NCBI GenBank assembly: GCA_040754455.1 | Contig: JBFMCP010000016.1 | Location: 1-64,000, forward strand | Source of the DNA: Nitrospirota bacterium | GTDB lineage: Bacteria; Nitrospirota; Thermodesulfovibrionia; Thermodesulfovibrionales; Dissulfurispiraceae | Length of the DNA: 64,000 nucleotides | Reading direction: 5' to 3' | Notes under the pieces: model-generated | What the model saw: only the letters and a program-made list of their open reading frames with translations | What the model was told of the DNA's origin: nothing | Databases searched by the model: none | Translations under genes and position numbers: made by a program | Part shown: positions 1 through 64,000 of the stretch, piece by piece | Numbering within the stretch: position 1 is the stretch's first letter | Layout of the letters: every line of letters starts with the position of its first letter

Positions 1-174
1 CAGTTATGCCATGAGAATAAACTTGAGACACCGGAGTGGGCAAAGAAGCTCTCTTTAAAGGAGCCGCATTTTTATGGTGGCTCCAAATTAAAGATGATCT
101 TATTAAAGGAGTCTCCTGTTGCTTTCAGGAAAAGGAATCTTTTTGTTTCGTCAAGCGTTATGTTGAGAGTTTAA
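1..174 (+). CDS. 3' end of putative antitoxin-like partner of the downstream nucleotidyltransferase (truncated by window edge)
   Basis: Frame-1 ORF QLCHENKLETPEWAKK...KESPVAFRKRNLFVSSSVMLRV*. TAA overlaps the next ATG (TAATG). The P-x-W...ESP-x-x-F-x-x-RN-x-F pattern resembles partners of DUF6036-type NTases (from memory). Confidence 0.55.
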   Translation, partial: QLCHENKLETPEWAKKLSLKEPHFYGGSKLKMILLKESPVAFRKRNLFVSSSVMLRV

Positions 175-501
175 TGCTATCAAAAGCAGACATTGAGAAA
201 TATCTTGAAGCTTTAAATGACGAACTCCGCAAAAAGGAAGCCATCGGTGAGCTTTATATGGTTGGCGGAGCGGTAATGTGTCTTGTATTTAACGCCAGGG
301 AGTCCACAAAAGATATTGACGCGATCTTCGCTCCCAAGGACATCATTAATGAATGCGCTTCCATTGTGGCGTCCGACTACAATTTGAGCAATGATTGGCT
401 CAACGATGCAGTTAAAGGCTTTGCGTCAGATAAGGGAAGCTTTGATAGCTATGTTGAGTATAGCAATTTAAGAGTGTTTACGGCCATCCCTGAATATTTA
501 T
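174..501 (+). pseudogene. DUF6036-like nucleotidyltransferase, 3'-truncated by IS21
   Basis: MLSKADIE...LYMVGGAVM...RESTKDIDA...DWLND (GG + DxD NTase motifs). The sequence switches to the IS21 end at 502, right after IPEYL. Confidence 0.75.
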
Positions 502-1190
502 TGCGTATTCCGGTGAAATCGAACCCTTGGTCCGAGCATCCCGTACCCCTGCTGAAGGCATAGCGAAGCTGGACGTTAGTATCTTGCTGCTGCTGTTCGG
601 ATTGCGTCAATTTCGTTTTCGTTTTTCTCATCGACTCTCCCTTCAGCGCAAGCTTGTGTGCATTATGCACAATCCTGTCCAGGATGGCATCGGCAAGCGT
701 CGGCTCTCCGATGAGGTCATGCCATTTTGATACTGGATATTGACTGGTGATGATCGTCGATTTCAGCCCGTGCCGATCCTCCATCACCTCAAGGAAGCCC
801 CTCCTTTCTTCGTCAGTCAATGCTGTCAGTCCCCAGTCATCAATGATAAGCAGATCAGTCTTTGCCCATCGATTAAGCAGTTTGATGTAGCTGCCATCAC
901 CGCGTGCAATGGTCAGCTCTCTGAGGAGCCGGGGGCTTCGGTAGGACAGTGCGGTATAGCCCTCCCTGCATGCCTTGTTTGCGAATGCTTCGGCGATATA
1001 GGACTTGCCGATGCCTGTGGGGCCGGTGATGACGATGTTGTGATGATTTCTGCCCCACTGGCAGGTGGCCAACGAGAGGATAAGGGATTTGTCCAATCCA
1101 CGGGGATGCCGATAGTCGATATCCTCAACCGTGGCGTTTTGTCTGAGCCGCGCCGCCTTCAGTCTGGTGTGCAGCTTTCTGTTCTCCCTG
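502..1190 (-). pseudogene. istB: IstB helper ATPase, N-terminally truncated
   Basis: Walker A GPTGIGKS, LLIIDDWG and ADAILDRIVH. The frame extends upstream (RENRKLHTRLKAARLRQNATVEDIDY) only to about 1190, where istA sequence begins. Confidence 0.85.
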
Positions 1191-2231
1191 GCCGTCCACC
1201 TCGATGTGATAGTCGATGTTCACCGTGGTCCTCTTCCATTCCGCGTACTCGTACCGGGTGGCGGGCAGTGGTTTAAGGGAGGGCTTCTCAATGCTCTCAA
1301 AGAGTTCCTTCCGTGTGGTGGCGAGTCTCCTGAAGGGACGCCCGTTCAGACGTTCGAGGAGTTCCCTGATCTTTGCGTTCAGTTCGGCCAGGCTGAAGAA
1401 GGTGTGATGTCGCAAGGCAGCCAGTATCCATCGGGTCACCAGCAGGACCCCGGCTTCCACCTTTGCCTTGTCTCTGGGCTTTCTGACTCGTGCGGGGATG
1501 CAAACAGTGCCGTAATGCTGACAGAGATCACGGTAGGTGGGATTCAAGTCCGGCTCATACCGGCAAGGCTTCGTGACTCCTGACTTGAGATTGTCCGGAA
1601 TGATGAGAGCCGTGATCCCCTGAAAGTACTCAAAGGCTCTGACATGTGCGCCGATCCACGACGGCAGATCCTGCGATGAAACCGCCTCGGCATAGGTGTA
1701 ATTGCTCGCCCCCAGTACCGCAACGAAAACTTCCGCATCCGTAACTTCCCCAGTTGTGGAGTCGACTATCGGGATCGTATGGCCGGCAAAGTCCACGAAC
1801 ATCTTCTCGCCAGCCTTGTGCTCCTGCCGCAAAGTGACATCGACCGTCTTTTCCCATCGCCGATACCGCTCACAGAACTGGCTGTACTGATAGCCCTCAG
1901 GATACTTCTCCTTGTACTCAAGCCACAGCAACTGCAGGGTGACGCCCTTTTTGCGCAAATCACAGTGCAGTTCCTCCATGGGCGGCAGGGGACGCACTGC
2001 CGCTTTCGGCGATGGCTCCGCTGGAAAGAGCAGCGCTTCAATTGCGGCATCGTCAAGGTCGGCGGGCAGGGGCCAACTGATCAGCGCTTTCTTCGCTCTC
2101 CTGACGTATTCAACAACGGTGCTCGGTGACACCGAACATGCCCGTGCTATCTGTTTTTTGCCAAGCTTCAGTTCATAGTACAGCCTTAGAATTTCACGTA
2201 TCTTCCGCATGGATACCTTCTTGTTGGCCAT
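1125..2231 (-). pseudogene. istA: IstA DDE transposase, C-terminally truncated
   Basis: N-terminal HTH, FVDFAG, IIPDNLKSGV and DKAKVE. After HIEVDG it runs out of frame into istB DNA and stops at 368 aa (about 500 aa is typical). Confidence 0.9.
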
Positions 2232-2415
2232 TGTTCCTCCTACAGTCTTTTCCTGCTAGGAACAATGGCATAGTGTATCCAGCTTCGGGTATGCTCTCAG
2301 TCCGCTCTTTTGCTAAAAAGCGTTCGGCTTAGGCGCCGAATGGGGGTTCGGAATGCTCCGGAATCAGGGTTCGGTTTGCTCCGGAATGGAGGTTCGATTA
2401 AGGCCGGTGCACGCA

Positions 2416-2790
2416 GAGAGGCCGAGTCGCAGATGCAGAGGTTCGAGCAGCGCTGGCTCCGGCAGTATCCCCACGTCGTAAAATCCTGGTGGGCGAACTG
2501 GGACCCTCTCACGACCTTCTTCCGCTACCCGGTGGAGATCCGGAAGGTCATGTACACCACCAACATCATCGAAAGCGTTAACAGCAAGTTCAGGAAGGTC
2601 ACAGATGCCCGCCGGGTCTTCCCCTCGGACGAGGCGGTGCTGAAGTCCCTCTGCATGGCTGCGCTTGAGCTTGAAAGGAAATGGAGCAAACCTATCAAGG
2701 ATTGGGCTATAATCTATGCACAGCTCGTCGTCCTCTTCGAAGACAGGCTGTTATGAGGAAACTGATTTACACAGTTGACGAGACAGTCCC
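2416..2790 (+). mobile_element. IS256-family remnant (transposase C-terminus plus right end)
   Basis: YPVEIRKVMYTTNIIESVNSKFRKVT..RRVFPSDEAVLK motif, stop at 2756. IS256-like end TTTACACAGTTGACGAGACAGTCCC at 2766-2790. Confidence 0.85.
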
Positions 2791-2968
2791 ACGCTCAACT
2801 CCAAAGTTGTCAAAATAGGTGTTCTGTGGGAGAATGTTCTTCCTTTCTACAAGCTCTGAAACCGTCTGGGGCAAAACAGAACGATCCCACGGGAACAGGC
2901 AGCCTTCAGCTGCTGCTCAGCGGGAGCTGTCAGATCAAGTCTTGACAAGTACAATGCTGTACAGTCGT

Positions 2969-4633
2969 TTAGTCGTCCCGCATGATCGCGCCGTTGCCGG
3001 CAGAGCTCACGAGTTTGGCGTAGCGCGCAAGATAGCCGTGCCGTATCTTCGGCTTCGGCTGGCGCCATTTGGAGAGGCGATGGGCGATCTCCTCCCCGGG
3101 AAGCAGAAGCTCGAGTTTCCTTTTGGGAATATCGATCTGTATCCTGTCCCCGTCCTTTACGATGGCAATAGGTCCACCTTCCATTGCCTCGGGTGATATA
3201 TGGCCGATGCAGGGGCCGCGGGTGCCGCCGGAAAACCTTCCGTCGGTAATCAAGGCAACGGACTCGCTCAGGCCCATGCCAGCGATCGCCGCCGTAGGGG
3301 AAAGCATTTCCCTCATGCCGGGACCCCCCTTCGGTCCCTCATACCTGATGACCACCACATCGCCCGCTTTGATATCGCCGTTGATGATCGCCTTCATGCC
3401 CGCTTCTTCAGAGTCAAAGACCCTCGCGGTCCCCTCGAACTTCATCATGCCCTTGCTCACTGCGGTCTGCTTTACGACAGCACCTTCAGGCGCGAGATTC
3501 CCCTTCAATACAGCAATCCCGCCTTCTTTGTGATACGCCTTTTCGATAGGCCTTACCACCTCTTCATCCATAATGACGGCGCTTGCAGCGATGTCTTCGA
3601 TATTCCTCCCTGAAACGGTCAGTGCGGCGTTGAGCATGCCCTTGAGTCTCTTCAAGACCGCAGGAATACCGCCGGCATTGTCCAGGTCTTCCATGTAATA
3701 AACCCCGCCGGGAATCATATTGGTGATGTGCGGCGTTGTTCTGCTCAGCTCATCGAAGGTCTCAAGCGGCAGCGCGATCTCCGCCTCATGAGCAATGGCC
3801 GGAATGTGCAACGCCGTGTTGGTAGAGCCTCCGAGGGCGAGATCGACCCTGATCGCATTCTCAAAGGCATTCTTTGTCATGATCTTCCTCGGAGTGACGT
3901 TTTTCTTTATGAGGTCCACGATTCTTACGCCGCTCTCAAACGCGATCCTCTTTTTCTGCGCGAGCACGGCGGGCGCCGTAGCGCATCCGGGCAAACTCAT
4001 GCCGAGGGATTCGGTGACACAGGCCATGGTATTGGCGGTATACATGCCCTGGCACGAGCCAGCGCCGGGACAGGCGCACATTTCAAGGGCCTGCAGCTCG
4101 TCGTCCTTTATCAGTCCCTTTTTGTACTTTCCTACTGCCTCGAAGGTATCGCTGGTGAGATTCAGCCTTCTGCCTTTATAATGCCCGCCCAGCATGGGTC
4201 CTGCGGTGACGACAATACTCGGTATGTTCAACCGTGCTGCGGCCATGAGCATGCCGGGGGTTATCTTATCGCAATTCGTCAGAAGCACGAGACCATCGAG
4301 ACGGTGCGCCTCCGCAATGGTTTCTACCATATCGGCGATCAGTTCTCGGGATGCCAGGGAATAATGCATTCCCTTATGGCCCATGGCAATGCCGTCACAG
4401 ATGCCGGGGACGCCGAAAAAGAAGGGATATCCACCCCCGGTATGAACGCCTTTCTCGATGAACCGTTCCAGGTCCCGCATTCCCGTATGTCCGGGAATAA
4501 TATCGGTAAAACTGGTGGCGACTCCGATGAAGGGTTTGTCCATCTCGCTTTTGGGAATACCCGTAGCATAGAGCAGTGCCCGGTGGGGAACTCTCTCAAT
4601 CCCTTTTTTGATGGTGGTGCTTCTTATAGCCAT
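2969..4633 (-). CDS. ilvD: dihydroxy-acid dehydratase
   Basis: [33 protein letters not shown] and TDGRFSG motifs; 554 aa. Confidence 0.97.
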
Positions 4634-4651
4634 AGTACCCCTTTCTCTGCA

Positions 4652-4688
4652 TTCAGCCGGTAGGCTTTGGGGAAGCCTACCGGCTGAA
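4652..4688. repeat. perfect 16-bp inverted repeat upstream of ilvD
   Basis: TTCAGCCGGTAGGCTT-tgggg-AAGCCTACCGGCTGAA. Confidence 0.75.
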
Positions 4689-4733
4689 ATATTCTGGTGC
4701 GATTGATATTGTTAATGTTTTATATGGTCAGGT

Positions 4734-4961
4734 TCAGGAGTGCACGAGTCTTCTGTAGTCCCGTATCATCTCAGCAATCTTGTCTTTTTTTTGCAGCTTT
4801 TCTTTTTTCAATCTATGCATCTCGATTTCTTCGTCAGGTGAAAGGTAATGTTTTTTGTTGTACTCCGCAAGCCTCGTGTCCAGCTCCCTATGCTCCTGGT
4901 ACACCCTCCTGAACTCCTCGTTCTCCCTCTTCAATGCTTCGACAATCTCTTCATCGCTCAT
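4734..4961 (-). CDS. DUF465/YdcH-family small coiled-coil protein
   Basis: EF..VY.EH.ELD...EI..LKKEKL..KD.I pattern; AAGGAGG RBS. Confidence 0.8.
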   Translation of the reverse strand: MSDEEIVEALKRENEEFRRVYQEHRELDTRLAEYNKKHYLSPDEEIEMHRLKKEKLQKKDKIAEMIRDYRRLVHS

Positions 4962-5198
4962 AGCGCAGCCTCCTTGGCATGAGATTATTTACTATTCAAT
5001 TGTACAATAAAACAGAAGAAATTTTATATCTTCACCTCGGGCTGAGATTCCTGTTATACTGTGAGGACGTCCTCTTATCAACCATACTCCCGCCGTCAAT
5101 GTCGGCCCTCCGCACCGCCGGTCGCACATCTGTGCATTACGCTTTTATTTCAGACGTTTTTACGACACAACTTCTAATCGCAATGGTCGGGAGTGCAC

Positions 5199-6248
5199 TT
5201 AGCGGCTTTTGTCGATGTCGGGTGCGATCTGCGGTTTCTTCAAATCAATAGGTTTTTGCTTAATGCCAATCTCTTCAATAAGACCCTCCCTCGTTCCCTG
5301 CATCGGGGCCGGCCCAGGGGCAGGCTGCCTCTTTACCGGCTCTGCAGGCGGGACAAGCTTGACGGCATGTTCCTGATAGGGGGCAGAGGTTGCTTGCGGT
5401 ACGCTCCTGGGCTGATCTTCGGGAAAGGCAGAGTAATTTTCCTGTCCGCTCTTCGGCGCTTGAGCGGTCTCCTGCGCCTTCGGCTGGAGGAGGATGATGC
5501 TGATCCTCCGGTTCCTAGGATCCTTGGGATTATCCTTGATCAACAGCTCCGTATCCGCATAACCGACCACCCGTGCGATCCGCCGGGGATCGATATGATT
5601 GGCCTCAAGCTCTTTTCGTGCTGACGAGGCCCGCTGTGTCGAGAGCTCCCAATTAGTGGTCTGTCCTGCCTTCAAGGGAGCAGCATCGGTATGCCCCTCA
5701 ATGGCGATCCGGTTCGGCAGATCCTTCATGTTCTCGCCTACCAGTTTCAGTATCTCCTTGGCGCGGAGGGTAAGCTCGGTGCTGCCGGGAAGAAACATCG
5801 GTCTCCCCTCCATATCGACAAGCTGTATCCTCACGCCCCCCTCAAAGGTGTCGACAATAGCCTGGTCCTTCAACGACTTCAGCTTTTCTTCTATGTCTTT
5901 TTTGAGCTGCTCTTTCAGGGCGTCTGCAGAAAGCTCCCGTGCTCCCTTCCCGAAAGCAGAGGAGGAAGACTGGACGTCTCCGCCCGATTGGTCGAATATT
6001 TGAGAGGATTCCTGAAGGAATGAGCTCCCCGATTGGGAGTCAGACTGGAAAAGGCTGAATTCCCTGAAATACTGAGCTATTGCCGCCCTTTTCTCAGGCG
6101 ATACCATAGCGAGGAGCCACATGAGCAGAAAAAAGGCCATCATAGCGGTCACAAAGTCGGCATACGCAACCTTCCAGCTGCCGCCGTGGTGCCCCTCGTG
6201 GCCCTTTTTAATCTTCTTGATGATGATTATTTTTGATTTATCGGCCAT
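5199..6248 (-). CDS. motB: flagellar stator protein MotB
   Basis: GGSWKVAYADFVTAMMAFF TM segment with the conserved Asp; OmpA-like EGHTD...NWELS..RA...RNRRI; Pro-rich tail. Start chosen at MADKSK. Confidence 0.93.
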   Translation of the reverse strand: MADKSKIIIIKKIKKGHEGHHGGSWKVAYADFVTAMMAFFLLMWLLAMVSPEKRAAIAQYFREFSLFQSDSQSGSSFLQESSQIFDQSGGDVQSSSSAFGKGARELSADALKEQLKKDIEEKLKSLKDQAIVDTFEGGVRIQLVDMEGRPMFLPGSTELTLRAKEILKLVGENMKDLPNRIAIEGHTDAAPLKAGQTTNWELSTQRASSARKELEANHIDPRRIARVVGYADTELLIKDNPKDPRNRRISIILLQPKAQETAQAPKSGQENYSAFPEDQPRSVPQATSAPYQEHAVKLVPPAEPVKRQPAPGPAPMQGTREGLIEEIGIKQKPIDLKKPQIAPDIDKSR

Positions 6249-6347
6249 GATCGTCAAGTGTGAAGCATCGCCTGTCGCGCGTCGGTCTCAGAAAATTCTC
6301 TTTCTCCTATCTCACGACGCTTGACGCACAACGCACAGCGCGTGACG

Positions 6348-7205
6348 CTATTTCTTCAGCTCCCTGAGGGCATCTTCGACCTCAATGAAACTGGGCTTTA
6401 CATGTGCGGGTATAATTCTACGGGCGAATTCGACGGCGATCTGCGGCGCCGCTCCTCCCACAAAAGAGACCAGCGCCACTTTCAATACATTCAGGTATTC
6501 CCGCTCCTCATGGGCTATGTGCTCCATATTTCTTGCCAGAGGCCCCACAAACCCATAGCACATCAGCACACCCATGAAGGTTCCGACCAATGCCGCACCG
6601 ATGTGATGGCCCAAGACCTCAGGAGGCTCGCTGATCTTGCCCATCGTGATGACAACGCCCAGCACCGCTGCAACAATACCGAGACCCGGCAAGGAGTCCG
6701 CCATATTGGTAATGCTCTTCGAGGGAGCGAGCAATTCTTCGTGGTGGGCCTCTAGCTCGCTATCCAGCAGCGCCTCCAGCTCATGGGGCGATATACTGGT
6801 CGTCATCACCGTCCTGAGCGTATCGGTGACCAGCGCAACGGCATGGTGGTTTTTGAGGAAGCGAGGATAATTACTGAATATCTTGCTCTCTTCGGGATTG
6901 TCGACGTCGGCTTCGATCGAGACGAGTCCTTCTTTCCGTATCTTCGAGAAAATCTCGCTCATAAGCATGAGTATTTCCAGATAATCAGAGGCCTTGTATG
7001 CCTTGCCCGCCACAACCCCAAGGACGCTCTTGCTCACCGACTTAATGACTCTCATGGGGGAGGCAATAATGAATCCCCCGATAGCAGCACCAAAAATGAT
7101 CACCACCTCGGCAGGCTGAAAAAGAACATGGAGATTTCCGTGCTCCATCAGATAGCCGCCGATGACGGTGCCTAGTACGACAAGTGCGCCGATGATCGCA
7201 AACAT
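6348..7205 (-). CDS. motA: flagellar stator protein MotA (E. coli-like)
   Basis: LFQPAE, PGLGIVAAVLGVV, IGAALVGTFMG and PQIAVEFAR motifs. Confidence 0.95.
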   Translation of the reverse strand: MFAIIGALVVLGTVIGGYLMEHGNLHVLFQPAEVVIIFGAAIGGFIIASPMRVIKSVSKSVLGVVAGKAYKASDYLEILMLMSEIFSKIRKEGLVSIEADVDNPEESKIFSNYPRFLKNHHAVALVTDTLRTVMTTSISPHELEALLDSELEAHHEELLAPSKSITNMADSLPGLGIVAAVLGVVITMGKISEPPEVLGHHIGAALVGTFMGVLMCYGFVGPLARNMEHIAHEEREYLNVLKVALVSFVGGAAPQIAVEFARRIIPAHVKPSFIEVEDALRELKK

Positions 7206-7275
7206 TTTTCAGCTTTCAGCTCTCAGCTCTTAGTCTCCCGTCCGACAACTGACCACTAAGAGCCGATAACTGTTT

Positions 7276-7812
7276 TTACCCCCTCTTGTCTCTGAGTATC
7301 TCCCGCTGCCGCTTAAAAACGAACTTGACGATCTGATCTCTTACCTCTTCATCGATCGCAATGAACTTTGTTCCCGTGTAATAGCTCTCGGGCCTCTTCT
7401 CGATCTTTACCACTTCACCGTAGAGATAAAGCGCCACCGGCGGCATCACCGGCAGGATCAGCTTCATTTCCAGCACGTCACCCTGATGATACTTTTCCCT
7501 CGATCCAAAACCTATTCCAGCGCCGCTGATATTGACCTGCGCGAAGGGGAGCGATCCGAATCCTTCTCTTTGAAAGGTCAGGATGTTGATAACGGCGTCG
7601 AGCTTCGCATTGAGCATTCGCATCCAATCGCCGAGGAGCTTATCCGGCAGGTCGGGCAGTGCCTTGGTCTCCGCAAGCACCGACGCTCCCGACATCTTCG
7701 CCCGTATGTCTTTCCGCTCCTCCAGCGGGAGAAGACGCACCTCGAAGGGAATGCGGGCATCCACGCGAGAAAATTCTCTCATCTGTATATAGCGCTCGTT
7801 CTCCATATCCAT
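7276..7812 (-). CDS. PilZ-domain c-di-GMP receptor
   Basis: RxxxR (REFSR) and NxSxxG (NISGAG) motifs; C-terminal IVKFVFKRQRE. Confidence 0.85.
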   Translation of the reverse strand: MDMENERYIQMREFSRVDARIPFEVRLLPLEERKDIRAKMSGASVLAETKALPDLPDKLLGDWMRMLNAKLDAVINILTFQREGFGSLPFAQVNISGAGIGFGSREKYHQGDVLEMKLILPVMPPVALYLYGEVVKIEKRPESYYTGTKFIAIDEEVRDQIVKFVFKRQREILRDKRG

Positions 7813-7828
7813 TGTCGTTAACGTCCTT

Positions 7829-8479
7829 TCATTGCGCCTGCTGGGTGGCTATCACCATTTCGACGCGGCGGTTTTTGGCCTTGCCTTCATCGGTGTCGTT
7901 GCTCGCAACGGGACGGTATTCGGCGTATCCCGCGATGGAGAATTTGTCGGGGTCGATGCCCTGTCCGATAAAGTAATGGACCATGCTCGCCGCCCGAGCC
8001 GTCGAGAGCTCCCAGTTGGAGGCATACTTCCCCCCCGACAGGGGCACGTTATCGGTATGGCCCTCTATGGTGATGCGCCCCGGCGCCGTCTTGACGAATT
8101 TCGAGAGGTTCTCGAGCACGCCCGCCGACTCGGGCTTTATCTCCGCAGAGCCCGACGGAAACAGTACGGCATCGGAGAAGGTGACGACCACACCGCGCGG
8201 CTCGCTCTTTACCGAAACGCCGGATGCATTGCTCACCAACTTCTTGACTTCATCGATGAGTGCCTTATTCTGCTCCGGAGCAACATGGATAGGATCGTCG
8301 ATGACCTTAAATGTCTGTTTCAACGACCCCGAGAACTTTTCCATCTTCGCCTTGTCCATGGATGAGAGCGCATAGAGTGCGGCAAAGAAGGTGAACAGCA
8401 GGGTGATGAAATCCGCATACGAGATCAGCCACCGCTCATGGTTATCGTGAATCTCGCCGCTCTTGCGCCGTCCCCTCAT
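7829..8479 (-). CDS. motD: second stator B subunit (MotD/MotB-like)
   Basis: ERWLISYADFITLL, EGHTDN, NWELSTARA and KNRRVE motifs. Confidence 0.88.
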   Translation of the reverse strand: MRGRRKSGEIHDNHERWLISYADFITLLFTFFAALYALSSMDKAKMEKFSGSLKQTFKVIDDPIHVAPEQNKALIDEVKKLVSNASGVSVKSEPRGVVVTFSDAVLFPSGSAEIKPESAGVLENLSKFVKTAPGRITIEGHTDNVPLSGGKYASNWELSTARAASMVHYFIGQGIDPDKFSIAGYAEYRPVASNDTDEGKAKNRRVEMVIATQQAQ

Positions 8480-8496
8480 GGTGCCCGCTCCTCTTC

Positions 8497-9255
8497 TTAC
8501 TCCTCTTTCTCGTGCTCGGCCAGAAACGCATTCAGGCGGGCTTTCAGAAAGTACGGATTCACTCCGCTCTCGATGCCGAGGACTCCCTCGACGATCAGTT
8601 CCCGTATGAATACCTCCTCTTTGAGCCGGTTCATTATTTTTTTCCCTATGGGGAGAAAGAGGAGATTAGCGGAACCGACGCCGTAGATCGTTGCAACGAA
8701 TGCCACGGCGATACCCCCGCCGATTTTGGAAGGATCAGAGACATTCCTCATCACCTGGATCAACCCTAGCACCGCACCGAGGATGCCGACGGTCGGCGCA
8801 TACCCTCCTGCCGACTCGTAGACCCGCGATGCCTTTTTCAACGACTCCTCATACGTCGTAATTTCCTGATAGAGTATCTCCTTGATCATCGCGGGGGTCA
8901 TGCCGTCGATGACGAGGTTCAACCCTTTTCTCAGAAAGTCATTTTCAATATTTTTGACCTGGGACTCGAGCGCAATCAGCCCCATCTTTCTCGCTTTCAC
9001 GAGAATGCCGAGAATATCCTCGATGACTTCGGTCGATGCGTATGATTTTTTGCCGAATGCAAAGCCGATCGCCTTCAGGGCATTGATGATATCATGCGTC
9101 GAGAAGCTGAGCAGCGTGGCGCCGAGCGTCCCGCCGAATACAATGATTGCTGCAGCACCCTGGACAAGGTGTGCGGTATTGCCCCCCTCGATGATATTCC
9201 CTCCGACGACGGCACCGATACCGAGGAGGAGCCCGATAAATGCCGCTATGTCCAT
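8497..9255 (-). CDS. motC: second stator A subunit (MotC/MotA-like)
   Basis: GGYAPTVGILGAVLGLI and IAVAFVATIYGVGSANL motifs. Confidence 0.9.
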   Translation of the reverse strand: MDIAAFIGLLLGIGAVVGGNIIEGGNTAHLVQGAAAIIVFGGTLGATLLSFSTHDIINALKAIGFAFGKKSYASTEVIEDILGILVKARKMGLIALESQVKNIENDFLRKGLNLVIDGMTPAMIKEILYQEITTYEESLKKASRVYESAGGYAPTVGILGAVLGLIQVMRNVSDPSKIGGGIAVAFVATIYGVGSANLLFLPIGKKIMNRLKEEVFIRELIVEGVLGIESGVNPYFLKARLNAFLAEHEKEE

Positions 9256-9309
9256 AGGTGACTTTTGTCCTTTCGGAAGAGTGATAAGCGTCGGCTCATT
9301 ATATACTAT

Positions 9310-9336
9310 TTATCGGCAAAAAATACGTCTTATAAA
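9310..9336 (-). promoter_or_regulatory. putative sigma28 (FliA) promoter for the stator operon
   Basis: Minus strand TTTA-N15-GCCGATAA (perfect -10), 55 nt upstream of motC. Confidence 0.6.
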
Positions 9337-9389
9337 ATAAGAGCAGCAGGTTTTTCTGCTGCTCTCCGCATGCTCGACAAATGAACGAC

Positions 9390-9770
9390 CTATACGGTAT
9401 TCCTAATACTCACCCAGCCCTCTCGAAGCGGCTTAAGCAAACCCGCTATATGTTCCATTTTTTCAGCATCATTGTCGGCGTTTGCCAAAACAAGCTCCCT
9501 CATCATATAGACATAAAGATCCTGGAGGTTCCTGGCGACGTCCCCACCCTTTTCGAGATCGAGGGCGTTATGAAGCTCCTCTATTATCGCCATCGTCTTG
9601 TCGATATATTTGATCTTTGTCTCAATCTCTTTCTTTGTGGTGGCGGTAATGGCCTTATCAAGGAACTCTATGGCGCCGTCGTACAGCATGATGACAAGTT
9701 CTACAGGGTTGTATGTCGTCTTAACTTTTGTTTGCGTATATGCATTGTGGGCATATGCAGCATTAAGCAT
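9390..9770 (-). CDS. fliS: flagellin chaperone FliS
   Basis: AY......P.ELVIMLYDGAI...L..ALD.EKGG.VA.NL..LY. Confidence 0.95.
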   Translation of the reverse strand: MLNAAYAHNAYTQTKVKTTYNPVELVIMLYDGAIEFLDKAITATTKKEIETKIKYIDKTMAIIEELHNALDLEKGGDVARNLQDLYVYMMRELVLANADNDAEKMEHIAGLLKPLREGWVSIRNTV

Positions 9771-11548
9771 TATTTACCTCCGAAAGCCTTGTTGATTTGC
9801 GATAGCTGCTGGGCCAGAGAGTTGCTCACGCCGTTAAGCTGATTCAATACCCGATCGAGGTTGATATATTTTTTGCGCAGCGCCGACTCTACGGTCTGGA
9901 GCCTTCTCGTGAGATTTTCCTCGCTTCTCTGGACATTCTTTATGCTGTCCTGATAGCCGCTGGTCCTCGCGGGGATGCCGGTATTGATGTAAACATTCAG
10001 AGCTGACTCGAACGCAACCGCCATTTGGTTCACAGTTGTAACGACATTCGTTTCGTTGCTCGTCATAGCGCTATCGAGAGCAGTTGTATCGAGGGCTAAA
10101 ACACCATCTTTGTCATGGGTTAATCCGAATGAACTAAGGGTGGTATTGTTGTAGAGAGTTGTCGTTACCGTCCGCATGGTATTCTGCAGGGTCGATACGA
10201 GAGCGTCTCCCATCAGAATACCCCTTTGGGCGGCATTACCCCTCAAGTCTTTTACAGTAGCCATTGCCTTGTTGTAGGATGACACAAAAGAGTTCAACTT
10301 GTTTTTTAAGCTGCTCTGGTCCTTTGATACGGTAAGGACGATATTAGCAGCATTAGCACCTCCATAGTTTGCATCTCCCTTAATCAGCGTCAGGGTAACA
10401 CCATCAATCACATCAGTGATGGTATTGTTTGATTTTGTAACTTCCAGATTATTCACACTCAGTATTGCATCAATTGCCGACTGGGTTTCGGTCATATTGG
10501 AGTAGCCACTGGTGACGACATGGCTGGAATCAAAGGTCGCATTCGTTGCCAGACTGGAGAGGCCTACTGTGTCTCTCTCTCCACCGGCCGCCTCCTCATA
10601 AGTGCCGTCGAGGTCCTCATCCACCAGCAGCTTTATGGTATTCGCCGCGCCGGTTGAGCTCGATGTAAGCGTAAGATTGTAAGTACCATCTACTGCATCA
10701 TCGCCTGAAAGAGATATACCTGATGCGATACTCCTATCCACGGGAGAAAAACCCAGAATTTGCTCTGACGTCGTATTAGCATCACTCCATTTAATATTTA
10801 CCGTTGCCGCTCCGGTACTGTTCGTAATAGTAAATTTATTCGTTGCGGTTGTATTGTAATCCACAGTAAATGTATTCGTACCGCCCGAAGCCGAATCCAA
10901 TGCCGCCTTGATCTTTGTCGCAAGCTCAGCTCCCGTCCAGGTTCCTTCTTCTATGGTTGCCGTTTTATCAAGTCCGCCATCATTAAAAACAATAGCCTTA
11001 TTGCTCGCATTGATAACGAATTTATCCGACTCCTTTACAACCGAGGCGGTAACCCCTGCGCCGGCGTTGTTGATCGCGTCTTTTATGCCGGAAAGGGTAT
11101 TGTTGTCGCCGTTTATCAAAATCTCCTTTTCGGCGCCGGTGCCGACTTGTATCTTTATCCTCTGTGTACCATAGGACGATAGATCGGCGACCTTGCCGCT
11201 CTGTGAACCGAAACGGATTGAATGCATGCTCTGGGCGGAAGCGATTTGTTTAACCTTTACATTATAGGTGCCCAGATTTGCAGTTGATGTCGCCGTAGCG
11301 GTAAAATAGGTCGAATCGGAAAGCGAAACCGATCTGCCGAAGAGATCCGAACCTTTCAGTGCAGTTACTGCATCCCTGAGGCTTTTTGCGCTGCTCAACA
11401 ATGCGCCATATGCGCTGATCTTAGCCTGAAAGTCCGCTTGCTTCTGTTTGAGCTTGAGTAACGGCTGCCTCTCGATCTCCATCAGCTGATTCACGATAGC
11501 CATTGTATCGAGCCCTGACGTCCCCGAGCTTATCGGATTGGTTGCCAT
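9770..11548 (-). CDS. fliD: flagellar filament cap FliD
   Basis: SGLDT..IVNQLMEIERQP N-terminus, VIDGVTLTL, and position between flaG and fliS. Confidence 0.93.
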   Translation of the reverse strand: MATNPISSGTSGLDTMAIVNQLMEIERQPLLKLKQKQADFQAKISAYGALLSSAKSLRDAVTALKGSDLFGRSVSLSDSTYFTATATSTANLGTYNVKVKQIASAQSMHSIRFGSQSGKVADLSSYGTQRIKIQVGTGAEKEILINGDNNTLSGIKDAINNAGAGVTASVVKESDKFVINASNKAIVFNDGGLDKTATIEEGTWTGAELATKIKAALDSASGGTNTFTVDYNTTATNKFTITNSTGAATVNIKWSDANTTSEQILGFSPVDRSIASGISLSGDDAVDGTYNLTLTSSSTGAANTIKLLVDEDLDGTYEEAAGGERDTVGLSSLATNATFDSSHVVTSGYSNMTETQSAIDAILSVNNLEVTKSNNTITDVIDGVTLTLIKGDANYGGANAANIVLTVSKDQSSLKNKLNSFVSSYNKAMATVKDLRGNAAQRGILMGDALVSTLQNTMRTVTTTLYNNTTLSSFGLTHDKDGVLALDTTALDSAMTSNETNVVTTVNQMAVAFESALNVYINTGIPARTSGYQDSIKNVQRSEENLTRRLQTVESALRKKYINLDRVLNQLNGVSNSLAQQLSQINKAFGGK

Positions 11549-11584
11549 AACTATAGCGCTCCTTGGTGAAATCTATATAAAAGC

Positions 11585-11962
11585 CTACACTTTTTTACTG
11601 TAGATGCTCTCCCTCATCTCATCGAGTTTCTTTACCATCTCCATATATTCCTCGGGCGGGATCTGCCGTACCATCTCTCCCTTATCATCGAGTAGTTGTA
11701 TGACGACGTTTTTGTCTTCATCGATCGCGAAAATAGCTTTGAGGTTGACCGGATTATTCTGCGTCTCCCGGATTTTTTCCGCCTGTTCCCGTTTTTCAGC
11801 GTGCTCCTGCTGCAATATCCTCTGTATGTCCACAATAGTCGGGGGAGATTTGGCTTCAGCCCGGCGTTTGCCGGCGCCCTGCCCGTTACCGCTTGAAGGC
11901 TGTCCTCGTACAGCAAGCTGATCTGCATTTTGTACTATGGGATCAATTTTCATGGCGCTCAC
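11585..11962 (-). CDS. flaG: FlaG family protein
   Basis: VVIQLLDDKGEMVRQIPPEE motif; lies between fliC and fliD. Confidence 0.85.
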   Translation of the reverse strand: MSAMKIDPIVQNADQLAVRGQPSSGNGQGAGKRRAEAKSPPTIVDIQRILQQEHAEKREQAEKIRETQNNPVNLKAIFAIDEDKNVVIQLLDDKGEMVRQIPPEEYMEMVKKLDEMRESIYSKKV

Positions 11963-12060
11963 CTTTTATACTCTCTCGGTTCTACAGCGATTCCCTCCCT
12001 TTTTTACCGGGCGGCCTTGCGGCCGCCCTTTCTACTGTTCGCCTTGATCCGAACCCGGTA

Positions 12061-13548
12061 CTAACGGCCCAGAAGTGCCAGAACCTGCTGCGGCAGCGTA
12101 TTCGCCTGGCCGAGCACCGAGATACCGGCCTGCTGCATTATCATTGCCTTGGTCAGGTTTGCTGTTTCAACCGAGAAGTCCGCATCCATGATCCGAGAAC
12201 GGGCTGCGGTGATGTTTTCACGGACGTTATCAAGGTTGGCAATCGTCGAAACCAGCCTGTTCTGCGTTGCACCGAGCTTTGCTTTCTCGGAGGTTATCGT
12301 ATCCAGGGCCTTCTTGACCGCAAGGATCGTCACATTGGCACCGCCGACGTCGGTAACGGTCACTGCGTTCACCGAGTTCGCCGTAAGTGTCGTGCTCGTT
12401 GCACTGGAGGCATAGCCCAGTGCCTTCGCCGTATCTCCGCTGTCGAAGGATACCGAGGTATCGGTGAGATCGTCGTTCAGTATCACCCTTCCGTTCTGTC
12501 CGGCATCGACCGATGAGGTGGTGAAAGCGTGGGTACCGACGCCGCTTGCACCCGTGGCGCTCGTATTGATCGATACGCTGATACCCGCTCCACTGGTGTT
12601 GGCAAGGACGATCCTGCCGGCGGTATCAACCGCAACAGCGGTAACACCGGTCTCCGCCGACTTCGCGTTGATGGCGCTGATGACATTAGAGGCCAGGTCG
12701 GCAACGGTAGTTGCATTTGTAATGTCGCCGATTGTTACGCCATTCACCGTCAAATAGCCGGAGGCGATGGTGGTAACATTGGTTGCCCCTACAGCGAGCG
12801 CAGCACTGCTGACCAGTGCATTGCCATAAGAGAATGCAGTCACGCCGGTCTGTGATGAATACTGGTTGATCCGGTTGATGACGGTGACGCTGTTGTTCTG
12901 GATATCGGACTGCGCAATCGCCGCACCTAGAGATATCCCCTCCAATGTTGCGGAACCGGCGATGCCTGCAGTAGCGGTATAGACAAGGAAAGCGCTTGAA
13001 GCGATATTGGTAGCGTTCAGGCCGTTAGAGAAGTTCGTAGAAACACCCATCGTTGTGGGCGACACATTGGAGGTCGAAATATTGATGACTTCATTGACAT
13101 CGACTCCCACTTGCACATTGATGCTCTTTGCCTGGTTCAGGAACTGCTCGCCGTTGTACTTGGTCTGGGCGACAATCCGGTTCAGCTCGGCGACGAGCTG
13201 ACGGACTTCCTGGTTCATAGAGTTTCTGTCACCAGAGGTGTTGTAGCTCGCAGACTGGTTGGCAAGCTCATAGATTCTCTGGAGGGCATTGATCATCTCG
13301 TCCATGGCGCCTTCAGCGGTCTGCGCAAAAGAAACACCGTCATTGGCGTTTCTCATCGCAACAGAAAGTCCGTTCACCTGCGTGGTCATTCTTGTCGCAA
13401 TGGCGAGGCCGGCGGCGTCGTCCTTTGCAGAGTTGATCCTCAATGTGGATGACAGCCGCTGCATTGCTGTTGCAAGGGGTGTTTCGCTTTTCCTCAGGTT
13501 TCTCTGAGCATTAAGAGCAAAAAGGTTGGTGTTAATTGAAAGAGCCAT
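12061..13548 (-). CDS. fliC: flagellin
   Basis: MALSINTN...RLSS.LRINSAKDDAAGLAI and SRIMDADF...QANTLPQQVLALL. Start at 13548 follows AAGGAGG. Confidence 0.97.
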   Translation of the reverse strand: MALSINTNLFALNAQRNLRKSETPLATAMQRLSSTLRINSAKDDAAGLAIATRMTTQVNGLSVAMRNANDGVSFAQTAEGAMDEMINALQRIYELANQSASYNTSGDRNSMNQEVRQLVAELNRIVAQTKYNGEQFLNQAKSINVQVGVDVNEVINISTSNVSPTTMGVSTNFSNGLNATNIASSAFLVYTATAGIAGSATLEGISLGAAIAQSDIQNNSVTVINRINQYSSQTGVTAFSYGNALVSSAALAVGATNVTTIASGYLTVNGVTIGDITNATTVADLASNVISAINAKSAETGVTAVAVDTAGRIVLANTSGAGISVSINTSATGASGVGTHAFTTSSVDAGQNGRVILNDDLTDTSVSFDSGDTAKALGYASSATSTTLTANSVNAVTVTDVGGANVTILAVKKALDTITSEKAKLGATQNRLVSTIANLDNVRENITAARSRIMDADFSVETANLTKAMIMQQAGISVLGQANTLPQQVLALLGR

Positions 13549-13696
13549 TTTTTTTCCTCCTTGAAAAGAATCGCGATAAATGTCGGGCATCCTGCCCTGT
13601 TGAGCATTACAGGTAATGTGACGCTTTGGGGGGAACTGCTGCCGACCTCACCTCCTTTTTCCCTTGTTCACAAATACCCCCTTTGCTCTGTCTTCT

Positions 13697-13723
13697 TTAT
13701 CGGGAAGGCTTTGGAAAACTTTA
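13697..13723 (-). promoter_or_regulatory. sigma28 (FliA) promoter of fliC
   Basis: Minus strand TAAA-N15-CCCGATAA, with extended -35 TAAAGTTT. Confidence 0.8.
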
Positions 13724-13831
13724 ATGGCCAGAGACATTTTCGGGAGGCAGAATATGTCTTTGTTTTAATTTGACTTTTCAGCATACAGCAGATCTGCGGC
13801 AATTCACACCCAAGAAAAAAAATTATAACAA

Positions 13832-15853
13832 CTAGACCTTTAACAAGTCCCCTGCGAAAGTCAGATAATCATCATCTTTGGGCAATTTGCCGCACCATTT
13901 GGCAAAGAACCTTATCCTTCCCTTCCATTCATCTTCCGAAGACTGCTGAGAGCCAAATGTCTCTTTATAAACAACTCCCAGACACTCCGGCAGGTATTCG
14001 ATTGTATATCCCCTCCCCTTAGCCGCAAGGCATATATCAGCCTCAATCAGGTGATCGGCGATGCCCTCATCAAATCCGCCGATGGCCTCAAAAATCTTCC
14101 TGTGCATGCCAATCAATCCTCCGCCAACACACTCTGGAGTACTACTGACTGCTGACCGTCGGCTGCCGGCTGCTTCTTTTATCATGTACGGATTAAAATT
14201 AAAATCGAATCCCATGCCGAGGCAATACGGTGTCATATCGGGGTTTTTCAACGGGATCCCTGCTACGCCAGTCTTCATGACGTCGAGCAAGCCTGCACCT
14301 TTGAAATAAACAATGCCCGGTTTTATAAAAATTAAGTATTCGCCTGTTGATGCCTCTGCACCTTTATTATAGAGAGAGGATAAATTATCTCCTGCGGCGT
14401 GCACCATCCGCACATCGCCTGACATTCCGGAGAGCATCTCGCTCATGCCTTCGTCATTCACTACCATGACAACTTCCCAATCAGGGTATTTTGCATGCTG
14501 TGAAAGGGAGGTGAGTGTCGCCAACAGTGCCTCTTGGTCGCTGCCGGATGGAATAACGAAGCTCACCCTGTCGGAAACATAGTGTGTTGTGCGTTGAGCA
14601 TCGTGCGTTGTGCGCCTGGCCTTTGGCATTCGACCTTTGACTTTAAGTATATAGCTCATCACCTCCAATGCCCTGTCAACAGCCCTCCCGTCGAGCTTGT
14701 AGAACGACCTTCGTAAATATTCATCGATGGTGTTCCGGAGAGAATCGGGGACGCCGTGCTCCATCGTATGGAACAGATGCTCCCAGTTGCCCAGAGGAAA
14801 AACCGATTGCGCAATGCCCAACGCCACATAATGATCGTTTTGCTCATGCAGGGTGGGAATAGCAAACAACGGCTTACCAAAGGCAACAGCCTCGATGCCG
14901 AGTGTCGTCTTGCCCAAGACGACACAATAATCAGCGATCGCAAGGACTTTATAGGGATCATAGGTATACAGCATAACGGCATGGGGAGCAACCTCTTTGA
15001 TCATAGCCTCTATCGCCTGGTAAGAACTATAGAGAACATTCGGGTGCCATTTTAAAACACACGTCAGATCGGGTCTGTTCAATCCCTCAAGCAGTGCGTT
15101 CCATGGTTCTCTGTTATCAACTGCTCCCCACTCCGCGTCGATGAGAAAGGATACGACCTTCTTATCAGTTTCGATGCCGAGTTCCTTTTTGATCGCCACG
15201 ACCCTCTCCGGCGTGGCGTATGCTTTCAGCGCCTCATCGATATGGGTGTTACCGATGATGACGATCTTATCCGGTGAACTCCTCCACTTGACGAGCATGT
15301 CCCTCGTTGTCTCACCCCACAAAAGGTTTGCCGTCGAATACTCGGTATGGCAGGTAAACGCAAGGAGATCGGCGTAGTACTCACCCTCTTGGAGGGTGAC
15401 ATAGGGTATCCCGTATTTCATCGACAGGTGCCCCACCTGTTTGCCCCAGGGGTTCATTTCATGGAGCGCACAAAACATATCGGGACGCTCCCTGATGATC
15501 ATCTGTTCAAGACAGAAGTATTCTTCGATGTTCCTCGTCAGAGACCGGTGTTGCTCAAAGAGCGACCAGTGGCGGAAGCCGTCCCAGGAAAAGCAGATCT
15601 TCATCCATTCATCAAGCAGGATTTTTGTTGCGCGTACGGTTTTGGTCCGTGTTGATCGGTCAGCGTACTCGGTAAGGAACCGGAACCGGTATCCCTTGTT
15701 CAGGAGGTCCCTCTCGAAAGGGTAATCGGTCACGGTGGTAAAGAGGAGCACTTCTGCCCCCTCCGCCCGTGCACGATCCATAATCGGCAGCAGAAACCTG
15801 CTATGGTGCGCCATGCCGATAAAGCATGCCAGTTTCTTGTTCTTTAGTCGCAC
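13832..15853 (-). CDS. two-domain putative glycosyltransferase (GT-B-like N-domain with K-x-HP motif, GT2-like C-domain); candidate flagellin glycosylation enzyme
   Basis: LQEG, LLWGE, IGNTHID, LKWHP and TTLGIEA..FGKP in the N-domain; VSFVIP, YNKGA and IGGFDE in the C-domain; adjacent to fliC. Confidence 0.65.
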   Translation of the reverse strand: MRLKNKKLACFIGMAHHSRFLLPIMDRARAEGAEVLLFTTVTDYPFERDLLNKGYRFRFLTEYADRSTRTKTVRATKILLDEWMKICFSWDGFRHWSLFEQHRSLTRNIEEYFCLEQMIIRERPDMFCALHEMNPWGKQVGHLSMKYGIPYVTLQEGEYYADLLAFTCHTEYSTANLLWGETTRDMLVKWRSSPDKIVIIGNTHIDEALKAYATPERVVAIKKELGIETDKKVVSFLIDAEWGAVDNREPWNALLEGLNRPDLTCVLKWHPNVLYSSYQAIEAMIKEVAPHAVMLYTYDPYKVLAIADYCVVLGKTTLGIEAVAFGKPLFAIPTLHEQNDHYVALGIAQSVFPLGNWEHLFHTMEHGVPDSLRNTIDEYLRRSFYKLDGRAVDRALEVMSYILKVKGRMPKARRTTHDAQRTTHYVSDRVSFVIPSGSDQEALLATLTSLSQHAKYPDWEVVMVVNDEGMSEMLSGMSGDVRMVHAAGDNLSSLYNKGAEASTGEYLIFIKPGIVYFKGAGLLDVMKTGVAGIPLKNPDMTPYCLGMGFDFNFNPYMIKEAAGSRRSAVSSTPECVGGGLIGMHRKIFEAIGGFDEGIADHLIEADICLAAKGRGYTIEYLPECLGVVYKETFGSQQSSEDEWKGRIRFFAKWCGKLPKDDDYLTFAGDLLKV

Positions 15854-17031
15854 GGATGCCGTCTCCTTGTGAAAATCGTCGCTACGATATCACAGAGCGA
15901 GGTGAGCGACGTTTTTCTTCGGTAACAACTCATCAGGGCATCTTCCAATGCCGTTGGCTCATCAATAACCACCACTCCATCACGTGATGCCGTTCGCTCA
16001 TACAAGGGGTTATAGACAATAGAACACCTCCTATAGGAAGCAGCAAATCTGAGCGGCGTAATGTATGAGGGAGAAATAACAACATCCGATGTCATGATAA
16101 TGCGGGCCATGATCTCGGGCTCCAGCACATACGCCCGCCCCTTTATCCTTTTGATAACCTCCGCGTACATGTCATTGATGATATCATCCTCGCTGAGCTC
16201 TTTCACTGTATATCCCCGTTTTACGAGAAAGAGGAGCTTCTTCATGTTCATCGGCGCAATAGTAGAGAGGATGTTTCTCACGACAGCTCTGAAACGAGGA
16301 TGGTTGATAACCGTAATGCAGAGCTCGTCTCTGTCGGTTTCAATGCCACTGTTCAACATGAGGTTGCGGTAGGTATCTTCAATAGTAGAGAGACAGTATG
16401 CATCTTTCTCGTCGGTAACGAGAAATATCCGCTCATCGGCAACGCCCCATGTCCGCAGATAGTCCCGTTCATGCTCCTCTTTGACAACCATATAGTTCAT
16501 CGATTTTGCAAAGAGAGGAGGCGTATGCACTGCGGGGTATATCTGAAGCCCTACCAGCGGGATCGCCTTTTCGCGGGCGAGCAGACAGATTGCGGAATAA
16601 AACACACTGCACTCGGGGAGCGGCGAATCCTCCTCTGAGAGCAGGGGCATCACGATGAGCCGATAGGGAGTGATATCGATATCATGATAGGCATGCGCGT
16701 CGATATGCCCCCAGAAATCGTCAAAAGCAGCGAGCTTATATATCCTCATATCTGTTTCCGGGATGAACAAATGGTGCGTTTGTTTAATAAACGTCTTCAG
16801 CAGATCATCCCTGAACGAATAGGGGATAAGCAGCTTCCGTGCCTTGACGAGGTGCACACTGATCCCCCCCACATCCCTGCTGAATGCCTCGGCCTTTGCA
16901 GCAACCTCATCGGAATGGGTCAGGACATCAACTGCATTCCCTGCTCTTGCAAGCACTTGAGCAACATTAAGCAGCCTGCCCTGAGTAGCCTGCAGCTCTT
17001 TTTCGCCAATGGGGAAGAGTATGCGTCGCAT
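15844..17031 (-). CDS. hypothetical protein, possibly GT-B-like, in the glycosylation locus
   Basis: 395-aa ORF overlapping the next gene; NHP motif; operon context only. Confidence 0.5.
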   Translation of the reverse strand: MRRILFPIGEKELQATQGRLLNVAQVLARAGNAVDVLTHSDEVAAKAEAFSRDVGGISVHLVKARKLLIPYSFRDDLLKTFIKQTHHLFIPETDMRIYKLAAFDDFWGHIDAHAYHDIDITPYRLIVMPLLSEEDSPLPECSVFYSAICLLAREKAIPLVGLQIYPAVHTPPLFAKSMNYMVVKEEHERDYLRTWGVADERIFLVTDEKDAYCLSTIEDTYRNLMLNSGIETDRDELCITVINHPRFRAVVRNILSTIAPMNMKKLLFLVKRGYTVKELSEDDIINDMYAEVIKRIKGRAYVLEPEIMARIIMTSDVVISPSYITPLRFAASYRRCSIVYNPLYERTASRDGVVVIDEPTALEDALMSCYRRKTSLTSLCDIVATIFTRRRHPCD

Positions 17032-17040
17032 AAGCCAATT

Positions 17041-17589
17041 CTAGTGCGTCTTGTCGACAGCAAGCATATGTTCGTATGCCTTCTTTAAGAGTTCGTTTTC
17101 CGACGTCGTGCAAAGCTTTTCCACTACTGTCCTGAAAGGCTCACGGTCGCGGATACGCTCATACGCCATAGGCAGCAACCGTTGCAGGACCTCGAGCACC
17201 GCGGCCTGGTTGGTATAGTCGTAGTCGTAGTAAACATTTCCCTCCGTCGAGCATGCGAGCAGGTATTTGACGAACTCAGCAAACATTTCTTCATAGTGCG
17301 CGCCGTCCATGGCGATCAGTGCATTCAAGAACAGAAGATCGGCATGTCCGGCATTCAATCCGAGGCCCTCCCCGATATAACGACGTGCCGTTTCATAATC
17401 CTTCTCCTCGATGGCAAAACGTGCTGCAAGGGCGAGTATCTTTAGATAAACAGGGTTGTCCGCGCTCTTTTCTTCTTGGGGGACCTGGGGGAGCGCCCTT
17501 GCAATCGAATCCTTTGCAAGGTCGTTCTGTCCGATTTTGAGGTAGGAAATAGCGGAATTGAAATTTGCTACATACGGTTTCTCTGACAT
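17041..17589 (-). CDS. TPR-like helical protein
   Basis: A..YI.EGL.LNAGHADLLFL helical-repeat pattern; AAGGA RBS. Confidence 0.55.
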   Translation of the reverse strand: MSEKPYVANFNSAISYLKIGQNDLAKDSIARALPQVPQEEKSADNPVYLKILALAARFAIEEKDYETARRYIGEGLGLNAGHADLLFLNALIAMDGAHYEEMFAEFVKYLLACSTEGNVYYDYDYTNQAAVLEVLQRLLPMAYERIRDREPFRTVVEKLCTTSENELLKKAYEHMLAVDKTH

Positions 17590-17645
17590 GGCATTCCTTT
17601 CTTTTGTATCGATCGGCGTGTATCAACGTGCATGGTACGATGCGT

Positions 17646-18695
17646 TCACGAGACTATCATGTCCCATTGCAACGGCGTCCCTTTTTTTAGCTCCCTTCTC
17701 GCCGTCTTTCCAAGGACAGCTCGCAAATACTTAGGGGGGAGCCCATATCCAGGCCTTATGGACCTGACATTTTCTTCCGTAAAAACTTCTCCGGCTCTCA
17801 GATCATCAACTACAAACAGAGAGCGCGAAAACTCCCTGCTCCTCTTCACACGCTCGGAAAGCGCATAGCTTTTATCTCCAAGCGCCCGCTCCACTTCGCG
17901 AACCGCCCTGACCATTGTTTTGAACTCCTCAGGCTCAAGGGAAAACGGCGCATCAGGCCCACCGAGTTTTCTGTCTAAGATAAAATGCTTTTCTATTATC
18001 CTTGCGCCGAGTGCGACAGACGCTATGGGGACAGAAATGCCTAATGTATGGTCTGATAAGCCGACAACAGTTCCAAACCTCTCTGCCATATCAGGAATTG
18101 TCATTAAATTAATCTCTTCCAAAGGCGCAGGATATGCTGACGTGCATTTTAAAAGGACTATCTGGGTATTACCCATTTCTTTGCATGCGGCAACAGCTTC
18201 CTTAACATCATCAAGCGTTGCTATCCCCGTAGAAATAATAACAGGCTTTCCCTTTGATGCTATATATTCAATTAAGGGGATATCCGTTATCTCAAACGAA
18301 GCGACTTTATATACAGGGACATTCATCTGTTCAAGAAAATCAACGGCTGTTTTGTCGAACGGAGAAGAAAAGCATACAAGCCCCACATCCTCCGCTATCT
18401 CCTTCAGTTTCGGCTGCCATTCCCAGGGCGTGTATGCCTCCCGATAGAGTTGATACAGCGTCTTACCATCCCACATCGTCCCCTGCGTAATCTGAAAATA
18501 TTCATTTGCCACATCTATCGTTATCGTATCAGGGGTATAAGTCTGTAACTTTACGGCATCGGCACCTGATCTTTTAATGGCCTTGATAGTCTCTATCGCC
18601 ACGTCAAGCTTCTGCTGGTGGTTGGCTGATAACTCTGCGATTATGAATACGGGGTAGCCGTTCCCGATCTTTCGATCTGCAATAGTGACTTCCAT
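17646..18695 (-). CDS. pseI: pseudaminic acid synthase
   Basis: FIIAELSANH, KLQTYTPDT, KCTSAYP, SDHT, IEKHF and a C-terminal SAF domain (RPGYGLPP). Start at MEVTI. Confidence 0.92.
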   Translation of the reverse strand: MEVTIADRKIGNGYPVFIIAELSANHQQKLDVAIETIKAIKRSGADAVKLQTYTPDTITIDVANEYFQITQGTMWDGKTLYQLYREAYTPWEWQPKLKEIAEDVGLVCFSSPFDKTAVDFLEQMNVPVYKVASFEITDIPLIEYIASKGKPVIISTGIATLDDVKEAVAACKEMGNTQIVLLKCTSAYPAPLEEINLMTIPDMAERFGTVVGLSDHTLGISVPIASVALGARIIEKHFILDRKLGGPDAPFSLEPEEFKTMVRAVREVERALGDKSYALSERVKRSREFSRSLFVVDDLRAGEVFTEENVRSIRPGYGLPPKYLRAVLGKTARRELKKGTPLQWDMIVS

Positions 18696-18809
18696 ACAAT
18701 AATTTCCTATCTTTTTCTTTGAGAGTAGTCCATAAGTTTCCTTCTGCCGCACAACCAATTCTCCCCGTGCATACCCCCCTCCATGAGGGCACGGCATACA
18801 CGAGATTCC

Positions 18810-19577
18810 TTACTTCTTTTTGAATAAAAACATAATTTCTGGCGAATAGCCTTCGATCGGATTCACACCTTTCTTTATCAGTTCTACGGCTAATCTATTT
18901 ATAGGAGCATTATAATCCGGTTCACCTTCGGACAAGTAGGCGTTGAACACCCTTGATATGAAATAATATAAACTTCCAAAATCTATTTTCTCCGCTACAC
19001 AGAACCGTTCGCTCATCTTCTCAAGGATATCAAGCGATAAATATTCATTAAAAAATTTTACCTTTATCTCCTCAAGATTCAACTGCCTCCGAATTTCGTT
19101 TATCCTTTGAAGAGGCTCTATGAAACACTCTATCATTAAATAGGAGCCTCCGTTTTTTAAAAGGGAATAAATGTTATCCAATGCTCTGAATTTGGCATCT
19201 CCTTTCAAGTTTATGAGCAATCTTTTTGTTAAGATCTTATCGAACTTTTGAGTAATGATCCCTGATAGGTTCATGAGTGTAGCATCAATATTTAAAAAAT
19301 GGACGTTTTGCAGCTGCAGATCCCTCTTGTGGGCACCAGCGACTTCAATCATATTTTTCGAAAAATCCAGTCCGTAAAAAACCGTATTTTTTTTCTGTAA
19401 GGCCATGCTTAAAATTGTTCTTCCATTGCCGCATCCCAGATCGCAGATGATTTCGTTATCGCCGATAAATTTATCCAATAGAAAGGACTCTAACTCTTCC
19501 TCCATCGGGTCAAAGTTAACGGCCTTGACATCCGTTTTAAATTTTTCCGCCTGATTTTCCCAAAATTCTTTTGTCAT
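18810..19577 (-). CDS. class I SAM-dependent methyltransferase (AT-rich)
   Basis: DLGCGNG and GLDFSKNMI motifs. Confidence 0.85.
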   Translation of the reverse strand: MTKEFWENQAEKFKTDVKAVNFDPMEEELESFLLDKFIGDNEIICDLGCGNGRTILSMALQKKNTVFYGLDFSKNMIEVAGAHKRDLQLQNVHFLNIDATLMNLSGIITQKFDKILTKRLLINLKGDAKFRALDNIYSLLKNGGSYLMIECFIEPLQRINEIRRQLNLEEIKVKFFNEYLSLDILEKMSERFCVAEKIDFGSLYYFISRVFNAYLSEGEPDYNAPINRLAVELIKKGVNPIEGYSPEIMFLFKKK

Positions 19578-19756
19578 ATCAAAAGCACCTTTTAAAAATC
19601 ACTATTCCTCTCCGCACCGCTCTCCATCGTGACATCCACTCCGTCAGCAGATGATCCATGCATTTCCAGCCAAACTGCTGTCATAAAAATGCTCATGAGA
19701 TCCCCCTTGCCCTTCAAACAGTTGAATTCTGAAACAGCGATTATCTTTTAAGGATA

Positions 19757-20764
19757 TTACTTGCACATCAAACCGTTACACATATCGACAATTTTCTGCA
19801 CAATCCTTCGTGCACCCTGACCATCAACAACACAGCGTCCTCTCGTCGAAATCGTCCTCCGTATCATCCCGTCTCTCAATAATTCTAAACTGTTTTTAAC
19901 ATTTTCCAACACCTCTTTATCCCCCCACCAACCTGCGTATTCGATACTCCCCGCCTGCTGCCACCCCCTGACGTTATTCACCTGATTATCAGCAACCGCT
20001 ATTGCTATGGTCGGCACGCCAACTCGTGCGAGTTCAGCCAGTGTCTGTCCGCCGCCGGATAGTGCGATGTCAGATGCACACATCACTGTTTTCATCTCTT
20101 CTGCATCGGGGAAGTATACCAGCTCGACACGGTCATTCTGCAGATGTTCTATTTCCCCGCGGTTCCGGAATCCGCTGCCTATCACTACCGTTTTGAGCGC
20201 TTCCGGATACTGTTCGTTGAGAAGCCGTAAAACCTTCGGCGTCATATTTCTCCTATCGTCACCGCCAAAGGTTATCAAAATGCGCTCGATGTGCTGCCCG
20301 ACAGCCTTTTCGGGGAGATCCCAGAACTCCTTCCTGAGCGGAATGTATTTGCTGCCCAGTAAATAGGTAGTCTCTCTCCGCTCCGGGTATCTCAATTCAT
20401 CAGCATTTATTGAGCCGTTCAAAACGATGCCTTTGGGATAATCAAGTCTTTTATAATCATCCAGATAGACGGCAACTTTCGCCAGCTCGGACACCTTGCA
20501 GTAAAGGTCGGCATCGGCCATATAGGAATCGACGATCACGGCATCGGCCCCTCTGAAGAGAGCATACACTTCCTCCCGGTGTGTCAGCCAGTCTTTAAAG
20601 CGGAGACTGCCACATGGTTGCAGTCGCTTGATGCACTCATCCCCATTGACGATGAATTCCGGCACGATCCCCTGCTCCCCGAACGCCTGACACAGGGAGG
20701 TGCATCGCGTTATGTGACCGAGCCCTCTCTCGATGCCGCCCTCAGTGAGTATGTAGAGCCTCAT
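19757..20764 (-). CDS. pseG: UDP-2,4-diacetamido-sugar hydrolase PseG/SpsG
   Basis: GLGHITRC, VDSY, TFGGDD, GGQT..EL..G.P and ADNQ motifs. Confidence 0.85.
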   Translation of the reverse strand: MRLYILTEGGIERGLGHITRCTSLCQAFGEQGIVPEFIVNGDECIKRLQPCGSLRFKDWLTHREEVYALFRGADAVIVDSYMADADLYCKVSELAKVAVYLDDYKRLDYPKGIVLNGSINADELRYPERRETTYLLGSKYIPLRKEFWDLPEKAVGQHIERILITFGGDDRRNMTPKVLRLLNEQYPEALKTVVIGSGFRNRGEIEHLQNDRVELVYFPDAEEMKTVMCASDIALSGGGQTLAELARVGVPTIAIAVADNQVNNVRGWQQAGSIEYAGWWGDKEVLENVKNSLELLRDGMIRRTISTRGRCVVDGQGARRIVQKIVDMCNGLMCK

Positions 20765-21411
20765 AGGTCTGTGTAAATGCCTTCCTTGCTCAGCAGGGAA
20801 AGGACAAAGACATTGCCGAGGGTAATATTCTTAAACGACTTCTCATCGTGATTGATGGCAATGGCCGACAGTTCAATATACGATCCGGTTGATAGAAATA
20901 TATCTTTGTACCTCAGCTTATACGTATAGACCTCTCTGTCTTCTATATGGTGATATCGTCGCTTAACAGGGAAGGGAGTCTGGAAGTCTCCAATGACCAG
21001 CTTCCCCCCTGCTCGCAAGGATCTATCGATATTCGAGGCACTTAGAAGCAGATTCTTCCTGTCAATCCAGTGGAATACGCTCTGAACAATCACAATGTCG
21101 AACATCTCGTCAAAGTCGATATCCTTGAGCGCCCGCGGATAAAAATGCATATAGGGGAATCTCGTCTTTCCGTCTTCCACTGCCTTTTTCGAAGGCTCGA
21201 CGGCATGGACCTCACAGCCGTATTTTTCATAGATGCGGGCAAGCCGGTAGCCGTTCGCCGCCCCGACCTCGAGTACTTTGACATCGGGGGAAAGTATGCC
21301 GTACAGCTCCAAAAGGAAAATGACATAATCATCGTGAGGCGTGAGCAGCCCGCTATTTCGTTCGAACCACCTGTCGCCTTCGTAGCACTCAAAGATCTCG
21401 TCCTGTTCCAT
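20761..21411 (-). CDS. class I SAM-dependent methyltransferase
   Basis: EGDRWFERN, VLEVGAANG and VEPS motifs. Confidence 0.8.
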   Translation of the reverse strand: MEQDEIFECYEGDRWFERNSGLLTPHDDYVIFLLELYGILSPDVKVLEVGAANGYRLARIYEKYGCEVHAVEPSKKAVEDGKTRFPYMHFYPRALKDIDFDEMFDIVIVQSVFHWIDRKNLLLSASNIDRSLRAGGKLVIGDFQTPFPVKRRYHHIEDREVYTYKLRYKDIFLSTGSYIELSAIAINHDEKSFKNITLGNVFVLSLLSKEGIYTDL

Positions 21412-21414
21412 TCC

Positions 21415-23457
21415 CTATACTCTCCTGAAGACAGGCTCCAACAGGCTGCCCTCAATCAGATCATCAAGCATATCGTAGGCAAGGCCGTAGTTAAGAATAT
21501 CCATAACCTCGCTGTACACACGCAGCGTATTTTTTATGACAGCGTCGGTATGGGGGAGCGCCACATTGTGCCCCGCGGTAAAGAGGACTCCACGCTTCGC
21601 GCACTCTTGCTGAAAAAGCGTCTTCATTTTTAGGCCCTGGCGCTCTTCGCCCCTGAACCCCAAGACCATCCGCACAGGATAGCCATCGATCGACAACATA
21701 CGGTCGAGCCCTTTCTCGTCAATAAGCTGTCTGATGCCTCTCTTGAGGGTCTCCCCCTGCTTCCAGAGATATTTCGTGATCCTCCTCGCGCTCATGTACC
21801 GAATGGTCGCGAGGGCAGCGGCCAAGGAGCCGGTCTCACCGCCAAAGGTGAATGAAAAAAATATTTCATCAAAAAGCCTCATCAGCTCTGTCCTGCCGAC
21901 AATCGCCGATATCGGCATGCCGTTCCCCATCGCCTTTCCGAAACATGCAATATCGGGGATGACGCCGAAAAACTTCTGGGCTCCACCCATGGAAAATCTG
22001 AAACCGGTGACAACCTCGTCAAAAACAAGCAGTGATCCATTAGTACGTGTCAGTTCCTTCACCTTATTCAAGAAATCATTCTCGGGAGGCTCGAGGCTGA
22101 CAGGCTCCATAATCACGCAGGCTATCTTGTTTTTGTAGTGCTCAAACAATGTTTCCAAACTTGCCACATTGTTATACTGGAACGTCAGTGTCAGCTTTTT
22201 CACATCTTCCGGAATCCCTTTGCTCCTCGTTGTCGTCGCGATATACCAGTCCTGCCACCCATGGTAGCCGCAGCATGCTATATAATCCCTTCCCGTATAT
22301 GCCCTTGCCAGCCTTACTGCCGCCGATGTTACGTCAGACCCGTTCTTTCCGAATCTCACCATCTCGGCACACGGAATCATTCGCGTCAGCAGTTCGGCAA
22401 GCTCGTATTCGAGATAATGGGGAAGTGTATACGCACTTCCTTTCCTCATGTGTCTGTACGTATCTTTCGTTACAGGCTCAAATCCATATCCCAGAATACA
22501 CGCACCGAGCCCCATGGTGTAATCAATGAACGTATTCCCATCGAGGTCGGTAAGGTTGCAGCCTTTGCCTTCTTTGACGAAAAGAGGAGCTGCCCCCACG
22601 CTGAACTGGAGGTATGACTTGCTGAAGGTCTGAGAGCAATTGGGTATCAGCCGCTTCACCTTCTCGAAGTGGGCGATGGTCTTTTTGAGCACAAGCGGCT
22701 TTCCTTTGAGACCTCTGATAAACTCCCTATCCTCGCGCAGTGACTTCTGGTACCCCTCATTCGGAGTGATGTGACTTGTTCTCTCCATGATTTGTGGTTC
22801 TTTTTTTAAAAGATTCACCACGTCTCTATAAGTGAAATCGTCAGTGCCCAATCTACCCAGAAGGTAATTAAGGACCTCTGCGTCCACTTCGTAGTCGAGG
22901 CTCAGATGGACTGATGAGAGGTCCTCATCACCATAGGGAAGCGTTACAACGGTAAAACGCTTCGATTTTCTTATATACGGGGTCACATGCTCTCGTTCCG
23001 ACGGCAGTTTTGCCCGCATAGCCGCATCGAGGATCGCTCTGCCGCTCATCACCTCGACATCAAACCCATCGATCATATTCGAAAAGGAAAGATAGTCGGC
23101 GCGCAGCTCATGAAACCGCACGAGGGCCTCGTTCACTACACAGCCATCGGTGAGAACACAATCTCCGGTGATCCTTACAACCGTGTCCAAGCGATAGGTG
23201 CGCACTGCCTTGGCGTACCGCTCAAGCACATCGTCGACGTCTCCCCTGACCACCTTCCACTTTTTTGCTCGAGCGATCGCGGCGAGTGTGTCATCGCTCT
23301 TACGGTTCGATGTCGCCAGAATTTTATAATCAACTTCGATCCGGTTGCACCTGTCGAGAACCCACTCAATCGCCGTCTTTCCCTGAAGGACACAGAGCAT
23401 CTTCTGTGGATACCTTGTCGAACCGTTCCTGGCCTGCACAATAACCGCGCTCTTCAT
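21415..23457 (-). CDS. fusion of SpsF/PseF-like cytidylyltransferase and class-III (GSA-like) PLP aminotransferase
   Basis: N-terminal IVQARNGSTRYPQK, RITGDC and REHVTPY; C-terminal GSDVTSAAVR, YHGWQDW, FDEVVTGFR and FGKAMGNG. Confidence 0.88.
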   Translation of the reverse strand: MKSAVIVQARNGSTRYPQKMLCVLQGKTAIEWVLDRCNRIEVDYKILATSNRKSDDTLAAIARAKKWKVVRGDVDDVLERYAKAVRTYRLDTVVRITGDCVLTDGCVVNEALVRFHELRADYLSFSNMIDGFDVEVMSGRAILDAAMRAKLPSEREHVTPYIRKSKRFTVVTLPYGDEDLSSVHLSLDYEVDAEVLNYLLGRLGTDDFTYRDVVNLLKKEPQIMERTSHITPNEGYQKSLREDREFIRGLKGKPLVLKKTIAHFEKVKRLIPNCSQTFSKSYLQFSVGAAPLFVKEGKGCNLTDLDGNTFIDYTMGLGACILGYGFEPVTKDTYRHMRKGSAYTLPHYLEYELAELLTRMIPCAEMVRFGKNGSDVTSAAVRLARAYTGRDYIACCGYHGWQDWYIATTTRSKGIPEDVKKLTLTFQYNNVASLETLFEHYKNKIACVIMEPVSLEPPENDFLNKVKELTRTNGSLLVFDEVVTGFRFSMGGAQKFFGVIPDIACFGKAMGNGMPISAIVGRTELMRLFDEIFFSFTFGGETGSLAAALATIRYMSARRITKYLWKQGETLKRGIRQLIDEKGLDRMLSIDGYPVRMVLGFRGEERQGLKMKTLFQQECAKRGVLFTAGHNVALPHTDAVIKNTLRVYSEVMDILNYGLAYDMLDDLIEGSLLEPVFRRV

Positions 23458-24347
23458 GCACACACCTTCCATCGATAAGGTAAAATGATATCCTCATCAT
23501 GTATTTCAAGATCATACAAAGCGGTGCTCACACATGTAAACTTTTGACGATGAGTATCCGAAAAACATTCCGTGTTACTGACAAAATGATCTCTGCCGTC
23601 GACGCCCAGAATGATGCCGTCTAGGCATTCCTTCTCAGCGACAAACAAAAGGGCTAAACACTCCCGGCTGAGGTGGTGTTCTTTTGAAAGTTGTGCAATT
23701 TTCCGGACGTTCTCCCTCACCTTTACAAAATTACCCTCAAGCCCGTCCGCATCCAAAAAAAACAACCCCTGCAAAAAAACCGATCTCGCAAACAAGATAG
23801 CCCCATCATCCTTGAGCTCTCGCAGCAAATCACCCTTGAGAAACCTCTGATCGAAGAGATTCAAGGGAAATTCGAGAGCAAAATTGCCGTTGATTGCCGT
23901 CCTTATTCTTTCTGCTTCAGATGGATGATATACCGAGACGCCGTAGTGCCCGATCACGCCGTCCCTGCTGAGCGATTGAAGTACCGGGAGTATCGTCTGT
24001 CCGTAGCGTTCATAGGTCTCGAAGGAATGTACAAGCAGCACATCGAGGAATGAGATGTTCATATTCTTTAATGAATCGAAAATCTCCTCCTCGACGTCCC
24101 GTGCACTCTTGTACTCCCTGTGCGGAAGCTTATCGATCACCTTGAATGTCTTCCCATAGCGCGCAAAGAAGTCTCCGACGACCTGTTCAGCGTCACCGTA
24201 TGCCTTTGCCGTATCCACTCCCCACACCCCGTGGGCGCGAGCACACTCGAGGATACTGAGCGCCTCGCCCCTGTCCAATTTCTTGTGGCGGGCAATCCCG
24301 TAGGGCAATCCGAAATTTGCAGTACCGACGATCAGTTTATACATCAT
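23454..24347 (-). CDS. aldo/keto reductase
   Basis: GTANFGLPYG, DTAKAYG, GVSVY and ARSVFLQG motifs. Confidence 0.88.
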   Translation of the reverse strand: MMYKLIVGTANFGLPYGIARHKKLDRGEALSILECARAHGVWGVDTAKAYGDAEQVVGDFFARYGKTFKVIDKLPHREYKSARDVEEEIFDSLKNMNISFLDVLLVHSFETYERYGQTILPVLQSLSRDGVIGHYGVSVYHPSEAERIRTAINGNFALEFPLNLFDQRFLKGDLLRELKDDGAILFARSVFLQGLFFLDADGLEGNFVKVRENVRKIAQLSKEHHLSRECLALLFVAEKECLDGIILGVDGRDHFVSNTECFSDTHRQKFTCVSTALYDLEIHDEDIILPYRWKVCA

Positions 24348-25543
24348 AGCGCTTCGAACACCTCACCGAGACGATCGATCACGTGTTCTACGTCACTGCT
24401 ACTCATAGAAGGGTAGAGCGGGATGCTTATTTCGCTTTGATAAAAATCCTCCGCTGAAGGACATGTGCCCTTCCTATAGCCGAGTTCCTTGTAGTATGGC
24501 TGCACATAGACAGGGATATAGTGTACCTGGACCCCTAGCCCCCTCTGTCGCAGCAACGTGAAGACCTCCTGTTTTTTCTCGCGGCATTTGCCCCGCAGTC
24601 GTAGAGGATAAAGGTGATAGGACGAAAATGCATATGCCCGCTCGGGAGGGAGATCAAAGTGAGGATTACCCCTGAACGACTCATGATAACGCCCTGCAAT
24701 ACCTCTTCGCTTTTCGACAAAGGCGTCGAGCTTATTGAGTTGTGAAGTTCCGAGCGCAGCCTGAAAGTCAGTCATGCGATAGTTATACCCCGGGAACCGC
24801 ATCTCATAATACCATGCACCATCGGGAGGGGTCGTGCAATGCTCTCTCGTGATGCCGTGCGTCCTGAACTGCCTCAGCTTTTTATACAGTTCATTGTTGT
24901 TAGTGAGCACTGCGCCACCCTCCCCTGTCGTAATGTGCTTAACTGGATGAAAGCTGAATATTGTCATATCGGAATAGGTACATCTACCGATAGGTTCTCC
25001 TTGGTAGCGTGCTCCCATTGCATGGCACGCATCCTCAATCACCATGAGTTTACGGCTTCGGGCAATAGTATGAATTTTTTCCATATCTGCCGGATGCCCC
25101 GCATAGTGCACAGGGACTATCAATTTCGTTCTGGATGTTACCGCGGAATCGATGAGTTCAGTATTTATATTTGCGGTATCCGGCTCAACGTCTACAAAAA
25201 CAGGCCGTGCTCCAACATAGAGTGCGGCATTTGCAGTGGCGACAAAGGTTATAGGCGAAGTAATTACCTCGTCACCATGCCCGATACCCGCGACACTATA
25301 TGCTGCGTGCAGGGCTGCAGTGCCCGAAGAAAAGACAACAGCATACCGCGCTCCTGCATATGCCGCCAATGCTGACTCGAAGGCGTCTACAGCAGGTCCC
25401 TGTGTCAAGTAGTCTGACTTAAGGATCGAGACCACCGCCGCAATATCATCATCATCTATGCACTGCCTGCTATAGGGAATCATGCAACCGTTATTCGACA
25501 GTGCTGGCTTTCCCGGCAATTGTTTGTCATTACCGATGCTCAT
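24344..25543 (-). CDS. pseC: UDP-4-amino-sugar transaminase PseC
   Basis: IPYSRQ, LTQGP, FSFHPVKHITTGEGG, NYRMTD and QVHYIP motifs. Alternative start at 25483. Confidence 0.93.
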   Translation of the reverse strand: MSIGNDKQLPGKPALSNNGCMIPYSRQCIDDDDIAAVVSILKSDYLTQGPAVDAFESALAAYAGARYAVVFSSGTAALHAAYSVAGIGHGDEVITSPITFVATANAALYVGARPVFVDVEPDTANINTELIDSAVTSRTKLIVPVHYAGHPADMEKIHTIARSRKLMVIEDACHAMGARYQGEPIGRCTYSDMTIFSFHPVKHITTGEGGAVLTNNNELYKKLRQFRTHGITREHCTTPPDGAWYYEMRFPGYNYRMTDFQAALGTSQLNKLDAFVEKRRGIAGRYHESFRGNPHFDLPPERAYAFSSYHLYPLRLRGKCREKKQEVFTLLRQRGLGVQVHYIPVYVQPYYKELGYRKGTCPSAEDFYQSEISIPLYPSMSSSDVEHVIDRLGEVFEAL

Positions 25544-26538
25544 CGTACCGCGCGGCGATCGATCGGAACGTTCCCGATGATCTTTTTAATTTCGGCGACG
25601 GTGAGCCACCGATCATTCCTGTCGCTGCTGTAAATAAATCCCTCTCGGACCTTTTTTGATTTTTTGGAATTGATTTCTCTGCCCGAGGCAGAGGAATAGA
25701 TGACAAAATGATCTCCTCGATCGTACGTATGCCGCGCTTCGTCCTCGGAAATCAGCGTCTCGTGCAGTTTTTCTCCGGGCCTGATACCGATGATATCTAT
25801 TTTACACTTCGGGCCTATTGCCTCACATATATCCATTATTTTTGCCGAAGGGATACGGGGAATAAATATCTCTCCGCCTTTCATTAATCTGAGTCCTTTA
25901 AGTACCAGCCCCACCCCTTCGTCGAGGGTTATCCAGAAACGCGTCATTCGTTTATCGGTAACAGTTAGTGTTCCCTTTTCCTTCTGCTTGAGGAACAGGG
26001 GGATGACGCTTCCCCTGCTCCCCACGACATTGCCGTATCTCACCACGCTGAAGCGCGTCGCGTGCGTTCCTGCATAGGCATTGGCAGCAATAAACAGTTT
26101 CTCCATGCAGAGCTTGGTCGCACCGTACAAGTTGGCAGGCCCAACAGCTTTATCGGTACTCAGAACGATGATCTTTTTTACCCCCTTGTCGATTGCCGCA
26201 TTGATAATGTTCTGGGCACCAATAATGTTGGTCTGTACTGCCTCGAAAGGGTTATATTCCAGTGCCGGCACCTGCTTGAGCGCCGCGGCATGGACAACAA
26301 CATCGACGCCCTCAAACGCACGGTAAAGCCGCTCCTTATCCCTGATATCACCAAGAAAGTATCTCATCGACGGATATCTCCGCTCACTGAAAATCTGCTG
26401 CATCTCAAACTGCTTCAGCTCATCCCTGCTGAAAACAATAAGCTTCGAGGGTTTGTAGCGCTTCAATACATTATCGATAAATTTCTTTCCGAACGACCCG
26501 GTACCACCGGTCACCAGCACTACTTTTCCATCAAGCAT
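25540..26538 (-). CDS. pseB: UDP-GlcNAc 4,6-dehydratase (inverting) PseB
   Basis: TGGTGSFG, SRDELKQ, AALKQVP, YGATK, RYGNVVGSRGSV and GIRPGEKLHE motifs. Confidence 0.95.
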   Translation of the reverse strand: MLDGKVVLVTGGTGSFGKKFIDNVLKRYKPSKLIVFSRDELKQFEMQQIFSERRYPSMRYFLGDIRDKERLYRAFEGVDVVVHAAALKQVPALEYNPFEAVQTNIIGAQNIINAAIDKGVKKIIVLSTDKAVGPANLYGATKLCMEKLFIAANAYAGTHATRFSVVRYGNVVGSRGSVIPLFLKQKEKGTLTVTDKRMTRFWITLDEGVGLVLKGLRLMKGGEIFIPRIPSAKIMDICEAIGPKCKIDIIGIRPGEKLHETLISEDEARHTYDRGDHFVIYSSASGREINSKKSKKVREGFIYSSDRNDRWLTVAEIKKIIGNVPIDRRAVR

Positions 26539-26731
26539 ACCGATCTCCTCAATTACAGATGACGCCCTATTATTCTTTCAGGATACGGTATGAAGCAATT
26601 ATTGTACCCACATAAAGAATTGATCTAAGGACCTGATAATACGAGATACTTTAAAGCTTCGCGTATCCCTTTTTTCCCATTCCCGCTGACACCCGGCAAA
26701 AGTTTCCCTGTCATAATTTTGACTAATTACA

Positions 26732-26759
26732 TTATCGGACTATGTGGAAGGTAGCTTTA
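26732..26759 (-). promoter_or_regulatory. putative sigma28 promoter of the pse locus
   Basis: Minus strand TAAA-N16-TCCGATAA, about 190 nt upstream of pseB; spacing is one base off consensus. Confidence 0.5.
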
Positions 26760-26778
26760 AAAAATGGACAAAACAGCT

Positions 26779-28863
<2,085 letters not shown>

Positions 28864-28931
28864 CTAAACAAAAGCAAATTCTAAGGAATTCTTTCCATCC
28901 GCTTAGAATTTCGTGCTTCGAATTTCGAATC

Positions 28932-29420
28932 TTATATCCTTTGCTCTATTGTTTCGACAAGAAACCTCAATGCTTCGAGAGATGCCTTCTCTTTGATCTC
29001 TGCCCTGCTCCCTGAAAGCTGCAACCTTCTGGAAAGGGTCGCTCCCTCCCTGCATACAGCAATATAAACAAGCCCCTTCTCCTTGTTCTCCAAAACATCG
29101 GGGCCGAGATTTCCGGTGGTTGCAAGCGCATACTCTGTCCGGGCGATTACCCTCGCTCGTTGTGCCATCGCCTGCGCCGTTTCCTCACTGACGACGCCGT
29201 ATGCGGAAAGCACAACAGGGGGCACTCCGAGTACTCTCTCCTTTATTTCAGTCGCATAGGTGACAAACCCTGCCTTAAAGAACAAGCTTGCGCCCGGAAG
29301 GGCGGTAATATAATGGCTGACGAGTCCGCCGGTGCATGACTCTGCAACCGCAAGCGTCAGGCCCCTTTGTTTACAGTGCGCATGCAATGCTCCGACGACC
29401 TCTAATATTGCTTGTTCCAT
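28932..29420 (-). CDS. cinA: CinA C-terminal/PncC-family NMN deamidase
   Basis: AVAESCTGG, GVVSEETA.AMA and TTGNLGP motifs. Confidence 0.88.
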   Translation of the reverse strand: MEQAILEVVGALHAHCKQRGLTLAVAESCTGGLVSHYITALPGASLFFKAGFVTYATEIKERVLGVPPVVLSAYGVVSEETAQAMAQRARVIARTEYALATTGNLGPDVLENKEKGLVYIAVCREGATLSRRLQLSGSRAEIKEKASLEALRFLVETIEQRI

Positions 29421-29650
29421 GTGTAGCAATCAGGTGCTGCAAGGGTTCATTCAGAAAGCCGCTGTATTATTATAGTATGCCCACAACTATACTACAAGGA
29501 AGCGCTCAGCTAACGGCTGAGCGTTTCCTTGCTTTTCAACGTTTGACAAGGAGAGGGAAATGCGATACCCTTGAAATGAGGAAGAAAGTTATCTTCCGTT
29601 TGCCTGCACAATTCACGTACCCTTCATACGCACGGCCAAAGGGAGGGCAT

Positions 29651-30598
29651 ATGGCAACGATCGTCACATTGACAATGAACCCGGCCCTCGACAAGAGCAC
29701 CGCCGTTGACCGGGTGGTAGCGGAAAGGAAGTTGCGCTGCAGTGAGCCGCACACTGAGCCCGGCGGTGGCGGTGTAAATGTTTCACGTGCATTGCACCGG
29801 CTCGGCGGCAATTCCGCAGCCATCTACCCTGCAGGCGGACCAGCCGGGGAGCGACTGCAGCTGCTGTTGAAGGAGGAAGGTATTACCTATTTTACTGTTC
29901 CTGTTAAAGGTGAAACCCGTGAGAATCTGATCGTCTTCGAGGAGACCAGCACCCAACAGTACCGTTTCGGAATGCCCGGACCGGTGCTTTCCGATGACGA
30001 GTGGCAAAGGTGTATTGCCCGGATCTCGTCGTTCAGCCCTGTTCCGGACTATATTGTCGCCAGCGGCAGTCTGCCGCGCGGCGTGCCCCCGGATTTTTAC
30101 GCCGAAGTAGCACGAACCGCAAAGGTACTCGGAAGCAAGATGGTTCTCGACGCACCGGCAGATGCCCTTTGCCCGGCTGTTGAGGAAGGGGTCTTCATGA
30201 TCAAGCCCAATCTCCATGAGCTCGAGGAGATCACCGGACAGAAGATCAGTAGCGCCTCCGAACAGGAGGATGCCGCGCGCGAAATACTACGTAAAGGTAC
30301 CTGCAGCATTATAGTGCTCTCTCTCGGTGCGGAAGGGGCGCTGCTGGTGACCGGTGAAACGAGTGAACGCATCCGGGCACCCGCAGTGCCGGTAAGGAGC
30401 AAAGTCGGCGCAGGAGACAGCATGGTGGCCGGCATCGTGCTCAGCCTTGCGATGGGGCGTTCACTGCACGATGCCGTCGTTTACGGCGTCGCTGCCGGTG
30501 CTGCGGCAGTCATGACTTCCGGTACCGAGCTCTGTCGCCGTGAGGATACAGAACGGTTGTTCGAGAGCATGTTGGAACGTGAGCATGCTCTCGCCTGA
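29651..30598 (+). CDS. pfkB: PfkB-family (1-phosphofructokinase-like) hexose kinase
   Basis: TLTMNPALD, GGGGVNVSR, IKPN and VGAGDSMVAG motifs; start follows GGAGG. Confidence 0.9.
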   Translation: MATIVTLTMNPALDKSTAVDRVVAERKLRCSEPHTEPGGGGVNVSRALHRLGGNSAAIYPAGGPAGERLQLLLKEEGITYFTVPVKGETRENLIVFEETSTQQYRFGMPGPVLSDDEWQRCIARISSFSPVPDYIVASGSLPRGVPPDFYAEVARTAKVLGSKMVLDAPADALCPAVEEGVFMIKPNLHELEEITGQKISSASEQEDAAREILRKGTCSIIVLSLGAEGALLVTGETSERIRAPAVPVRSKVGAGDSMVAGIVLSLAMGRSLHDAVVYGVAAGAAAVMTSGTELCRREDTERLFESMLEREHALA

Positions 30599-30648
30599 AG
30601 CACTGCAGCAACTTCCACATTCGACCGCACTCGCTGAGAGGGCCGCTC

Positions 30649-32580
30649 GTGGCTGATCAACCAGAAAAAAAAGCTGGTCAGGAGGACAAGCTCAAAAGTC
30701 CGCTCTCGCGTTTTATCCTCGTATTCATTTCTGCCATACTCTTTGCCTATGTCCTCTTCTTTACAATGAAAATCCCCGGGATACCTCATCAGTATTCTCT
30801 CAGCTACAGCCAGTTCATCGAGCAGCTCAATAACGGAAACATTAAATCAGTGACCATCAAGGACCTCCAGCTGCAGGGAGAACTCATAAACAAGGTAAAT
30901 GTTACCCCTGTCGGAGAGCAGCAGAGCGTAGCGGTACAGTACTTTCAGACCTTCCTCCCCGTATTCCAGGGCGAACAGCTGTTGACCAGACTGGAGGAGA
31001 AAAACGTAGCGGTGACCGTGAAACCTTCTGAGCGCTCCTCTCTCCTCTGGCAGATACTGCTGGGCATCCTGCCGTGGGTCCTCATCATAGGCATATGGGT
31101 CATGATCATGCGTCGCACCCAGCAGGTACAGGGAGGCGCCGGCGGACTCTTCAGCTTCGGTGCAAGCAAGGCGAAACTGTATGATGTCAAAAAGCCGAGT
31201 GTCACCTTCAAGGACGTGGCAGGAATGGACAATGTGAAGCAGGAGCTGAAAGAAACCATCGAGTTTCTCAAAGAGCCCACACGGTTCAAGGTGTTCGGCG
31301 CCAAGGTCCCCAAAGGGGTCCTTCTGGTGGGCCCCCCGGGCACCGGAAAGACGCTCCTCGCACGTGCGACCGCCGGCGAGGCAGGAGTGCCCTTCTACAG
31401 CATCAGCGCTTCGGAATTCATCGAGATGTTTGTGGGTGTCGGCGCCTCCAGGGTGAGAGATATGTTCCAAAAGGCGAAGGCCGCCCAGCCCAGCATCATC
31501 TTCATCGATGAGATTGACGCAGTGGGGCGCACGAGAGGCGCGGGGCTCGGTGGCGGGCACGATGAGCGGGAGCAGACACTCAACCAGCTCCTGAGCGAAA
31601 TGGACGGATTTACACCCCATGAGGAGGTGATCGTCATGGCCGCAACCAACAGGCCCGACGTGCTCGATCCCGCATTGCTGCGGCCCGGAAGGTTCGACCG
31701 CCACATCGTCATCGACCGTCCGGGGTGGAAGGAGCGCAAGGCGATCCTCGAGGTCCATACGAGAAACAAGCGCCTTGCCGATGATGTCAATCTTGAGGTC
31801 ATCGCGCGGGGGACACCCGGCATGACCGGTGCCGACCTCGAGAACCTCGCCAATGAGGCTGCACTTATTGCAATCCGCAAGAGGAAAGACAAGATATATA
31901 TGGAAGATTTCGAAGAAGCCAGGGATATCATCCTTATGGGCGCCGTAAAGGAGGAGCCCATGAGCGATCTGGAGAAAAAGATAACGGCCTACCATGAGGC
32001 AGGGCATGCCCTCGTCGCACTCGAGCTCCCGAATACCGATCCGATCCACAAGGTCAGCATTATTCCGAGGGGAATGGCGATGGGAGTGACCCAGCTCCTG
32101 CCCGAAGAGGACCGGCACTACTATCCCCAGTCCTATCTCATCAACAAGCTCTCCGTCGCCCTTGCAGGGAGGGTAGCGGAACGGCTTGTCTTTAATGACC
32201 TGAGCACCGGCGCGCAGAACGACCTGAAAGAGGCGACCGCGCTTGCTGAAAAAATGGTGGCGCAATGGGGGATGAGCGACAAGATCGGGCCGGTAAACAT
32301 GGGAAGGGGCGAGGAGCATCCTTTCCTCGGAAGAGAGCTCGCCCAGCCGAAGCGCTACAGCGAGGAAATGGCGTGGCTCATGGATCAGGAGATACGGAGA
32401 ATACTGCATGAAGCCGAAACCAAAGCAGTGGAGGTCCTGCAGCATAATCGCTACCCCCTTGAGCAACTGGCAGAGGCGCTGATCAGGGAGGAGGTGCTCG
32501 ACCGCGAGAGTATCGACCGCATCATCAAAGAGGCAAAAGAAAGAGCGCCGCAGCAATGGGAGCCGGTCGCCAGCAGATAG
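30649..32580 (+). CDS. ftsH: ATP-dependent zinc metalloprotease FtsH
   Basis: Two TM segments, [24 protein letters not shown] and HEAGH. Confidence 0.97.
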
Positions 32581-32796
32581 CAACAGGAGTCAGAATTCAG
32601 GAGCCAGGAGTAAGAAGCAAAAAGGCAGAGGACAAAAATCAGAAAACACAGGAAAGAAGAGAAAACCCAGGCTGAAAAGAGGCACTTTCGGCTTTTTAGC
32701 TTCAAGGTTCTTTCTTTTTTCTGTTCTCTACATTCTATTTTATTTTTCTATTCTGGATTCTAAATTCTGACTCCTGGCTTCTGGTAGTATAAAGAT

Positions 32797-34011
32797 ATGG
32801 ACAGGCTCTACAATATCCTCGCACAGTCACTCAAAGCAGTACGTGCGTTCAAATTGAGGACGCTCTTTTGCCTGGTCAGCGTCGCGCTCGGCATCGCTTC
32901 CATTACGATCATCGTCGCCGCAACCGAAGGCGCCTACAAAAAGGCTCTGGAGATCGTTGCCCGCTTTGGTCCTGACTCCTTGCTCGTCTTCGGCGGCAGC
33001 GAGGAGGCGCGTGCAACCGGCCAGCGGCCAAAGACCCTGACCCTTGAGGATATTGAGGCCGTAAAGCAAACGTTCCAGACTTCCTATGTAGCGATCCCCA
33101 TGGTTTCGGAAAGAGACGTTACTGTTGCATACAAAGAGAGGAAGTACCAGACCCAGGTCATCGGCTCGACCAGCGATTACAGCTACGCCTGGACCTGGCC
33201 GGTCATACAGGGGTCGGACTTTACCGAAGAGGATGTCAGGGGGTTGAGGAACAAGGGGTTGATCGGGCAATATCTCCTAAAGGAGCTGTTCGGTGATGAG
33301 GACCCGGTAGGCAAATATATTCTCGTTAAGGGGATCCCCGTACAGATCGTCGGTGTGCTCTCGGAGCGGGGCACCGCTGCTGCGGGGCAGAACCTTGATG
33401 ACCGCATCGTCATGCCCATCGGTACGGTCATGAGAAAGATACAGAACGAAACACGGTACATCTCCGCATTCAGAATACGGTTCATTGATCAGGAAAACCT
33501 TCCTGCTCATATCGAAGAACTCAGGTCTTTCCTGAGACAGCGCCACCGGATACCTCAAGGCGAACCAGATGACTTTACCATCGTCTCACCGAAAGAGATC
33601 GTCAGGTTTCTCGTCGCCCTCACCGGCTCCCTGGTGAGCTTTCTCGGCGTCGTCGGCATCATATCGCTCGTCGTCGCCGGTTTTGTCCTCGCTAATCTCT
33701 TTCTCCTCTCCGTCAGAGAGCGTACCTCGGAGATCGGCATCAGAAGGGCAGCAGGAGCAAAACGGCGGGATATCCTCATCCAGTTCCTCGGCGAAGCGGT
33801 AATCATTACCACCATGGGCGGCCTCTTCGGATTCCTGCTCGGTGTTCTTTCATCACGGTTGCTGATGCATCTCGCGGAATTTCCGATCCACTTCTCCTGG
33901 AGAGCCTTTGCCGCAGGGTTGCTCCTTTCCTGGGGCGTGGGGATCGGTTTCGGCCTGCAGCCGGCTCGGAGGGCGGCAAATCTCAAACCGATTGAGGCAA
34001 TACGCATGTGA
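32797..34011 (+). CDS. MacB/FtsX-like ABC permease
   Basis: SVRERTSEIGIRRAAGA...QFLGEA; periplasmic core plus 4-TM layout. Confidence 0.9.
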   Translation: MDRLYNILAQSLKAVRAFKLRTLFCLVSVALGIASITIIVAATEGAYKKALEIVARFGPDSLLVFGGSEEARATGQRPKTLTLEDIEAVKQTFQTSYVAIPMVSERDVTVAYKERKYQTQVIGSTSDYSYAWTWPVIQGSDFTEEDVRGLRNKGLIGQYLLKELFGDEDPVGKYILVKGIPVQIVGVLSERGTAAAGQNLDDRIVMPIGTVMRKIQNETRYISAFRIRFIDQENLPAHIEELRSFLRQRHRIPQGEPDDFTIVSPKEIVRFLVALTGSLVSFLGVVGIISLVVAGFVLANLFLLSVRERTSEIGIRRAAGAKRRDILIQFLGEAVIITTMGGLFGFLLGVLSSRLLMHLAEFPIHFSWRAFAAGLLLSWGVGIGFGLQPARRAANLKPIEAIRM

Positions 34012-34043
34012 AATTCCAAAATCCAAACCCGAAATTCCAAATA

Positions 34044-35264
34044 ATGATGAAACGCGCTCATATCAATCTTAAAATAGCGATGCGCTCATTGTGCAGCTTC
34101 AGACTGAGGACCGCTTTGGCAGTCCTCGGCGTCTTTCTGGGGACCTTTTCCTTGATCGTCGTCTCGAACCTTTCAGGGGCCCTCGCAAAAAAGACGGAGC
34201 TCGAAGCATCGAGCCTCGGTAAAAACCTGCTCATCGTGCGGAGCGGCGTTGTGCGCAGGGTGGGCTCGGGGGTGCGTCTGCTCAGCGAAGCGACCACGCT
34301 CAAGCCGGCGGATGCCGATGCCCTGCGGAGCTCGCTCTTCATCAACGATATCTCGCCCTCGGCCGGTAAGTCCTTTCCTGTGCGGTACCGGCATACCACC
34401 CTCACGTCGGTGCTCGTCACCGGTGCAGTACCGAATTACTCTGCAGTCCGGAACTTTCAGGTAAAAGAAGGCAGCTTTATCACCGAACAGGACAACCGGA
34501 ACCTCAATAAGGTCGCGGTGCTCGGAAGCAGGGTTGCTGAAAAGCTTTTCGGTACCGAAAGCCCCCTGGGCAAACACATACTCATCTTCAGGGTTCCCTG
34601 CCAGGTCATCGGCATTATGGAAGAAAAAGGCGTGGACATCGCGGGGATCGACCAGGATAACCAGATATTCATTCCTCTCTCCACCTATTTGCGGCGGTTC
34701 GTCAACAAGGATTTCATAAACGCCATTTATGTACAGGCGGTCGACGAGCGGACCCTTCCCTCTGCGAAGTCTGAAATAGAAAACATCCTGCGGAAAAGGC
34801 ATAAGATCGGCCCCGGACAGAAAGACGATTTCACGGTCATCGATCTAAAAGACGTTATGGCGCTGAAGACGCAGGCCATGTCGATGATTACCGTACTCGG
34901 CCGCATCGCGGCAGGCGTCTCCTTCCTTATCGGCGGGCTCGGCATCCTCTCGATCATGATCCTCATTGTCAATGAACGGAGAGTCGAGATCGGCATCAGA
35001 AGGGCCGTTGGCTCAAGGAAGCGGGATATCATCCTCCAGTTCCTCATGGAAGCGTCGTTCATCTCCTTCAGTGGAGGAGCGATCGGCGTGGCAGCAGGCT
35101 TCTTGGCGAGCATTATTATCTTCCTCGCCTCCGACCTGCCTTTCAGAATATCCCTGCCGGGACTCGTTATAGCCTTCTTCGCTTCAGTCACCGTCGGCGT
35201 CCTGGCAGGAATATACCCCTCTAAAAGGGCCATCATGATTCAGCCGATCGATATCATAAAATAA
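34044..35264 (+). CDS. MacB/FtsX-like ABC permease (paralogue)
   Basis: GGLGILSIM..VNERRVEIGIRRAVG..QFLMEA. Start moved past the heptamer repeats at 34011-34043. Confidence 0.88.
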   Translation: MMKRAHINLKIAMRSLCSFRLRTALAVLGVFLGTFSLIVVSNLSGALAKKTELEASSLGKNLLIVRSGVVRRVGSGVRLLSEATTLKPADADALRSSLFINDISPSAGKSFPVRYRHTTLTSVLVTGAVPNYSAVRNFQVKEGSFITEQDNRNLNKVAVLGSRVAEKLFGTESPLGKHILIFRVPCQVIGIMEEKGVDIAGIDQDNQIFIPLSTYLRRFVNKDFINAIYVQAVDERTLPSAKSEIENILRKRHKIGPGQKDDFTVIDLKDVMALKTQAMSMITVLGRIAAGVSFLIGGLGILSIMILIVNERRVEIGIRRAVGSRKRDIILQFLMEASFISFSGGAIGVAAGFLASIIIFLASDLPFRISLPGLVIAFFASVTVGVLAGIYPSKRAIMIQPIDIIK

Positions 35265-35324
35265 AAGTGAGAAGTATAAAGGCAGCATCGAAGGTAGCGT
35301 CGGGTGAATATAAAATAGAAACTC

Positions 35325-36194
35325 TTACTTCCTCCTTCTTACTTCCTGTTTGTCCTTTATCGTCAGATAGCCCGAAAAAAGGATCATGATCCCGCCGATG
35401 ACGGTCTTGAACGTGACTGCCTCGCCGAGAAACACCACGCCGAGCATGATCGCGCAGACCGGCTCGAGGTAGCCGAGTATGGCTGCCCTGTTCGAGGTCA
35501 CCAGCCCCAGCCCTTTGAAATAGAGCACCGGAGCGATAGTAGAGTGGACAATTCCCATTGCGGCAAATATCCAGAAATCGCTCACCGCCACTGTCCCCGT
35601 GACACGTACAAAGGGCAGGAGCAGAAGCGCGATCATGCTGTTCTGGAAAAAGGTCATCACCAAGGGATGAAAGTTCTGCGCGAGGACCCTGAAGGTAATG
35701 ATCAGCACCGCATAGGCGAACCCTGAAAAGAGTCCTGAGAGGATGCCGCCGGTATTCTCGTCACCCGCCCTTACCAGACGTATAAAATCCGGGACCGAAA
35801 CGCCGAGCATGATCCACAATCCAACGGTCGCCAGCGCTACCGAAACGAGCACCCTTGCCGTCAGTCTCTCGCGTAGGAAAACAGGCGCGAGAAAGGCGAC
35901 AATGACCGGCGCCGTATAATGGGTCAGCACCGCATTGGCAATGGAGGTCGTTTTATAGGCATAGAAAAACGAAAACGTATTGATCAAACTGATAGGCCCC
36001 ATAATGAGGAGATAGAAAAAGGCCTTTCCCCTCGGCACCGTCGCCCTGAATTCTTTATTGATGAAGAGCAGCCCGATCAGTACGGTGGAGATGAGATTGG
36101 AGGCGAAAATCAGGATCTGCACCGGCATTGATGAGAGCCTGATCGCGATACCGAGCGAACTCCAGAGCACTATGGCTGAAAGAATGTAATACAT
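35325..36194 (-). CDS. EamA/DMT family transporter
   Basis: About 10 TM segments; HYTAP...FLRE and YLEPV...FLGE motifs. Confidence 0.9.
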   Translation of the reverse strand: MYYILSAIVLWSSLGIAIRLSSMPVQILIFASNLISTVLIGLLFINKEFRATVPRGKAFFYLLIMGPISLINTFSFFYAYKTTSIANAVLTHYTAPVIVAFLAPVFLRERLTARVLVSVALATVGLWIMLGVSVPDFIRLVRAGDENTGGILSGLFSGFAYAVLIITFRVLAQNFHPLVMTFFQNSMIALLLLPFVRVTGTVAVSDFWIFAAMGIVHSTIAPVLYFKGLGLVTSNRAAILGYLEPVCAIMLGVVFLGEAVTFKTVIGGIMILFSGYLTIKDKQEVRRRK

Positions 36195-36326
36195 TAAGAA
36201 CTATATTAACAGTTACAGTTGCTCTGTTAATATAGAATTTATACTGCAAAGACAGTGCCCCTCCCTGCCGTTGCCTGCTTTTTCAAAAACCACACGCGCA
36301 CAGTCGGATGCGTCCATCTTAAACTC

Positions 36327-37487
36327 CTACGTGATACTTACACGCTGCATCTGTTCCAGAATAAACGCCCTCACCTCTTTGTGCGACGGCTTGTCCATCA
36401 TATACGTTCCATTATCCAGGCCCGGGACAAGGATATCCTCATATCTGCCGCCGCACTCGCAGAGGTACTGCTCATCGTTGAGGGGAACGATCATGCCCTT
36501 CGAGCAAGCCGGGCAGCGCAGCACCCGTTTACTGCCTGACCACTTCCCTCTCTTGGCGAGCGGCTTACCGTCCACCTCTATAATATCCATTGCGTAGTCA
36601 ATGACCGGCGCGTTGCTGATCGAGGTGCCGATGCCGTAGCCGTCCACCACCGGATTGAGCACGGGGACATCCTCTTCCTTGATCCCGCCGCTCACATAGA
36701 ATTTCACATGCCCGTATCCCCTCATGTTCATCTCCCACCGGCACTCCTCGAGGATACGATAGAAATTCCCCCGCCGCGATCCGGGGGTATCAAACCTTAC
36801 GGCAAACAACTTCTCGCCGAGCGCCCCGGCGACATTAAGGCATTCGAATTTTTCATCCAGGAACGTATCGATGAGCGCCACACGCTTGAACTTCGGCTCG
36901 ATGATCTCATCATACGCTTTCGCCGCTTCAACCGTGGAGCCCATGGAGATGATCAGTGCATGCGGCATCGTACCCATCGGGTCTTCGCCGATAATCTGGC
37001 CCGATTTCACCACGGCAACTCCGTCGCAGCCGCCGATATACGCGTTCCTTTCTATCATGGGCGCAAGGATCGGATGCATCCTCCTGGCACCGAAACTGAT
37101 GACCGGCCGCTCACCCGCACGCTTTTTGAACCGTGCCGCTTTTGTCGCGATCCCCGATGCCTGGCAGATCAGACCGAGAATCGCGGTCTCATACACACAG
37201 AAGTCCTGGTACCGCCCTTCGATCTCCATGACCGGCTCGTAGGGATAGAAAATGGTCCCCTCCCGCATCACCCTTACCCGTATCGGCAGGTGCTGCATCA
37301 GGTAGAGCGCCTCATCCAGCCCTGCAAAGACGGCCCACTCATATCCCTGAGGAAAGCTCTTTGCGATAAATTCGGCACGTACAACGGGATTGATTCCCCT
37401 CCCTTTCAGAATCTTCATGGTGCGTTCGAAATAGACATCCGTAATCTTTCCGCTGATGACCTCGTCACTGCCTGCAGTATGAAACAT
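36327..37487 (-). CDS. pncB: nicotinate phosphoribosyltransferase (archaeal-like short type)
   Basis: TDVYF, SFGARRMHP, GTMPHA, VRFDTP, VSGG and GIGT motifs. Confidence 0.9.
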   Translation of the reverse strand: MFHTAGSDEVISGKITDVYFERTMKILKGRGINPVVRAEFIAKSFPQGYEWAVFAGLDEALYLMQHLPIRVRVMREGTIFYPYEPVMEIEGRYQDFCVYETAILGLICQASGIATKAARFKKRAGERPVISFGARRMHPILAPMIERNAYIGGCDGVAVVKSGQIIGEDPMGTMPHALIISMGSTVEAAKAYDEIIEPKFKRVALIDTFLDEKFECLNVAGALGEKLFAVRFDTPGSRRGNFYRILEECRWEMNMRGYGHVKFYVSGGIKEEDVPVLNPVVDGYGIGTSISNAPVIDYAMDIIEVDGKPLAKRGKWSGSKRVLRCPACSKGMIVPLNDEQYLCECGGRYEDILVPGLDNGTYMMDKPSHKEVRAFILEQMQRVSIT

Positions 37488-37519
37488 GGCAACACCTCCG
37501 GAAGTAGGTATGGGACCGC

Positions 37520-37546
37520 TTTACTTTTCGATCGAAACGCCGATAT
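37520..37546 (+). promoter_or_regulatory. putative sigma28 promoter of HD-GYP gene
   Basis: TTTA-N15-GCCGATAT, 65 nt upstream of the ATG; same -35 variant as the motC promoter. Confidence 0.5.
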
Positions 37547-37610
37547 GTATATGATATGAAGGAACTGCCCGTGAAGCAACTCAAAAAGGGCGAATTCAAA
37601 ACACTAGCAC

Positions 37611-38852
37611 ATGCCGACGAAATATAAAGAAATTGAAGAGCCCGATGTACCGGTCCCGGTAGAGCACCTGATCGTCGGCACCCGTCTGCCCTGCACCATC
37701 TTCTGCATCGACGACGGTACTACCAAGCCGCTCTTCAACAGGGATATGCTCTTCACCGGCATCTCCCTCAATATGCTCAAGGAGAAGAACATTACCGAAG
37801 TTTATATCTATATGAAGGATACACCGCTCTTCGAGCAGTATCTCTCGAAAAACAAGACGCTGCGGGAGCCCCGCGACACGGACAGCAGCGCCGCTTTCAA
37901 AGAATATGCCTTCTACAAGGAGCAATACCATCAGATCGATAGCACCCTCATCATCCCCGGCACCAAGATACACTTCAGTCTCTCCATGCTGGACAAGTTC
38001 AGCTTCACCCCCCTGATCGAGGCATCTCCGGATGCACCAGCGGAAGTGGGTGAGCGCATCGCAACGGTGATGGGCGATATGGTTATCAAGAAATCTGATA
38101 TTCCCCTCTACTACGAATACCTCAATGCGCTCTGGCAGTACACCGACTCCCTCGATACGGACCGGCAGAAAGTCAAAGCCGTCGCCCTCAAGGAAACGGC
38201 GAAGATCATCGTAAAAGACCTCATCGACGATCCGCGGAGCGGAGAGAAGCTGAAAAAGATAGGGCCGGTCGTGAGCGGGATGATCGACTCGATCATGAAG
38301 AACAAAGATACGATTTACGATCTGCTTTCGTTGAAAGGCTACGACTACTACACCTACACCCATTCGGTGAATGTGGCGGCGCTCGCGATCAGTCTCGGGA
38401 TTGCGATCGGCCTGAAGCGCGCAGAGGTCGAGCGACTGGGCATCGGGGCCATGCTCCACGACATCGGCAAAAGCGTCATCTCCCACGAGATACTGCACAA
38501 GCAGGGGAAACTGGATGACCGAGAATATCGGATCATCCAGAGCCATGTCATCGAAGGGGAGCGAATCCTCCGGGCCCACAAGGAATTTCCCGAGGAGGCC
38601 TTCAGCGCCGTCCTGCAGCACCATGAAAAGCTGTCGGGCAGAGGGTATCCGTTCAGGCTTTCAGGAAAAGAGATCACCCCCTTCGGCAGGATTACGGCCA
38701 TTGCCGACTGTTACGACGCCCTCACCACCCGGCGGCCCTACAAGCCCGCCCTCACCCCCTTTTACGCCCTCTCCGTTATCGCCAAAGAGACCGGAAACTA
38801 CGACCCCGATCTCCTGAAGATATTCATCAAGATGCTCGGCAAGATCAAATAG
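37611..38852 (+). CDS. HD-GYP c-di-GMP phosphodiesterase 1
   Basis: YTYTHSVNV, LHDIGK, HHEK..GRGYP and IAD.YDALT..RPYK motifs. Confidence 0.93.
   Translation: MPTKYKEIEEPDVPVPVEHLIVGTRLPCTIFCIDDGTTKPLFNRDMLFTGISLNMLKEKNITEVYIYMKDTPLFEQYLSKNKTLREPRDTDSSAAFKEYAFYKEQYHQIDSTLIIPGTKIHFSLSMLDKFSFTPLIEASPDAPAEVGERIATVMGDMVIKKSDIPLYYEYLNALWQYTDSLDTDRQKVKAVALKETAKIIVKDLIDDPRSGEKLKKIGPVVSGMIDSIMKNKDTIYDLLSLKGYDYYTYTHSVNVAALAISLGIAIGLKRAEVERLGIGAMLHDIGKSVISHEILHKQGKLDDREYRIIQSHVIEGERILRAHKEFPEEAFSAVLQHHEKLSGRGYPFRLSGKEITPFGRITAIADCYDALTTRRPYKPALTPFYALSVIAKETGNYDPDLLKIFIKMLGKIK
38336..38851 (+). repeat. 516-bp direct repeat, copy 1
   Basis: Matches 39791-40306 (offset 1455); shadow-frame ORF translations of both copies are identical. 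Confidence 0.92.
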
Positions 38853-38975
38853 TGATGTTTACAATCGACCATAAACCCAGAATTAACATGATCCGTACTA
38901 ATAGCAACTATCGCGGTAAAAGAATCCACATAAATCACGATAGTAATATAAACGCTTAGCAGGATTTCCAGAGAG

Positions 38976-40307
38976 ATGCTGACAAAGAGCTCAAGAATCA
39001 ATATACAATCCGAACTCGACAGGCTCACCCCTCTTGAGGTGGACAAGCTGTTAGAGGGAAGGCGCCTTCCTTTCGATATTGTAATCAAGGATAGGGGCGT
39101 AGTGAAGCCTCTTTTCAATAAGGGTATGGTCTTTACCGCGGTGGCAAAGGAGATGCTGAGGGAAAAGGGCATCTCGGAAGTGTTCATCACAATAAAAGAT
39201 GCGTCCCTCCTCGAGGATTACCTCGCAGAGACCAAGACCCAGAAGACATCCTTTTACGATGACCCTCTTGCCTTCAAGAACTATTCATTCTACAAGGACC
39301 AGCACCACCAGATCGACCGCACCTTCCTTATTCCCGGCACCAAGATAACATTCAGCCTCTTCATCCTCAACAAACTCAACTTTTCCCCCCTCGTGCATGC
39401 CTCGCCCCTCACGCCCGGGGAAATCAATGAGCTGCTGCTGAACGAAGAGGGAGATATCGTTATAAAAAAATCGGATATTCCGCTATACAACCAATACCTC
39501 GAATCCCTCTCCACCTCTGATACGCTCTCGCAGGAGGACCGAACAAAGGCGTTACGTGCCACGGTCCGTGAAAGAGCGAAGATCGTCATAAGAGACATTC
39601 TCGAATCTCCGGAAGGTCCCAGGAAACTAAAGGGGCTCGGTGCCAAGGAAAAGGCCAAAATCGTGATGAGAGAACTTCTCAACCACCCCGAACGGGGAGA
39701 AAAGATTGAAGAGCTGAAAAAGATTCTGAGCACTATGATCGACAACACACTTCAGGACAGGGACGCTGTGTACGACCTGATCTCTCTGGGAGGCTACGAC
39801 TACTACACCTACACCCATTCGGTGAATGTGGCGGCGCTCGCGATCAGTCTCGGGATTGCGATCGGCCTGAAGCGCGCAGAGGTCGAGCGACTGGGCATCG
39901 GGGCCATGCTCCACGACATCGGCAAAAGCGTCATCTCCCACGAGATACTGCACAAGCAGGGGAAACTGGATGACCGAGAATATCGGATCATCCAGAGCCA
40001 TGTCATCGAAGGGGAGCGAATCCTCCGGGCCCACAAGGAATTTCCCGAGGAGGCCTTCAGCGCCGTCCTGCAGCACCATGAAAAGCTGTCGGGCAGAGGG
40101 TATCCGTTCAGGCTTTCAGGAAAAGAGATCACCCCCTTCGGCAGGATTACGGCCATTGCCGACTGTTACGACGCCCTCACCACCCGGCGGCCCTACAAGC
40201 CCGCCCTCACCCCCTTTTACGCCCTCTCCGTTATCGCCAAAGAGACCGGAAACTACGACCCCGATCTCCTGAAGATATTCATCAAGATGCTCGGCAAGAT
40301 CAAATAA
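38976..40307 (+). CDS. HD-GYP c-di-GMP phosphodiesterase 2
   Basis: Same HD-GYP domain as gene 1; homologous but diverged N-terminus. Confidence 0.93.
   Translation: MLTKSSRINIQSELDRLTPLEVDKLLEGRRLPFDIVIKDRGVVKPLFNKGMVFTAVAKEMLREKGISEVFITIKDASLLEDYLAETKTQKTSFYDDPLAFKNYSFYKDQHHQIDRTFLIPGTKITFSLFILNKLNFSPLVHASPLTPGEINELLLNEEGDIVIKKSDIPLYNQYLESLSTSDTLSQEDRTKALRATVRERAKIVIRDILESPEGPRKLKGLGAKEKAKIVMRELLNHPERGEKIEELKKILSTMIDNTLQDRDAVYDLISLGGYDYYTYTHSVNVAALAISLGIAIGLKRAEVERLGIGAMLHDIGKSVISHEILHKQGKLDDREYRIIQSHVIEGERILRAHKEFPEEAFSAVLQHHEKLSGRGYPFRLSGKEITPFGRITAIADCYDALTTRRPYKPALTPFYALSVIAKETGNYDPDLLKIFIKMLGKIK
39791..40306 (+). repeat. 516-bp direct repeat, copy 2
   Basis: Matches 38336-38851. Confidence 0.92.
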
Positions 40308-40624
40308 TCAGATCTGATGCCCTACAGGCGGGAATGGGTGAATAATATGAGAAATAGGAAGTAACGCCAGCTATAATACCCCTTTCGCGGTGAAGGCATG
40401 AAGGGGTGCGAAAAGAAGCTTTATAGCGCTTCCTTATTCTTCCACCAAGACTTCAAACTCTTACTTACAGTTATTTAGTCGAAAAGTGTTGCAAATCTAC
40501 TCCCCTCTGTACCACACAGTTCTCAAGCAATAAGGCCTTTCAAAACGAGATTATTATAATTTGAGTCAATACAGTATAATCTATTTATACGTCTTATACA
40601 TCTATAGGACCGGCAGGTTTCAAA

Positions 40625-41881
40625 ATGGATTTATTTGATCAGACACAGGATATCTCGGACGCTCCCCAGCGCAGCACTGCGCCGCTCGCCTTTCGCATGG
40701 CCCCACGGACGATCGATGAATATGTCGGCCAGGAGCATATCATCGGACAGGGAAAGCTCCTGCGGAGGGCGATCGAAGCGGACAGGATTACTTCGCTCAT
40801 TCTCTTCGGTCCTCCCGGTACCGGAAAAACAGCACTCGCCAGAGTCATCGCAGCAAAGACAAAGGCGCACTTCGAATGGCTCAATGCAGCGACCGCGGGA
40901 CTTGATGATCTCAGGAAGGTAATCCAGTCGGCAAAAATGCGGAGGGCCAACGGCGTGCGCACGATCCTCTTCCTCGATGAGATCCATCGGTTCAACAAGC
41001 TCCAGCAGGATGTGCTCCTGCCCGATGTCGAGGAAGGCAATGTGATACTCATCGCCGCAACGGTGGAGAATCCCTTCTTCTACGTCAATGCGGCCCTGCT
41101 CTCGAGAAGCCAGGTCTTTGAGCTGAAACCGCTCACCGGAAAAGATATCGAGAAGATACTCTCGAACGCCCTGCAGGACAAAGAGCGCGGGCTCGGGGAG
41201 TTCGCCATAACCATCGATACCGATGCTTTATCCCACCTTGCCGCCATGGCTGATGGCGATGCACGGAAAGCGCTCTCCGCCCTCGAGATCGCGGCGCTGA
41301 CGACGCCGCCTGATGCAAGCGGAACGGTCCATATTACCCGGCAGGTAGCAGAGGAATCCATTCAGAAAAAAGCCGTAGTGTACGACAAGAAGGGAGACCA
41401 GCACTACGATACCATTTCGGCCTTTATCAAGAGCATGCGCGGCTCTGACCCCGATGCTTCCGTTTATTATCTCGCGAAGATGCTCTACGCCGGTGAGGAT
41501 CCGCGGTTTATCGCGCGGCGGATCGTCATATGCGCTTCCGAGGACGTGGGGGATGCCGATCCTACGGCGCTGCTCGTCGCCATTGCAGCGCTGAGGGCCG
41601 TGGAATTCGTCGGGATGCCGGAGGCGAGAATACCGCTTGCGCAGGCGACCATCCATATCGCCAACGCCCCGAAGAGCAACGCCTGCTACAAAGCAGTCGA
41701 AGCCGCCCTGCACGACGTTGCACAGGAGGAGACCATGCCGGTCCCCGATCATCTGAAAAATGCACCTCACCCCGGGATGAAGGAATTGGGGCGGGGAAAA
41801 GGCTACCAATATCCCCATGACTACGGCGGTTCCGTAGAACAAGAATATCTCATCAAGAGGAAGAAGTACTATAACCCTTAA
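40625..41881 (+). CDS. rarA: replication-associated recombination protein RarA/MgsA
   Basis: [39 protein letters not shown] and YQYPHD motifs. Confidence 0.95.
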   Translation: MDLFDQTQDISDAPQRSTAPLAFRMAPRTIDEYVGQEHIIGQGKLLRRAIEADRITSLILFGPPGTGKTALARVIAAKTKAHFEWLNAATAGLDDLRKVIQSAKMRRANGVRTILFLDEIHRFNKLQQDVLLPDVEEGNVILIAATVENPFFYVNAALLSRSQVFELKPLTGKDIEKILSNALQDKERGLGEFAITIDTDALSHLAAMADGDARKALSALEIAALTTPPDASGTVHITRQVAEESIQKKAVVYDKKGDQHYDTISAFIKSMRGSDPDASVYYLAKMLYAGEDPRFIARRIVICASEDVGDADPTALLVAIAALRAVEFVGMPEARIPLAQATIHIANAPKSNACYKAVEAALHDVAQEETMPVPDHLKNAPHPGMKELGRGKGYQYPHDYGGSVEQEYLIKRKKYYNP

Positions 41882-41900
41882 CCTCCAACGAGGTGAACTT

Positions 41901-42755
41901 ATGAAACGTACTCTTTATTTCCCGCTTATGCTCATGCTCCTTTCCCTGCTCGTCACCCTGCCGGCAGCGGGCCGTAGCTACCAGCGGATTTTAAGAATAA
42001 GCGACGGGAAGGTCATTACCTTTGCACAGATGATCAAGGATATTAAAGAGGCTGATCTCGTATTCGTCGGCGAGAACCATGACAACAAAAGACATCATGA
42101 AGCACAGCTGGATGTTATAAAATCGCTGGGGGAGACCGATACGCCTGTCGCCATCGGTCTCGAGATGTTCAGGGCCAACAATCAGCAGACGCTGCATGAG
42201 TGGGTCACCGGAAAAGTACCTTTGGATGATTTCCTGAGGACATACTATGACAACTGGAATTTCCCCTGGCCCACCTACAGCGCCATATTTCTTTATGCAA
42301 AAGAGCATCGCATCCCCCTGATCGGCCTCAATATCTCCCGCGCAATCACCCAGAAAGTCTCGGAGCACGGCTTTGCATCTCTTTCCCCCGCAGAACGGAG
42401 AGAGCTGCCGCCCGATATCTCCTGTGACATCGACGAACAATATATGGACTTTATCCGCAGGGCCTATGAGGCCCATGCCCACGCGCAGAACTCGAAGTCC
42501 TTTGTACGCTTCTGCGAGGCCCAGATGCTCTGGGATAAAACCATGGCATGGCATCTCATGGGCTTCCTCAAAGGCAACCCTGACAGGACCGTCGTTGTCC
42601 TTGCCGGGACAGGCCATGCATGGAAGCGAGGTATCCCGGAGCAGATCCGGAGACAATCGAACTACAACTACAAGGTAATTCTCCCCCATATCCCCGGCCG
42701 CATCGAACAAGGCCGCATCACCTCACATGACGCCGATTATATTCTCCTTGATTAA
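41901..42755 (+). CDS. ChaN/DUF399-family exported protein
   Basis: Signal peptide; VFVGENHDN..HH..QL, IGLEMF, AQ.LWD..MA and LAGTGH motifs. Confidence 0.8.
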   Translation: MKRTLYFPLMLMLLSLLVTLPAAGRSYQRILRISDGKVITFAQMIKDIKEADLVFVGENHDNKRHHEAQLDVIKSLGETDTPVAIGLEMFRANNQQTLHEWVTGKVPLDDFLRTYYDNWNFPWPTYSAIFLYAKEHRIPLIGLNISRAITQKVSEHGFASLSPAERRELPPDISCDIDEQYMDFIRRAYEAHAHAQNSKSFVRFCEAQMLWDKTMAWHLMGFLKGNPDRTVVVLAGTGHAWKRGIPEQIRRQSNYNYKVILPHIPGRIEQGRITSHDADYILLD

Positions 42756-43129
42756 TATGAACGTAAAAGAAGATGGAGAGTTGGGGCACTGTAAAGACAT
42801 CCGAAACATAAGTACCCATTACTCCAGCCCCCGGTACTCCATTTCTCTTCCCCCCTGCAATCTGTTAAAGGACACCCGCTCGCCATCACCAGCACCCCTG
42901 CATCCTCATGACCGGAACAGTTGCGGGAATATTCTACCGCTGAGCTGCCCGTCTTCCATAAGCTAATGATTATCCATACATTTATGTTGACGCCCCCTCT
43001 GCATCGTGATAAGTTTGTAGTATGAACCTGCTTCCGAACCGTAAACTTTTCTTCAGCGCCGCTCTTGCACCACCGTCGACTGCAAAGTGCGTAGTCATGG
43101 TGTAAAGAAAGGCGCTGCCCGGAGGAACA

Positions 43130-43918
43130 ATGAAGACAGTAAAAGAGACCGTGCTCATTGCTGCCGTAGGGGACCTTCACTACACCAAATCTTCCCAGGG
43201 TGCCCTGCAGAAGGTTTTCAGCCAGATCACCGAGAGCGCCGATGTGTTGCTCCTTTGCGGCGACATTACCGATACCGGCCTGCCCGAAGAGGCGCGGGTC
43301 CTTGCAAAGGATGTGACGTCGTACATAAAGATCCCGGTCATCGCTGTCCTCGGCAACCATGATCTCGAGAGCGGCAAGAGCACCGAAGTCCATGATATCT
43401 TTCAGAATGCGGGTATCACCATTCTCGACGGCACTGCCTGTGAGTTCAACGGTGTCGGCTTTGCCGGCGTCAAAGGGTTTGCCGGAGGTTTCATGCAACG
43501 AATGCTGCAGCCCTGGGGCGAAGAGGCCATCAAACATTTTGTTCAGGTATCGATCGACGAGACCCTGAAGCTGGAGTCGGCGCTGGCGAAACTGAGTACC
43601 GACCAGCGGATCGTCCTCCTCCATTACTCTCCTGTCCGTGACACTGTTGAGGGGGAGAATCTGGAGATATTCCCTTTCCTCGGCTCCAGCAGAATGGAAG
43701 AGCCGCTCAACCATTATCAGGTGACCGCAGCCTTTCACGGCCACGCCCATTCAGGCAGTCCCGAAGGCCGGACCAAAGGCAATATTCCGGTCTACAATGT
43801 GGCTATGCCGCTTCTGCACAGGACCTTTCCCGATCAACCGCCCTTCCGCCTGCTCGAGGTGCCGGTAGGACATAAGGTTTCAAATACCTCCCCCGGTCTC
43901 TGCCCGAGTGTCTTGTAA
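43130..43918 (+). CDS. calcineurin-like metallophosphoesterase
   Basis: DLH, GDITD, GNHD, LHY and HGHAH motifs. Confidence 0.9.
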   Translation: MKTVKETVLIAAVGDLHYTKSSQGALQKVFSQITESADVLLLCGDITDTGLPEEARVLAKDVTSYIKIPVIAVLGNHDLESGKSTEVHDIFQNAGITILDGTACEFNGVGFAGVKGFAGGFMQRMLQPWGEEAIKHFVQVSIDETLKLESALAKLSTDQRIVLLHYSPVRDTVEGENLEIFPFLGSSRMEEPLNHYQVTAAFHGHAHSGSPEGRTKGNIPVYNVAMPLLHRTFPDQPPFRLLEVPVGHKVSNTSPGLCPSVL

Positions 43919-43927
43919 GGAGACCTT

Positions 43928-44686
43928 ATGAATACGTGTGGCTCACAGAAAAGCGAACGTACCCCTGAAGCCCGCATGTTTTACTACAATGCGCTCCTCC
44001 TGGCGAGTAAGGCGAAAGTACCCTTCCTCGTGGGCGGCGCCTACGCTCTTAAAAGCTACACCGGCATCACCAGGGAAACAAAAGACCTCGATCTGTTTGT
44101 ATGCCCCCAGAACGTTGAGAGTATGTTAAAGGTCTTTTCCGATGCCGGCTATCAGACCGAGATCACCGCTATCCATTGGCTCGCAAAAGCCTTTTTCGGC
44201 GACTATTTCGTCGATTTTATCTTTAACTCGGGGAACGGCTTCAGCATGGTCGATGACGAGTGGTTCAAGTATGCGTCTGATGAAGAAATTCTGGGCATAC
44301 CGGTCAAGATCTGTCCTGCAGAGGAAATAATTACGCAGAAAGCATTCATTATGGAGCGCGAGCGCTACGATGGCGCCGATATCGCCCATCTCCTCCGCGC
44401 ACGCGCCGAGAGCCTCGATTGGGAGCGGCTCCTCCGCCGCTTCGGCCCCCACTGGCAGGTGCTCCTCAGCCACCTTATCCTTTTCGGCTTTATCTATCCC
44501 TCTGAGCGCAACCGCATTCCGGCATGGGTCATGCGGGAGCTCCTCGACCGGCAGGAGGTGGAGCTGACGAGTCCCCTCCCGGCAGAGCGGATCTGCCAGG
44601 GGCCGCTCATTTCAAGGACACAGTATGCGATCGATGTCGAATGCTGGGGCTACAGGGATATCATCGAGCTCATACGTACACTCTGA
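43928..44686 (+). CDS. Pol-beta-superfamily nucleotidyltransferase
   Basis: FLVGGAYAL...RETKDLDLF, FVDFIF and RERYDGADI motifs. Confidence 0.85.
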   Translation: MNTCGSQKSERTPEARMFYYNALLLASKAKVPFLVGGAYALKSYTGITRETKDLDLFVCPQNVESMLKVFSDAGYQTEITAIHWLAKAFFGDYFVDFIFNSGNGFSMVDDEWFKYASDEEILGIPVKICPAEEIITQKAFIMERERYDGADIAHLLRARAESLDWERLLRRFGPHWQVLLSHLILFGFIYPSERNRIPAWVMRELLDRQEVELTSPLPAERICQGPLISRTQYAIDVECWGYRDIIELIRTL

Positions 44687-44791
44687 AACGGCCGTATGCT
44701 GCAGCTTCCGCGCTCCCTCCTTCAAAAGCACATATCTGTTATAATTGAATTGAAATCCGCTGCACAGCAGGCAAAGCTCATCTACATATAA

Positions 44792-45322
44792 ATGGACGAT
44801 AAAGAAAAAATCATATCCGATATCCAGGAGATATCGAAACGGTTCAGGAACATCGTCGTGAGCGGCGAGGAGGGCGTCGGCAAGATCACCAATACCCTCA
44901 AGGCGCTTCAGCATGCTTCCAATGTCTACTACGTAGGCAATCCCGTCGATTATATCGGCAAACCGCGGCCCAAGGGCTATGACAAATATATCAATTACAT
45001 CATGTCCTTAAAGAGCGACATGCGCATCATCGCCAACGAGGACGATATTCTCTCCCTCGACTTCTCTCTCCTGGAAGGCAGTGATGCAACCCTGGTTATC
45101 GATGAAATTTATGGCCGGAGCGATGCGCAACTGGTAAAAATACAGGAAATCCTCGACAGCAACTTGCGCAACGTCTTTCTTATCACAGGGTGCCTCAAGA
45201 ACATCGGCAGAATCGTCCACGGCATCAATGCAGTGCTCATGCTCACCCCTGACGGCGTACTGCTCTTCGATAAAGAATTTGCCGTTAAGGTATGCACCAT
45301 ATTAAGGCCCGAAGCAGTATAG
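44792..45322 (+). CDS. small P-loop-like hypothetical protein
   Basis: IVVSGEEGVGKI (Walker A-like, lacks T/S after K) and LVIDE (Walker B-like). Confidence 0.6.
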   Translation: MDDKEKIISDIQEISKRFRNIVVSGEEGVGKITNTLKALQHASNVYYVGNPVDYIGKPRPKGYDKYINYIMSLKSDMRIIANEDDILSLDFSLLEGSDATLVIDEIYGRSDAQLVKIQEILDSNLRNVFLITGCLKNIGRIVHGINAVLMLTPDGVLLFDKEFAVKVCTILRPEAV

Positions 45323-45590
45323 CCGGGCTCATTGCGCCGGGCCCCGAATATTCCACAACGACAGTTCCAGCGTGTTACGTTGCCGATAAGGCTTCCGGGA
45401 AACAGTGTGAAAATCAAAGGTTCGCTTCTCTTTTTTTTGAGCTACAATTAGAGTAGATGTAAGGCTCTGATCCACAGTGTTCCACGGTTCCCGTGCCTGA
45501 AAATCAGGAGCGGCACTGCAATGGATCATCTCTGTAATGAAGCGCTCTGCGACAAAGCCGCGGAGAGTCGAAGTTGAACAAGGGATAAGA

Positions 45591-47675
45591 ATGGAAAGGG
45601 AGACCATCAGACTTCTTCTTATCGAGGATGACCCCGATGACGCCCAGCTGGTACAGAGACTCCTGTCCAGAGCGGGCACCATCTCCTTCGAGATAACCCA
45701 CGTCTCCAGACTTTCAGAGGGGCTCGACCGGCTTGCTGAAGCCTCCTTTGCAGTCATTCTCCTCGATTTGTGGCTCCCCGACAGCCGTGGATACGATGTA
45801 CTCCGGGCAGTTCACGAAAAGGCGCCTGAAATGCCGATTATTGTGCTTACCGGTCTTGCCGATGAAGAGGTTGCCGTCAAAGCAGTCCAGATGGGTGCAC
45901 AGGACTACCTCGTGAAGGGCCAGATGGACGGTAATCTGCTGGTCCGCTCGATACGCTATGCGATAGAGCGCACGAGAGCCGAAGAGGCATTGAGGGAGAG
46001 CGAAGAGCGATACCGCGAACTGGTGCAGAACGCCTGCAGCATCATCATTAAAGTCGATACCGAAGGGAACATCACGTTCTTCAATGAATTCGCACAGTCG
46101 TTCTATGGATACTCCGAAGACGAAGTCATCGGCAAAAATATCGTACTCACTCTGACGCCCTACTCTGATGTCGCAGGCAAGGACCTCTCGGCAATGCTCA
46201 GGATGGTGAAAGAGGCACCCGAGCGCTACCACAAAAGCGAGAGCGAGAGCATGCGCAAGGACGGCGAGCGGGTCTGGATCGTCTGGACCGCCAAGGCCAT
46301 ACGCGACCATTCAGGGACGGTCACCGGCATCCTTGCCGCTGGACAGGACATTACCGATCGCAAGCGGATGGAAGAGGCCATCTGGCACCAGGCATATCAT
46401 GACATCCTGACCGATCTTCCCAATCGTATGCTCTTCATTGATCACCTGAACCTCGCTCTCACCCAGGCACGACGGCACCGCCATATGATGGCGGTTATGT
46501 TTCTCGACCTCGACCGCTTCAAGTCGATCAATGACTCTCTGGGGCATGCCATCGGCGACCAATTGCTTAAGGCAGTCGCCTATCGGCTGAACAATTACCT
46601 CCGCGAGGGCGACACGGTCGCCCGTATAGGGGGCGACGAATATACCGTACTGCTGCCGCAGGTCAGCCATGAGGAGGATGTGATGACTATTGCACAGAAA
46701 ATCATCTCGGCCTTTCAGCACCTCTTTACGGTCAACCATCACGAACTCCACATCACGGCAAGCATCGGCATCAGCCTTTATCCGGGCGATGGGGACGATG
46801 TGGATACCCTGCTCAAGAATGCCGACATCGCCATGTACCATGCCAAGGAGCAGGGGAGGAACAACTACCAGTTCTATAATCCTTCCATGAACATCAGGAC
46901 AATGGAGCGCGTCATCCTCGAGAACAGCCTCCGGCAGACCCTGGAGCGCAAGGAATTGCTGCTGTACTACCAGCCCCAGGTCGATATCGCCACGCGACAG
47001 ATCGTCTGCGCCGAGGCGCTGCTCCGCTGGAACCATCCTGAGTTGGGGATGCTCAATCCCATGCACTTTATCCCGCTCGCCGAGGAGACCGGTCTCATTA
47101 TACCCATTGACGAGTGGGTGCTCGAGACCGCCTGTGCGCAGAACAAGAAGTGGCAGGATGCTGGACACGCCCCGCTCTGCGTGACGGTGAACCTCTCGGC
47201 GCACCAGTTCCAGCAGCCGAATCTCTCCGAAACCATTTCAGAGGTACTCCGTAGGACGGGCCTCGACCCCCGATGGCTCGAGCTCGAGATCACCGAGAGC
47301 ACCGCCATGCAGAACATCGACACCACTATCCCCAACCTGACCAAACTTACTGAAATGGGCGTTACCGTCGCCATCGATGATTTCGGCACCGGCTACTCAT
47401 CGCTCAGTTACCTAAAGAAGCTCCCCATTCAGAAATTAAAGATCGACAAATCGTTCATCAGCGGTCTCACCATCGACCCTGATTATGAAGCCATTGTCAA
47501 TGCCGTGATCGCAATGGCCCACACGCTGAAGATGCGCGTCATTGCCGAAGGGGTCGAGACAGAAGAACAGCTCTCTTTTCTCCACTCAAGCCATTGTGAC
47601 GAAATCCAGGGCTTCCTTTTCAGCAGGCCACTGCCCGCGGAAGACTTTGTCGAATTGACTGCCGTATATGGCTGA
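45591..47675 (+). CDS. REC-PAS-GGDEF-EAL signalling protein
   Basis: LLIEDD...LLDL receiver domain, PAS/PAC, REGD..RIGGDEY, AEALLRW and DDFGTGYSS. Confidence 0.95.
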   Translation: MERETIRLLLIEDDPDDAQLVQRLLSRAGTISFEITHVSRLSEGLDRLAEASFAVILLDLWLPDSRGYDVLRAVHEKAPEMPIIVLTGLADEEVAVKAVQMGAQDYLVKGQMDGNLLVRSIRYAIERTRAEEALRESEERYRELVQNACSIIIKVDTEGNITFFNEFAQSFYGYSEDEVIGKNIVLTLTPYSDVAGKDLSAMLRMVKEAPERYHKSESESMRKDGERVWIVWTAKAIRDHSGTVTGILAAGQDITDRKRMEEAIWHQAYHDILTDLPNRMLFIDHLNLALTQARRHRHMMAVMFLDLDRFKSINDSLGHAIGDQLLKAVAYRLNNYLREGDTVARIGGDEYTVLLPQVSHEEDVMTIAQKIISAFQHLFTVNHHELHITASIGISLYPGDGDDVDTLLKNADIAMYHAKEQGRNNYQFYNPSMNIRTMERVILENSLRQTLERKELLLYYQPQVDIATRQIVCAEALLRWNHPELGMLNPMHFIPLAEETGLIIPIDEWVLETACAQNKKWQDAGHAPLCVTVNLSAHQFQQPNLSETISEVLRRTGLDPRWLELEITESTAMQNIDTTIPNLTKLTEMGVTVAIDDFGTGYSSLSYLKKLPIQKLKIDKSFISGLTIDPDYEAIVNAVIAMAHTLKMRVIAEGVETEEQLSFLHSSHCDEIQGFLFSRPLPAEDFVELTAVYG

Positions 47676-47715
47676 GCACTTTACTGCATCCGTTCAAAAA
47701 GCATAGAATACGTTC

Positions 47716-48126
47716 ATGTTCATGCTCCATCCCCGATTGAAAGAGGATACCGTTGAGGTCACCCGGCTCCGTCTCTCCCTGGTGCTCCTGATGAACGACC
47801 GTGCTCTGCCCTGGCTCATACTTGTCCCCGCGCGGAAGGAGCTTCGTGAAATTCACGATCTTGACCGGAATGACCGCCGGGTGCTCATTGAGGAAATTGC
47901 TCTCGCCTCCGCCATCATCAAGCGGCTCTATCTGCCTGATAAAATCAATGTCGGCGTGTTGGGGAACCTGGTTCCCCAGCTGCATGTTCATGTCATCGGA
48001 CGGTTTGCTGCAGACCGTGCCTGGCCTGGGCCCATCTGGGGCACCGGCCCCTCAACTCCTTACACGCCCGAGGAACTGAACCTTCATTGCACAACGATCA
48101 GAGAGGCCTTTCAGAAAGGAGCCTAA
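47716..48126 (+). CDS. HIT-family hydrolase
   Basis: PWLILVP and GNLVPQLHVHVIGR..D.AWP motifs. Confidence 0.9.
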   Translation: MFMLHPRLKEDTVEVTRLRLSLVLLMNDRALPWLILVPARKELREIHDLDRNDRRVLIEEIALASAIIKRLYLPDKINVGVLGNLVPQLHVHVIGRFAADRAWPGPIWGTGPSTPYTPEELNLHCTTIREAFQKGA

Positions 48127-48127
48127 C

Positions 48128-48427
48128 ATGAAACCGTTTGTTTTATTGGCAGCGATCGTATTCGCGTCCCTCTCTGCTGCAGCTGAAACGCCAACCGATA
48201 CGCGGCTCACCAACCTCCGGAACCGTATTGAGCGGGGCAGAATTACCGGTGAGCTTACGACGAATGAATCGGCGCGGCTCAAAACAAAACTTGATACCCT
48301 CAAACACAAAAAGGCGCGCATGGAAAGGGAGGGGATGACCCCGGAGAAAACAAAAGAGCTCGATCGCATGATATTCATGCTCGAGAGGGAGACGGACCGG
48401 ATGACGCATAATCTGGAACGGAAATAA
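48128..48427 (+). CDS. small secreted helical protein
   Basis: Signal peptide; RIERG...GELT..E.ARL repeat-like motif; AAGGAG RBS. Confidence 0.65.
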   Translation: MKPFVLLAAIVFASLSAAAETPTDTRLTNLRNRIERGRITGELTTNESARLKTKLDTLKHKKARMEREGMTPEKTKELDRMIFMLERETDRMTHNLERK

Positions 48428-48575
48428 ACACCAGAAGCTGGATATCTTCCCTAAACTACCCTCTACTGACATACCCGAAGGGCATCAGGTAAAATAAAGA
48501 TCAAAGATCAAAGATTAAAGAGAAAAGAACAAGAATAAGGAACTATTTTTCTCTTTTATTTTTGATTTTGGAATT

Positions 48576-50432
48576 ATGATCCAGGTCAGCAACGTATACA
48601 AATCCTACGGACGGCAGGTTATCTTCGACGACATCGGCTTCAGCATCAATGCAGGCGAGCGCGTCGGGCTCGTCGGCCGCAATGGCAGCGGCAAGACCAC
48701 CCTCTTCCGCCTGATCCTCGGAGAAGAGCGTCCCGACTCCGGGACCATCGGTATCCCGAACGGCTATCGCCTCGGCCACCTCGCACAGCACCTCCACTTC
48801 ACCGAGACCTCGGTGCTCAGGGAGGGGTGTCTGGGGCTTAGACCCGCAGAGGATGGAAGGGATGAGACATACAAGGTAGAGACAATCCTGACCGGCCTGG
48901 GATTCACCGAGGAGGATTTTGCCCGCCACCCCTCTGAGCTCTCCGGCGGTTTCCAGATCCGGCTCAACCTTGCCAAGCTGCTCGTTTCCGAGCCCAACCT
49001 CCTCCTGCTGGACGAGCCCACCAACTACCTGGACATCCTTTCGATACGATGGCTCACCCAATTTTTGCGGAACTGGAAGGATGAGCTTATTGTTATCACC
49101 CACGATAGAAATTTCATGGACAGTGTGACGACGCACACGATGGGTATCCATCGCTGCAGGATACGCAAGGTTGCGGGACCGACACAGAAACTTTATGACC
49201 AAATCCTCCTTGAAGAGGAGGTCTATGAGAAGACCCGCGTCAACGATGAAAAAAAGCGGGCGGAGATCGAACAGTTCATCAACCGTTTCAGGGCCAAGGC
49301 GACAAAGGCCCGCGCAGTCCAGTCGAAGATAAAGGCCCTAGGGAAAAGGGAGCGACTCGAAAAGATGTCCGAGCTGCAGAACCTTGATTTCTCTTTCAAT
49401 GCCGCTCCATTCACCGGAAAGACTCTTCTCGAAACAAACGACTTAACCTTCTCTTTTACCCCCTCATCCCCTCCGCTCATCGCGGGATTGAGCATATCGA
49501 TTGGAAAAGACGACCGCGTTGCCATTATCGGAAAGAACGGCAAAGGGAAAACAACGCTGCTCAATCTCATGGCCGGAGAGCTCACGCCCCAACAAGGCGT
49601 GGTCACCCGTCACCCCCAGCTGAAGCTCGCCTATTTCGGCCAGACCAACATACAGCGCCTCAACCCGAAGAAAACCATAGAGGAAGAGATCCTCGATGTG
49701 CTCCCTGAATACAACCGCACCGTCGCCCGCACGATCGCCGGCATCATGATGTTCGACGGCGACAAGGCGCTCAAGAAGGTATCGGTGCTCTCAGGCGGTG
49801 AGCGGAGCAGGGTGCTCCTGGGAAAACTGCTCGTCAGTCCCGCGAATCTCCTCATGCTCGACGAGCCGACCAACCACCTCGATATGGAATCCATCGATTC
49901 GCTGATCGAGGCGTTGGAGGCCTTTGACGGAGCAGTCGTGATCGTTACCCACAGCGAGCTGATCCTCCACGCCCTCGCCACACGCCTGGTGGTCTTCGAC
50001 GACAACGGCGTAAGCGTCTTCGAGGGTACCTATCGGGACTTTCTCGACAGGGTCGGATGGAAGAACGAAGAGCTCCGGAATGCCGGTTCCCGACAAAACG
50101 GAGATGATCACAACAAGGCTGCCACGAAAAAAGATCTCCGCCGCCTCCGTGCCGAGCTCATCACCGACCGCTCAAAAACATTAGGAGCGCTCCAGAAGAG
50201 GATTGCCGAGATCGAGGATACCATCGTGCGGATGGAGAAGCAAATCGAAAGGGACAATACTGCGCTTCTCGATGCCTCTGTCAAAGGAGAAGGAGAATCC
50301 ATTAAGCTATTGTCCAAATCGCTGCACGAAGCGAAGACCGGCATCGACCGCCTCTTCGATGAGCTCGCACTACTCACCGAAGAGCTGGAAACGAAGACAA
50401 AAGAGTTCGATGAAAAGCTGCATGCACTGTGA
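48576..50432 (+). CDS. ABC-F family ATPase
   Basis: Two ABC domains (GRNGSGKT/LSGG/DEPTN and GKNGKGKT/LSGGE/DEPTNHLD), no TM segments, C-terminal coiled coil. Confidence 0.93.
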   Translation: MIQVSNVYKSYGRQVIFDDIGFSINAGERVGLVGRNGSGKTTLFRLILGEERPDSGTIGIPNGYRLGHLAQHLHFTETSVLREGCLGLRPAEDGRDETYKVETILTGLGFTEEDFARHPSELSGGFQIRLNLAKLLVSEPNLLLLDEPTNYLDILSIRWLTQFLRNWKDELIVITHDRNFMDSVTTHTMGIHRCRIRKVAGPTQKLYDQILLEEEVYEKTRVNDEKKRAEIEQFINRFRAKATKARAVQSKIKALGKRERLEKMSELQNLDFSFNAAPFTGKTLLETNDLTFSFTPSSPPLIAGLSISIGKDDRVAIIGKNGKGKTTLLNLMAGELTPQQGVVTRHPQLKLAYFGQTNIQRLNPKKTIEEEILDVLPEYNRTVARTIAGIMMFDGDKALKKVSVLSGGERSRVLLGKLLVSPANLLMLDEPTNHLDMESIDSLIEALEAFDGAVVIVTHSELILHALATRLVVFDDNGVSVFEGTYRDFLDRVGWKNEELRNAGSRQNGDDHNKAATKKDLRRLRAELITDRSKTLGALQKRIAEIEDTIVRMEKQIERDNTALLDASVKGEGESIKLLSKSLHEAKTGIDRLFDELALLTEELETKTKEFDEKLHAL

Positions 50433-50565
50433 TATAAATCCTAAACAAATTCAAATGCTCAAAACTCAAGACAGATTGGGTCATTTGAATTCACAGTTTT
50501 GCCGACTTGTTTAGAATTTCGTATTCAGGATTTGCCTTTTAGCATTTCTCTTTCGAGGAGACGAG

Positions 50566-51819
50566 ATGAGCAACGTTAAAGCGAGCAACACAGCAGCCGG
50601 TCAGACCGGGATGAGCACGATACTGACTATTCCCGTCCTCGTATCAGCGCTCGGGTACTTCGTCGATATCTACGATCTCATCCTCTTCAGTATCGTGAGG
50701 GTCCCCAGCCTTACAGAGCTGGGACTCCGGGGACAGGCGCTCCTCGACAAAGGCGTTTTCATCCTCAACATGCAAATGGCCGGTATGCTCCTGGGAGGCA
50801 TCGTCTGGGGCGTCCTCGGTGATAAAAAGGGGCGCTTGAAGATACTCTTCGGCTCCATATTCCTCTACTCCATTGCGAATTTCGCCAACGGGTTTGTCGC
50901 TTCCGTCGAGCAGTATGCCCTGCTCCGTTTTATCGCAGGCGTCGGCCTGGCCGGTGAACTGGGAGCAGGGGTTACGCTGGTGGCCGAAATCCTTCCCAAG
51001 GAATTCCGCGGTTACGGGACCATGGTTATTGCCGCAGTAGGGGTATCGGGGGCGATTCTTGCGAACACGATCGCAGAGCATTTCGACTGGAGAACAGCCT
51101 ATTACATCGGAGGAGGCCTCGGTTTCCTGCTGCTCATCCTGAGGATCAGCGTGTATGAGTCGGCTATGTACAAGCAGATAGAAACCATGCATATCAGTAA
51201 GGGGAATTTTTTCAGCCTCTTCACGAACCGGGAACGATTCTCCCGTTACCTGCGGTCCATCTGCATAGGAATTCCCATCTGGTTCGTTGTCAGCATCCTC
51301 ATCACGCTCTCCCCTGAATTTGCGAAGGCGCTCCGGATTGCCACACCGGTTTCAGCAGGTAAAGCCGTCATGTTCTGTTATCTCGGCCTTGTCTTCGGCG
51401 ATTTTTCGAGCGGTGTACTGAGCCAGTTTCTGAAGAGCCGCAAGAAGGCGGTATGCCTGTTCACCCTGCTCACCGGCGTTTTTGTCATCATCTATTTCTT
51501 TCTCCACCAGGCGAGCGCAACGCTGTTTTATAGCATCTGTTTCGCCTTGGGCATCGCTATCGGCTACTGGGCGCTCTTCATTACCATCGCAGCCGAACAG
51601 TTCGGCACCAATATACGCGCCACTGTTGCCACGACTGTCCCAAATTTCGTGCGCGGCATGGTCGTCCCCATTACTATGCTTTTCCAGGTCGCAAAGAAAC
51701 AGTTCGGTATCCTCCAGGGCGGGGCATTAGTGGGAGCGGTCTGCTTCGCCATAGCCCTATACGCTCTCTACCGTTTGGAAGAGACCTTCAAAAAAGACCT
51801 GGATTATATCGAAATCTAA
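50566..51819 (+). CDS. MFS transporter
   Basis: GYFVDIYD, G.LGDKKGR, RFIAG.GLAGE and AEQFGTNIRAT motifs. Confidence 0.9.
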   Translation: MSNVKASNTAAGQTGMSTILTIPVLVSALGYFVDIYDLILFSIVRVPSLTELGLRGQALLDKGVFILNMQMAGMLLGGIVWGVLGDKKGRLKILFGSIFLYSIANFANGFVASVEQYALLRFIAGVGLAGELGAGVTLVAEILPKEFRGYGTMVIAAVGVSGAILANTIAEHFDWRTAYYIGGGLGFLLLILRISVYESAMYKQIETMHISKGNFFSLFTNRERFSRYLRSICIGIPIWFVVSILITLSPEFAKALRIATPVSAGKAVMFCYLGLVFGDFSSGVLSQFLKSRKKAVCLFTLLTGVFVIIYFFLHQASATLFYSICFALGIAIGYWALFITIAAEQFGTNIRATVATTVPNFVRGMVVPITMLFQVAKKQFGILQGGALVGAVCFAIALYALYRLEETFKKDLDYIEI

Positions 51820-51933
51820 GAGAAGACGGCCCCGTCGGTATCACATTTCTGCGTGCAGCACTTGTTTTAGCCGCACCATCTGATACAATACATTCAATAG
51901 GCACATCGTTATTCTTCTTAGGGGATATAGTTC

Positions 51934-53058
51934 ATGGGCAAACATCTCGTTTTGGTCGGCGGCGGACATGCGCACCTCACGACCATCCTGAGGCTGGAGG
52001 ATTATATCAGGCGTGGTCACCGCGTGACCCTCGTCAGCGCCGATGCCTATCATTACTATTCCGGCATGGGACCGGGCATGCTCGCCGGCATCTACCGTCC
52101 GCAGGATATTCGCTTTCATATCAAAAAAATGTCCGAGGACCGCGGCGCGGTATTTTTCGAGGACAGGGCAGTGAAGATCGACCCGGCACAGCACGTGCTC
52201 CGTCTGCAATCAGGCAAACAGCTTTCCTATGATGTCGTTTCTTTCAATACCGGCAGCGACGTGCCGAAAGAATCCCTGAACGGTTCCGGAGAACGTATCT
52301 TTACCGTTAAGCCGATCATCAATTTATTGCGAGCCCGGAAGTATATCCTCGAGCACATAGAGTCCGGACCGCTGAACATTGTGGTTATCGGCGGCGGCCC
52401 CGCAGGGGTCGAGGTCGCTGGAAATGCCTGGAGGCTTGTTTATAACCATCACGGCACCGCACGGATCATCCTTATTGCCGGACAGCGCCTTTTTCGCGGA
52501 CTTCCTGATAAGGTGCGTTCGCTCGCAATGGATTCGCTGAGCAGTCGCAGCATCGAAGTTCTTGAAGATATCCGTGCGACAAAGATCGAACAGGAATCGA
52601 TCAAACTCTCAAATGGAAGAACCCTCTCTTTTGACATCGCCTTCATTGCTTCCGGTGTCAGGCCTTCTTCTCTATTCAGGGACTCCGGCCTCCCCGCCGG
52701 AGAAGATGGCGGCCTGCTCGTCAATGCGAATCTGCAGAGCATAGCTCATCCTGAAATTTTTGGCGGCGGCGACTGCATCAGCCTTGAGGGCCATCACCTC
52801 CCAAAGGTCGGTGTCTATGCCGTAAGAGAGAATGAAATCCTCCATCATAATCTTTGTGCTGCCCTCGACGGCGGCACCATGAGGACCTTTGAACCGCAGA
52901 AGATCTACCTGCTCATTTTCAATATGGGCAACGGCAAGGGAATATTCTGGAGAAACAACCTCGTCTGGGACGGCAGGACCGCCTTTAGCCTGAAAAATTA
53001 CATTGATAATAGATTCATGAAAAAGTTCCAGGTTTCCGGGGAACGGGAGGAGGAGTGA
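51934..53058 (+). CDS. FAD-dependent pyridine nucleotide-disulfide oxidoreductase resembling the N-terminal domain of fused SelD proteins
   Basis: LVLVGGGHAH, YYSGMGPG, VIGGGPAGVEVA, FGGGDC, PKVGVYAVR and LKNYIDNRFM motifs. Confidence 0.85.
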   Translation: MGKHLVLVGGGHAHLTTILRLEDYIRRGHRVTLVSADAYHYYSGMGPGMLAGIYRPQDIRFHIKKMSEDRGAVFFEDRAVKIDPAQHVLRLQSGKQLSYDVVSFNTGSDVPKESLNGSGERIFTVKPIINLLRARKYILEHIESGPLNIVVIGGGPAGVEVAGNAWRLVYNHHGTARIILIAGQRLFRGLPDKVRSLAMDSLSSRSIEVLEDIRATKIEQESIKLSNGRTLSFDIAFIASGVRPSSLFRDSGLPAGEDGGLLVNANLQSIAHPEIFGGGDCISLEGHHLPKVGVYAVRENEILHHNLCAALDGGTMRTFEPQKIYLLIFNMGNGKGIFWRNNLVWDGRTAFSLKNYIDNRFMKKFQVSGEREEE

Positions 53059-53898
53059 ATGGGAATTCTCGATTATTTCAAACCGGTATCGTCAATGACC
53101 GCTGAGGAGGTCAGGAAATTTCTAAGAGAGAGAAATCCTGATACGTATAATCTCGTCGATGTGCGCCAGCCGCGGGAGTATGAGCGCGGTCATCTTCCCG
53201 GTGCTCACCTTATCCCTGTCGGCCAACTGCCGAACCGTCTCAATGAGATCGATCCGAACAAACCTACCGTTGTCTATTGAGGATCGGGGGTACGCAGCCG
53301 TGCTGCTGCATCGGTCCTTTCCAATGCGGGGTTCAGAGAGGTATACAGTATGGAAGGAGGCATTCGTGCCTGGGAGGGTCTCAGGGCTGAAGGCATACCC
53401 GAGGCCGGCATGATATATTTCGACACGGCGAAAAATCCGGAAGAGCTGATTGCCCTTGCCTGGACGCTCGAAGAGGGCTCACGAAGGTTCTATGCCGAGA
53501 TATCTGCTCAGATCGAGGACAGCGACACATTGACTCTGTTTAAAAACCTCACCACTGCTGAAGAACATCACAAAACAGCGCTCATCAATCTCTATACCAG
53601 CCTTACCGGTAAAGCGCCCGACGCAGGATTTCCCCTTTCGCTCGTTTCGGCAGGAACAACTAATGACTACATGGAAGGCGGTATGCAGGTAAGTGAGGCC
53701 GTAGCATGGGCCAGGGCCAAGAACGTGCATGAGATACTTGAGCTCTCCATAGCACTCGAAACCAATGCCTATGACCTCTATCTAAAGATGCGGAGTGCGG
53801 CTGGCAATGACCGCTCAAAAAAGGTCTTTACGACACTCTACGAAGAGGAGAAAGAACACCTCGATCGCCTTGCAGAGTTATTGGGGAAAAAATTCTGA
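53059..53898 (+). CDS. selenoprotein candidate: rhodanese plus ferritin-like/rubrerythrin-type fusion (279 aa, UGA at codon 74)
   Basis: ORFs 53059-53280 and 53350-53898 share a frame separated by one TGA in VVY-U-GSGVRSRAAA..L...GF..VYSMEGGIRAW. The TGA occupies the rhodanese catalytic Cys position. C-domain has EEHH and EEKEH motifs. Confidence 0.85.
53281..53317 (+). promoter_or_regulatory. bacterial SECIS-like hairpin
   Basis: GGAUCG...GCAGC-CGU-GCUGC...CGGUCC stem-loop starting immediately 3' of the UGA; apical loop contains GU. Confidence 0.6.
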
Positions 53899-53997
53899 GG
53901 GAAACGAAGAAGTCAGGAGCCAGAAGAAAAGCATCTGACAAAAATTTTCTTTTGTTCTTTTCTTCCGGATTCCGGTTCCTGGCTCCTGGATTCTGCT

Positions 53998-55494
53998 TTA
54001 TTTGAACGTTATCTTCTTCTCTTCCATCTTCGCCTTCAGCAGCTCTCCGAGCGTACTGAGGCTGTTGGAAGACTTCTCTTCCTCTTTGAGTGACTCTTTA
54101 TACTGCTTGAGCTCATCCTGTTCCGCCTTATCAATGATCCCTTTGCGGCTCAGGAGCACTTTACCCTTTTCCTGGTCGACCTCGAGCACGATCGCCTGCA
54201 TCTCGGAGCCGGCAGGGAACATGGCATTGTGATCGGCGCCTCTGGCAGTGCCCATTTCGGAATTGGGGATCAGGCCGGAGAGCCCATTGCCGTTCTTAAC
54301 GAAAATGCCGAAGGGCATCACTTTTTCGACGATCCCGTTGAAGCGGTCGCCGACTGCGGGGAGCTCGATCTTTTTCGGCTCCCGCTTGGGCTGCATTGAA
54401 AGTGAAAGCTTTCTGTTCTGCGGATCAACGGCAAGCACATATGCTTCAACCTGCTGGCCGACTTCCACCACCTCTTTGGGATGGTTGATGCGTCTCCCTG
54501 CTCCGAGATTCGAGATATGGATCAGTCCGTCGATGCCGGTCTCAACACTGACGAAGGCGCCGAAGGGGGCCAGGCGGACAATAGTGCCGTTGATCCTGCT
54601 GCCCTCGGTGTATTTCGCCGCAGCCATGCTCCAGGGATCGGGCTGCAGCGCTTTCAAGCTGAGGGAGACACGATGTGTGTCCCAATCGAGCCCTATAATT
54701 TTCGCTGTCACTTCCTGTCCGACTGATACAACATCGCCGGGCTTATCGACTTTCGCCCAGGAAAGTTCGCTCATCGGGATAAGGCCGTCGATGCCACCCA
54801 GGTCGACGAAGGCACCGAACTTCTGGAGAGAGCGCACACGCCCTTTCACCTCTGCGCCGACGCTGAGTGTCGCTCTCAACGCGGCACGCTGCTCCTCACG
54901 CTGCTGCTCCAGGAGCGCCCGCCTCGATACAACGATATTGCGTCCGTCATTTTTATACTCGATCACCTTGAAGGGGAAGGTCTGTTTCAGGTAAGCGGCG
55001 CCCTCCTGCTTGCCGCGCAGGTCAATCTGTGAGAGGGGGCAAAAGCACCGTACGCCTCCAATCGATACCTCGAAGCCGCCTTTCACCTCGGCCTTCACCT
55101 CTCCATTTACCGCGAGGCCCGACTCGAAAGCGTCTTTGACAGCATTCAGCTTCTGCGATGAATAACCGTTCTTGAGTATCGTCAAATGCCTGATGCCGTC
55201 CTGCACGGAAAGGAAATAGGCTTCGACCTCATCTCCCTCGTTCACCCGGGGAATACCCTGCTCGTCCTTGAACTCGGCGAGATCGATGACGCCGTCGCTC
55301 TTGCCGCCGAGATCGACATAGACCGCGTCGCCAGTGATGCCGATAACTTTCGTCCGTACCTTCTGACCAGGACCAAGCCGCATCGCAGGGTTGCCGCTCT
55401 TTTCGAGCAGCGCGGCAAAGGTCTCCTCCTGGGCGGCTTCCTCAGGCGCTCCGTTGCTATTTAAAGTTTCATTCGTGATGCTTTCGTCGGGCAT
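53998..55494 (-). CDS. rpsA: multi-S1-domain protein (30S ribosomal protein S1-like)
   Basis: Repeated S1 motifs FGAFVDLGGIDGLI, FGAFVSV..GIDGLIHIS and FGIFV; possibly a paralogue. Confidence 0.8.
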   Translation of the reverse strand: MPDESITNETLNSNGAPEEAAQEETFAALLEKSGNPAMRLGPGQKVRTKVIGITGDAVYVDLGGKSDGVIDLAEFKDEQGIPRVNEGDEVEAYFLSVQDGIRHLTILKNGYSSQKLNAVKDAFESGLAVNGEVKAEVKGGFEVSIGGVRCFCPLSQIDLRGKQEGAAYLKQTFPFKVIEYKNDGRNIVVSRRALLEQQREEQRAALRATLSVGAEVKGRVRSLQKFGAFVDLGGIDGLIPMSELSWAKVDKPGDVVSVGQEVTAKIIGLDWDTHRVSLSLKALQPDPWSMAAAKYTEGSRINGTIVRLAPFGAFVSVETGIDGLIHISNLGAGRRINHPKEVVEVGQQVEAYVLAVDPQNRKLSLSMQPKREPKKIELPAVGDRFNGIVEKVMPFGIFVKNGNGLSGLIPNSEMGTARGADHNAMFPAGSEMQAIVLEVDQEKGKVLLSRKGIIDKAEQDELKQYKESLKEEEKSSNSLSTLGELLKAKMEEKKITFK

Positions 55495-55672
55495 AACATT
55501 ACCTCACAATAAAATTTATGGCGTGACCTCAACTGCACCGGTTACAGACCTTACAGGGGAGGTTGCTTGAATAAAGCGCTAATCTACAGTTTAAAAGATT
55601 TACGTGGACAGAGTCAATTTTTATCCATCGTGCGCTTTACCTCATCGCGACAACATAGTATACTTTGAAAAT

Positions 55673-55843
55673 ATGGATAAGACGGATAAAAAAGAACAGC
55701 GCAAGAAAAATCCCTGCCCTGACTGCACGTTCTGCCAATGCTGCAGCGAGACCCGTTGCAGCATGTGCCGGCCGACGGGGAAGAAGAAAGCGAAAAAGTG
55801 CGACACACCGAAGGTCCACAAGCCGCTCTTCAGATCCTATTAG
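55673..55843 (+). CDS. small basic Cys-rich protein
   Basis: MDKTDKKEQRKKNPCPDCTFCQCCSETRCSMCRP...; CxxCxxCxxC-x4-CxxC; weak RBS. Confidence 0.45.
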   Translation: MDKTDKKEQRKKNPCPDCTFCQCCSETRCSMCRPTGKKKAKKCDTPKVHKPLFRSY

Positions 55844-55943
55844 GTCGCAAAAAGAATTTGATTTTACCGTCGATCGGGCATTATGATTAAAGACGGTGTA
55901 TGCATACAATCCAAACCAACCATAAAAGGGGGAACGCACTACG

Positions 55944-56720
55944 ATGAAAAGAATCGCGGCAGTAGCAGTGGGCGCCGTGCTTATCGCCGGACAGGTGTAC
56001 GCGGCTGATAAGCTGGAGCTGAAGGAGCAGAAAGACAAGGTCAGCTACAGTATCGGTGTCGACATCGGTACCAATCTAAAGAACGCCGGCATCGATGTCG
56101 ATCAGGAGACGTTGTCAAAGGGCATCAAGGACGGCCTGAGCGGGAGCACCCCCGTAATGACCAAGGAAGAAATGCAGCAGACCTTGATGGGTCTGCAGAA
56201 AGAGATGATCGCCAAGCAGGCTGAGAGGATGAAGACCCTCGCTGAAAAGAACAAAAAGGAGGGTGATGCGTTCCTCGCCGAAAACAAGAGTAAGGAAGGG
56301 ATAAAAACCCTGCCGAGCGGCCTGCAGTACAAGGTCATCACTGAAGGGACCGGTGCCAAGCCGAAACTGACGGATGTCGTCACGGTACATTATCGCGGTA
56401 CATTGATCGACGGAACCGAGTTCGATAGCTCCTTCAAGCGCGGACAACCGGCGACCTTCCCGGTAAACGGCGTTATTCCCGGCTGGACCGAGGCCCTCCA
56501 GCTCATGCCCGCTGGTTCGAAATGGCAGCTCTTTATCCCGTCCAATCTTGCCTACGGCGAACGCGGCGCAGGGCAGACCATCGGCCCGAATGCAACGCTG
56601 ATCTTCGATGTCGAGCTGCTTGCCGTCAAAGAGCAGTCGCAGGAGATGAATATGCCTCACGGTCACCCTTCTCTTGGCGAGCCCGCCAAAGAGAAGAGCA
56701 AAGAGACGAAGAAGAAGTAA
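55944..56720 (+). CDS. FKBP-type peptidyl-prolyl isomerase (FkpA/Mip-like)
   Basis: Signal peptide; SYSIG, SGLQY, VHYRGTL.DGTEFDSS, VIPGWTEAL and LAYG motifs. Confidence 0.95.
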   Translation: MKRIAAVAVGAVLIAGQVYAADKLELKEQKDKVSYSIGVDIGTNLKNAGIDVDQETLSKGIKDGLSGSTPVMTKEEMQQTLMGLQKEMIAKQAERMKTLAEKNKKEGDAFLAENKSKEGIKTLPSGLQYKVITEGTGAKPKLTDVVTVHYRGTLIDGTEFDSSFKRGQPATFPVNGVIPGWTEALQLMPAGSKWQLFIPSNLAYGERGAGQTIGPNATLIFDVELLAVKEQSQEMNMPHGHPSLGEPAKEKSKETKKK

Positions 56721-56862
56721 AACAGCCATTCGTAGTTATTTGATGGTTATTGGTAGTTATTATAGGTACGAGGCAGGTGCCCTCAACGCCTCGCTTCACT
56801 ATAAATAACTATCAATAACCTGACAACAATACAATAATTATGAACGGCTGTAGGTAGCGAAC

Positions 56863-57438
56863 CTACAGGATACGGATGCCGAACTTTTTCAGGCTTTCCG
56901 CCAAATCGCTCAACGGCAGCCCGATAACATTGAAGTAGTCACCCTCGATCTTTTTCACAATGAGGGAGCCCAGCCCTTGTATCGCATACGCCCCTGCCTT
57001 GTCGAGGGGTTCTCCGGTCTTCACATAGGCGTTGATCTCCTCATCGGTCAGTCTCTTAAACCAGACCTTTGTTGCAACCGCCTTCGATACGTATCCCCCT
57101 GTTCCGGTATCGAGAACGGTGTAGCCCGTAATCACCGTGTGCGCCTTGCCGCTCAATGCACGGAGCATCTCCTTCGCCTCGCTTTTGGAACGCGGCTTTC
57201 CGAGGACGCTGCGTCCGGCCACCACAATCGTGTCTGCTGCAATGATCACCCCATGACGATACTTCCCGGCAACCGCCTTTGCCTTTTCTCTCGATAAATG
57301 CCGTGCAAGCGCAGGGGGCTCCAGCTGCAGGCTCAAATCCTCGGGGTACTCGCTCGGGTCGACAATAAAAGGGATTCCCGTCAAAGCGAGCAATTCCCTC
57401 CTGCGGGGAGAGGCGGAGGCGAGGATAAGCGTTTTCAT
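56863..57438 (-). CDS. maf: Maf/YhdE nucleoside triphosphate pyrophosphatase
   Basis: LILASASPRR, ADTIV, GKP, DKAGAYAIQG and NVIGLP motifs. Confidence 0.95.
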   Translation of the reverse strand: MKTLILASASPRRRELLALTGIPFIVDPSEYPEDLSLQLEPPALARHLSREKAKAVAGKYRHGVIIAADTIVVAGRSVLGKPRSKSEAKEMLRALSGKAHTVITGYTVLDTGTGGYVSKAVATKVWFKRLTDEEINAYVKTGEPLDKAGAYAIQGLGSLIVKKIEGDYFNVIGLPLSDLAESLKKFGIRIL

Positions 57439-57605
57439 TCCCGGTTAACCTTTCCGTTCAGGCAATAAACGTAACGGACAATTATACCGTATTTCCCGAT
57501 CAATGAATATCGCACCTTGACAGCCGCCCTTTTTTTTAATACCCTTTGACAACGCCTCCTTGATTCTGGGTAATCAGAGAGGGGTACACTTATTAAGGAG
57601 AAAAA

Positions 57606-58046
57606 ATGGACACTATGAAAAAAACGGTTGCAGTACTCGCAGTGTGCTTGTTTCTCGTCGTCGGCCTCATGCCGGGCGGTGCTGCCCTGGCCGACCATCC
57701 CACTGCAAAAATCATGGTAAAAGAGAAGGAAGGAATCGGTAGCTATCTTGCTGATAACAAAGGGATGACCCTCTATTATTTCAAAAAAGATTCCCCGGGG
57801 AAGAGCGCCTGTACCGGTGCCTGCCTCGAAAAATGGCCGATCTTTTACGCAGAAAAAATTTCAGCCCCGAAGGGTGTCGCTGCAAAGGACTTCGGGACTA
57901 TTACCAGGGAGGATGGAAAGAAACAAACCACCTACAAAGGATGGCCGCTGTACTATTTCTTCCAGGACAAGAACCCGGGAGATACCAAAGGTCAAGGCGT
58001 GAACAATGTCTGGTATGTAATCAATCCGGCCACCTTTACGCCGTAA
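57606..58046 (+). CDS. secreted COG4315/Lipoprotein_15-repeat protein
   Basis: GMTLYYFKKD..GKSAC.G.C...WP and TYKGWPLYYF..D..PGD.KGQG...W motifs. Confidence 0.85.
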   Translation: MDTMKKTVAVLAVCLFLVVGLMPGGAALADHPTAKIMVKEKEGIGSYLADNKGMTLYYFKKDSPGKSACTGACLEKWPIFYAEKISAPKGVAAKDFGTITREDGKKQTTYKGWPLYYFFQDKNPGDTKGQGVNNVWYVINPATFTP

Positions 58047-58073
58047 ACGCCAAAATGTGCCGTCACCGATAAG

Positions 58074-58112
58074 GGAATCCCTGGCGCCCACGCAGAGGCC
58101 GCCAGGGATTCC
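58074..58112. terminator. GC-rich hairpin between convergent genes
   Basis: GGAATCCCTGGCG...CGCCAGGGATTCC. Confidence 0.6.
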
Positions 58113-58116
58113 TTGC

Positions 58117-59883
58117 TTATGCAGCCTTCGGAATCAGCAATCCCTTTGTTTGACTATGGACCAGTGAGGCGTAGTAGCCGTTCATGGACATCAATGTTTC
58201 GTGAGTGCCGCTCTCGGCGATCCGTCCATCCTTGAGCACGAGGATCCTGTCGGCCCTGACTACGGTTGAGAGGCGATGGGCAATGATAAAGGTCGTTCGT
58301 CCTTCGATCAAACGCTCAAGTGCGTCCTGCACCAGCGCTTCGGATTCCGCATCCAGCGCAGAGGTCGCTTCGTCCAGGATGAGGAGCGGCGGATTCTTGA
58401 GCAGCGCCCGTGCAATGTTCACCCTCTGCCGCTCACCTGCTGAAAGACGGCTGCCGCGCTCGCCGACGACGGTATCATAGCCGTCCGGCATGCGCATGAT
58501 GAAATCATGGGCGTTTGCCGCCTTTGCAGCCTCTTCTATTTCACGCCAGGTGGCACCCGGATTTCCGTAAGCGATATTGTTCCGCACGGTATCATTAAAG
58601 AGGAGTGCATCCTGAAACACCACGCCGATCCGGCGGCGCAATGAGCGCTGCTTCAGATTCCTGAGATCCACGCCGTCGATGCGTATGGCGCCTGAAAGCG
58701 GATCATACAGCCTCTGGAGAAGGGCCATCATCGTCGTCTTTCCCGCACCGCTGGGGCCGACCAGCGCCACCACCTCGCCCGGCGTGATATGAAGATCGAT
58801 GTTGTTGAGAATGAGCGTGTCCTTGTTGTAGCCGAAGCTCACCTTATCGAAGACCACCTCCCCCTTTACTGTCCGGACCGGACGTGCATCGGGCATATCG
58901 ACCATGTGATCGTGCTCATCGAGGATCGAGAAGATGATGTCAAGGGATACCGTCGCCTTGCGCATGGTCTGATAGACACCGGTCAATCCCTGGACAGGAC
59001 CGAACAATCCTCCCACATATCCCTGAAAAGCGATGAGGGTGCCGATGGTCGCTTCACCACGGTATACCAGATAGCATCCCAGGGCGATCGCCGCGATCCG
59101 TGCGAGCATCGCGACCAGGTTTTTGGCCGCCCCTACCTTGGTGTCGGTAGCGACACCGCGGAGTACCACCTCATTGGCGCCATGCACACCGGCCAGAAAG
59201 TGCTTCTTTTCCTCTTCTTCAGTGGCAAAGCTTTTTACGGTCAATATCCCTGAAAGCACCTCGTTGAGACGCGAGAAGACTTTCGACCATCGATCGACGA
59301 GAATGCGTTCACGCTGTGTCTGCTCCGAAGCTGCCCACATGCCGATGAGAGCGGGGAGCGGTGCAAAAAAGAGCACGACGAGGGAAAGCCGCCACTCGAG
59401 ACGGAACATCACGATCATGGAGAGAACGAGATACACCACGGCAGGCAGTACATTAAACGCGAGTTCCGACAGCGCCGTGACAAAACCATTCACGCCGCGA
59501 TCGAGTTTGGTCATGATACTGCCGACGCTCTCTTTGCGGTGGTAGGTCAGCGGGAGGGCGTGGAGCCTGCTGACCGTCGCTTCGAGAAGGCCGTAATTCA
59601 CACTCAGCCGGACCCGCCACGCGAGCCAGTTCGAGATGCCATGCATCCCTTCCCGGGAAATGCCGAGGACGAGGAGTCCGCCGATACCGATGGCGAGTAC
59701 CTGCATGGTACCGTTGCCCAGCTTGTCGAACAGATACTTCAACATAAGCGGTTCAATCGCCTCCACGGCAGCCGCGGCAAGCGTCAGACCGAGAATGAAA
59801 GGAATCGAGCCTTTATGGGGTTTCACAAAGGCAAGGGCACGTTTCGTTTTACACAACCAACTGTTTTCCGGTTGCGGACTCAT
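58117..59883 (-). CDS. ABC exporter, fused TMD-NBD (MsbA/Sav1866-like)
   Basis: N-terminal TM domain; GPSGAGKT, LSAGERQR, DEATSALD and IAHRLST; start follows GGAGG. Confidence 0.92.
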   Translation of the reverse strand: MSPQPENSWLCKTKRALAFVKPHKGSIPFILGLTLAAAAVEAIEPLMLKYLFDKLGNGTMQVLAIGIGGLLVLGISREGMHGISNWLAWRVRLSVNYGLLEATVSRLHALPLTYHRKESVGSIMTKLDRGVNGFVTALSELAFNVLPAVVYLVLSMIVMFRLEWRLSLVVLFFAPLPALIGMWAASEQTQRERILVDRWSKVFSRLNEVLSGILTVKSFATEEEEKKHFLAGVHGANEVVLRGVATDTKVGAAKNLVAMLARIAAIALGCYLVYRGEATIGTLIAFQGYVGGLFGPVQGLTGVYQTMRKATVSLDIIFSILDEHDHMVDMPDARPVRTVKGEVVFDKVSFGYNKDTLILNNIDLHITPGEVVALVGPSGAGKTTMMALLQRLYDPLSGAIRIDGVDLRNLKQRSLRRRIGVVFQDALLFNDTVRNNIAYGNPGATWREIEEAAKAANAHDFIMRMPDGYDTVVGERGSRLSAGERQRVNIARALLKNPPLLILDEATSALDAESEALVQDALERLIEGRTTFIIAHRLSTVVRADRILVLKDGRIAESGTHETLMSMNGYYASLVHSQTKGLLIPKAA

Positions 59884-59993
59884 GCCCGCACCTCCCCTGG
59901 TACGACGGAGAAGCCATCGATGCACTTTAGAGAAGATGAAAAGGGGCGTGACAGAACACGACAGGAATTTGCGCTGTTATAACAGCTCATCAT
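59880..59993 (-). CDS. putative 37-aa small ORF coupled to the ABC exporter
   Basis: GGAGGTG-ATGATG start; MMSCYNSANSCRVLSRPFSSSLKCIDGFSVVPGEVRA*; TGA overlaps the exporter ATG (ATGA). Confidence 0.35.
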   Translation of the reverse strand: MMSCYNSANSCRVLSRPFSSSLKCIDGFSVVPGEVRA

Positions 59994-60029
59994 CACCTCC
60001 GGAGTACGGCATGTGTTGCTACATTCGAC

Positions 60030-60061
60030 AGAAAAGCCTGTTTCCTTAAAGGGAAGCAGGC
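60030..60061 (-). terminator. intrinsic terminator of the riboswitch expression platform
   Basis: Minus strand GGCCTGCTTCC-CTTTAA-GGAAACAGGCT-TTTCT (one mismatch). Confidence 0.65.
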
Positions 60062-60095
60062 CTTCATCCGGAGTGGTGATGGATAACAGCGCTGA

Positions 60096-60178
60096 TTCTT
60101 CGGCAGCCCGGCTGTCCGTCAGAGCGGACCCGTGGCTTTGTGTCCTCTGGTCACCCAGAGTTTACCCTTTCGGAAACA
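60096..60178 (-). ncRNA. c-di-GMP-I (GEMM-I) riboswitch
   Basis: Minus strand CGAAAGGGTAAA-CTCTGG-GTGA-CCAGAG-GACACAAAGCCACGGGTCCG..CGGACAGCCGGGCTGCCGAA. GNRA-capped P2, GACAC-AAAGCC junction, P3 and GCCGA end. Confidence 0.9.
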
Positions 60179-60534
60179 CGATGCTTTTTGAGCCTGTCAA
60201 AGACCTTTACGTTGCATGGATGCGGCAATCAGTGGAGGCACCCCGGAAGCGAAGAGGAAGAGGATTCGTGGTGAATGAGAAAACAGCGGGTGAAACTGCA
60301 ACGAACGTAAAACCTCTTGTACCTCCATGCAAAATTGTGACTCCTATTATAATTTTTTGCTTTATTATTTTCAACAGAAATTGTCTGTATCCCATTCATC
60401 TACTTACCTTTTTTCATTACCCCGCTCCGGATGTCCGCCTTGCTGGACGGCAAGTGTATGCATGGGTAGTATACAAGCGTGTGGTATAATGGTGTATTCC
60501 GCAGGCTATTGCGGTACCATTAAAAGGAGTCTTT

Positions 60535-61263
60535 ATGAAAAAGCGTGGCAGAATGATCGGGATTGTTGCAGCAGTACTCTTATTTGTTATGCAAACGGTG
60601 TACGCTCAGCCCCAGCAAACGACAGGAGAGCAATCAACAGCGTCGGCGGCAGCTGCACCTAAAACATTATCAGGCAAAGTGGTCGAGACCATGACAAGCG
60701 GCAATTATACATACATGCTTCTTGAAAAGAACGGCACACAAACATGGGTAGCAGTTCCCAATATGGAAGTCTCCAAGGGACAGGAAGTCTCCTTGAGGCC
60801 AGGGGTTGAAATGGGTGCTTTCGAAAGCAAAACCCTCAAAAAGAAATTCGACAATATCATTTTTTCCGCAGGACCGTCGGACCTGCCGGTCAATGAGCAA
60901 AGCATTCTCCATGCAGGAAGTGGAGTAAAGAGTGCAACAGATAAAACGGTAAAGGTGGAAAAGGCTTCAGGGCCGAACGCCTATACGATTTCTGAAATCT
61001 TTCAAAACGCCGATAAACTCGACAAACAGCCTGTCGTGATAAAAGGCAAAGTTATCAAAGTTTCAGAAGCCATCATGGGAAAGAACTGGGTCCATCTGAA
61101 AGACGGCAGCGGTGATCCCAAGATGAAACTCGTCGTGACCTCAAAGGATCTTCCCAAAGTCGGCGATGTGGTGACTATCAGCGGAACCCTCTATAAGGAC
61201 AAGGACTTCGGGAGCGGATATAAGTATTCTGTTATTGTAGAAGAAGCGAGCATAACGAAATAA
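60535..61263 (+). CDS. exported tandem OB-fold protein
   Basis: Signal peptide; GKVVET...YTY..L....WVAV and GKVIKV...IMGKNWVHL.DG...DKDFGSGY. Confidence 0.7.
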   Translation: MKKRGRMIGIVAAVLLFVMQTVYAQPQQTTGEQSTASAAAAPKTLSGKVVETMTSGNYTYMLLEKNGTQTWVAVPNMEVSKGQEVSLRPGVEMGAFESKTLKKKFDNIIFSAGPSDLPVNEQSILHAGSGVKSATDKTVKVEKASGPNAYTISEIFQNADKLDKQPVVIKGKVIKVSEAIMGKNWVHLKDGSGDPKMKLVVTSKDLPKVGDVVTISGTLYKDKDFGSGYKYSVIVEEASITK

Positions 61264-61292
61264 TTTGAATGGTCAAGAATGCTCTTGGTGCT

Positions 61293-61319
61293 CTCCTCCT
61301 CTCAAGAGGAGGAGTTTTT
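61293..61319 (+). terminator. intrinsic terminator
   Basis: CTCCTCCTCT-CA-AGAGGAGGAG followed by TTTTT. Confidence 0.75.
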
Positions 61320-61322
61320 CCG

Positions 61323-61353
61323 TTGACACCTATTAGTATACATTTGTATACTA
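61323..61353 (+). promoter_or_regulatory. sigma70 promoter overlapped by a palindromic operator
   Basis: TTGACA-N18-TATACT; TAGTATACA-tt-TGTATACTA palindrome at 61334-61353. Confidence 0.7.
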
Positions 61354-61381
61354 TAACAATAATACTGCAGGCAGTTGCCGT

Positions 61382-61879
61382 ATGACAAAACTTGAATCCA
61401 TAAAAAAACATGGTGAATCTGCTCAGGGCAGAAAAGAGCTCCTTAGATATCTGAAGGGCAAAACCCTGACGGTTCATCAGGCAGTACTTGCGCGGTGTTA
61501 TGATTGCATGTCCTACTACGCCGACGGCGTTGCCGACTGCAAGTCTCTCGACTGTCCCCTCTACGAATACATGCCGTATCGTGCCCTCACTCGCAAGAAG
61601 GTCAGGTGTGCATCAAAGAAGCCGGTGAACAACGCAATGCAGAAAAAAAGCAGCAACGGCAAGACAAAAAACAGCCGGGCAAGGAGTGCGGCACATGCAG
61701 CGGGAGAGAAGCTCCCCGCGAAGGTGAAAAAGATGGCCAAAGAAAGAGGGCCCAAAGTTCCTGCGAAGACTGCCGCACCCTCCAAAAACAAACTCCCCGA
61801 AGCCCCTGTTCACCGGAAGCGCAGCGCTCAGGAGAGGTCCTCGAAGAAGAAGTCTCCCCAGCCGCTTCCTTTGTTCTGA
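61382..61879 (+). CDS. hypothetical protein: 4-Cys putative Zn-binding domain plus Lys/Ala/Pro-rich basic tail
   Basis: A.CYDC......DC...DCPLY.YMPYR followed by a histone-H1-like tail. Confidence 0.7.
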   Translation: MTKLESIKKHGESAQGRKELLRYLKGKTLTVHQAVLARCYDCMSYYADGVADCKSLDCPLYEYMPYRALTRKKVRCASKKPVNNAMQKKSSNGKTKNSRARSAAHAAGEKLPAKVKKMAKERGPKVPAKTAAPSKNKLPEAPVHRKRSAQERSSKKKSPQPLPLF

Positions 61880-61995
61880 GAATTCCTGTTCCTCCCCTCT
61901 CTTCACCTGCATTTGCGAATGAGCTGATTGCGCTTCGTTTTATTTTGCCCTACAATTAATTATGAATCTACTATACGGGTCCGGAGTTTCCCATC

Positions 61996-62550
61996 ATGTA
62001 CGTTGCCCATAAAATGTTTCTTACAAAAGGGGTTGGACAGCATCGGGAGAAGCTGGTCAGCTTTGAGCTTGCCTTAAGAGATGCGAAGCTCGCGCCCTAC
62101 AATATCGTCCGGGTCTCGAGTATTCTCCCTCCGCACTGCAAGATCGTATCACTCGAAAGGGGGCTCAAGGAGCTGATTCCCGGGCAGATCATCTATACTG
62201 TCCTCGCCGACGCAGCGACCAACGAGCACCATCGATTGATCGCTGCTTCCATCGGTGTCGCAATCCCGCGTGACAGGAACAAGGTTGGCTATTTATCTGA
62301 GCACCACAGCTTCGGGCAGACTGACAAGGTAACGGGCGATTATGCCGAAGACCTCGCAGCACAGATGCTCGCTACGATCCTCGGAGAAAAGTTCGATATC
62401 GACCAGAGCTATGATCAGCGTCTGCACTACTGGAAGCTCAGCAAAAGCATTGTTAAAACGCGCAACATCACTCAGGCGAGCATAGGGAAGAGAAACTTCT
62501 GGACGACCGTCATTGCGGCAGCGGTGCTGATCCCGCCGAAGGTCCTATGA
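61996..62550 (+). CDS. pdaD: pyruvoyl-dependent arginine decarboxylase
   Basis: SFELALRDA...YNIVRVSSILPP (Ser-Ser autocleavage site) and GYLSEH. Confidence 0.9.
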   Translation: MYVAHKMFLTKGVGQHREKLVSFELALRDAKLAPYNIVRVSSILPPHCKIVSLERGLKELIPGQIIYTVLADAATNEHHRLIAASIGVAIPRDRNKVGYLSEHHSFGQTDKVTGDYAEDLAAQMLATILGEKFDIDQSYDQRLHYWKLSKSIVKTRNITQASIGKRNFWTTVIAAAVLIPPKVL

Positions 62551-63506
62551 GCATCGGTGATCCTTCAGAAGATGCCGAAGGCCGGCTCTTCCGTCACCCC
62601 CCTTCCACCCTCTTCCTTCGTCTCGATGAGGAGTGGTCGTCTTTCGATCGTGCAAAGGTAGTGGTGCTTCCGCTTCCGTATGAACATACAACAAGCTACG
62701 GTATGGGCACCGTCCATGCGCCGGCTGCAATCCTCGAAGCATCATATTACCTTGAGCTCTATGATGAGGAACTGGATGTCGAGATTTTCAGGCTGTCGGA
62801 GGGGGTCGCTACGCTCCCGCCCATGCGGTTCGATGCTGCATGTCGCGATGCGACAGCGGTCGAGGCAATCCGCAACGAGGTGTCCCGTCTTATCGGGCAC
62901 GGGAAAACAGTCGTCTCGATCGGCGGCGAACACACCATCGCCATTGGCGCGGCGCATGCGCACGCGCAGCACTACCCTGACCTCACCATTCTGCACTTCG
63001 ATGCACACTCCGATCTGCGGCAGGAGTATGAAGGCAACCGATACAGCCATGGCTGCACCATGGCGCGCATTTACGATTTTCACCACGATATCGTGCAGGT
63101 CGGTATCCGCAGCCAGGGTATCGAGGAATCGCTGTTCATCAAGGAAAAGAAGATTACCACCTTCTACGCTATCGATATCAGACAGGGCCGCTACGGCAGC
63201 GACCAAACGTCCTGGCATGACGCGATCATCAGGGCCTTGAGGAAAAATGTTTACGTCACCTTTGATTGCGATTTTTTCGATCCCGCGCTGATCCCGACGC
63301 TCGGAACACCCGAACCGGGGGGGTTCGGATGGGATGAAACAGTCGCCCTTCTCAGAAGGATCGCCGCGGAACGGAATATCGTGGGGTTTGACGTGAATGA
63401 GCTTTTACCTGTCGCCCCGCTCTTCCACCCGCAGTTCATCATCGCAAAGCTCATCTATAAATGGATAGGGTACCTCTTCACCTCCGCTGAAAAACTGCGA
63501 CGCTGA
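62547..63506 (+). CDS. speB: agmatinase
   Basis: GGEHT, DAHSD, SH, GIRS and DCDFFDP...GTPEPGG motifs; ATGA overlap with pdaD. Confidence 0.92.
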   Translation: MSIGDPSEDAEGRLFRHPPSTLFLRLDEEWSSFDRAKVVVLPLPYEHTTSYGMGTVHAPAAILEASYYLELYDEELDVEIFRLSEGVATLPPMRFDAACRDATAVEAIRNEVSRLIGHGKTVVSIGGEHTIAIGAAHAHAQHYPDLTILHFDAHSDLRQEYEGNRYSHGCTMARIYDFHHDIVQVGIRSQGIEESLFIKEKKITTFYAIDIRQGRYGSDQTSWHDAIIRALRKNVYVTFDCDFFDPALIPTLGTPEPGGFGWDETVALLRRIAAERNIVGFDVNELLPVAPLFHPQFIIAKLIYKWIGYLFTSAEKLRR

Positions 63507-63784
63507 GATGTGCGCTATGTCGTTCAATTTGTTTGACATCAGAAGGAACTCGCCTTACAATTTAGATAATAGGGATTTTTCCCGATGCGCCGTTCTCTTT
63601 GCGCATCTCTTGTAACCGAGAGTCTCGCCGCACCGTGTACAAACTTCGTCCATAACAGCAGTCGTCCTTGCCTGCTTACAGCGGCAGATGCACGATCATT
63701 AGATCGCTCTTGGCGCGGCGGCCGGGCATCGGGATTAACCGCATTTTATATTCTTGACCTGATTCTTTGAAAGGGGAACATTCT

Positions 63785-64000
63785 ATGAAGAGAGTCGGAG
63801 TACTTTTCGTCGGCGCCCTGGGATATATTGCGACAACGGTCATGACGGGAATATGCGCCCTCAAGAAGGGACTGTCTTCCAGGACCGGCATGGTGACCGA
63901 TCTTGATCTGTTTTCAGTGCTGGACCTCGCAGCGCCCGAAGATTTTGTTATAGGCGGATGGGACATACGGCCCGGCTCTCCCTACGAAAGCGCCTCCACC
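63785..64000 (+). CDS. myo-inositol-1-phosphate synthase, 5' part (runs off the window)
   Basis: MKRVGVLFVGALGYIATTV..G...L......TGMVT...FVIGGWDI; GGGGA RBS. Confidence 0.7.
   Translation, partial: MKRVGVLFVGALGYIATTVMTGICALKKGLSSRTGMVTDLDLFSVLDLAAPEDFVIGGWDIRPGSPYESAST

Follow-up and report, generated by a model that had tools for sequence, protein, structure and literature searches.

A stand-alone NDH-2-like flavoprotein and a rhodanese–di-iron selenoprotein are encoded by a recurrent gene pair that probably handles reactive sulfur or selenium

Introduction

In a Nitrospirota bacterium (GCA_040754455.1, contig JBFMCP010000016.1), a flavoprotein gene abuts the gene for a selenoprotein in which a rhodanese domain is fused to a di-iron domain. 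This arrangement raises the question of whether the two proteins form one functional unit and, if so, what they act on. We analyzed positions 1 to 64,000 of the forward strand of this contig, and this 64,000-nt stretch is referred to below as the window. The flavoprotein resembles a domain that occurs fused to SelD. This SelD-fused domain was noted in 2008 and, as far as the accessible text of the papers concerned goes, has been without an assigned activity since (PMC2398784, PMC2432076). Accessible portions of the literature also contain the proposal that it makes the SelD substrate (PMC2432076, PMC2398784, PMC4561486).

Results

Gene organization

The flavoprotein gene ends with a TGA stop codon at 53056-53058 and the ATG of the fusion gene starts directly after it, at 53059 (Table 1); the ORF list and the sequence agree on this abutment, which the first-pass annotation had reported. 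Since a Shine-Dalgarno-like run sits inside the end of the flavoprotein gene, the sequence suggests that the two genes are translationally coupled. Scans for promoters and terminators gave nothing beyond shuffled expectation, no tRNA genes were found in the window, and an Rfam search of 51000-55000 returned no match. The MFS gene upstream, once put forward as a supplier of substrate, is outside the conserved unit: tblastn (E <= 1e-5) found it at 0/80 related loci, and a genome of the same genus has a response-regulator gene in its place.

Table 1. Positions of the gene pair and associated elements in the window
Feature	Position	Strand	Description
Flavoprotein gene	51934..53058	+	374 aa; stand-alone FAD/NAD(P)H flavoprotein, NDH-2/SQR fold
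Shine-Dalgarno-like run GGGAGGAGGAG	53045..53055	+	Read from the sequence; within the last flavoprotein codons, 3-13 nt before the fusion ATG
Rhodanese–di-iron fusion gene	53059..53898	+	279-aa selenoprotein, translation through TGA
Sec codon TGA, residue 74	53278..53280	+	Rhodanese active-site position, motif U-G-S-G-V-R-S
SECIS-like stem-loop	53279..53319	+	Predicted fold directly after UGA; core hairpin GCAGC-CGU-GCUGC at 53294-53306

The fusion gene encodes a Sec-rhodanese joined to a di-iron domain

Two ORFs, 53059..53280 and 53350..53898, share a frame, and reading the intervening TGA (53278-80) as U gives a single 279-residue protein ending at 53898. Residue 74 is nearly invariant as C in the alignment of homologs, and among 58 full-length relatives the codon at this active-site position is TGA in 18, Cys in 38 and Gly in 2. 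The stem-loop after the UGA is unexceptional by itself when compared with shuffled sequences (z = -0.07). A GCAGC-N3-8-GCUGC hairpin, however, lies 3' of the codon in 18/19 TGA genes versus 1/38 Cys genes, and local MFE was -12.1 in TGA genes versus -9.5 kcal/mol in Cys genes (Mann-Whitney p = 0.001); the 63-nt MFE was no different in Sec genes than in Cys genes, and what sets the two apart is only the short local hairpin core with its sequence pattern. The genome of the window carries two SelD genes, on contigs C21 and C37, and one SelB gene. The PF00581 domain, Sec at the catalytic Cys position, Cys homologs, a SECIS-like element and Sec machinery together mark the protein as a Sec-rhodanese selenoprotein. 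Gene callers routinely break the fusion gene in two at the TGA.

The Pfam Rhodanese match covers residues 14-106 (80.7 bits). This domain is similar in sequence to those of CoA-persulfide reductase/CoADR-rhodanese proteins (8a56, 3nta, 6pfz), and it also resembles that of BpPRF (5ve4). The remainder of the protein, about residues 125-279, is a rubrerythrin/ferritin-like di-iron domain (Rubrerythrin, PF02915, 49.7 bits, cut-off 22.8). E138, E168, H171, E234, E264 and H267 are invariant in the alignment of fusion homologs and, by analogy with the pattern E, ExxH, E, ExxH, are the likely di-iron ligands; the di-iron assignment made in the first-pass annotation thus holds at its ligand positions. 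No RUBY_RBDX match, the mark of a rubredoxin-like FeS4 domain, was found in the fusion protein, and the ferritin-like domain forms its C-terminal end. We found 739 relatives of the protein in total, and most of the 120 listed are of ~279 aa with both domains.

This architecture brings in the main rival to the reading that we prefer, one that we consider unlikely. The fusion may reduce peroxide or oxygen in anaerobes in the manner of rubrerythrin, with electrons from NAD(P)H reaching its di-iron centre through the flavoprotein and with the Sec/Cys in an auxiliary or regulatory role only. The pair would then serve in oxidative-stress defence, much as in the NADH:rubredoxin oxidoreductase–rubredoxin–rubrerythrin chain minus the rubredoxin. 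The invariance of all six ligand positions and the score of the Rubrerythrin domain above its Pfam cut-off argue for this. So do genes that adjoin the fusion in other lineages: flavodoxin and ferritin (L059, L062, L064), Rieske and rubrerythrin (L055, L057, L061), rubrerythrin (L020, L032, L048, L051), FUR-family regulators (L048, L053), DJ-1/PfpI (L032, L049, L050) and FMN reductases (L024, L044). These neighbourhoods fit a di-iron or oxidative-stress role at least as well as our preferred reading. Moreover, since 2 of the 58 loci have Gly in place of the rhodanese Cys and retain the di-iron domain, the Cys is not always needed. On the other hand, Cys or Sec is retained in 56/58 loci, in 18 of them as Sec with the hairpin, which would be costly for a bystander residue.

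The flavoprotein has an NDH-2-like fold and lacks a conserved Cys pair

The flavoprotein combines a two-Rossmann fold and a C-terminal domain with FAD and NAD(P)H glycine motifs, as expected of NDH-2. It was matched by Pfam Pyr_redox_2 (7.8e-33), and Foldseek comparison of its AF2 model (pLDDT 92.6) gave TM-scores of 0.85-0.91 to NDH-2 (9a63_B, 4nwz, 5na1) and 0.86-0.87 to SQR, so the SQR/NDH-2 kinship proposed earlier is borne out in the fold. NDH-2 is also the closest solved relative by sequence, with an identity to solved NDH-2 structures of only 20-24%. The two motifs previously named, GGGHAH (G9-H14) and YSGMxPG (here YYSGMGPG, with YSGMGPG at Y42-G48), are real and invariant in both alignments (A2 and A3). 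G153, G155 and E160 are invariant as well, and the second nucleotide-binding motif, GGGPAGVE (GGGPAG at 153-158), is canonical for NAD(P)H. No conserved Cys pair was found in the flavoprotein alignments, in which the sole well-conserved Cys is C281, within the FAD motif GGGDC. Weak matches were obtained to NorW and to rubredoxin/ferredoxin reductases, which would suit a reductase of the di-iron centre; the score with TIGR03385, used to look for kinship with the CoADR-rhodanese persulfide reductases, was just 51 bits, far under the cut-off of 579.

SQR has conserved catalytic cysteines near the flavin. If the pair worked in the SQR direction, on the model of SQR–persulfide dioxygenase–rhodanese sulfide detoxification, the flavoprotein would oxidize sulfide or selenide, transfer the sulfane atom to the Sec/Cys of the rhodanese and pass the electrons to quinone, and the fusion would carry or further oxidize the product. 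In favour of this, the fold is similar to SQR and NDH-2 alike, and at the Chloroflexota loci L055, L057, L061 and L063 the fusion adjoins a persulfide-dioxygenase-type metallo-beta-lactamase–rhodanese gene. However, the SQR cysteines have no counterpart in the flavoprotein, its GGGPAGVE motif is that of an NAD(P)H-binding protein and its nearest solved relative by sequence is not SQR, and we therefore regard this direction as very improbable.

The first-pass annotation had also placed the flavoprotein in the family of SelD N-terminal domains and proposed a profile search as the check. TIGR03169 ('Nterm_to_SelD'), a family that also includes stand-alone members, matched it strongly over profile positions 2-365 of 365 (E 8.4e-82), but its 275.4 bits fall below the curated cut-off of 310. 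Both motifs recur in the SelD-fused proteins: GG.HAH is found in 40/83 SelD-fused and 119/120 stand-alone relatives, and YSG[ML].P in 57/83 and 119/120. The identity to SelD-fused forms is 27-36%. A quick ML tree separated 17 SelD-fused rows and the fused P0260 from all 26 other rows, including that of the window (SH-aLRT 100). Kinship with the SelD-fused domains is thus upheld, whereas membership among them is not; judging from this tree, the flavoprotein of the window probably belongs to a sister clade.

Fusions of the flavoprotein family involve reactive Cys or Sec

About 83 of the 89 long flavoprotein relatives are SelD fusions. Every Ndh-SelD fusion detected has CxxC in the SelD active site, according to the accessible part of PMC2398784. 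The sole genuine rhodanese fusion among the 89 is P0247, in which the flavoprotein is joined to a tandem rhodanese, and P0246 is fused to TIGR04282/TIGR04283 transferases. P0245, also considered as a flavoprotein–rhodanese fusion, was rejected since it seems to be two adjoining genes read through as one by a frameshift. The partners found in these fusions suggest a link of the family to reactive Cys/Sec or to metalloid chemistry, but that a rhodanese is the partner in only one of the 89 counts against our preferred reading. No genuine fusion to a ferritin-like domain was found among the 89 long relatives, which argues against the flavoprotein being the reductase of the di-iron centre.

The pairing recurs across genomes and phyla

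Conservation of the pair elsewhere had been proposed as a test on which the idea of a module would stand or fall, and the pair does recur in other genomes and phyla. We scored adjacency as same strand with a gap of <=360 nt in two phylum samples of 401 and 351 genomes (Nitrospirota and Thermodesulfobacteriota). The flavoprotein gene adjoins the fusion gene in 31/61 flavoprotein genomes, that is, in 31 of the 47 that have both genes. Within the window's own phylum the pair is adjacent in 13/25 flavoprotein genomes (19 with both genes) and in the second phylum in 18/36 (28 with both), and because same-strand adjacency recurs at this rate in each sample, the abutment is beyond chance. Among named records, 14/58 fusion loci adjoin the flavoprotein gene, in Nitrospirota, Thermodesulfobacteriota, Myxococcota and Planctomycetota. 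Sec and Cys forms are both found among the pairs, Cys accounting for half of those in the second phylum, and no other recurrent neighbour was found in the close subfamily.

The pairing is facultative, and the two genes could be mere neighbours or co-regulated, each protein having other partners and the flavoprotein being a general NDH-2-like dehydrogenase. The fusion is absent from 14/61 flavoprotein genomes and lies apart from the flavoprotein gene in 16/61, 120/151 fusion genomes have no adjacent flavoprotein gene, and in one genus the flavoprotein gene follows one for an MtaA/CmuA-family methyltransferase (L095, L096, L102). This explanation is highly unlikely in view of the adjacency in most genomes with both genes in two phyla, to which the named loci add two more. 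Both gene orders also occur, nine one way and nine the other in the second phylum, with short or overlapping junctions (at L048 the order is reversed and the two ORFs overlap by 4 nt). Finally, in the quick tree the flavoproteins of the fusion-first pairs fall together in a single clade with good support, and therefore the pairing has been inherited together.

Possible specific link to selenium

No evidence ties the pair to selenium specifically: Cys-form pairs are common, and in one genome carrying the pair no SelD was found above the cut-off. SelD was present in 25/25 flavoprotein genomes, a co-occurrence that we rejected as a link to the pair because SelD is present in 127/139 sampled genomes of the same families and its co-occurrence is thus uninformative. 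It is conceivable, and in our judgement distinctly unlikely, that the stand-alone and SelD-fused clades share one undescribed activity, in which the Cys-less flavoprotein uses a partner Sec/Cys in trans and reduces protein-bound Se to selenide, or protein-bound sulfane sulfur to sulfide, the pair being a dedicated selenium-mobilizing relay. In such a relay the Sec-rhodanese would take up selenium and the flavoprotein would set it free as HSe-, which the di-iron domain would buffer or protect. Such a relay, if true, would explain the presence of the domain on about 40% of marine Cys-type SelDs.

Discussion

Proposed function

We suggest, with a probability of about 0.45, that the pair works as a reductase driven by NAD(P)H, with sulfur or selenium held by the Sec/Cys of the fusion protein as its substrate; more broadly, the pair probably handles reactive sulfur or selenium. 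Both genes would be co-expressed as a single redox module, in which the flavoprotein would accept electrons from NAD(P)H. Having no redox-active Cys pair of its own, it would rely on the reactive Sec/Cys in the rhodanese loop of its partner, beside the di-iron centre. The electrons would be spent on sulfane-sulfur or selenium species on this residue, be it a persulfide, a perselenide or an Se-S adduct, so that sulfide or selenide would be set free and the carrier regenerated. The di-iron domain may bind or use the freed chalcogenide, or handle oxidants at the same site. The scheme would be equivalent, in two separate proteins, to the fused flavoprotein–rhodanese persulfide reductases, on which its mechanism is modelled, and to the flavoprotein–SelD fusions, in which it is likewise the partner that provides the active-site Cys/Sec. 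That the two proteins touch, which way electrons flow, what the substrate is and what the di-iron domain does are all inferred, and the electron path NAD(P)H–FAD–Sec–di-iron put forward in the first-pass annotation is likewise hypothetical. Complex prediction for a natural Cys-form pair (L028) with FAD gave a score of 0.00 and 'no answer', which weighs neither way on binding.

The pairing of this flavoprotein with a Sec-rhodanese–di-iron protein appears to be undescribed. No published description of the pair or of the rhodanese–rubrerythrin fusion protein, and no mention of TIGR03169 by name, was found in the main texts of open-access papers. PMC3906813, considered as a description of a rhodanese–rubrerythrin fusion, is unrelated as far as its accessible text goes. 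The nearest stand-alone relatives of the SelD-fused domain recurrently pair with a separate protein that is easy to express and bears a reactive Sec/Cys, and they therefore offer a simple two-protein system in which to find out what the family reduces. Of the 752 sampled genomes 31 have the pair, about 1 in 24; they belong to anaerobic members of Nitrospirota and Thermodesulfobacteriota, both of which are key to the cycling of sulfur and metals. Whether the pair acts on persulfides, selenium or peroxide bears on how strict anaerobes handle reactive sulfur or selenium and oxidants.

Comparison with known systems

The Ndh-SelD fusions have a flavoprotein of the same superfamily, with GGGH..H and YSGM.PG motifs, and a partner with reactive Cys/Sec. 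In the window, by contrast, the flavoprotein stands alone, its partner is a rhodanese/di-iron protein and the SelD genes are on other contigs. The NADH-dependent persulfide and CoA-persulfide reductases with a fused rhodanese domain (PDB 3nta/3ntd, 6pfz, 8a56) likewise combine a pyridine-nucleotide flavoprotein with a similar rhodanese domain, but they do so in a single polypeptide of the CoA-disulfide-reductase type. The flavoprotein part of such enzymes contains a redox-active Cys and binds CoA. The pair of the window, in contrast, is made up of two chains, of which the NDH-2-like flavoprotein has no conserved Cys pair and the Sec rhodanese has an added di-iron domain.

SQR–persulfide dioxygenase–rhodanese systems, including BpPRF (5ve4), also bring together a flavoprotein of SQR fold, a carrier of the rhodanese type and an enzyme with iron, and some fusion relatives adjoin PDO-type genes. 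The present pair differs in lacking the SQR cysteines, in its NAD(P)H motif, in having a di-iron four-helix bundle rather than a mono-iron beta-lactamase fold, and in its anaerobe hosts. With the NADH:rubredoxin oxidoreductase–rubredoxin–rubrerythrin chain the pair has in common a flavoprotein reductase and a rubrerythrin-type di-iron centre; here rubredoxin is missing both as a domain and as a gene, and a rhodanese takes the place of the rubredoxin-like domain of rubrerythrin. Rhodanese-type bacterial selenoproteins with the motif UxxG (forms 2 and 4) are described in the accessible part of a review (PMC13188914). They resemble the fusion protein in PF00581 and in U at the catalytic position, the motif here being U-G-S-G. 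In that part of the review the rhodanese domain is given alone, with no mention of a flavoprotein partner, and the words 'rubrerythrin' and 'ferritin' are absent from its main text, whereas the Sec-rhodanese of the window is joined to a di-iron domain and encoded beside a flavoprotein.

A flavoprotein gene abuts a selenocysteine rhodanese fusion gene

The flavoprotein, a Pyr_redox_2 match in Pfam, is encoded immediately upstream of the fusion, a protein with Rhodanese (residues 14-106) and Rubrerythrin/ferritin-like Pfam domains; the fusion ATG directly abuts the flavoprotein stop. An MFS transporter gene lies 114 nt upstream of the pair, and a ribosomal protein S1-like gene lies downstream on the opposite strand. 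A terminator scan did not flag the inverted repeat in the spacer that follows the fusion.

Coordinates of the gene pair and related features (window positions unless a contig or a related locus is named; G000 is the window's genome)
Feature	Location	Strand	Remarks
Flavoprotein ORF	51934..53058	+	374 aa; stop TGA 53056-58
Shine-Dalgarno-like run	53045-53055	+	purine-rich; within last codons of flavoprotein gene
Fusion gene	53059..53898	+	279 aa when TGA 53278-80 is read through; ORFs 53059..53280 and 53350..53898, one frame
Spacer	53899-53997		99 nt between convergent fusion and S1-like genes; long inverted repeat caggagccag ... ctggctcctg
Rhodanese-like match	G000 C59:3066-3356		one in-frame TGA
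Rhodanese-like match	G000 C11:73120-73428		one in-frame TGA
selD, Sec-containing	G000 C21:48405-49331
Locus L008, with three genes upstream of this selD	G000 C21:48524-51769		same strand as selD
Second pair copy	G348 C30:547687-548943
Flavoprotein after methyltransferase gene	L095:5144-6181
Flavoprotein after methyltransferase gene	L096:5127-6239
Flavoprotein after methyltransferase gene	L102:2882-3970
TIGR04282/TIGR04283 genes	L095:2733-4012
TIGR04282/TIGR04283 genes	L096:649-1898
TIGR04282/TIGR04283 genes	L028:6187-7491
TIGR04282/TIGR04283 genes	L024:10018-10488
Glucose-6-phosphate dehydrogenase	L044:2298-4658
Glucose-6-phosphate dehydrogenase	L095:27-1942		6-phosphogluconolactonase too

The selenocysteine reading of the fusion TGA is sound. 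The fusion architecture characterises a large family: a search gave 739 relatives, and of the 120 listed the majority combine the two domains in about 279 aa. When 22 members are aligned, nearly all have Cys at active-site position 74, and all six residues expected to ligate the di-iron site (E138, E168, H171, E234, E264, H267) are invariant. A search of named genome records returned 80 related loci, of which 58 (L015-L072) were counted as full-length fusion relatives; the 22 with a match restricted to the rhodanese part (L073-L094) were excluded from the fusion counts. Codon 74 is TGA in 18 of the full-length loci; 38 encode Cys there and the remaining 2 Gly. A hairpin, GCAGC-N3-8-GCUGC, 16-35 nt 3' of the codon was present in 18 of 19 TGA genes (including the window's) versus 1 of 38 Cys genes, and in 1 of the 17 Cys genes with the same RS[RKQ]xxA peptide at that spot. 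Local folding energy after the codon was -12.1 kcal/mol in TGA genes versus -9.5 kcal/mol in Cys genes (Mann-Whitney p = 0.001). No signal was obtained from a whole-hairpin z-score after the window's UGA, from 63-nt minimum free energies of Sec and Cys genes, or from an Rfam scan around the pair. The window's genome carries one SelB gene and two SelD genes, each of the latter with an in-frame TGA, and Sec-rhodaneses with a UxxG motif are among the selenoprotein kinds listed in a review (PMC13188914). Two more rhodanese-like matches in this genome may be additional Sec-rhodaneses.

The flavoprotein belongs to a sister clade of SelD-fused domains

The top NCBIfam match of the flavoprotein was TIGR03169 'Nterm_to_SelD' (full length, E 8e-82), with a score of 275.4 bits, under the curated cut-off of 310. 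Of 89 longer relatives about 83 are SelD fusions, 27-36% identical to the window's protein, and relaxed forms of both signature motifs are common to the SelD-fused relatives. A quick maximum-likelihood tree contained a branch (SH-aLRT 100) with 17 sampled SelD-fused domains and the fused protein P0260 on one side, and on the other 26 rows comprising all stand-alone forms, including the window's, and three other fused forms. The first-pass annotation had assigned the flavoprotein to the SelD N-terminal family. This assignment holds at the superfamily level; the score and the tree split together identify a member of a sister clade rather than of TIGR03169 by the curated test.

In two alignments, of 27 and 22 relatives, GGGHAH (9-14), YYSGMGPG (41-48) and G153, G155 and E160 of the second dinucleotide motif are invariant, and C281, in the GGGDC flavin motif, is the only well-conserved cysteine. 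A confident AlphaFold2 model (pLDDT 92.6) resembled type II NADH dehydrogenases (NDH-2; TM 0.85-0.91) and sulfide:quinone oxidoreductases (SQR; TM 0.86-0.87) about equally, and the nearest solved relative by sequence was an NDH-2. Operation in the SQR direction would suit this fold; it is improbable given the missing cysteines and the intact NAD(P)H motif.

One relative, P0247, is a flavoprotein fused to a tandem rhodanese in a single protein. A second apparent flavoprotein-rhodanese fusion, P0245, has a garbled linker and tail and was rejected, as it reads like two neighbouring genes joined by a frameshift.

The pairing recurs in two phylum samples

We scored the genes as adjacent when matches lay on the same contig and strand, at most 360 nt apart. 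Among 401 genomes of the window's phylum (flavoprotein E <= 1e-30, fusion E <= 1e-25; three further flavoprotein matches of 26-27% identity left out), 25 held the flavoprotein and 60 the fusion; the genes were adjacent in 13 and apart in 6, five of these being of one genus, and in 6 the flavoprotein occurred without a fusion found. The corresponding figures for 351 genomes of a second phylum, in a sample centred on a Geobacteraceae MAG (the genome of L030; flavoprotein E <= 1e-60), were 36, 91, 18, 10 and 8. The pair is thus adjacent in 31 of the 61 flavoprotein genomes and 31 of the 47 with both genes, which shows conservation of the pair outside the window's genome, as the first-pass proposal required. 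The flavoprotein also adjoins the fusion in at least 14 of the 58 named loci, a lower bound because several have short flanks. By label these 14 are from Nitrospirota, several Thermodesulfobacteriota families, a Myxococcota-labelled MAG and Candidatus Scalindua (Planctomycetota).

All 13 pairs of the window's phylum are flavoprotein-first, and 12 are of the Sec form. The second-phylum pairs divide into 9 flavoprotein-first and 9 fusion-first, and into 9 Sec and 9 Cys; at L048 the fusion stop overlaps the flavoprotein start by 4 nt. Fusion-first pairs fall in one supported flavoprotein clade (SH-aLRT 99, quick tree), so the pairing has been passed on as a unit. Mere co-location would suit the facultative distribution of the pair, yet the adjacency is repeated and found in both gene orders, which makes this explanation improbable. 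In genome G348, a second pair copy consists of a flavoprotein fragment with internal stops adjoining a Sec-form fusion that looks intact.

Other neighbours

Neighbour ORFs were called with a simple greedy caller, and 219 of 304 were scanned against Pfam; within this set, the close fusion subfamily had no recurring neighbour besides the flavoprotein. The upstream MFS gene had been suggested to supply substrate. Its protein was matched at none of the 80 related loci (E <= 1e-5; L018 has other MFS genes), and in a genome of the same genus the pair and the S1 gene are retained, with a response-regulator/AraC gene upstream in place of MFS, so this link is not supported.

In more distant fusion subfamilies other neighbours recur, with a mix of sulfur chemistry and oxidative-stress themes. 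The fusion is followed by a persulfide-dioxygenase-type beta-lactamase-rhodanese gene in Chloroflexota MAGs (L055, L057, L061, L063), preceded in the first three by Rieske and rubrerythrin genes, and is preceded by flavodoxin and ferritin in archaeal Methanosarcinales MAGs (L059, L062, L064). A DUF255 thioredoxin-like gene flanks it in L034 and L066-L070 (several Desulfobacterales-type), as does a MutY-like gene in L066, L067 and L069. Rubrerythrin (L020, L032, L048, L051), a FUR-family regulator (L048, L053) and DJ-1/PfpI (L032, L049, L050) also occur nearby.

Away from the fusion, in one genus (g29) of the window's taxonomic order, the flavoprotein gene comes immediately after a methyltransferase gene of the MtaA/CmuA family (URO-D fold). 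Genes of TIGR04282/TIGR04283, named 'arsenosugar biosynthesis glycosyltransferase' in NCBIfam, lie within a few kb of it at 4 of 23 flavoprotein-bearing loci, and P0246 (812 aa) fuses the flavoprotein to both; TIGR04283 in the window's genome is on another contig. Glucose-6-phosphate dehydrogenase genes near the flavoprotein at two unrelated loci could provide a local NADPH source, but with two cases this may be chance.

Selenium or sulfur

Every one of the 25 flavoprotein genomes in the sample of the window's phylum has SelD, which says little since 127 of the 139 genomes sampled from those same families carry it. Among five genomes with Cys-form pairs, SelD scored above cut-off in three; the two with no such match are a 2.2-Mb Desulfuromonadales MAG and a 4.1-Mb Ca. 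Scalindua MAG, which may be incomplete. Both SelD genes of this genome lie outside the window's contig. The near-ubiquity of SelD and the Cys-pair genomes with no match mean that nothing ties the pair to selenium over sulfur; a selenium role may still apply, given that the family is repeatedly linked to SelD and to active sites with Sec/Cys. The Sec-containing selD on C21 lies downstream of genes for an ArsR/SmtB-family regulator, a 251-aa tandem rhodanese and a YdjY-domain protein, a second site in this genome where rhodanese and selenium are associated.

Proposed function and relation to known systems

The best-supported reading, to which we assign a probability of roughly 45%, has a cysteine-less NAD(P)H-dependent flavoprotein working on an adduct, of sulfane sulfur or selenium, borne by its partner. 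The flavoprotein would take electrons from NAD(P)H, without a redox-active cysteine pair of its own; its substrate would be the adduct on the fusion's Sec/Cys, and the di-iron domain would act on the product or guard it. The main rival, a rubrerythrin-like peroxide/oxygen reductase whose di-iron centre the flavoprotein simply reduces, seems unlikely, if a good deal less so than the other alternatives.

The components are of known kinds: a Sec-rhodanese, a SelD-associated flavoprotein domain and rubrerythrin-like domains. We found no description of the recurrent two-gene pairing in full-text searches of the main texts of openly available papers. Its interest lies in offering a simple experimental handle on the SelD-associated flavoprotein family, for which the function next to SelD has been a question since 2008. 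On the adduct-based reading, the pair would be the split analogue of persulfide reductases in which a flavoprotein and a rhodanese are fused and, likewise, of Ndh-SelD, the SelD fusions with an N-terminal flavoprotein domain.

Follow-up and report, generated by a model that had tools for sequence, protein, structure and literature searches.

A single reading frame, interrupted by one in-frame TGA codon, lies near the end of the window, by which we mean the whole 64,000-nt stretch of Nitrospirota DNA that was analysed. The frame runs from ATG 53059 to TGA 53896–53898, and the sequence, the ORF list and the translation agree with the first-pass annotation that TGA 53278–53280 is its sole internal stop. 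ORF calling divides it into two same-frame products of 73 aa (53059–53280) and 182 aa (53350–53898), and the stretch between them, 53281–53349, is open. Translation across the TGA gives the local peptide ...KPTVVY-U-GSGVRSRAAAS..., confirming the VVY-U-GSGVRS previously written for this position, and Sec74 is the only Cys or Sec residue of the entire 279-residue protein. At the 5′ end, both M1 and the N-terminal motif MGxxDYFKPV agree with the family consensus. The TGA stop of the upstream gene (53056–53058) abuts the start codon, and the element GGGAGGAGGAG may recruit ribosomes as a Shine-Dalgarno sequence. Features of the locus are collected in Table 1.

Table 1. Features of the Sec-rhodanese–di-iron locus, in window coordinates.
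Feature	Position	Strand	Basis or remarks
Upstream partner: NDH-2/FSP1-like FAD flavoprotein, nearest to the SelD-fusion family TIGR03169	51934..53058	+	NCBIfam; Pfam Pyr_redox_2
Shine-Dalgarno-like GGGAGGAGGAG	53045..53055	+	Directly before ATG 53059, overlapping the end of the upstream gene; read from the sequence
Complete gene, predicted selenoprotein	53059..53898	+	279 codons plus TGA stop; Sec at codon 74
Rhodanese domain (residues 14–106)	53098..53376	+	Pfam PF00581; AF2; Foldseek
In-frame TGA, predicted to be read as Sec (U74), nucleophile of the rhodanese loop U-G-S-G-V-R-S	53278..53280	+	Cys column in homologues
Extended hairpin in the window	53279..53319	+	Apical stem nested inside a lower stem, GAGGAUCGG / UCGGUCCUU, to which the G and A of the UGA belong
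Conserved SECIS-type apical stem-loop	53294..53309	+	Stem GCAGC/GCUGC, loop CGUGCU; RNAalifold, synonymous constraint
Ferritin-like (erythrin-type) four-helix di-iron domain (residues 112–275)	53392..53883	+	PF02915; PF13668; ligands; PDB profile search

Homologues of the 279-residue protein are continuous and about 279 aa in length, and of the 119 protein homologues aligned, 116 have Cys in the residue-74 column. For codon usage at this column we kept 80 related genome loci, the best 80 of at least 556 genome hits ranked by similarity to the Sec-form query, which sample Nitrospirota, Thermodesulfobacteriota, Deferrimicrobiota and others. The codon is TGA in 62 and TGC or TGT in 18 of the 80, a ratio that exaggerates how common Sec is in the family as a whole because the loci were chosen as those most similar to a Sec-form query; database proteins among the matches listed are mostly Cys forms. 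The comparison proposed in the first-pass annotation, a search for Cys or TGA at this column, returned both. The best identity of any of the 80 loci to the window gene is 63%, and the window's own genome is not among them. Together with the window gene, the 62 loci make 63 TGA forms, and in every one the frame stays open beyond the TGA to the normal C-terminus, with lengths of 269–293 aa, as expected of one continuous protein. The tree requires at least 6 switches between Sec and Cys, and supported branches impose 4 of these. It had also been predicted that standard annotation would split such a gene, and for the closest database relative (97% identity) the annotation indeed gives no more than a "ferritin family protein" of 182 aa.

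We then turn to the hairpin that had been noted immediately after the TGA. Folded alone, the window sequence has an MFE of −22.5 kcal/mol over 53270–53340, which is no better than that of shuffled sequences (z −0.45; 60 of 200 as good); a single sequence therefore provides no evidence, and comparative analysis was used instead. The conserved element is a 5-bp apical stem (53294–53298 with 53305–53309, or +17–21 with +28–32 from the U of the UGA) closed by a 6-nt loop at 53299–53304 (+22–27). RNAalifold retains all 5 stem pairs in 63 of 63 Sec forms, while only 2 of the 18 Cys forms possess all five, so that a TGA at the rhodanese active-site Cys is accompanied by a SECIS-type hairpin as had been claimed. 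The loop G at +23 is present in 63/63 Sec forms and the U at +24 in 33/63. True covariation in this short and nearly invariant stem is minimal, with 1 compensatory change in 63 sequences (C-G to U-A, in locus L034) plus 2 G-U wobbles (L002 and L006).

Constraint on synonymous positions also separates the two forms. Third-position entropies at +18, +21 and +30 are 0.12, 0.20 and 0.00 bits in Sec forms versus 1.62, 0.92 and 1.90 bits in Cys forms, and entropy over the 60 nt upstream of the codon is alike in both (1.62 and 1.59, respectively). These synonymous sites are frozen in TGA forms only. Folding energy over +14 to +35 averages −10.9 kcal/mol in Sec forms versus −6.8 kcal/mol in Cys forms (Mann-Whitney p = 1.4e-7, with kinship ignored). 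For the hairpin, a phylogenetically paired test, which offers only 4 independent contrasts, gave 3 with the hypothesis, 0 against and 1 tie (p ~0.25). Outside the apical stem the pattern is looser. The extended hairpin of the window has a constrained-fold energy of −16.5 kcal/mol, and 6–12 outer pairs form in 61 of 63 Sec forms when the apical stem is forced, a count made on Sec forms alone with neither shuffles nor Cys forms as control. RNAalifold found no consensus lower stem in the 63 Sec forms, the outer pairs falling at non-conserved columns, and no SECIS family of Rfam matched either the whole window at gathering thresholds or 53200–53420 at E ≤ 10.

Based on these comparisons, 53059–53898 is very probably a genuine Sec-decoded gene for a 279-residue selenoprotein, and it is real beyond chance: TGA occupies the residue-74 column in 62 of the 80 loci, which come from several phyla. 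By analogy with other bacterial selenoprotein mRNAs, the UGA would be decoded by SelB and Sec-tRNA through binding of the hairpin. Within the 64-kb window itself ARAGORN reported 0 tRNAs, selC (tRNA-Sec) among those not found, and an NCBIfam scan of its 57 ORFs returned no selA, selB or selD and no selenoprotein family above cutoff.

Three other readings of the TGA were weighed. If it were a true stop, always or mainly at scarce selenium, the locus would make a peptide of 73 aa and, from ATG 53350, a separate ferritin-like protein of 182 aa; gene callers yield exactly these two products, and at bacterial UGA codons termination competes with Sec insertion. We consider this very unlikely, since ATG 53350 (residue 98) falls inside the rhodanese fold, in a beta strand of the AF2 model, conservation of the rhodanese domain extends to either side of the TGA, and the Cys-form homologues are single continuous proteins. 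A variant code or near-cognate read-through could instead place Trp, Gly or Cys at the TGA, and in favour of this one ENA homologue (P0010) is recorded with W at the residue-74 column, probably a translation under another table. Such decoding is highly improbable in a genome segment where TGA serves as an ordinary stop, ending 12 of 35 family-supported window genes, among them the present one and the gene before it; moreover, 116/119 homologues have Cys at the column rather than Trp or Gly, and a TGA-linked hairpin is needed for Sec insertion and not for a plain code change. We give almost no credence to a pseudogene or sequencing error, in which the TGA would come from a TGC or TGT, one base away, by recent mutation or misreading, and the rhodanese part would be dead: the closest relative's annotation does keep the C-terminal piece alone, but TGA recurs at the same column in 62/80 loci of different species and phyla, the downstream sequence is fully conserved and open in 63/63 TGA forms, and the synonymous constraint is specific to those forms.

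The Sec-decoded product would combine two domains. PF00581 covers residues 14–106 (E = 1.2e-22; 80.7 bits against a gathering cutoff of 22.2) and spans the TGA, in agreement with the earlier view that the rhodanese fold goes on past it. In the AF2 model of the whole protein (pLDDT 88.1, pTM 0.85) the rhodanese part reaches pLDDT 91–96, and Foldseek aligns it with single-domain rhodaneses at an rmsd of 1.2–1.5 Å. Rhodaneses of the sulfurtransferase type have a six-residue loop, C/U-x-x-G-x-R, followed by S or T; here the loop reads U74-G-S-G-V-R79-S80, with G77 conserved in 120/120 aligned sequences and both R79 and S80 in 118/120. Two existing NCBIfam models for Sec-rhodaneses score well below their cutoffs, namely NF041203 (LYCAU type; 32.4 bits versus 115) and NF045694 (TsoB; 28.3 bits versus 805).

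Rubrerythrin/ferritin-like models (PF02915 and PF13668) cover residues 112–275, PF02915 at 49.8 bits against a cutoff of 22.8, and AF2 places helices at residues 127–149, 155–183, 223–247 and 251–279. The paired E..ExxH ligands described in the first-pass annotation are E138 with E168xxH171 and E234 with E264xxH267. E138, E168, E234, E264 and H267 are invariant in 120/120 aligned sequences, and H171 is present in 119/120. For the C-terminal domain, a profile search of the PDB recovers TM1526 (1vjx, E = 3e-11), 2fzf and symerythrin (3qhb). TM1526 and 2fzf, the nearest relatives of this domain, are themselves uncharacterised. Canonical rubrerythrins carry a C-terminal rubredoxin-like Cys4 iron domain, and the present protein has no Cys besides the Sec position. 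No solved chain returned by Foldseek spans the two domains, the highest query TM-score being 0.41.

The gene directly upstream encodes a flavoprotein that matches Pfam Pyr_redox_2 and has YjlD/NDH-2 and FSP1 as its nearest PDB relatives. It aligns with TIGR03169 ('Nterm_to_SelD') over positions 2–365 of 365 at 275.4 bits versus a cutoff of 310, and on sequence we treat TIGR03169 as its nearest family rather than as a certified membership; NF049943 (type III SQR, selenoprotein subtype) gives a weak match far below cutoff (43.5 bits versus 525). The sole conserved Cys of the flavoprotein is that in GGGDC. Searchable literature yielded nothing on TIGR03169; the accessible portion of PMC2432076 describes a COG1252 NADH oxidoreductase fused to SelD and predicted to make the SelD substrate. 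Of the 80 loci, 32 have a flavoprotein gene immediately upstream in the same orientation (21/62 Sec, 11/18 Cys), or 32 of the 71 with at least 1300 nt of upstream sequence, and this gene order is the sole basis on which a physical coupling of flavoprotein and selenoprotein is suggested. The spacing from flavoprotein stop to rhodanese start in the other loci varies from overlaps of 4–14 nt to gaps of 12–259 nt. We also considered a read-through fusion with the flavoprotein, whose TGA is in frame with ATG 53059, and rejected it: in the other loci this stop is TAA, TAG or TGA, with the variable spacing just given. Apart from signal-transduction, MutS2/Smr, radical-SAM and LemA genes in a scattered pattern, clustering of 799 flanking ORFs revealed no further conserved neighbours, and selD was not among the ORF clusters common to at least 3 of the 80 loci plus window within ~4.5 kb (some clusters were named by family, and rarer neighbours were left out).

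From this architecture and gene order we infer a biochemical role for the Sec-rhodanese–di-iron protein. The first-pass annotation had linked S/Se transfer to a di-iron redox centre; the architectural half of that proposal holds, in that a rhodanese is fused to a complete set of di-iron ligands, and the transfer itself is treated here as conditional. The mechanism that we favour, tentatively, begins with Sec74 accepting sulfane sulfur or selenium to give an Se-S(H) or Se-Se(H) adduct, as in the usual rhodanese reaction, but with Sec as a better nucleophile and leaving group. Electrons from NAD(P)H would be supplied through the flavoprotein. The di-iron centre could act as a redox partner, either reducing or oxidising the bound chalcogen or removing the O2 or H2O2 that would destroy the adduct, and the flavoprotein and selenoprotein would together constitute a small redox module that processes or delivers S/Se. 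Precedent for pairing a redox domain with a rhodanese exists in 3nta, 8a56 and 5ve3.

A second possibility is a rubrerythrin-like scavenger of peroxide or oxygen, in which the Sec-rhodanese replaces rubredoxin as the point of electron entry and the flavoprotein serves as NAD(P)H reductase. The C-terminal domain matches Pfam Rubrerythrin, the partner is an NDH-2-like reductase, rubrerythrins are peroxidases in anaerobes, and the hosts of the 80 loci are mostly lineages that we take to be anaerobic. Still, we judge this role unlikely: the rhodanese loop is of the six-residue sulfurtransferase type, there is neither a second Cys to resolve a selenenic acid nor a rubredoxin-type CxxC, and the nearest solved relatives of the C-terminal domain are the TM1526-type proteins rather than rubrerythrin proper.

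Less plausible again is a combined donor of Fe and sulfide or selenide, with the ferritin-like domain giving Fe, the rhodanese giving S/Se and the flavoprotein reducing both, for Fe-S repair or for supply of selenide to SelD. It would use all three conserved parts, it accords with the SelD fusion of the flavoprotein family and its predicted role in making the SelD substrate (PMC2432076, as far as accessible), and the in vivo Se donor for SelD is still incompletely elucidated according to the accessible part of PMC13188914. Against it, selD is missing from the shared neighbour clusters, and Cys forms exist. In a related proposal, which we regard as a long shot, the two-gene unit would be a dedicated reductive chalcogen-delivery module: S0 or Se0 would be caught on the rhodanese Sec and released as sulfide or selenide by NAD(P)H electrons, making the unit a candidate for the long-sought system that gives selenophosphate synthetase its selenium in vivo, or else a source of Fe together with S(e). 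Were this true, a selenoprotein would be working upstream of selenoprotein synthesis itself.

The gene belongs to a family that is widespread among anaerobic bacteria and has mostly gone unnoticed. In the 62 related TGA genomes, gene calling that respects stops would split it, as happens in the window. If the truncated "ferritin family protein" annotation is general, it discards the catalytic half with the only reactive residue, and selenoproteome counts for Nitrospirota and for Desulfobacterota-type anaerobes miss the fusion; a curated model that includes the Sec position would mend this. The locus also brings together three things that, so far as we searched, have not been linked in print: a sulfur-carrier fold with a selenol nucleophile, a carboxylate-type di-iron centre, and a flavoprotein of the SelD-fusion type, a family whose sole functional clue is that fusion. 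The pair offers an expressible two-protein system for testing how anaerobes generate and hand on reduced sulfur and selenium.

Several known systems share parts of this arrangement. The SECIS of E. coli fdhF exemplifies the bacterial type, in which a hairpin lies a few nt 3′ of the UGA and carries an apical-loop G (often GU) ~20 nt away. The element described here is likewise a coding-sequence hairpin just 3′ of the UGA with a G in its apical loop; unlike fdhF, its conserved stem is only 5 bp, its lower stem is not conserved by column, and it has no Rfam match. The erythrin-type proteins TM1526 (1vjx), 2fzf, symerythrin (3qhb) and rubrerythrin (8fuh, 4di0) have the same four-helix bundle with two E...ExxH motifs. 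They differ from the window protein, in which a rhodanese is fused at the N-terminus and both the rubredoxin-like C-terminal domain and any Cys are lacking.

Sec-containing rhodanese-like proteins were reportedly first described by Zhang and Gladyshev in 2005 (Bioinformatics). They are an established kind of selenoprotein, a table in the accessible part of PMC13188914 listing 'rhodanese-like domain-containing protein forms 1-5', and they occur in Deltaproteobacteria-type anaerobes (PMC1976440). As in those proteins, Sec here takes the place of the PF00581 catalytic Cys, and its U-x-x-G motif is the one listed for forms 2 and 4; in contrast to the fusion at this locus, forms 1–5 are defined by the rhodanese domain alone in the portion of that review available (PMC13188914), the text of which contains 0 occurrences of "ferritin" or "rubrerythrin". 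We found no Sec-rhodanese–di-iron fusion in the searchable literature or as an NCBIfam model, and the partly accessible literature on rhodanese-rubrerythrin fusions did not include this architecture. The 'UxxG' Sec-rhodanese of Zhang and Gladyshev, or an accession in the list of PMC13188914, which names MBM9537886.1 and MCY3690685.1, may already be a two-domain fusion. Sec-rhodaneses are thus already known, and the di-iron fusion is the new part as far as the literature could be searched.

Fusions of a rhodanese with a redox domain include the persulfide dioxygenase-rhodanese PRF (5ve3), the NADH-dependent persulfide reductase Npsr (3nta), CoA-persulfide reductase (8a56) and CoADR-RHD (3icr), whose rhodanese domains are among the best sequence and structure matches to ours. 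Each of them, like the protein described here, joins a rhodanese to a redox domain, iron- or flavin-based, which in their case acts on persulfides. The present protein departs from all four: its rhodanese is fused to a four-helix bundle of the di-iron kind, its nucleophile is Sec, and the flavoprotein is encoded by a separate NDH-2-like gene.

A single frame runs on the forward strand from ATG 53059 to TGA 53896–53898, with TGA 53278–53280 as its sole break (window sequence, ORF list, and translation with TGA read as U). Standard ORF calling divides it into pieces of 73 aa (53059–53280) and 182 aa (53350–53898). The first-pass annotation had described two ORFs in one frame parted by this TGA alone, on which ORF list and translation agree, and had placed the TGA inside a rhodanese domain that resumes after it, as the Pfam Rhodanese match spanning the codon bears out. 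The surrounding peptide is KPTVVY-U-GSGVRSRAAAS; since the translation contains no cysteine, residue 74 is the sole Cys/Sec position. Compared with a large protein collection, the read-through protein gave 739 matches, and almost all of those listed are continuous proteins of ~279 aa with both domains, many under the JGI name 'rhodanese-related sulfurtransferase/rubrerythrin'. The closest among the matches listed (97% identity, 132-kb contig) is recorded only as a 182-aa 'ferritin family protein [Nitrospirota bacterium]', so the split predicted for standard annotation has occurred in a second genome.

Coordinates of the selenoprotein domains, the downstream hairpins and the adjoining gene
Feature	Position	Strand	Evidence
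Upstream flavoprotein gene	51934-53058	+	Pfam Pyr_redox_2
Rhodanese domain	residues 14-106, across TGA	+	Pfam, E 1.2e-22
Rubrerythrin/ferritin-like domain	residues 112-275	+	Pfam
Conserved hairpin element	53294-53309	+	RNAalifold across 63 Sec forms
Longer local hairpin	53279-53319	+	window fold

When the best 119 of the 739 matches were aligned with the query, 116 had Cys at the TGA column, two had Gly and one had Trp. The Trp falls exactly at the Sec column in homologue P0010 (ENA record), which is probably a TGA form whose translation read TGA as Trp. Because protein databases cannot hold TGA forms, we used the alignment to scan GTDB genomes, one for each species. Relatives are encoded by 556 stretches, and the best 80 carry TGA (62), TGC (11) or TGT (7) at the aligned column, a TGA share biased upward by the choice of the loci closest to a Sec-form query. 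Homologues are thus continuous across the position with Cys or TGA there, in keeping with the original proposal. By label, TGA carriers include Nitrospirota/Thermodesulfovibrionia, Thermodesulfobacteriota (Syntrophales, Desulfobulbales, Geobacteraceae), Deferrimicrobiaceae and others, among both MAGs and genomes. Counting the window with the 62 loci, there are 63 TGA genes, and each has an open frame as far as a normal C-terminus, at 269–293 aa. On a maximum-likelihood tree, Sec and Cys must have switched no fewer than 6 times, and well-supported branches force 4 of these changes. The copies in MAGs labelled Pedobacter (L073) and Limnocylindria (L080) nest in Desulfuromonadales and Deferrimicrobiaceae clades, which suggests mis-binned contigs or horizontal transfer.

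Folded alone, the window segment reaches -22.5 kcal/mol, no better than shuffles (z -0.45), so the single sequence proves nothing by itself. Comparison does support the hairpin first noted after the TGA, with a G-containing loop. The 63 Sec forms align gap-free downstream, and RNAalifold finds one consensus helix (columns 17–21 x 28–32, GCAGC/GCUGC) closing a loop of 6 nt. Each of the 63 retains all five pairs; the stem varies so little that it offers scant covariation, a single compensatory C-G to U-A exchange in L034, besides G-U wobbles in L002 and L006. Counting from the U of UGA 53278, the loop has G at +23 in every Sec form, whereas at +24 it has U in 33 and G in 30, matching the SECIS loop of E. 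coli fdhF in geometry. As the stem bases code R-S-R-A-A-A, which is likewise conserved in Cys forms, codon choice provides the test. Synonymous third-position entropy at +18/+21/+30 is 0.12/0.20/0.00 bits in the 63 Sec forms versus 1.62/0.92/1.90 in the 18 Cys forms, a contrast unchanged when Sec forms are subsampled to n=18; in the 60 nt upstream, Sec and Cys forms are alike (1.62 vs 1.59). The Ser codon inside the stem is AGY, never TCN, in 18/18 Cys forms. Only 2 of these 18 (L046, L073) could form all five pairs, compatible with a relic hairpin after recent Sec-to-Cys conversion. Over +14 to +35, Sec forms fold at -10.9 kcal/mol on average and Cys forms at -6.8 (MWU p 1.4e-7, relatedness ignored); a phylogenetically paired test with only 4 independent contrasts gave 3 in the expected direction, 0 against and 1 tie (p ~0.25). 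With the apical stem forced, 6–12 outer pairs form in 61/63 Sec forms, a count made without a shuffle or Cys-form control, and these lower-stem pairs lie off the conserved columns. Rfam scans of the window and of the hairpin segment gave no match to the hairpin region.

The rhodanese loop U-G-S-G-V-R-S is of the six-residue kind typical of sulfurtransferases; every one of the 120 aligned sequences has G77, and R79 and S80 each occur in 118, while the di-iron ligands E138, E168xxH171, E234 and E264xxH267 are invariant or nearly so. The AlphaFold2 model is confident (pLDDT 88.1, pTM 0.85; weak linker at 116–123) and places these ligands on four long helices. The comparisons show 53059–53898 to be a single gene in which a UGA of the Cys/Sec-pair type occupies the catalytic position and is linked to a conserved hairpin, with the rhodanese loop and the di-iron site both complete; the gene often goes together with a Cys-less NAD(P)H flavoprotein. 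Decoding of TGA as a standard amino acid is contradicted by the Cys column, the Sec-form hairpin and the use of TGA as terminal stop in 12 of the 35 family-supported window genes, including this gene and the upstream flavoprotein, which excludes genome-wide reassignment. The Cys column, the recurrent TGA, the open frames and the hairpin likewise contradict two separate genes and a pseudogene.

The flavoprotein stop (TGA 53056–53058) directly abuts ATG 53059 in the same frame, behind a GGAGG-rich stretch, an arrangement that looks like translational coupling. A second recoding site at this TGA was rejected, since elsewhere the flavoprotein stop is TAA, TAG or TGA and spacing varies from overlaps of 4–14 nt to gaps of 12–259 nt. 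In 32/80 loci (21/62 Sec, 11/18 Cys) the gene immediately upstream, in the same orientation, is a homologue of the flavoprotein; 71/80 extend 1300 nt or more on that side, and no other neighbour recurs in the 80 loci. The best NCBIfam match of the flavoprotein is full-length to TIGR03169 'Nterm_to_SelD' (275.4 bits, just below the cutoff of 310), followed by TIGR04369 (oxidoreductase/SelD-related fusion); among solved structures it comes closest to type-II NADH dehydrogenases and FSP1/AIFM2, and its sole conserved Cys is in the GGGDC FAD motif.

Elsewhere in the window, a c-di-GMP-I-GGC riboswitch aptamer (60098–60175, minus strand; 66.3 bits, gathering score 59) precedes an MsbA-like ABC exporter ORF (58117–59925, minus strand) by 173 nt, and several c-di-GMP signalling genes encode HD-GYP-like response regulators (37611–40307) and a PAS-GGDEF-EAL protein (45537–47675). 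On the minus strand, 5199–26538 joins a flagellar block (two MotA/MotB stator pairs, FliD, flagellin) without interruption to the pseudaminic-acid biosynthesis genes PseB, PseC, PseG and PseI, which suggests a glycosylated flagellin. An IS21 element (istA 1125–2231, istB 449–1096, both minus strand) adjoins an IS256-family transposase fragment (2310–2756), and a 79-aa ORF (55604–55843, plus strand) with the Cys-rich stretch CPDCTFCQCCSETRCSMC sits between an S1-like gene and an FKBP-type isomerase gene.

Sec is probably inserted at UGA 53278 in a SelB-dependent manner. More tentatively, Sec74 would carry a sulfane S or Se atom, with the di-iron centre as redox partner and electrons supplied by the flavoprotein. 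Together they may form a small S/Se-processing module, a proposal in which both the Sec-to-iron geometry and the physical coupling of the flavoprotein are inferred. That the protein is a peroxide/O2 scavenger of the rubrerythrin kind, with the Sec-rhodanese as entry domain, seems rather unlikely. A combined Fe and S(e) donor, or a selenide supplier for SelD, is improbable. According to a 2026 review, it is incompletely elucidated which donor provides SelD with Se in vivo (PMC13188914).

Foldseek found no solved chain spanning both halves (best TM-score on query 0.41). A PDB profile search matched the C-domain half to TM1526 (1vjx, E 3e-11), 2fzf, symerythrin and rubrerythrins, although the absence of a rubredoxin-like domain rules out a canonical rubrerythrin. 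In that profile search the rhodanese half matched single-domain rhodaneses and the rhodanese domains of a persulfide reductase (3nta), a CoA-persulfide reductase (8a56), CoADR-RHD (3icr) and a persulfide dioxygenase-rhodanese (5ve3). The protein reaches no NCBIfam release 20 model (best 62 bits against cutoffs of 102–647). In the searchable literature no paper joins selenoprotein or selenocysteine, rhodanese and rubrerythrin or ferritin-like; the exact fusion may already have been sighted in the original 2005 report. Sec-rhodaneses themselves are an established kind, abundant in deltaproteobacterial symbionts (PMC1976440). The review tabulates five forms (UxxS, UxxG, CxU, UxxG, UxxxxU), each resting on PF00581 or on an NCBIfam model of its own. 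The U-x-x-G of the protein described here fits forms 2 and 4, but the words ferritin and rubrerythrin appear nowhere in the review text (PMC13188914). The Sec-rhodanese/di-iron fusion family is a real, widespread and largely unannotated variant of Sec-rhodanese.
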